The notes under the pieces were generated by a model that was given only the letters and a program-made list of their open reading frames with translations, was not told the DNA's origin and did no database searches. The translations under genes were made by a program, and so were the position numbers. A DNA stretch of 9,987 bases, taken from the IMG/VR virus record IMGVR_UViG_2751185961_000005, positions 1 to 9,987 of that record; one strand, given 5' to 3'. Origin of the DNA: a virus. Lineage: Duplodnaviria; Heunggongvirae; Uroviricota; Caudoviricetes. Shown here piece by piece: positions 1 to 9,987 of this stretch (positions within the stretch are counted from its first letter, which is position 1; every line of letters begins with the position of its first letter).

Positions 1-520
1 AGCGATGGCGGTTATGGTTTGATTCGATTTCATCTACTGCTTCCTGCCCGATGCGGCTAATCAGTTCGACGCGATACGGAACGAGATTTCCGCTTTTGTG
101 CTGGTTGCACACCACGCATTGCTTGTGAATATTGCGTTCATCAAATCGGAGTTGAGGTGCCGCAGCAGTTGTCCGGTAATGTCCGGCATCCCACTGAGCA
201 GACGTGAGCGTTCCGCACGAGATACATGGTAAGTCGCGGTCTCTTTCTCTGATGAAGGCGTTTACGGCTTGTTGGGCTTGTTTAATCCAGTAACTGCGGG
301 GCTTTAAGGCGAGTTTTCGAATCTTCAGTTTATCTTTCTGTTTCTGCTCCTCTCGTCGTCGTTTCTTCTCTGCTGCTTTTTCCGCTTTTTCGCGTTCTTT
401 ACTTCGTCGTTCGAGTGCTAATTGAGTTCCGTGTTCCGGGCAGCACCACCACTGATTTGAGAATGCCGGGTGAAACCATTCTTTGCATATTTTGCATTTC
501 CTTCGCGCTGGTTTAGCCAT
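1..520 (-). CDS. ninG: NinG/Rap-like recombination protein, partial (C-terminus lies beyond the left window edge)
   Basis: Minus-strand translation from the ATG at 520-518 reads [172 protein letters not shown], near-colinear with lambda NinG as I recall it. Open to the window edge, so not in the supplied ORF track. Its ATG overlaps the upstream gene's stop (TAATG). Confidence 0.85.
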
Positions 521-1248
521 TAAGCAGCCTCCCCTGTTACTTTCAGCATTCCGTTATCGAGCAGCTTTCTGGTCAGCCACTGTTGACCACGCCCGGTGAT
601 TTTTGTGGTGAACGATATCTGTATTCCGTGATTTGTGTTGACCGCTGTTTCTTTCACTGTGAAATAGCCGCGATCCATATATTCCTGCATTGGCACATTG
701 CGCCGGGCACCTGAAGTAATAAGGATTTTGTGATCGCGCATCCACGCAAACAGTTTGTTTGGACCAATTCCAACAACCTTTGCATAGTTTCCAATCAAAA
801 TTCCGCTGGCCTCGCCAACGCGATCGGCAAACTCAACTTTAGGTGCTGCGAGAGCAAGCTGTTTCTCCAGTTCAGCCTTCTGGTCTTCAAGGTCGGCCGC
901 AAGGCGCAATGCCTCAGAAAAGGTTTGTGGTATTTTCGCGGTTGCCCCTTCGAGTTCTCGCCAACGGTCAACAAGACGAGCGGTGAATTCCGGCGACAAT
1001 TGGGCAACAACGACAATACTGTCTCGCTTACCTTGTTCGCCTTCGAAGACGTAATGCTCGTACTGAACATTGAACCCTAAGTTATTGATTCTTTCGGAAA
1101 CCTCAATTTGAGGAAGCCGGATAACACCATTTTTAGCCAGCGTTTCGATGGTACGTTTCACATTGTCATGACGCTTACCAACCAACTCAGCGATTTCAAT
1201 GCTTGTCATTTTAATGACGTTGCTATTTATCAGCTCGTTCATTGTCAT
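520..1248 (-). CDS. Phage antirepressor, Rha-family N-terminal domain plus KilAC/Ant C-terminal domain
   Basis: 242-aa ORF. N-terminus [22 protein letters not shown] matches the Rha motif (recalled from family members); the C-terminal half has the Ant/KilAC-like segment [33 protein letters not shown] upstream of ATG at 1248; stop overlaps the ninG start. Confidence 0.8.
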
Positions 1249-1272
1249 GTCCTCTCATATTGAAAATTCAGC

Positions 1273-1300
1273 AATAAAAAACCCAGCCGAAGCTGGGTTT
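1273..1300 (-). terminator. Rho-independent terminator (7-bp GC-rich stem ACCCAGC/GCTGGGT, CGAA loop, T-run on minus strand)
   Basis: Plus strand reads AAAAAACCCAGCCGAAGCTGGGTTT; on the minus strand the hairpin is followed by TTTTTTATTG. Sits between the ORF6N-type gene and the antirepressor gene. Confidence 0.6.
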
Positions 1301-1316
1301 GTTAAGTTGTCAATTG

Positions 1317-2030
1317 TCAGTAACGATGCAGTGAAGGCGGCAACTCTTTGTTCTTAAGCCTTTCCCATGCCAGAAGGTTCGTCGGCCCGTCAGGCTCATA
1401 AATATCTATATCCCGCGTGTGATTAATTAAAACGCCCCTCGCCCTCCCGATGGTATACGAGAACTCATAGCCGTAGTCGTGGCATATGCCGGAATAGCCA
1501 GACTGAATCAGTTTTAATGCGGGATACAACTCACGGAACAATGCCTGTGAGCGGTTGGCATAATCCCACAGCCATACAAGGCTGTCTGTTTCTTTTGCGG
1601 AAAGCCCGTTGAGCTTCTTCTCTTGTTTGCCAGTATTTTTCTCGCACTGGCTGAAATAGCAGTCTTCCAGTTTTTCGAACACTTCCCACGCCTGATCAGT
1701 TTCGAGCATTTTTGCGTGACGGGCTGCGCCTCGTTCTGTCCAGAGGATGAGGGAGCGAACATTGCGGGCGATTTTCACAGAGTAACTTTCTGTTACCTCG
1801 CGGCTAACAGACTCGCTTAAAGATAGTCTGTGCTTGAACTCACGTAGTTCATTCCCTTCCAACTTAAAGAAATGTTTTCCCTGTACAAATCGCGCAGAGT
1901 TACGGGAAAAATTCATTTTTATATTGACTGTTTCAGTGCCATACAATTGCGCCAATAATTCTGTAGTAATTACGGGGATCTGGTTGTAGGCAATTGGGGA
2001 AAGAGTTTCAACGGAAATTTGAGTCGCCAT
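1317..2030 (-). CDS. ORF6N/KilA-N-like domain protein (N-terminal about 90 aa); C-terminal about 140 aa unassigned
   Basis: 237-aa ORF with RBS GAGGG 8 nt upstream of ATG at 2030. N-terminal segment [41 protein letters not shown] resembles the ORF6N pattern (LA.LYGV.T..LN..V.RN..RFP.DFMF.L) as I recall it. The C-terminal half has no motif I recognise. Confidence 0.55.
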
Positions 2031-2051
2031 GACAACGCCCTCTGGTTGATG

Positions 2052-2080
2052 AATTTAACTATCACCACCGTCAGGTGCAA
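2052..2080 (-). promoter_or_regulatory. Candidate sigma70 promoter for the ORF6N-type gene (-35 TTGCAC, 17-bp spacer, -10 TAAATT on minus strand)
   Basis: Minus-strand sequence TTGCAC-N17-TAAATT lies immediately downstream of a terminator and about 20 nt upstream of the RBS and ATG at 2030. Confidence 0.4.
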
Positions 2081-2190
2081 ATCTTTGGGTGGTGAGACGT
2101 ACAGGGTTTGCACTACCGGATCAACCAACCGGCGAGCCTTTCGGCTCCCCCATACGCCCCACCATAATTCAGATGTGCGTGTGCTTACGA

Positions 2191-2216
2191 CAACAAAAAA
2201 CACGCTCGCGGCGTGT
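2191..2216 (-). terminator. Rho-independent terminator (stem ACACGC/GCGTGT, 5-nt loop, T6 run on minus strand)
   Basis: Plus strand reads CAACAAAAAACACGCTCGCGGCGTGT; on the minus strand the hairpin is followed by TTTTTTGTTG. Lies downstream of ninE. Confidence 0.5.
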
Positions 2217-2308
2217 GTCTGTCGCGGTTGAATATCCGGGGTGCAAATCCCGACGCCAGATTTTGCTGGCGCGTGAGGAATATAGCCCCGAATAAATCAT
2301 CACGTCAA

Positions 2309-2491
2309 TCACCTTGTATTCCTCGCACGATGTCTTAGCCACCGGATATCCCACAGGTGAGCCGTGTAATTGAAGGTTTTAACGTCAGATTCTTTTGGGA
2401 TTGGCCTGGGTTTATTTCTGGAACGTTTCGTTGGAAGGTAATTGCAGTTTTCACAGATTATGTCGGTGAAACTTCGTCGCTGTCGCCTCAT
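2309..2491 (-). CDS. ninE: NinE protein
   Basis: Translation [60 protein letters not shown] is near-identical to lambda NinE as recalled. ATG at 2491 overlaps the stop of the upstream ORF (ATGA). An in-frame ATG at 2509 would extend it by 6 codons. Confidence 0.8.
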
Positions 2492-3090
2492 GCCACCCTG
2501 TCTCCCCATCTTGCTTTCATTGTTTCATTTGCAAATCGCCAGAATCTTCCTTTGTGATATGAGCTTTCGCCATTACAGCAACGACTAATTGACGAACTAT
2601 CAAATCCTTCTCTGACAGCATCCATAGCTGCTTCATAATAAACCTCCTCCCCAGTTTTCATGTCAGTAGAAATAACAGCTTTACTGGCAGGATGATCACC
2701 ACTAAATTTACCTAGCGATATAGGTATTCTTCCATTTTGTTTATATCCGTGCTTTGAGTTTTCAGAATGTGATACCCATTCAAGGTTTTCAGCCCTATTG
2801 TCATCTCTTTGCCCATTTTTGTGATTAACTACCAAGCCATCACAGAACCCTGTACAGAATGCTTTCGCAACTATCCTGTGGGCGCTGTATTTCTTACCGT
2901 ATACCTTTATTTGAAGATATCCTGTCGACTTGCACTTGAATGGTTTTACGCTAGTGCCATTAATTATTTTCTTATATGGCCTCTGTCTGGTTGATGTTAC
3001 TGTAATTTCCCTCGTAATAGACCTGAAATTTCCTTTATTGCTAACCTGATAAAATGGAATTCCTTCGATATCTACCCAAACCTCAATCAT
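2488..3090 (-). CDS. NUMOD4-motif HNH homing endonuclease, C-terminus fused in frame to the last about 9 codons of a lambda-like ninB
   Basis: 200-aa ORF with RBS GGAGG before ATG at 3090. N-terminal [17 protein letters not shown] is NUMOD4-like; HNH core reads [23 protein letters not shown]. The C-terminal tail [11 protein letters not shown] matches the lambda NinB C-terminus (EWKARWGDRAA, recalled). AT-rich relative to flanking genes. Confidence 0.75.
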
Positions 3091-3980
3091 AATTCCTCCA
3101 TTCGCTAAGATTAATTGAGTTCATGGCACAATATGCTTCTATGTAGTCCATTATTTCGGATATTTTTTTTACAGATAGAGTCGCCGTACTCTCTCTGATG
3201 TTTATTAGCTCACCTTCTAACCCTGATATAATCTCAGGGTGCTGGTTGGTTGCAATCTGCCAACCAGAAACGAATAACCCCTTCCAAAACTCAATATTTC
3301 TTGCTTTTCCATGATATGTAGCCTTCTTACTTATTTCAGATAGCATCGCGTGAAGGCGTGCATTTTGCCGAATGCTGCGGTTGCGCTGCTTAAACTCGAC
3401 AATGATGTCTAAATCGCATGTCCTAAGATACTGAATGGCGTTATATCTTATAGATTCATTAGTAAGGTGATATTTGACACATTTCATTTTAATACCTCGC
3501 AAATTCGCCGAAACATTCATCCGCTTTATTTGCATATACTTTATGAGCTTCCTTTGGGTCATCGTAAAACCCAAGATTAACTTTCCTCTTGTTGATTACG
3601 ATTTGCGCCCTCCATTTTCTTGATTTCTTATCCCATGAAACGCCTTTATATCCTGATTTGTTATTTGCCTTTTTGTTTACGTTTTGGATGTTTTGAGATC
3701 GAGTTGCCAATCTAAGATTTGCTATACGATTGTCATCCCTAACGAGATTTATGTGGTCGATATCACTTTTTGGTAGACTGCCATTCATATAGAGCCACGC
3801 CAGCCTGTGTGCCTTATAAAGTTTTCCATCGACTTTTATTACCCAGTAGCCTTCGCTACTCTTATGCCCTGCGATATCCCCAGCATTCATTCTCTGGCAT
3901 TTCTTTACTTTCCATGTGAATTTCCCTGTTAACTCATCGTAGAGAAGAACTTCTTTAAGTCTCTGCTGAGTTATTTGATT
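2524..3980 (-). mobile_element. Homing-endonuclease cassette (HNH-AP2 gene, divergent ninB, NUMOD4-HNH gene) embedded between the 5' and 3' remnants of a lambda-like ninB
   Basis: Visibly AT-rich block bounded by in-frame junctions with lambda-like ninB codons on both sides. Two unrelated HNH families bracket a second, divergent ninB allele. Boundaries are approximate. Confidence 0.5.
3083..3487 (-). CDS. ninB: NinB/Orf-family recombination protein, divergent allele lacking the canonical last about 12 residues
   Basis: Starts at ATG 3487 (RBS GCGAGG 8 nt upstream), not the track's upstream Met. Protein MKCVKYHLTNESIRYNAIQYLRTCDLDIIVEFKQRNRSIRQNARLHAMLSE... aligns along its length with lambda NinB (MKKLTFEIRSPAHQQNAIHAVQQILPDPTKPIVVTIQERNRSLDQNRKLWA..., recalled). 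Ends SEWRNYD* where lambda continues ARLALEWKARWGDRAA. Confidence 0.7.
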   Translation of the reverse strand: MKCVKYHLTNESIRYNAIQYLRTCDLDIIVEFKQRNRSIRQNARLHAMLSEISKKATYHGKARNIEFWKGLFVSGWQIATNQHPEIISGLEGELINIRESTATLSVKKISEIMDYIEAYCAMNSINLSEWRNYD

Positions 3981-4076
3981 GATTGGTTTGGTTGGGTCTG
4001 GAAGAATTTGCTGGATAGCTTGAATGGCGTTCTGCTGATGGATGGGGCTTCTTAGTTCAAATGTTAGTTTCCTCAT
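3489..4076 (-). CDS. HNH endonuclease with C-terminal AP2-type DNA-binding domain, N-terminus fused in frame to the first about 32 codons of a lambda-like ninB
   Basis: Start taken at ATG 4076 (M28 of the track ORF; RBS-like GAGAGGA upstream). First 32 aa MRKLTFELRSPIHQQNAIQAIQQILPDPTKPI are about 27/32 identical to the lambda NinB N-terminus. They are followed by the HNH motif DIDHINLVRDDNRIANLRLATRSQN and an AP2-like segment SGYKGVSWDKKSRKWRAQIVINKRKVNLGFYDDPKEAHKVYANKA. Confidence 0.75.
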   Translation of the reverse strand: MRKLTFELRSPIHQQNAIQAIQQILPDPTKPINQITQQRLKEVLLYDELTGKFTWKVKKCQRMNAGDIAGHKSSEGYWVIKVDGKLYKAHRLAWLYMNGSLPKSDIDHINLVRDDNRIANLRLATRSQNIQNVNKKANNKSGYKGVSWDKKSRKWRAQIVINKRKVNLGFYDDPKEAHKVYANKADECFGEFARY

Positions 4077-4239
4077 CACCCTTAATCCTCTCGAAGTTCT
4101 TCTCGAAGTTTTTGGTGTCGAACACTGACCACCGACCATTATGAATGGCGTATGCACAGGTCTTGTTTTCGTCCTGATAAACTACCCTTACCTTGCGATA
4201 AAACCGTGGCTTAATCTCTCTGAATATTTGCTCGCTCAT
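4057..4239 (-). CDS. Hypothetical small protein (60 aa)
   Basis: RBS AAGGAG 5-6 nt upstream of ATG at 4239. Protein MSEQIFREIKPRFYRKVRVVYQDENKTCAYAIHNGRWSVFDTKNFEKNFERIKGDEETNI. The 3' end overlaps the ninB-type start by about 20 nt. No recognisable motif. Confidence 0.5.
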   Translation of the reverse strand: MSEQIFREIKPRFYRKVRVVYQDENKTCAYAIHNGRWSVFDTKNFEKNFERIKGDEETNI

Positions 4240-4249
4240 GCTCACTCCT

Positions 4250-4465
4250 TCACTTTAAATCCAGACTCCGGATAATTCTGTTGCGCTGAAACTCATTGTT
4301 GAGTTTGAACAACCGTCGAAGAACACGGTCACGCGGATAGCGTCGTGCGGCAGGTGAATGCTCATACAACTCATCAAGCGGCAAACTGGACGATGAACGA
4401 TACCGATACCAACGCACCAACTCTTCACGAAAATTAGCCCTGACAAGCTCAGCTATCGTACTCAT
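4250..4465 (-). CDS. Hypothetical small arginine-rich protein (71 aa)
   Basis: RBS GAGGAGG about 9 nt upstream of ATG at 4465; tightly packed against the next gene. Very basic (many Arg), suggesting nucleic-acid binding. No recognisable motif. Confidence 0.55.
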   Translation of the reverse strand: MSTIAELVRANFREELVRWYRYRSSSSLPLDELYEHSPAARRYPRDRVLRRLFKLNNEFQRNRIIRSLDLK

Positions 4466-4597
4466 TTCTTAAAACCTCCTCAAACGCATTCTGACGCATT
4501 TTTCATTCTCGCTGCTTATTGGCATGCCTTGCACGCGTTTACCTCGCTACAGAGCGATTGTGATGCCTTAAAAGCGATTTATTGAAGTGATATTTGC

Positions 4598-4876
4598 TTA
4601 ATCGAAATTCTTTTCTTTGATTCCTGCGGCCCTGATGGCTTTCATTACTGCAATTACCGTTTTGTCACGCCCATCCTCATAACCCATCGCATAAGCACCT
4701 TCTTCACCATCTTTCCAAAAGTCGTCATTCGATTCGGGCCAGTCGATATCCAGTTCAATAGCAGAGCGCGATGCCTGCCATATCACCCAGGCAAACTCTT
4801 TTAATTCATCGTCTCCCGTGAACTGGCTTTTGTCTTTTGACCACCAGTTTTCAAACTGTCGGTAGCTATCGTTCAC
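4598..4876 (-). CDS. Hypothetical small acidic Trp-rich protein (about 92 aa, GTG start)
   Basis: The track ORF begins at a TTG inside the terminator T-run. An in-frame GTG at 4876 is preceded by GGGGGAGAGGG (RBS). By eye about 21 Asp+Glu against about 12 Lys+Arg, and 6 Trp. Confidence 0.5.
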   Translation of the reverse strand: MNDSYRQFENWWSKDKSQFTGDDELKEFAWVIWQASRSAIELDIDWPESNDDFWKDGEEGAYAMGYEDGRDKTVIAVMKAIRAAGIKEKNFD

Positions 4877-4889
4877 TTCCCTCTCCCCC

Positions 4890-4921
4890 AAATAAAAAGG
4901 CCTGCGATTACCAGCAGGCCT
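4890..4921 (-). terminator. Rho-independent terminator, tR2-like position (8-bp stem AGGCCTGC/GCAGGCCT, 8-nt loop, T-run on minus strand)
   Basis: On the minus strand the hairpin is followed by TTTTTATTTG. Lies between the primase-helicase stop (4951) and the first small nin-proximal ORF. Confidence 0.55.
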
Positions 4922-4950
4922 GCTATCAGCTCAGTGATGTAGATGGTCAT

Positions 4951-6831
4951 TTAATACTCCGTCACGTTTTCCTGTCTCCACGCCTCGTCATATTCCGATT
5001 TCGGCATATTGGCGATGTAGCTATATGGAGATCCTGATTCAAGTTGCAGGAACTGGTGCGATTGCTCGTCAAGGAACAACGGGATACCACCTTCCCAACC
5101 TTCACCGTTACGTTGTTTTTCAAGCAACAAAACAGATGCCGGAGACACCAGTAGCTGTTCGTCCTTCTCTGACATCTGTTCACCGCTTTGAACTCTCTGT
5201 AACGCTCTCTCGCGAGCCTTGTTACGCCAGATGATAAAAAGGTTGTCTGTCAGGTCTGTTATCGCTCCAGAGCCTTTTACGTCCATTTTCCCGGTTGGTT
5301 TTTCTTCGCTGTCTCCTTTTCGCGAGTGAGTAACGAGAATGACGTGGGAGTTTGTTTTGTTTTTGAAGTCGCAAATCGAGTCAACAAACGCCTTCTGCCC
5401 GTTATAGTCATCGTCGCCTATGCCACATTTCATCAGGCTGTCGATGATGAATAACTGGATACCGTATCGGCGGCGAGCGTAGTCGAATATTTCGATCAGC
5501 CTGTCGGCTTTCGCCGTTCCGGTCAGGCCAAACACCCAAAGTCTTTCGTCATAAAATTTAAATGCAGAGTCAATTTCCAGCACTGGCGGCATCTTGCAGC
5601 ACGTCGCCTGACGGGTAAGGCGCTTAAGGAGAATACCAGGCTTCAGCTCAAGTGACGCGATGCACGTCTTCACACCCTGACGCATTGCCTCAAGTGCCAT
5701 ATGCCCGACAACCTCCGTTTTTCCGTGACCGTTCACACCATTGACCAGCGTCAACTCGGCCTCACGGAACTGGAATTTATCTGCCAGAGATTCCCACGGT
5801 GGATTAAACAGATACTGCTGCTTGCCGTAGAAAGCGTTGATAGTGTCCTGGTAAAACTCTCGCGCGCTGTAGAGTTCTTCAGGATCGAAGTAGGATGCCG
5901 TGCCGATGTACTGCCAGATTTCATCCTCGGTAACACCGTTCATCAGGCATTCGTTGATGTCTTTGTACGGCAGAGTAACAAGACGGCAACGATGTTCACC
6001 GAGTCGGCTTGCGATTTCCCTTGCGGCTTCACGACCAACATCATCAACATCCATCGAGATGAATATTTCCTCAAACCTGTCGAGGTTGTGATACTCAAAC
6101 TCAATCCACTGCTGCTTAGCGCCTTTCCCGCCACCAAACGGCACGGATAACGCCGAGATGCCGTATTGCGCATAGCTCATACAATCAATTTCGCCTTCGC
6201 AAAGTACAACCGCCCTCACGCCAGCGTCCAGAGCCTGCCATCCGAACAGACAAGGTTCGCAATCACCTTCTGCCATAATGACTTTCTTCCCGTCCGGGCG
6301 CTCAGTGCTGATTCGCTTGACCTGCAACAACTCACCATCGCGTTTGTACGGAAGCACCAGAGCATCCAGTTCCCGCTCTCCATTCCACACCTTGCCGCTG
6401 ACAACCTCGTAGCGCTTTACGACTTCTGGCGATATGCCACGCGATTGCAGGTACTCAAGATGGGATTCTGTTCTGGTAACGTAACTGGCGATTTTCTTGC
6501 GATCAGGTCTGGAGAATTTCTTCTCACGTCTGGCATCGAAATGGTGATCGTCATCCTTGATACCGAGAAATGCTTTCGCTTCCTGCATAGCCTGATGCAG
6601 GTTAATTCCACGACATGCCATCCACAAATCAAGCATGTCACCGCCGTCTCCCTCAGCGAAATCAGCCCATTTTTTCTTGCCGCTAAGGTTGACCTTAAGG
6701 CTGTTTCCCTTGTCACCGTTAACGTTACCGGCAACCCACTCATGCCCCTCTTTCTTGCCGTTTGGCAACAGGTGCGGAGCCACCCTGTCAACCTGCGCCC
6801 AAAGCAGGTCGCTCAGTTCACTTGGAGTCAT
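4951..6831 (-). CDS. Bifunctional DNA primase/helicase (Toprim domain plus DnaB-like/SF4 RecA-fold helicase)
   Basis: 626-aa ORF. Toprim-like acidic motif VVLCEGEIDCMS; Walker A GVNGHGKT; Walker B-like LFIIDSLMK. Position matches the lambda P slot downstream of the initiator. Confidence 0.85.
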   Translation of the reverse strand: MTPSELSDLLWAQVDRVAPHLLPNGKKEGHEWVAGNVNGDKGNSLKVNLSGKKKWADFAEGDGGDMLDLWMACRGINLHQAMQEAKAFLGIKDDDHHFDARREKKFSRPDRKKIASYVTRTESHLEYLQSRGISPEVVKRYEVVSGKVWNGERELDALVLPYKRDGELLQVKRISTERPDGKKVIMAEGDCEPCLFGWQALDAGVRAVVLCEGEIDCMSYAQYGISALSVPFGGGKGAKQQWIEFEYHNLDRFEEIFISMDVDDVGREAAREIASRLGEHRCRLVTLPYKDINECLMNGVTEDEIWQYIGTASYFDPEELYSAREFYQDTINAFYGKQQYLFNPPWESLADKFQFREAELTLVNGVNGHGKTEVVGHMALEAMRQGVKTCIASLELKPGILLKRLTRQATCCKMPPVLEIDSAFKFYDERLWVFGLTGTAKADRLIEIFDYARRRYGIQLFIIDSLMKCGIGDDDYNGQKAFVDSICDFKNKTNSHVILVTHSRKGDSEEKPTGKMDVKGSGAITDLTDNLFIIWRNKARERALQRVQSGEQMSEKDEQLLVSPASVLLLEKQRNGEGWEGGIPLFLDEQSHQFLQLESGSPYSYIANMPKSEYDEAWRQENVTEY

Positions 6832-6938
6832 TACGCTGACCTCAGATCGAGACGGTTAAACCAGAACTCAACGAATGCAGAACTAAGCCAGCCATGGTTA
6901 TAGCCAGCGATAAGTAACGATTTGATTCTGGATTTCAT
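6831..6938 (-). CDS. Candidate 35-codon micro-ORF between initiator and primase-helicase
   Basis: ATG at 6938 lies 3 nt after the initiator stop, with AGGTGA just upstream. Translation MKSRIKSLLIAGYNHGWLSSAFVEFWFNRLDLRSA. Its TAA overlaps the primase-helicase ATG (TAATG). Below the track size cut-off. Confidence 0.3.
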   Translation of the reverse strand: MKSRIKSLLIAGYNHGWLSSAFVEFWFNRLDLRSA

Positions 6939-6941
6939 GGT

Positions 6942-9987: not shown

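Follow-up and report, generated by a model that had tools for sequence, protein, structure and literature searches.

Within the 9,987-nt stretch of viral DNA analysed here (the window), a leader and a single open reading frame are co-oriented with the early-right operon and sit between ninE and roi/ninG, giving the gene order ninE, leader plus ant, roi-type gene, ninG. The initial annotation had placed the reading frame between ninE and ninG; ninE does adjoin it on one side, but on the other a roi-type gene, whose homologue goes by the name Roi in the annotations of VT2-Sakai, Phi24B and PhiR12_1, intervenes before ninG. The features of the region are as follows.

2309-2509, minus strand: ninE, the upstream flank (Pfam NinE, 139 bits)
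2308-2279, minus strand: P_isrK, a probable promoter, TTGACG (2308-2303), 18-nt spacer, TATATT (2284-2279)
2195-2272, minus strand: IsrK-type small RNA, matching Rfam RF01394 over its full length (1-77) with 76.3 bits (cut-off 50; E = 2e-15)
2249-2240, minus strand: a1 site in IsrK, within GATTTGCACC
2231-2225, minus strand: b1 site in IsrK, TCAACCG
2216-2200 (stem), U-run to 2195, minus strand: intrinsic terminator of IsrK, 6-bp stem, z = -2.7
2085-2169, minus strand: C4-type antisense RNA, matching Rfam RF01695 over its full length (1-87) with 74.4 bits (cut-off 45; E = 2e-13)
2074-2083, minus strand: a2 target site GATTTGCACC, 1 nt after the C4 3' end, complementary to segment a' of C4
2050-2043, minus strand: b2 target site ATCAACCA, adjoining the ant Shine-Dalgarno sequence GAGGG (2042-2038)
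1317-2030, minus strand: ant, an ATG open reading frame for an antirepressor-type protein of 237 aa (ORF6N at residues 12-108, P22_AR_C at residues 138-209)
1272-1300, minus strand: strong intrinsic terminator that closes the unit 17 nt downstream of the stop codon of ant
520-1248, minus strand: roi-type gene, the downstream flank (Rha N-terminal domain plus KilAC/ANT; Pfam ANT 112 bits, Phage_pRha 36 bits)
2-520, after the roi-type gene: ninG (Pfam NinG, 273 bits)

The 278-bp spacer between ninE and ant holds three Rfam families, isrK, c4-a1b1 and the C4 antisense RNA, and all three matches lie on the ant strand. The second of these, RF03163, overlaps isrK at 2285-2233 and scores 45.8 bits, just under its cut-off of 46.7. 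The present analysis establishes what each part is, how the parts are arranged and that their pairing sites co-vary.

The -35 hexamer of P_isrK begins one base past the stop codon of ninE, and its -10 hexamer ends 7 nt before the isrK model begins at 2272. The site scored 10/12 in a consensus scan, one of only three in the window to do so, and TTGACR-N18-TATAKT is kept in 8 of 10 homologous loci. These include Gifsy-1 of Salmonella, where deletion of the isrK promoter abolished both transcription of the antirepressor gene anrP and stationary-phase prophage induction (PMC4825925). We regard TTGACG-N18-TATATT as the probable promoter of the unit. A different sigma70 candidate had been proposed from the sequence at first, TTGCAC-N17-TAAATT. 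Its hexamers are present, running from 2080 to 2052, but they match the consensus at only 7/12 positions, which is chance level: the window contains 1,031 matches of this quality, one for roughly every 19 nt of strand. The consensus scan of the window did not return this candidate, and its equivalents in nine relatives score between 5 and 8/12 and are not conserved. The supposed -35 (2080-2075) was further rejected as a promoter element because it lies within the a2 target site and changes in step with C4.

IsrK has a predicted fold of three hairpins, comprising two 5' hairpins that bear a1 and b1 and its own intrinsic terminator. Both sequence features of a Gifsy-1-type locus, an isrK promoter (10/12) and an IsrK terminator (hairpin plus U-run), are present in the window. 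The same hairpin had initially been described as a terminator at 2191-2216 that flanks the gene upstream. The 6-bp stem and T-run exist (2216 to 2200), but they are internal to the unit and form the 3' end of IsrK itself; a role as an insulator ahead of the unit was rejected, since the hairpin belongs to the isrK match (2272 to 2195). Pairing of IsrK with the C4 loop segment was computed at -45.3 kcal/mol, a value reached by 0 of 1,000 shuffles.

The C4 element folds with a minimum free energy of -44.6 kcal/mol (z = -4.9; none of 200 shuffles folds as well) into the same structure as the annotated C4 RNA of phage P1. Two segments are exposed in this fold: b', the loop of the second hairpin (TGGTTGAT), and a', the single-stranded GTGCAAA that follows b'. 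The a and b labels used here are those of P1 nomenclature, and their usage in the APSE record is reversed. Downstream of C4, a2 is an exact 10-mer repeat of the a1 site in isrK, and b2 offers 8 nt complementary to the C4 hairpin loop and ends 12 nt before the ant ATG. Across 10 loci, in each of which an isrK and C4 pair stands upstream of an antirepressor-type ORF, a2 (7 distinct types) co-varies with a', the observed matching being reached by 2 of 100,000 permutations, and b2 co-varies with the C4 loop (0 of 100,000). The complementarity of a1 and b1 to C4 behaves alike (1-2 of 100,000), so that each of the four site pairs attains a value matched by 0 to 2 of 100,000 permutations. Over the same loci, matching between C4 and its targets averages 14.9 nt for cognate combinations versus 8.3 nt for non-cognate ones. 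Taken alone, a crude test of the duplex energy between the C4 loops and the downstream leader was not significant (the observed value was reached in 95 of 1,000 shuffles), and the case for a2 and b2 therefore rests on exact repetition, position and co-variation. In the predicted fold of the full leader, the Shine-Dalgarno sequence and AUG of ant are paired with the 5' end of IsrK; this pairing was set aside as an artefact or a lineage-specific feature, the complementary bases being missing, by eye, from APSE-7 and PA8.

The protein encoded by ant can be assigned along its whole length. The ORF6N-type, antirepressor-like N-terminus suggested in the initial annotation is borne out by Pfam (PF10543, 73 bits) and by 67% identity between the N-terminal 136 aa and AnrP of Gifsy-1. 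The accompanying view that the C-terminal 140 or so residues match nothing recognisable is refuted by a P22_AR_C domain (PF10548, 83.7 bits against a cut-off of 22.4), by phrog_377 'anti-repressor Ant', which spans residues 1-237 (E = 1.5e-82), and by 81% identity, at full coverage, of the last 101 residues to P22 Ant. The whole protein is 81% identical to Phi24B Ant, and public databases already list proteins identical to it throughout, as 'phage antirepressor Ant' and 'P22AR C-terminal domain-containing protein'. Pfam gave no P22_AR_N match in the N-terminus, and no NCBIfam model matched the protein. Structure prediction, from an alignment of 20 sequences all at least 81% identical, gave pLDDT values of about 80 for ORF6N and below 50 for residues 114-237; a sequence search against solved structures returned only chance-level matches (syncytin, E = 0.03). 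The GAGGG Shine-Dalgarno sequence lies 7 nt upstream of the ATG, and the start codon, at 2030, has the context GTCATGG. From end to end, Ant belongs among the conventional antirepressors of the Bro/Ant domain-shuffling network. Because its homologues act on prophage induction, we count the probable function of ant as phage regulation, that of an antirepressor, rather than as a host-benefit cargo.

The strong terminator that had been noted downstream of the gene at 1273-1300 was confirmed. It consists of a 9-bp stem (1300 to 1279; 5 G-C pairs) with a GC-rich core and a UUCG loop, followed by a U-run, and folds at -15.1 kcal/mol (z = -3.7; none of 200 shuffles folds as well). The hairpin was also considered as an isrJ homologue and rejected, there being no isrJ match in Rfam at E values up to 1; the sole match at that threshold was a chance-level one to rsmX (E = 0.06, far below cut-off). 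GC content across the ant unit is 0.42-0.52, like that of roi and ninG, and its base composition is not distinct from that of its neighbours, whereas that of the two HNH genes is.

Of 5,426 complete E. coli genomes, 468 contain the ninE-ant-roi region at a query coverage of at least 80%, as do 155 phage records; the E. coli genomes that have it carry a median of 2 and up to 7 copies each. Lambda lacks the cassette, and in lambda ninE overlaps ninF. Units made of the same isrK/C4 leader and a varying antirepressor ORF are found elsewhere too: after Q in Gifsy-1, and in differing contexts in PA8, APSE, a Yersinia phage (YpM_41) and typing phage 9. The ninE-ant-roi placement is nevertheless fixed in many Stx-type prophages. 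A conventional Bro/KilA antirepressor in a fixed position, which had been named at the outset as the finding that would speak against a moron, is thus largely what the protein family and the recurrence of ninE-ant-roi reveal.

The proposal of a moron inserted into a phage operon is nonetheless partly right. The unit is compact, very probably has its own promoter and ends at a strong terminator, and it is absent from lambda and varies in position among relatives. The terminator is clear, and the conserved promoter-like site at 2308-2279 has a function demonstrated in Gifsy-1 only. On the other side, the promoter originally named is at chance level, the composition is ordinary and the function is regulatory; neither a deviant composition nor a host-serving function was found. 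The cassette is self-contained and portable, and 'moron-like' is in part an apt word for its architecture. It is, however, a cassette of an already described kind with a regulatory function, and not a new cargo gene; ant, its domains, the RNA elements and the phenotype of a close homologue have all been published or annotated before.

Taken as a whole, region 2308-1272 on the minus strand is in our judgement very likely one regulatory cassette of the phage P1 immI/Gifsy-1 isrK type, which in all likelihood comprises, from 5' to 3', a promoter, IsrK, C4, the C4 target sites, ant and the strong terminator. A general mechanism for such a cassette can be proposed. Transcription would start at P_isrK (2308-2279) and, after induction, would also arrive from the upstream early operon. 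The IsrK terminator would stop most transcripts, releasing an IsrK of about 78 nt that carries a1 and b1, and the RNA that reads through would bear C4, a2, b2 and ant. We infer the use of P_isrK and the read-through of its terminator in the window from homologues; in Gifsy-1, anrP is driven by P_isrK and read-through has been shown (PMC4825925). C4 would then pair with a2 and b2, blocking ribosome entry and keeping Ant off, and the copies of these sites in IsrK may compete for C4 and so relieve the block. Translational repression through a2 and b2 has been shown for P1, whose annotated record describes these sites as 'repression of icd ant translation'. Once made, Ant would be expected to bind and inactivate a CI-type repressor, this being its presumed target, and to promote or accelerate induction, as AnrP, a tested antirepressor, induces the Gifsy-1 prophage. 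The CI repressor of the prophage in the window (8623-9270) is itself of the RecA-cleavable type (HTH plus S24), and Ant is therefore not needed for SOS induction.

The alternatives to this reading differ in how well they survive. It is possible, if rather unlikely, that ant in practice behaves like any delayed-early gene, its transcripts coming mostly from pR through N-mediated antitermination after induction, with P_isrK a minor contributor and the RNAs fine-tuning its timing. Such an arrangement is compatible with the cassette mechanism proposed above and differs from it on the origin of the transcript. It is favoured by the co-orientation of the cassette within the early-right operon and by work on Phi24B, in which ant was assigned to the early transcript and had an effect only after induction, expression in the uninduced lysogen being very low (Fogg et al.). 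It is harder to reconcile with the strong conservation of P_isrK, also in phages whose cassette is not part of the early operon, and with the outcome of the P_isrK deletion in Gifsy-1.

We consider it improbable that the locus operates by the exact mechanism described for Gifsy-1, in which IsrK acts in trans to open the mRNA, orf45 is translated and ribosomes re-initiate on the antirepressor. Both in-frame AUGs of orf45 are kept (2165 and 2153), and in the fold predicted for the full leader the central part of IsrK is paired to the C4 loops, which resembles 'structure A' (PMC4825925). The orf45 equivalent, however, is only 14 codons long; its TGA stop falls within the C4 loop and leaves 93 nt to the ATG of ant. 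The ant start has no ATGA overlap and is served by its own Shine-Dalgarno sequence. Over the 10 loci this C4-internal ORF varies from 8 to 46 codons. In Gifsy-1 the stop codon of this ORF overlaps the ATG of the antirepressor gene, and in PA28 the frame stays open to the antirepressor ATG, the extracted sequence ending before the stop of the ORF. Given that the Gifsy-1 model needs coupling through orf45 and that the ORF is here cut to 14 codons, the mechanism cannot be identical.

Least credible by far is a moron with its own sigma-70 promoter at 2080-2052, insulated by 2216-2191 and joining ORF6N to a novel C-terminal domain as a possible defence or toxicity cargo: the hexamers and both hairpins exist where this model puts them, lambda is without the unit and the ORF6N domain is weakly similar (27 bits) to models of the candidate system PDC-S05 in a defence-system library, but the unconserved 7/12 promoter has its -35 inside a site that tracks C4, the 'insulating' terminator belongs to the isrK match, the C-terminal half is P22_AR_C with no match in the defence library, and the composition is like that of the flanking genes.

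The P1 immI/Gifsy-1 isrK-type cassette remains our preferred reading, and it has implications for prophage behaviour. Antirepressor cassettes of this type provide a route to prophage induction that is independent of RecA cleavage of the repressor, and in Stx phages it is induction that governs toxin output. More tentatively, the lambdoid/Stx leader may represent P1 immunity-I pared down to a minimum, with C4 acting directly on the antirepressor ribosome-binding site and no coupling ORF, combined with an RNA 'specificity code' of a and b sites and with SOS-independent, prophage-specific induction and toxin release; we hold this to be possible, though on balance we would not expect it. The a and b sites fall into 7-8 distinct types among the 10 loci, and if the proposal were true this code would decide which of several prophages resident in one E. 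coli cell releases its antirepressor. In the literature that we found, IsrK and c4 are treated separately, and a specificity code is not stated for Stx phages. The locus also illustrates how cues in raw sequence may mislead, as the apparent -35 proved to lie in a site targeted by an antisense RNA, and the apparent insulating terminator turned out to be that of a small RNA.

A comparison with characterised systems places the cassette among several relatives. P22 Ant, encoded in an immI region with mnt, arc, ant and the sar RNA, shares the C-terminal domain and is likewise an antirepressor restrained by antisense RNA. Its N-terminus is P22_AR_N, whereas that of the protein studied here is ORF6N, and it is controlled by Mnt, Arc and sar in place of C4 and IsrK; no arc or mnt genes lie near ant in the window.

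The Gifsy-1 isrK-orf45-anrP-isrJ locus (Hershko-Shalev et al. 2016, PMC4825925) has a homologous promoter and comparable matches to isrK (79 bits there, 76 here) and to C4 (69 bits in the STnc1160 region there, 74 here), in addition to the related antirepressor N-terminal domain. Supplying IsrK in trans raised anrP translation more than 100-fold, and the derepressing mutations G28A and G31A, together with compensatory C162U and C159U, proved the a1-a' helix (PMC4825925). On the extracted sequence of that locus, these two pairs of mutations map to a1 and a'. The systems differ in the C-terminal halves of their antirepressors, which are unrelated, and in their a and b specificities. The Gifsy-1 cassette lies downstream of Q and that of the window between ninE and roi; isrJ follows the antirepressor in Gifsy-1 and was not matched here, and the short orf45 equivalent is uncoupled to ant.

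The immI operon of P1 and P7, with its P51 promoters, a1, b1, c4 RNA, a2, b2, icd and ant1/ant2, is the c4 system that gives the Rfam C4 and a1b1 families their names. We based our comparison on the annotated P1 GenBank record, in which promoter, a1, b1, C4, a2, b2, icd and ant follow one another at near-identical spacings. In both systems the a1/b1 region ends in a hairpin and U-run and the C4 fold is shared; a2 begins 3 nt after C4 in P1 and 1 nt after it here, and b2 ends 10 nt before the icd ATG in P1 and 12 nt before the ant ATG here. In P1, icd separates b2 from ant, whereas in the window b2 directly adjoins the ant Shine-Dalgarno sequence and no icd-like ORF lies between C4 and ant. The P1 operon has an Oc4 operator; none was identifiable at P_isrK, the cI-cro spacer having yielded no repeat to serve as a query. 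Moreover, the ORF6N plus P22_AR_C protein shares no domain relationship with what was tested for P1, and the P1 prophage is a plasmid while this one is lambdoid.

The closest relatives are found in Stx phages (Phi24B, VT2-Sakai and the 933W type, with ninE-ant-roi-ninG), where the same gene has the same position and neighbours. DNA identity over ninE-ant-roi is 91-92%, the isrK and C4 leader is common to both, and the C-terminal 117 residues of Phi24B Ant are near-identical. The differences are concentrated in a 12-residue insertion and other changes in the ORF6N domain, and in the leader, which is only about 81% identical and carries other a and b site sequences. Copies identical at 99-100% occur in PhiR12 phages and some E. 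coli genomes. In Phi24B, deletion of ant lowered the activity of the late promoter, read as pR'-lux after norfloxacin, to 27-56% of wild type, a partial phenotype (Fogg et al.).

The 237-aa ORF lies at 1317-2030 (-), as initially annotated, and the sequence features around it are real but ordinary: they make up the ant antirepressor cassette known from lambdoid and Stx phages, whose IsrK/C4 antisense leader is of the P1-immI type. The window is the early-right operon of a lambdoid prophage, read on the minus strand, with the following genes.

8623-9270 (+), cI-like repressor gene (HTH and S24 peptidase), facing cro and cII
8296-8553 (-), cro
7860-8156 (-), cII
6942-7697 and 4951-6831 (-), replication module
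3083-3574 (-), ninB, between two HNH endonuclease genes
2309-2509 (-), ninE
1317-2030 (-), ant, 237 aa
520-1248 (-), roi-type gene, directly after ant
2-520 (-), ninG

The replication module, a 626-aa Toprim + DnaB-like primase-helicase (4951-6831) and a 251-aa HTH_36 protein (6942-7697), is of another kind than lambda-type O/P. The HNH genes on either side of ninB, at 2488-3090 (-; NUMOD4 + HNH_3) and 3489-4157 (-; HNH_3 + AP2), are clearly AT-rich (GC 0.35-0.39, against 0.45-0.52 in neighbouring genes), and both look like homing-endonuclease insertions into the nin region. The strongest terminator-like hairpin of the window (7884-7911, +; 12-bp stem and T-run) lies antisense in the cII 3' end; its position and sequence are those of the lambda oop RNA terminator, and an Rfam search returned nothing at these positions.

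The C-terminal half of the protein had been thought to match nothing, a view that Pfam overturns: ORF6N (residues 12-108, 73 bits) is followed by P22_AR_C (residues 138-209, 84 bits), and PHROG 377, 'anti-repressor Ant', spans the whole protein (E = 1.5e-82). Over their full length, the last 101 residues share 81% identity with the C-terminus of P22 Ant, the archetypal antirepressor; the first 136 share 67% with AnrP of the Salmonella prophage Gifsy-1, and the protein as a whole shares 81% with Ant of the Shiga-toxin phage Phi24B. Public databases already contain proteins 100% identical to it, one of them on 179 contigs, under the names 'phage antirepressor Ant', 'P22AR C-terminal domain-containing protein' or 'ORF6N domain-containing protein'; at E up to 0.001 the family counts 6,777 members. 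Stx phage annotations call the homologue ant and the gene that follows roi. ORF6N and P22_AR_C type domains belong to the domain-swapping Bro network (PMC10111431). A role in defence finds little here, since a library search gave weak similarity of the ORF6N domain to one candidate system and nothing more.

The ninE-ant spacer is not empty, and carries Rfam RNA families on the ant strand together with the pairing sites of C4, named here as in P1 (a1 and b1 in IsrK, a2 and b2 after C4).

2285 to 2233 (-), c4-a1b1, 'a1, b1 targets of C4 antisense RNA' (45.8 bits, cut-off 46.7; detected at a looser Rfam threshold)
2272 to 2195 (-), isrK (Rfam 76 bits, cut-off 50)
2249 to 2240 (-), a1, the 10-mer GATTTGCACC, within the second isrK hairpin
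2169 to 2085 (-), C4 antisense RNA (Rfam 74 bits, cut-off 45)
2083 to 2074 (-), a2, a second copy of GATTTGCACC, 1 nt past C4
2050 to 2043 (-), b2, ATCAACCA, complementary to the C4 loop TGGTTGAT

C4 takes the fold of its family (-44.6 kcal/mol, z = -4.9), and the 10-mer is complementary to its GTGCAAA. b2 adjoins the ant Shine-Dalgarno GAGGG (2042 to 2038) without a gap, ending 12 nt before the ATG. C4 would most likely act directly on the ribosome-binding site of ant itself.

These elements change the reading of the signals flanking ant. The strong downstream hairpin and T-run are as first described (1300 to 1279, -15.1 kcal/mol; none of 200 shuffles folds as well). The upstream pair is also present, at 2216 to 2200, but belongs to the IsrK small RNA as its terminator, because the isrK match covers that stretch. 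The hexamers of the proposed sigma-70 promoter, TTGCAC-N17-TAAATT, do occur at 2080 to 2052, but match the consensus at only 7/12 positions, a quality reached by 1,031 sites in the window (roughly one every 19 nt of strand), and are not among the sites listed by a consensus promoter scan of the window. Their '-35', TTGCAC (2080-2075), lies within a2. The only strong promoter-like site near ant is TTGACG-N18-TATATT (2308 to 2279; 10/12, a score that three sites in the window attain), whose -35 begins one base past the ninE stop codon and whose -10 stops 7 nt short of where the isrK model begins.

Comparison of ten isrK + C4 loci (the window, E. coli NCTC9112, VT2-Sakai, Phi24B, PA28, PA8, APSE-7, Gifsy-1, Yersinia phage YpM_41 and O157 typing phage 9) decides between promoter and antisense target for the TTGCAC stretch. 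The a and b sites vary (7 distinct a2 words), always matching the cognate C4, while positions equivalent to the hexamers score 5 to 8 of 12 in relatives; the target is thus favoured. Summing the longest complementary stretches gives a mean of 14.9 nt for cognate pairs and 8.3 nt for non-cognate ones; for a'/a2, b'/b2, a'/a1 and b'/b1 (a' and b' being the pairing segments of C4), 0 to 2 of 100,000 permutations do as well as the real pairing. TTGACR-N18-TATAKT stands upstream of isrK in 8 of the ten. The RNA elements are the conserved features of the leader, which precedes varied antirepressor-type ORFs (ORF6N + P22_AR_C, ORF6N alone, ORF6N + Rha, Bro-N). In the two closest relatives the Rfam sRNA STnc100 (143 bits; L001 2617-2822, L002 617-822) lies beyond the window, after Q.

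The proposal that the unit is a moron survives in part. A probable promoter of its own, the strong terminator, its absence from lambda, where ninE overlaps ninF, the variety of antirepressor-type ORFs behind the leader, and a genome position that differs between phages all favour it. Against it stand a base composition similar to that of its neighbours, a function in phage regulation, and an order ninE-ant-roi that is fixed in a large prophage group (at least 80% covered in 468 of 5,426 complete E. coli genomes and in 155 phage records); one survey of 279 Stx phages reports Ant in 126 (PMC8136144). PhiR12 phages match the ninE-ant-roi stretch at 99.2% identity and the best of the 5,426 genomes at 93% over 87% of the query, despite which the identical Ant protein is found on many E. 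coli contigs. The 162-aa ORF at 9267-9755 (+) is a better candidate than the ant unit for cargo expressed by lysogens: its start codon overlaps the stop of the cI-like gene in an ATGA, the placement of rex-type genes, which lysogens express. Neither Pfam nor PADLOC matched it, and PHROG 5893, 'unknown function', is its only match.

The annotated P1 record has the order promoters, a1, b1, C4 RNA, a2, b2, icd, ant1/ant2, and the window shares its a1-b1-C4-a2-b2 arrangement. In P1, the single-stranded stretch that follows the second C4 hairpin (a') is the pairing partner of a1 and a2, and the loop of that hairpin (b') is the partner of b1 and b2; the record labels a2 and b2 'repression of icd ant translation'. 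The P1 b2 ends 10 nt before the icd ATG, whereas the window has no icd-like ORF between b2 and ant. In P1/P7, c4 RNA pairs close to the ribosome-binding site and so keeps the antirepressor from being made (PMC12197685, PMC8546580, PMC7313666).

In Gifsy-1, deletion of the isrK promoter abolishes anrP transcription, some IsrK transcripts pass the terminator to become mRNA, anrP translation goes up more than 100-fold when IsrK is provided in trans, and AnrP expression induces the prophage (PMC4825925). Numbered on the Gifsy-1 sequence, two derepressing mutations, G28A and G31A, fall in a1 (TTGGCGT), and C162U and C159U, which compensate for them, in a' (ACGCCAA) (PMC4825925), so the a1-a' helix is proven there. 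Unlike Gifsy-1, the window has no isrJ detected after ant, and its equivalent of orf45, the small ORF from conserved AUGs inside C4 (2153-2165, -), stops after 14 codons with its TGA in the b' loop, 93 nt short of ant. Among the ten loci this ORF varies from 8 to 46 codons (in Gifsy-1 its stop and the antirepressor ATG overlap; in PA28 the frame reaches the ATG and the stop lies beyond the extract), which suggests that the published coupling mechanism is lineage-specific and the RNA sites are the part that is kept. Might the variable a/b code provide every co-resident prophage with an SOS-independent induction switch of its own?

Phi24B lysogens express ant weakly, and deleting it leaves superinfection unaffected and late-promoter activity after norfloxacin at 27-56% of wild type (PMC3064807). 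The gene, its domains, the RNA families and the phenotypes of homologues have all been described before.

Follow-up and report, generated by a model that had tools for sequence, protein, structure and literature searches.

Homing endonucleases normally spare their host gene by occupying an intron, an intein or an intergenic position. Enzymes of the I-HmuI type from Bacillus phages (I-HmuI, I-HmuII, I-BasI; PDB 1U3E), in which an HNH core is followed by a NUMOD-like DNA-binding region, reside inside group I introns of DNA polymerase genes. Intron-less homing and marker exclusion have been described for T4, and the seg and mob genes of T4-like phages, which are free of introns and inteins and polymorphic between related phages, are thought to spread by cutting a genome that lacks the homing-endonuclease gene (HEG) and co-converting its flanks, which leads to local mosaicism; these genes are intergenic and may cut hundreds of bp away (PMC2988022). 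HEGs also occur inside essential genes and at exchange boundaries (PMC10448857). A 'genes in pieces' case cited in PMC2988022 is mobE in nrdA of Aeromonas phage Aeh1, a free-standing HNH gene inside a conserved phage gene whose function is kept, the host protein being split into two reassembling polypeptides. Fungal mitochondrial HEGs (Allomyces macrogynus atp6; Phlebia radiata atp6 and cox2) form 3' in-frame fusions accompanied by a foreign or duplicated C-terminal coding segment; these organellar cases involve LAGLIDADG or GIY-YIG enzymes and 3' ends only (PMC4019555). In the lambdoid/P22-like phage epsilon34, gene 31 joins the N-terminus of eaE in frame to an HNH homing endonuclease (PMC2629481), while DUF968 proteins (PF06147) of Gram-positive phages unite a complete, NinB/Orf-related domain with a zinc-finger HNH motif in one polypeptide and are regarded as functional fusions (PMC4118853, PMC2034487).

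The locus described here belongs to an E. coli/Shigella lambdoid prophage and carries two HNH endonuclease genes within ninB, one at each end (HEG1 and HEG2). The whole stretch of DNA analysed, 9,987 nt, is referred to as the window. Its minus-strand ninB region comprises three ORFs, all of them open and in register, and two ninB remnants, located where a preliminary description made from the letters of the window had placed them:

4076-3489, minus strand: ORF-A, 195 aa; 32 NinB codons followed by an HNH_3 and AP2 endonuclease
3981..4076, minus strand: 5' remnant of the recipient ninB; start codon and codons 1-32, MRKLTFELRSPIHQQNAIQAIQQILPDPTKPI
3489..3980, minus strand: HEG1 body; HNH_3 and AP2, without a start codon of its own, in frame with the ninB remnant
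3491-3489, minus strand: stop codon TAA of ORF-A
3487-3083, minus strand: ORF-B, 134 aa; the only complete NinB at the locus
3386..3487, minus strand: surrogate ninB 5' end borne by HEG1; RBS GAGG, ATG and 34 codons, MKCVKYHLTNESIRYNAIQYLRTCDLDIIVEFKQ
3374..3385, minus strand: RNRS junction CGCAACCGCAGC; 12 nt, the same in every ninB allele compared
3083..3373, minus strand: type-2 NinB body; IRQNARLHAML...SEWRNYD and stop
3090-2488, minus strand: ORF-C, 200 aa; I-HmuI-like NUMOD4-HNH endonuclease, last 9 codons from NinB
2518..3090, minus strand: HEG2 body; NUMOD4, HNH_3 and NUMOD-like, I-HmuI type; RBS GGAGG and ATG
2488..2517, minus strand: 3' remnant of lambda-type ninB; KARWGDRVA and stop, in frame with HEG2
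2309..2491, minus strand: ninE, 60 aa; Pfam NinE E=3.6e-41, the gene that flanks the ninB locus downstream

ORF-B, composed of 3386-3487, the RNRS codons and 3083..3373, has its ATG one base past the TAA of ORF-A; the start of ORF-C overlaps the end of ORF-B by 8 nt and its stop overlaps the start of ninE (ATGA). The block from 2518 to 3980 has a GC content of 38.7%, compared with 47-48% in the flanks. In these respects, i.e., NinB-like codons running into an HNH endonuclease, a complete divergent NinB one nucleotide further on, a NUMOD4-type HNH gene overlapping its stop, the overlap with ninE and the AT-rich insert, the preliminary description is borne out. The three ORFs are separate, each with its own stop codon, and RBSs are present, which argues against their being embedded in an intron or intein; a group I intron or an intein was rejected on these grounds and because an Rfam E-value scan of positions 2200-4500 yielded no intron. 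The sole Rfam matches in that scan were isrK/c4-type RNAs at 2200-2285. A defence system was likewise discarded, PADLOC showing generic 'homing endonuclease' matches (ORF-C, 2.3e-26) and a weak ZorE HNH match only.

We consider it probable that the locus houses two free-standing HNH homing-endonuclease genes inside the ninB frame, each of which supplies the part of the gene that it displaces. ORF-C resembles I-HmuI-type enzymes in its HNH core followed by a NUMOD-like region; unlike those intron-encoded enzymes, the window nucleases are intron-less, lie within the ninB frame and are fused to ninB codons. With Seg and Mob they share the freedom from introns and inteins as well as polymorphism between related phages, but they lie within an ORF, borrow a start or a stop codon and carry replacement gene ends. 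Where Aeh1 has a split and reassembling host protein, ninB has a surrogate copy, and the old end serves as a tag on the nuclease. The logic of the fungal cases, in which an alternative gene end arrives and the original is left as a remnant (PMC4019555), is that of HEG2 and the mirror image of HEG1; ninB differs by its temperate phage setting, HNH enzymes, the occupation of both gene ends and a 5' element that needs the start codon of the host gene. Gene 31 of epsilon34 is similar in that an HNH homing endonuclease is expressed fused to the first codons of the invaded gene, yet the host gene is a different one and the description given there includes neither a surrogate gene end nor a presence/absence series (PMC2629481).

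Residues 1-32 of ORF-A are identical to lambda NinB at 27 of 32 positions and residues 1-41 match PDB 1PC6 (lambda NinB; phmmer E=2.2e-12); at the DNA level the remnant is 100% identical to the ninB 5' end of the Stx phage P27. The remainder of the protein matches HNH_3 (PF13392; Pfam E=9.5e-17). An AP2 domain, claimed from the outset, scores below the Pfam cut-off (29.6 bits vs. 33.3 bits; E=8.6e-7) and is supported by an AlphaFold model, the C-terminal domain of which superposes on plant AP2 domains with 1.3-1.6 Å rmsd. The best PDB match of that model is I-HmuI, and 15 homologues share D107, H108, N116, N120 and N129 without exception. The ninB remnant, modeled with a pLDDT of 42-59, is predicted to stand outside the folded nuclease and now supplies HEG1 with a translation start and an N-terminal extension. 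Free-standing HEG1 homologues of 160-170 aa start with M..ITQxRLKE, exactly at the ninB/HEG1 junction, and initiation at the first in-frame ATG past this junction would remove a conserved N-terminal module. A functional fusion of the DUF968 type was rejected for ORF-A, which, unlike DUF968 proteins, contains just 32 NinB residues modeled at low pLDDT and in a Pfam search had no match to PF06147.

ORF-C matches NUMOD4 (E=1.5e-13), HNH_3 (E=8.2e-12) and the I-HmuI NUMOD-like domain (E=8.5e-4) in Pfam, and I-HmuI (PDB 1U3E) over nearly its full length (E=4.7e-14). The positions aligned to I-HmuI H75, N83, N87 and N96 are kept and D74 is replaced by Asn. D74 of I-HmuI is a metal ligand, and its replacement is a caveat to the catalytic core and speaks against the homing reading of HEG2. 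Both window nucleases thus contain an HNH core with a general-base His and Asn/Asp metal ligands (with the D-to-N change in ORF-C), so that the absence of catalytic residues, named beforehand as a possible refutation, is not what was found, and both carry sequence-recognition modules, NUMOD4/NUMOD-like in ORF-C and the sub-cut-off AP2 in ORF-A. They had been called unrelated, which does not hold: they have the HNH_3 core in common (44% identity over 57 aa) and differ in their DNA-binding modules.

The NinB-like tail of ORF-C is real, albeit 9 codons long and not 11 as first proposed, the residues 'TM' belonging to the endonuclease. KARWGDRVA is identical to KARWGDRAA of lambda at 8 of 9 residues, and over the last 30 nt the DNA identity to the end of lambda ninB is about 90% (26/29 aligned positions). 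HEG2 homologues are natively 190-194 aa long and the NinB tail is missing from those of 193 aa, while longer NinB C-terminal remnants, SDASRLEIEWATRWGKS and AIEWASRFGDKQRAAA, occur in relatives. The native lengths of the homologues of both nucleases imply that both NinB extensions are foreign to them.

Junctions were mapped by alignment with lambda, TO6 (HEG1 only) and P27 (HEG2 only). All four occupancy states exist, i.e., neither element (lambda), HEG1 only (TO6), HEG2 only (P27, Stx2 phages) and both (the window and at least 22 contigs, on different prophage backbones), and the junctions are identical in all of them, presence or absence of each element thus concerning one precise site in otherwise homologous genomes. 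A chimeric contig or a frameshifted pseudogene region was considered, given that a short draft contig supplies the window (GCA_001722155.1 MECV01000045.1, 9,987 nt) and that PGAP calls the 5' remnant a pseudogene fragment in related genomes. Such an artefact has practically no probability left: the ORFs are intact, HEG1-only and HEG2-only versions are found in complete genomes and, decisively, at least 22 independent contigs, drawn from different assemblies and read sets, show the identical arrangement. Arrival as one cassette (HNH-AP2, a complete foreign ninB and NUMOD4-HNH) is ruled out because each HEG occurs without the other: the HEG1 unit is 99-100% identical in lambda-type ninB that lacks HEG2, HEG2 with type-2 NinB is found without HEG1, and natural type-2 NinB proteins have ordinary N-termini (..KPxVVTIQE..). 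Two independent elements, not one insert, are present at the locus. Among 5,426 complete E. coli genomes, HEG1 occurs in 8 and HEG2 in 77, and 1,287 contain an intact lambda-type ninB without any nuclease; the 90%-identity clusters of the two nucleases have 592 and 281 members.

The HEG1 unit measures 595 nt (3980-3386) and consists of the endonuclease body, its stop, an RBS and the 34-codon surrogate ninB 5' end. It stands in place of 18 conserved nt of ninB (codons VVTIQE), and the surrogate substitutes for the displaced ninB codons 1-38, differing from the HEG-minus site at 11 of the 18 nt and by a 4-codon deletion. The unit is found in lambda-type as well as in type-2 ninB, and its surrogate is invariant across 20 loci (pi=0.0%). 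A HEG1 relative of 69% identity shows the same ninB fusion followed by a surrogate of the same type, MKTIRYHLIDES. HEG1 sits where the DNA of ninB is most conserved: 33 nt, CCAACCAAACCAATCGTAGTAACCATTCAGGAA, are identical in 76 of 79 lambda-type loci, a HEG-minus control set selected for identity to lambda NinB (the survey of related loci returned lambda-identical NinB loci only), and lambda and P27 do not differ at the site, although their upstream codons 1-32 are only 78% identical. In 22 loci with at least six different ninB backgrounds, 589-595 of the 595 nt are identical, while the flanking ninB differs between these unrelated backgrounds by 22% (5' remnant) to 56% (3' part). Comparison of the window with TO6 gives 78% identity for ninB codons 1-32, 100% for the 595-nt element and 44% for downstream ninB. 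The HEG1-only loci show a nucleotide diversity of 0.49% within the element, compared with 2.4% and 5.3-6.5% in adjoining ninB. Synonymous variants of the AAGCTTTGGGC type downstream of HEG1 are present in 10 of 11 HEG1-only loci vs. 16 of the 79 lambda-selected HEG-minus loci; they resemble a co-conversion tract of HEG1, yet exist in HEG-minus alleles as well.

These data bear on the view that the HNH genes are cargo or decaying passengers spread by homologous or short-homology recombination at conserved ninB sequences only, of the kind seen in other parts of the lambdoid nin region, without endonuclease-initiated conversion. Module exchange at short conserved junctions is evident at this locus, where a Dam methylase module bounded by GGGCKGCATGA-type junctions is either there or cleanly missing; stretches of 24 and 12 nt of perfectly conserved sequence flank the elements and could support Red-type recombination, so that ordinary phage recombination could move them without the nuclease, and the synonymous variants downstream of HEG1 may be standing polymorphism. 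We nevertheless regard this view as improbable. Both ORFs are intact with conserved catalytic residues and exist in hundreds of copies, HEG1 diversity is up to more than 10-fold below that of adjoining ninB, the pattern of an element that outpaces its host gene, insertion is at the most conserved stretch of ninB, and two nuclease families recur at the same two ninB positions.

ORF-B is a NinB protein by Pfam (PF05772, E=3.4e-32, profile positions 4-129 of 131) and by its structural model (pLDDT 82), for which 1PC6 is the sole significant PDB match (E=6.5e-8); it is 27% identical to lambda NinB. The DNA of its type-2 body is 99.3% identical to P27 and 43% to lambda. It had been described as ending short of the lambda C-terminus; it does end earlier, but truncation is ruled out, as about 138 aa ending in NYD/NYE is the normal length of the widespread type-2 clade; the last five codons and the stop of ORF-B are formed by the RBS and start region of HEG2. 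The 12 nt of RNRS are identical (12/12) in lambda, TO6, P27 and the window, and identity shifts abruptly on either side. RNRS bounds the HEG1 element on the right and the type-2/HEG2 block on the left, and it is at these codons that the HEG1-linked 34-codon surrogate and the HEG2-linked type-2 body are joined to form the composite resident ninB. The proposal of a second ninB allele was thus correct in postulating foreign substitute sequence and incorrect in assuming a single allele; with a substitute piece on each of two HEGs, the working copy is made wholly of endonuclease-linked DNA.

Type-2 NinB retains Q45/N46 and the RNRS motif, has His at position 50 and Thr at position 103 (Trp and Arg in lambda Orf) and is devoid of the C-terminal helix with W137/W141. 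Mutations of W50 and R103 impair DNA binding of lambda Orf, to which the C-terminal helix also contributes (PMC4118853). With these residues replaced and the helix absent, function as a lambda-like Orf is not assured, and the notion that ninB is kept functional is drawn from conservation alone.

HEG2 behaves differently from HEG1, the element being closer between genomes than its flanks for HEG1 and not for HEG2. HEG2 and type-2 NinB are co-inherited across genera, with NinB C-terminal remnants of varying length, and diverge in step (NinB 99/84/71/67/61% vs. HEG2 97.5/77/65/62/54%), which, judged by these sequences, resembles the stable inheritance of a gene pair more than the frequent movement of an element. 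The preliminary description had invoked homing-type genes traveling with substitute ninB sequence, and had named a fixed, non-mobile arrangement as the counter-case. The former agrees with the near-identity of HEG1 between divergent flanks and with HEG-minus and HEG-plus alleles at both sites, except that two independent elements are involved; the latter applies in part to HEG2. Accordingly, the nuclease that follows type-2 NinB might be part of a functional NinB-nuclease recombination module, like DUF968, kept for the benefit of the phage; the same might perhaps hold for HEG1. Co-divergence of the pair extends from E. coli to Yersinia, Pantoea and an Acinetobacter-labelled MAG, the overlapping stop/start is conserved along with it, the nuclease tail keeps part of the NinB C-terminal helix, and Orf-HNH fusions as well as the idea of NinB-nuclease cooperation are found in the literature (PMC4118853, PMC2034487). 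However, HEG2 encodes an I-HmuI-type homing endonuclease at full length, site-recognition modules included, frameshifted copies exist (P0228, P0230), the lambda-type ninB of the 1,287 E. coli genomes mentioned above has no nuclease, and HEG1 is rare, nearly invariant and plainly inserted. A nuclease always overlaps the 3' end of type-2 ninB, yet there is none in locus L028, where a 60-aa ORF after ninB was not recognisable as a HEG remnant, and L027 has HNH-AP2 in place of NUMOD4-HNH, also with a NinB-like tail, a case of HEG turnover at the ninB 3' site. On balance, the long-lived pair co-diverging across genera leaves domestication a small chance for HEG2.

Under the preferred reading of homing within ninB by means of substitute gene ends, neither HEG relies on an intron or intein, ninB staying usable through the supplied part. 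The HEG1 unit replaced the 18 nt (VVTIQE) of the conserved site, would depend for its translation on the ninB RBS and ATG, giving a NinB(1-32)-nuclease fusion, and restarts ninB one base past its stop by means of its own RBS and the divergent 34-codon surrogate, which would at the same time destroy the presumed HEG1 target, putatively near CCAATC/GTAGTAACCATTCAGGAA. HEG2 overlaps the 3' end of type-2 ninB such that its RBS and start encode the last NinB codons and stop, and reads out via the last 9 codons and stop of the displaced lambda-type ninB. Most likely, a P27-like (HEG2-only) ninB gained the HEG1 unit, a history that would leave the working NinB with endonuclease-linked sequence only, joined at RNRS, and the original lambda-like ninB as 32 and 9 codons fused to the two nucleases. 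The comparisons establish the anatomy, the junctions, the four presence/absence states, the near-identity of HEG1 in unrelated ninB backgrounds and the intactness of the catalytic motifs. Beyond this, we infer that, when HEG-plus and HEG-minus lambdoid genomes are active in one cell, the nuclease would nick or cut the HEG-minus ninB and recombinational repair would then copy the nuclease gene and the surrogate ninB segment into it.

A tentative and rather doubtful extension is that intron-less HNH endonucleases may for long have used ninB as a landing pad throughout the family, persisting inside an ORF by means of surrogate gene ends. The whole type-2 clade would have been created by such an insertion, which would have cut off the C-terminal DNA-binding helix of NinB and left it on the nuclease; the pair would have co-evolved since and may act as a co-adapted nuclease-mediator module. 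If so, the break would come from a selfish nuclease, and its repair would be promoted by the gene that carries this nuclease.

The ninB locus would represent a third route by which homing endonucleases spare their host gene, here by lodging within the reading frame of a temperate phage gene, capturing its start or stop signals and bringing a replacement end. It also exposes a recurrent annotation error, in that fusions of the ORF-A type are split into a pseudogene and a truncated HNH gene. Lambda-like phages naturally provide all four occupancy states, which makes ninB genetically tractable for the study of homing, co-conversion and target immunity, and it would serve to test whether endonucleases create some of the sharp mosaic boundaries of the nin region, including those of Stx-converting phages.

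The window corresponds, in reversed orientation, to MECV01000045.1 from GCA_001722155.1, a draft assembly of E. coli/Shigella, and is the early-right region of a lambdoid prophage. Its plus strand carries a cI-like repressor gene and one ORF of no known family. The minus strand encodes, in this order, a cro-like gene, cII, an HTH_36 initiator, a Toprim/AAA_25 primase-helicase, a phiTE_015-family gene, a DUF7301 gene, a 62-aa ORF, the ninB region, ninE, two antirepressor genes and the start of ninG.

Repressor gene and ORFs at ninB
8623-9270, plus strand: cI-like repressor gene
4076-3489, minus strand: ORF-A, 195 aa; NinB N-terminus, HNH_3 and AP2
3487-3083, minus strand: ORF-B, 134 aa; complete NinB, starting one base past the ORF-A TAA, with GAGG ahead of the start
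3090-2488, minus strand: ORF-C, 200 aa; NUMOD4, HNH_3 and a NUMOD-like module, with GGAGG ahead of the start

The plus-strand ORF of 162 aa (9267-9755) overlaps the repressor gene directly downstream, in AT-rich DNA (36-40% GC); no Pfam family is recorded for its sister-contig orthologue, PADLOC gave no hit, and its location would fit an accessory (moron) gene expressed by lysogens. Between ninE and the ORF6N/P22_AR antirepressor gene (1317-2030), positions 2200-2285 of the minus strand matched the Rfam family isrK (61.4 bits, above the gathering score, the match being cut at the 3' end of the searched stretch) and, just under the gathering score, the c4 antisense-RNA target family a1b1 (45.8 bits). 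These matches probably mark a small-RNA control region of the antirepressor operon.

In agreement with the preliminary description, ORF-A is a lambda-like NinB start that runs in frame into an endonuclease: 27 of its first 32 residues are identical to lambda NinB (phmmer against PDB 1PC6, E=2.2e-12), and the remainder matches HNH_3 (E=9.5e-17) followed by AP2 (E=8.6e-7, under the Pfam cut-off). The predicted structure supports the AP2 domain, the best PDB matches of the AlphaFold model (mean pLDDT 80.6; 42-59 for residues 1-32, 80-94 for the nuclease body) being I-HmuI and also plant AP2 domains at 1.3-1.6 A rmsd. The complete, divergent NinB with its own ribosome-binding site was likewise recovered in ORF-B (Pfam NinB, E=3.4e-32; 27% identity to lambda NinB; model matching 1PC6 only), and so was the AT-richness, with 38.7% GC in the block 2518-3980 vs. 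47-48% in the flanks. ORF-C, whose start overlaps the ORF-B stop by 8 nt, is homologous to I-HmuI across nearly its full length (E=4.7e-14), and profile search found NUMOD4 and HNH_3. It does end in lambda NinB residues, with its stop overlapping the ninE ATG; the remnant comprises nine codons, KARWGDRVA, and the stop (8/9 aa and 26/29 nt identical to the lambda ninB end) and not the eleven claimed. Nor are the two nucleases unrelated, as had been supposed: both have an HNH_3 core (44% identity over 57 aa), differ only in their DNA-binding modules and are ordinary members of the HNH_3/I-HmuI-like homing endonuclease family.

The region had also been taken for one insert. Comparison of related loci instead resolves two independent elements, the HNH_3+AP2 element HEG1 at the ninB 5' end and the NUMOD4-HNH element HEG2 at the 3' end. 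Loci of the lambda, TO6, P27 and window types were found, and all four occupancy states therefore exist.

Occupancy of ninB
Neither element (lambda): intact lambda-type ninB in 1,287 complete E. coli genomes
HEG1 only (TO6): 8 complete genomes, 9 IMG/VR contigs, 2 Salmonella records
HEG2 only (P27, O157:H7 prophages): 77 complete genomes
Both (window): at least 22 draft contigs with differing prophage backbones; none among complete E. coli genomes

An artefact is excluded, as the same arrangement recurs independently. Stx2-converting phages with HEG2 only match the region at about 97% and have the order uninterrupted 138-aa NinB, the same NUMOD4-HNH as the window, Dam methylase and NinE. Their NinB is lambda-like through ..VVTIQERNRS and beyond this belongs to type 2, a divergent clade with an HNH gene at its 3' end. 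Compared with P27, the window has 18 nt (GTAGTAACCATTCAGGAA, encoding VVTIQE) swapped for 595 nt, and a Dam-type N6-adenine methyltransferase module of 528 nt (1784-2311 in the P27 locus L001) is precisely absent at 2488-2517. Stop/start overlaps of the GGGCKGCATGA type form both boundaries of the module and resemble a junction for module exchange; in other HEG1-only prophages this position has Dam, an MT-A70 methylase or nothing. When 5,426 complete E. coli genomes were searched with the 606-nt insert, HEG1 was present in eight (98.8-100% identity), in an otherwise lambda-type ninB, and NUMOD4-HNH was not found at ninB of the HEG1-only genomes. Their upstream ORF joins (V/M)KKLTFEIRSPAHQQNAIHAVQQILPDPTKPI to the same HEG1 nuclease, and the downstream NinB reads MKCVKYHL...IVEFKQ, then lambda-identical RNRSLDQNRKLW...KARWGDRAA.

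HEG1 unit and junctions, placed by four-way DNA alignment
3981, minus strand: left junction, after CCAACCAAACCAATC
3980-3386, minus strand: HEG1 unit, 595 nt; nuclease body, stop, one spacer base and a 34-codon ninB 5' end with its own ribosome-binding site
3385-3374, minus strand: right junction, before CGCAACCGCAGC (RNRS codons)

Free-standing HEG1 homologues (160-170 aa) begin with M..ITQxRLKE, exactly at the junction point. The first in-frame start codon of the unit is Met63, where initiation would drop an N-terminal module that is conserved and modelled with confidence; HEG1 thus relies on the start codon of ninB. The replacement 5' end, or surrogate, aligns to NinB N-termini minus four codons and has IIVEFKQ in place of the (I/L/F)VVTIQE of all other NinBs, with 11 of 18 nt changed. 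A relative with 69% identity, P0106, is joined to another NinB N-terminus, MRKQTFEIRTPLVQQNAIRTIQQLYPDL, and followed by TGA ATG.. MKTIRYHLIDES, a surrogate of the same kind, so that the design is old and not a one-off accident.

In RefSeq, PGAP calls the NinB(1-32)-HEG1 fusion of three related loci in complete genomes (L003-L005, 4081-4197) a 161/164-aa HNH endonuclease from an internal Met and annotates the leftover part as an 'incomplete HNH endonuclease' pseudogene; the frame in these loci is unbroken from the ninB start, which is GTG in TO6. In E. coli ETEC1720 (L032, 3529-4140), a free-standing 203-aa HNH_3+AP2 gene with 40% identity to HEG1 lies between dnaB and ninB as a third nuclease in a prophage that also has type-2 NinB, NUMOD4-HNH and NinE, and may be a relative or precursor of the in-frame HEG1. 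The window's sister contig (L007, 10330-10842) has a 170-aa HNH_3+AP2 gene (AP2 35.1 bits, above cut-off) downstream of the Q antiterminator in a prophage with the same double-HEG ninB, and thus at least three HNH genes in one phage.

Between the window and TO6, identity is 78% in ninB codons 1-32, 595/595 in the HEG1 unit and 44% downstream; across 22 loci with at least six distinct ninB backgrounds, 589-595 of the 595 nt are identical. Ten HEG1-only loci show a nucleotide diversity of 0.49% within the unit (0.0% for its surrogate part), 2.4% in the 5' remnant and 5.3-6.5% in downstream ninB. The HEG-minus site is conserved, 33 nt spanning it being identical in 76 of 79 lambda-type loci, and is the same in lambda and P27, between which ninB codons 1-32 are only 78% identical. 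Near-identity of the unit amid divergent ninB, together with this site, is taken as evidence for mobility. Passive recombination at conserved junctions is possible, because the unit lies between identical stretches of 24 and 12 nt and the Dam module nearby is exchanged likewise. It leaves unexplained why diversity drops ten-fold in the unit, why hundreds of copies keep their catalytic motifs intact and why nucleases recur at two fixed positions.

HEG2 appears to have a different history. Type-2 NinB, of about 138 aa with NYD/NYE at its end, forms a clade that is natural and widespread. All close contexts examined, from E. coli, Yersinia, Pantoea, several metagenomes and an Acinetobacter-labelled MAG, have an HNH gene directly downstream that overlaps the final codons of this NinB; the ribosome-binding site and start region of the nuclease encode its five C-terminal codons together with the stop. 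The native length of HEG2 homologues is 190-194 aa, with ..WRFADERMAA at the C-terminus, which makes the KARWGDRxA tail an addition in the E. coli version. Other relatives carry NinB-like tails that differ in length, GDKGKVAA (Yersinia, L020) and WRF-SDASRLEIEWATRWGKS (L030), the latter with its lambda counterpart W-SDEARLALEWKARWGDRAA representing the whole NinB part missing from type-2 proteins. In a JGI metagenome contig (L027, 3410-3961), an HNH_3+AP2 gene and not NUMOD4-HNH follows type-2 ninB, and its C-terminus AIEWASRFGDKQRAAA resembles that of lambda NinB, which indicates replacement of the nuclease at a fixed site. We read HEG2 as having entered the 3' part of ninB long ago, the displaced NinB C-terminus remaining on the nuclease and decaying to varying extent, and the nuclease itself being replaced now and then. 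In P27 and the window, type-2 body and HEG2 are spliced into lambda-like ninB ends at the RNRS codons (left) and codon K138 (right); two kinds of lambda-like 5' ends are joined to type-2 bodies, MRKLTFELRSPIH.. in P27 and MKKLTFEIRSPAH.. in ETEC1720.

Across the same loci, identities fall in step for NinB (99/84/71/67/61%) and HEG2 (97.5/77/65/62/54%), and HEG2, unlike HEG1, therefore seems to behave mostly as a stably inherited pair with its NinB. Because of this co-divergence, and because Orf-HNH fusion proteins (PMC4118853, PMC2034487) provide a precedent, domestication of the nuclease as a NinB partner is a serious alternative for HEG2 only; nuclease turnover at the site in L027, a related locus without nuclease (L028), frameshifted HEG2 copies and the majority of ninB genes, which lack any nuclease, speak against it. 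Some E. coli copies (P0228, P0230, P0232) have lost the C-terminal DNA-binding region, either by truncation or by a frameshift that lies in a G-rich run past residue 147 or so, through either element decay or sequencing error. Mutations at W50, R103 and the C-terminal helix lower DNA binding by lambda Orf (PMC4118853); type-2 NinB has His at the first position and Thr at the second and lacks the helix, which qualifies its presumed retention of function, and its activity may differ from that of lambda Orf.

The window most likely represents a P27-like, HEG2-only ninB that gained the HEG1 unit: identity to P27 is 100% in the 5' remnant, 99.3% in the type-2 body and 98.6% in HEG2, and the HEG1 unit is 100% identical to that of TO6. 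The presumed functional NinB, ORF-B, would consequently be made only of endonuclease-linked DNA, the HEG1 surrogate and the HEG2-linked type-2 body meeting at RNRS, while all that apparently persists of the older lambda-like ninB is 32 codons on one nuclease and 9 on the other. Transcription of the nin region takes place early in lytic growth, and I-HmuI, the closest solved relative, is a nicking enzyme driving intron homing. For the homing step we infer that, with HEG-plus and HEG-minus lambdoid genomes in one cell, the conserved site of the HEG-minus allele would be nicked or cut by the nuclease, and repair by recombination with the HEG-plus copy would bring in the nuclease gene together with a surrogate segment that is without the target site. 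With up to four copies of lambda-type ninB in some E. coli genomes, such cells are probably common. Free-standing T4 endonucleases cause localized marker exclusion and co-conversion, and T4 SegA cuts in uvsX, also a recombination gene (PMC2988022, whose listed papers include one on a nicking homing endonuclease of SPO1/SP82).

Existing annotations of Stx phages already name the NUMOD4 gene behind ninB a homing endonuclease. The literature searched describes neither ninB as a homing target nor a 5' unit that takes its start codon from the host gene and supplies a surrogate gene start, a series of decaying NinB tails on a 3' nuclease, or double occupancy leaving a gene of HEG-linked sequence alone. 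Among the nearest precedents are the in-frame eaE::HNH fusion of phage epsilon34 (PMC2629481), nrdA split by mobE in phage Aeh1 (as cited in PMC2988022), 'HEG islands' together with HEGs lodged in essential genes (PMC10448857), and mitochondrial endonucleases arriving with a foreign gene 3' end (PMC4019555). The main worth of the ninB locus is that it offers a tractable system, based on lambda, in which each of the four allelic states occurs naturally.

Follow-up and report, generated by a model that had tools for sequence, protein, structure and literature searches.

Three small, independently exchangeable genes between the tR2-like terminator and the ninB region of a Shiga-toxin-type lambdoid prophage

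The stretch between a tR2-like terminator and ninB in a lambdoid prophage raises the question of what three small genes do there and whether they take the place of ren. The window, by which we mean the whole stretch of 9,987 nt that was analysed (IMG/VR record IMGVR_UViG_2751185961_000005, positions 1 to 9,987), had received an initial annotation made from its letters alone. The three ORFs were there assigned to a ren-equivalent slot, and the acidic one was suggested to be a DNA mimic or an anti-restriction factor. The locus contains the following features, in the direction of transcription.

4873..4950, minus strand: 'ninA' mini-ORF of 25 codons, MTIYITELIAGLLVIAGLFIWGRGK, which contains the terminator and is annotated ninA in phage Nil2
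4888..4921, minus strand: predicted tR2-like intrinsic terminator, hairpin AGGCCTGC-TGGTAATC-GCAGGCCT and then TTTTATTT
4598-4876, minus strand: ORF1, GTG start, 92 aa, acidic and Trp-rich; PF26207 (Phage_phiTE_015) / PHROG 343
4253..4614, minus strand: putative inserted module of 362 nt, deduced from the junction alignment, with the ORF1 tail EKNFD-stop, the spacer and ORF2
4466..4597, minus strand: non-coding spacer of 132 nt upstream of ORF2
4250-4465, minus strand: ORF2, ATG start, 71 aa, Arg-rich and all-helical; PF23975 (DUF7301) / PHROG 1785
4235..4256, minus strand: conserved cassette junction AAAGTGAAGGAGTGAGCATGAG, which supplies the stop codon of the gene before it and the RBS AAGGAG and start ATG of the cassette after it
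4057-4239, minus strand: ORF3, ATG start, 60 aa; PHROG 9493

All three ORFs were on the minus strand, downstream of the tR2-like terminator, and family profiles and conserved frames bore out the original call of three small ORFs. They are real protein-coding genes that form the left edge of the nin region in a lambdoid prophage of the Stx-phage type. They are also already catalogued, ordinary genes of Shiga-toxin-type lambdoid phages, since over 100 sequenced phages of the Stx and lambdoid kinds have unnamed genes 97-100% identical to them, and homologues down to 46-60% identity retained the reading frames. We have high confidence in their identity and architecture as described here. The composition that had been counted by eye for ORF1 was reproduced exactly by computation (21 Asp+Glu, 12 Lys+Arg and 6 Trp in 92 aa), and translation agreed with an Arg-rich protein of 71 aa for ORF2 and a protein of 60 aa for ORF3. 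The description of the genes as tightly packed was right for ORF2 and ORF3, which are 10 nt apart, but not for ORF1 and ORF2, which are separated by 132 nt. Likewise, the genes do lead into the ninB region, but the next ORF, which ORF3 overlaps by 20 nt as in P27, is a chimera in which the first 32 codons of a ninB are followed by an HNH_3+AP2 endonuclease. A reconstituted ninB was found at 3083-3574, beyond the HNH_3+AP2 ORF.

The GTG start of ORF1 is preceded by GGGGAGAGGGAA, and an alternative TTG start five codons upstream would give a protein of 97 aa. ORF2 has the RBS GAGGAGG ending 8 nt upstream of its ATG, and ORF3 has AAGGAG ending 5 nt upstream; a GTG at 4245 would extend ORF3 to 62 aa but leave no room for an RBS. 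When close relatives were searched for frameshifts and stop codons, ORF1 was intact in 75/85 loci (dN/dS about 0.17), ORF2 in 73/73 (dN/dS about 0.10) and ORF3 in 10/10, its close alleles differing by synonymous changes only (dN/dS 0); all three ratios rest on few substitutions. The 10 loci with a non-intact ORF1 comprised one with a nonsense codon, two with 1-nt deletions and seven with 3'-end variants, of which two read through the stop and five had a 1-nt insertion near the 3' end.

The assignment to a ren-equivalent slot did not stand. In P27, Lys19259Vzw and 933W, genes of the ORF1-3 block come after a ren that is intact, and 47 of 80 related IMG/VR loci have ren ahead of ORF1. The block begins at the ninA/tR2 element and does so after four kinds of replication gene, namely lambda P, a DnaB-like gene, a primase-helicase gene and, in Hafnia, an IstB/DnaA-like gene. 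Thus, it marks the left edge of the nin region and not the position of ren. Lambda ren, like ORF1-3, is small, delayed-early and distal to the replication genes, but it lies upstream of tR2/ninA, whereas ORF1-3 lie downstream, and many phages have both. The statement that none of the proteins matches Ren was confirmed for the two that were compared, as the ORF1 and ORF2 profiles gave hhalign probabilities of 0.3% and 0.06% against P27 Ren, and neither is homologous to it. The replication module of the window is a primase-helicase module without ren, and ORF1-3 begin where ren would end, which would fit a function as Ren replacements that guard against Rex-type exclusion where ren is missing. 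However, with ren intact beside the same genes in the named phages and in more than half of the related loci, and with the dissimilarity of ORF1 and ORF2 to Ren, such a replacement is hardly credible.

The terminator scan placed the hairpin at 4921..4898, with an 8-bp stem that includes 6 GC pairs, followed by TTTTATTT. A GC-rich hairpin and a T-run on the transcribed strand, located between the replication and nin genes, are what defines a tR2-type element, and the identical element carries the annotation 'tR2 terminator' in phage Nil2. The 'ninA' mini-ORF around it starts with an ATG directly after the primase-helicase stop (TAAATG) and ends with a TGA that overlaps the GTG of ORF1 (GTGA). 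It was kept in the loci L001-L007 and L009 and was truncated in L008, which retained the hairpin and the T-run despite the loss of the 5' half of the mini-ORF. Thus, the RNA hairpin and not the peptide appears to be constrained. A sigma-70-like scan of the coding (minus) strand detected no promoter-like site at 3900-5100, and no terminator was detected after ORF2 or ORF3 in the terminator scan. The 132-nt spacer had no sigma-70-like promoter on the minus strand and no Rfam match, and its RNA folding was not better than that of shuffled sequence (z = -0.25). The lack of a promoter-like site and the position downstream of the tR2-like terminator suggest delayed-early transcription of ORF1-3 from pR, which would occur only when N antitermination permits read-through.

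ORF1, with a pI of 4.40 and a net charge of -9.5, corresponds to L0091 of 933W and ORF29 of Nil2. These two proteins and WP_001000127 are 97-99% identical to ORF1, and proteins at this level of identity carry a precomputed assignment to PF26207. An ORF1-relative profile matched the founding member of the family, phiTE_015, with an hhalign probability of 99.6% (E 2e-23), and ORF1 matched PHROG 343 at E 5e-29. An exhaustive profile search gave 457 family clusters at 50% identity, and the family shares with ORF1 its place after the replication genes. Its members have a conserved frame around two variable segments. ORF1 has this frame (MDESRKQFEEW ... aWxAWQASRAAIE ... AIRAAGIK), and its second variable segment is the subfamily-specific acidic and Trp-rich LDIDWPESNDDFWKDGEEGAYAMGYEDGRDK. 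The C-terminus of ORF1 is EKNFD instead of the canonical VKE because of the DUF7301 insertion, and otherwise there is no difference of substance. The conservation of the ORF1 termini may in part reflect recombination linkers and RBS sequences and not protein function. The AF2 model of ORF1 (pLDDT 65 overall) has helices at residues 3-16, 23-38 and 67-83 and a low-confidence loop at about 40-66, with a pLDDT of 45-53 in the acidic Trp-rich segment. A Pfam and NCBIfam scan of 56 members of the ORF1 family gave no match, and no informative fused domain was found in the longer members. The model and the family alignment suggest a three-helix scaffold with two hypervariable segments that may bind a variable target; a counter-defence role for it is conceivable but rather doubtful.

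ORF2 matched PF23975 at 91.5 bits (cut-off 27), with residues 1-64 on profile positions 1-64 of 65, and PHROG 1785 at E 2e-33. This is a full-length match without differences, and the RefSeq homologues are named 'DUF7301 family protein'. The protein has 16 Lys+Arg and a pI of 10.8, and its family has the invariant motif YPRDRVLRR, followed by L in 14 of 15 alignment rows. Helices were modelled by AF2 at residues 4-25, 30-41 and 44-69 (pLDDT 75). The ORF2 profile also matched P22 Cro (E 2e-7), but this was an artefact of the alignment row P0114, in which a deletion in a shortened prophage has fused cro to DUF7301, and the match was gone once this row was removed. ORF2 is tentatively a basic helical protein for which binding to nucleic acid or to an acidic partner is the most likely activity. 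The module at 4253-4614 interrupts the canonical 3' end of the PF26207 gene between GGAATCAAAG and TGAAGGAGTGAG and is flanked by an AAAG repeat, and the uninterrupted 3' junction was present in 32 of 80 diverse family loci and in S137. From this comparison we infer that the usual 3' end of the PF26207 gene probably received an insertion of 362 nt, on which ORF2 is carried.

The exchange of genes across the block was followed in two separate sets of loci, 80 related IMG/VR loci for the counts of ren, lar and positions, and 80 diverse PF26207 loci for the counts of junctions and next genes. In the related loci, position 1 held ORF1, a 68-aa protein with two TM segments, or both, and position 2 held ORF2 or nothing. 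The ORF3 position held lar, a gene for restriction alleviation, in about 60/80, ORF3 in 6/80 and nothing in the others. In the diverse loci, the PF26207 gene was followed by at least 17 kinds of gene via one conserved junction, and the genes behind this string of about 22 nt are unrelated to one another; they encode, among others, small membrane proteins, zinc-ribbon proteins, Lar and an S137-orf70-like product. Each of the three genes was missing from otherwise similar phages, and the nonsense codon or frameshift in ORF1 in 3 of the 85 close relatives points to dispensability. ORF1-3 are therefore independently exchangeable, dispensable cassettes, and neither a three-part system nor substitutes for ren.

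The cassette site of ORF3 is bounded by conserved linkers and lies immediately 5' of ninB. The Lar/Ral family (PF14354, Lar_restr_allev) and ORF3 use the same site, after DUF7301 and overlapping the start of ninB, with the same 5' linker and RBS, and they are of similar size (56-78 aa for Lar and 60 aa for ORF3). In contrast, they have no sequence similarity (hhalign probability 0.1%). PF14354 matched the Lar of 95NR1 (E 2e-10) and phiTE_014 (E 2e-11) but not ORF3, and Lar has a CxxC...CxxC zinc ribbon, whereas ORF3, a protein with a pI of 8.9, has one Cys. The resemblance between ORF3 and Lar is positional only. Smith et al. 2012 (PMC3430580) touch on lar in Stx phages no more than briefly. 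With ORF3 linked to a single ninB allele in 25 of 27 loci, hitch-hiking could explain why it stands at the lar site. Since lar occupies exactly its place in most relatives, we tentatively regard ORF3 as the best candidate for a counter-defence gene among the three.

Lar also recurs next to PF26207 genes, in Stx phages, in five diverse IMG/VR loci and in the virulent Pectobacterium phage phiTE. In this unrelated phage, the family founder phiTE_015 overlaps a Lar-domain gene (PF14354, E 2e-11). Lar followed the PF26207 gene in 5/80 diverse loci, a count made without a control for chance adjacency and with an HMM of the zinc-ribbon core for which most of these five loci had served as seeds. A local Lar HMM built by iteration had taken up the shared tail that overlaps ninB (GDEANIPASQRSNQK); it over-called Lar and was discarded. 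The low count makes the association of PF26207 with Lar recurrent but weak.

Scans of ORF1-3 against Pfam, PHROGs, NCBIfam and PADLOC returned only families without assigned function, or nothing; NCBIfam gave no match. Neither single-sequence nor profile searches of PDB sequences gave a real hit. Thus, no homology of ORF1-3 to a characterised housekeeping protein was found in Pfam, PHROGs, NCBIfam or PDB sequences, in line with the view first taken of them. The HMM search against PADLOC, whose models represent defence and not anti-defence proteins, gave no match for ORF1-3 at E <= 0.1. A literature search on the genes and their families found no paper. What survived of the broader anti-restriction idea is contextual, namely the position of ORF3 at the lar site and the overlap of phiTE_015 with Lar, whereas the libraries, structures and literature searched gave no match. 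A counter-defence role of ORF1-3 is thus supported by their context and not directly.

The more specific idea that ORF1 is a DNA mimic of the Ocr/ArdA type, with an acidic surface that would resemble the DNA backbone and draw off type I restriction enzymes or other defence proteins that bind DNA, fared less well. Such mimics are generally known as small, acidic, early proteins, and so is ORF1, which is encoded two genes from the lar slot. In addition, the founder of its family adjoins a Lar-like gene, and PF26207 members are mostly acidic, with a median pI of 5.06. However, the charge density of ORF1 is about -0.10 per residue, and that of classic mimics such as Ocr is well above this. The median net charge of the family is only -4.3, and 12% of the members are basic. 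The acidic Trp-rich stretch is peculiar to the subfamily and occupies a variable loop that was modelled poorly and not as a rigid surface, and ORF1 resembled no solved structure in sequence or fold, the best Foldseek match of its model in the PDB having an E of 8. A DNA mimic is accordingly an improbable reading of ORF1. ORF1-3 could instead be accessory factors of the replication or recombination machinery that modulate, for example, NinB/Orf, SSB or helicase loading. The location of PF26207 genes between replication genes and ninB, or a substitute for it, in prophages of E. coli, Salmonella and Hafnia would agree with this, as would the 20-nt overlap of ORF3 with the start of ninB, its linkage to one ninB allele and the basic nature of ORF2, which could bind DNA. 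But lambdoid genes that follow the replication genes necessarily adjoin ninB, so the synteny alone says little. The genes were also found with four unrelated kinds of replication gene, the next gene was not ninB in L096 (DUF1367), L094 (a 140-aa protein) and phiTE (Lar), and each gene was missing from otherwise similar functional phages. Accessory factors are thus unlikely, if somewhat less so than a DNA mimic.

Two further readings concern expression in the prophage and the coding status of the ORFs. Lysogenic-conversion genes ('morons') expressed from the prophage for the host, for example in phage exclusion or the regulation of virulence, would be consistent with the ORF2 block, which resembles an insertion with its own 132-nt leader, and with the neighbouring alternative cassettes, which include small membrane proteins typical of exclusion functions. 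Against this, the coding strand had no promoter-like site at 3900-5100 and no terminator after ORF2 or ORF3, and genes within the pR operon and beyond a terminator would be expected to stay silent in the repressed prophage, which makes morons quite improbable. ORF3 would be the likeliest of the three to be a chance ORF in linker DNA because its family is tiny, with only 6 clusters among 5.8 billion proteins and none found in a genome scan of GTDB species-representative genomes, and shared linker sequence makes up its first and last codons. But homologues at 66-80% identity kept the reading frame and 32 invariant residues, and two of them (L122 and L123) lie in different neighbourhoods of their genomes. 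The protein matched PHROG 9493 at E 2.8e-47 (residues 3-62 on profile positions 1-60 of 60), its RBS is good and properly spaced, and its close alleles differ only by synonymous changes. That any of the ORFs arose by chance is therefore very improbable.

The reading that we prefer, with a probability of roughly 0.5, combines the cassette architecture with delayed-early small binders that most probably neutralise host defence or exclusion. ORF1-3 would be small, non-enzymatic binding proteins that act early in the lytic cycle and adapt the phage to particular hosts, and their targets would most probably be host defence or exclusion functions. A stronger form of this proposal, which we consider unlikely though worth stating, is that lambdoid phages use the short interval from tR2 to ninB as a cassette site for counter-defence genes and that ORF3, and perhaps PF26207, are new inhibitor families that replace or complement Lar. 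The GIKVKE-stop-RBS-ATG junction and the ninB-overlapping tail would then let small anti-defence genes swap.

As it stands, the locus is ordinary, with near-identical copies of the three genes in over 100 of the sequenced Stx and other lambdoid phages and with Pfam entries for two of them. The value of ORF1-3 lies in their being candidates, as early genes of medically important phages. If any of them inhibits host defence, it would represent a new inhibitor family, and the tR2-ninB junction would be a site to search for further such genes.

The three small minus-strand genes ORF1, ORF2 and ORF3 (4057-4876) belong to a lambdoid prophage and stand in its early-right region, which reads on the minus strand and is laid out as follows.

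8623-9270, plus strand: cI
8296-8553, minus strand: cro
7860-8156, minus strand: cII
6942-7697, minus strand: O-like initiator
4951-6831, minus strand: Toprim/DnaB-type primase-helicase
4873-4950, minus strand: hydrophobic ninA mini-ORF of 25 codons, MTIYITELIAGLLVIAGLFIWGRGK, so annotated in phage Nil2
4921..4888, minus strand: terminator-like hairpin and T-run wholly inside the ninA mini-ORF, annotated as the tR2 terminator in Nil2
4598-4876, minus strand: ORF1, GTG start, 92 aa, pI 4.4
4253-4614, minus strand: inferred 362-nt insertion (ORF1 tail EKNFD*, 132-nt spacer, DUF7301) with an AAAG repeat at its flanks
4250-4465, minus strand: ORF2, 71 aa, pI 10.8
4235-4256, minus strand: conserved junction AAAGTGAAGGAGTGAG(C/T)ATGAG, also found in 32 of the related loci L125-L204 and in L004
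4057-4239, minus strand: ORF3, 60 aa, pI 8.9
3489-4076, minus strand: HNH_3+AP2 endonuclease ORF within ninB, ATG at 4076
3083-3574, minus strand: NinB ORF after this endonuclease, with a different N-terminus (MKCVKYHL...)

A Shine-Dalgarno sequence precedes each of the three genes, in agreement with the initial annotation, and its residue counts for ORF1 (21 D+E, 12 K+R and 6 W in 92 aa) were exact when computed. The genes are not tightly packed throughout, as it had described them, since 132 nt separate ORF1 from ORF2. It had also placed them between a tR2-like terminator and ninB; the terminator is indeed upstream, but the next gene is the HNH_3+AP2 endonuclease ORF and not ninB itself. The ninA mini-ORF starts with TAAATG directly after the primase-helicase stop and ends with a GTGA that overlaps the ORF1 start. 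It is kept in eight relatives, but the ninA peptide may be incidental, judging from the sequence, because the related locus L008 lacks the 5′ half of the mini-ORF and still has the hairpin.

The HNH_3+AP2 ORF opens with the first 32 codons of P27-type NinB (MRKLTFELRSPIHQQNAIQAIQQILPDPTKPI) and continues as an endonuclease, and from residue 56 on the window NinB is 94% identical to residues 31-138 of the phage P27 NinB. This looks like a homing-endonuclease insertion carrying a replacement 5′ end for its host gene. A second endonuclease gene (NUMOD4 and HNH_3, 200 aa, 2488-3090, minus strand) directly follows ninB with an 8-nt overlap, as in P27, where a Dam methylase gene comes next; the ORF list of the window has no ORF of such size there. 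Farther along, the Rfam RNAs isrK (2195-2272, 76 bits) and C4 antisense RNA (2085-2169, 74 bits) stand in tandem on the minus strand upstream of a 237-aa ORF (1317-2030) that is antirepressor-like by position only, an arrangement that presumably resembles RNA-based regulation of ant as in P1/P7.

ORF1, ORF2 and ORF3 are dispensable genes, and they are real and conserved, because they have full-length matches to profile families, diverged homologues and intact frames in close relatives; together these argue against the possibility that they are non-genes. The full-length PHROG matches were 343 (E 5e-29), 1785 (2e-33) and 9493 (3e-47), respectively, and ORF2 scored 91.5 bits against Pfam DUF7301 (PF23975; cut-off 27). 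ORF1 homologues with identities down to 46-60% are carried by Escherichia, Shigella, Salmonella, Hafnia and Obesumbacterium, and the matches of an exhaustive profile search fall into 457 clusters (50% identity), which consist almost entirely of stand-alone proteins of 75-135 aa. The motif YPRDRVLRR is invariant among ORF2 homologues, whose identity goes down to 57%, and ORF3 has only six clusters, yet 32 residues are invariant at 66-80% identity. Loss of the frames in close relatives had been named beforehand as a possible refutation, but the frames largely held: ORF1 was intact in 75/85 loci, ORF2 in 73/73 and ORF3 in 10/10. The ten exceptions for ORF1 were one nonsense codon, two 1-nt deletions and seven 3′-end variants (two with stop readthrough, five with a 1-nt insertion close to the 3′ end). 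The dN/dS ratios were roughly 0.17, 0.10 and 0, with few substitutions behind each. A Cro match of the DUF7301 profile was false and was caused by L091, a prophage remnant lacking cII through ORF1, in which a 68-aa chimera (1344-1550) joins a P22-Cro/YdaS-type N-terminus to the C-terminal 27 residues of DUF7301.

All three belong to previously catalogued families of unknown function and offer little novelty. ORF1 homologues carry Pfam PF26207 (Phage_phiTE_015), RefSeq lists WP_001000127 as 'phiTE_015 family protein' and ORF2 as 'DUF7301 family protein', and 933W L0091 and Nil2 ORF29 are the ORF1 counterparts. By tblastn against 50,697 phage records, ORF1, ORF2 and ORF3 were found in 133, 183 and 62 records, almost without exception Stx-converting phages with 95-100% identity. 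Literature searches found no paper dealing with any of the three.

The genes had been assigned to a ren-equivalent slot, which proved wrong. P27, Lys19259Vzw and 933W have O, P and ren first, then [ninA/tR2], and after it ORF1, ORF2, another small gene and ninB. When the neighbours of ORF1 in 80 IMG/VR loci were classed by tblastn, the preceding gene was ren in 47 and a DnaB-like helicase or primase-helicase in the rest; distant PF26207 members in Hafnia are preceded by lambda-P-type or IstB/DnaA-type replication genes. Therefore, the block is part of the nin region, at its left end 3′ of tR2, and occurs together with ren. The initial annotation was right that ORF1 and ORF2 do not resemble Ren (profile probabilities of 0.3% or less), and this, with the frequent presence of ren itself, disfavours the idea that the genes substitute for Ren. 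Beside the region, the replication genes of two relatives are enlarged and may contain putative inteins: the DnaB-like helicase has 797 aa in the Stx2a phage Stx2_6804 (L090 435-2828) compared to 456-458 aa in Nil2 and L122, and the toprim primase-helicase gene has 2907 nt in strain 95NR1 (L007 3486-6392) compared to 1881 nt in the window.

The genes are organised as exchangeable, independent cassettes, and in the 80 classed loci the three positions assort freely.

Position 1: ORF1, or a two-TM protein of 68 aa, or both
Position 2: DUF7301 or empty
Position 3: Lar (restriction alleviation, PF14354) in about 60/80 loci, ORF3 in 6/80, or empty

The 68-aa protein (MAELIFSALRILGAMWMVATFIVVV...; L090 3167-3373, L099, L100 and others), for which two membrane helices are predicted and which had no match in a Pfam search, replaces or precedes ORF1 in many Stx2a phages. 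One ninB allele is shared by 25 of the 27 ORF3 loci, and two diverged copies of ORF3 sit in other neighbourhoods. Across 80 diverse PF26207 loci there were at least 17 kinds of next gene, including an acidic protein like orf70 of S137, Lar zinc ribbons, other zinc ribbons and small membrane proteins. A single conserved string, GGAATCAAAG followed by TGAAGGAGTGAG(C/T)ATGAG, which encodes the C-terminus GIKVKE*, an RBS and the ATG of the following cassette, connects PF26207 genes to these unrelated cassettes. In the window the string stands after ORF2 while ORF1 ends in GGAATCAAAG followed by AAAAGAATTTCGATTAA, and 4253-4614 thus appears to have been inserted into the 3′ end that is canonical for PF26207 genes, changing VKE* to EKNFD*. 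The cassettes also have C-terminal tails in common (GDEETNI, GEETNV and ANIPASQRSNQK) because they overlap the ninB start. On sequence grounds, the junction and the tails look like recombination linkers on either side of a hypervariable slot.

The initial annotation had proposed that ORF1 could be a DNA mimic, which our analysis did not support. An AlphaFold2 model (25 sequences, mean pLDDT 65) showed a helical hairpin at residues 3-38 (pLDDT about 80), a C-terminal helix at 67-83 and a low-confidence loop at about 40-66, and matched no fold in the PDB. The conserved parts of the family are MDESRKQFEEW, aWxAWQASRAAIE and AIRAAGIK, separated by two segments that differ in length and sequence, and the acidic Trp-rich stretch of ORF1 is the form that a single subfamily has of the second. 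The medians for the family (pI 5.06, net charge -4.3) are mildly acidic, and basic proteins make up 12% of it. DNA mimicry is disfavoured on these grounds. The ORF2 model has three helices (pLDDT 75).

The accompanying anti-restriction idea retained only a positional hint, which is the sole piece of functional context for these genes: Lar usually occupies the position of ORF3 and, in five diverse loci, stands immediately after a PF26207 gene. In phiTE, a virulent phage of Pectobacterium, the founding member of the family, phiTE_015 (hhalign probability 99.6% to the ORF1 family), overlaps phiTE_014, a Lar-domain protein (E 2e-11 to PF14354). ORF3 itself has no similarity to Lar. Because the genes lie behind the tR2-like terminator and no promoter-like site of their own was found on the coding strand, they are predicted to be delayed-early, with transcription from pR that depends on prior antitermination by N; a rival reading would make them morons expressed from the prophage, and another would make them accessories of NinB or of replication. 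We favour small binding proteins that would fit the phage to certain hosts, most probably because they counteract defence or exclusion. Gene by gene, we put this role at a probability of about 0.3 for ORF3, and it is somewhat less likely for ORF1; nucleic-acid binding by ORF2 is about as likely as this role is for ORF3. What is most useful here is that ORF3, in the lar slot, is a concrete candidate, and that a defined cassette junction offers a place to seek more such genes.
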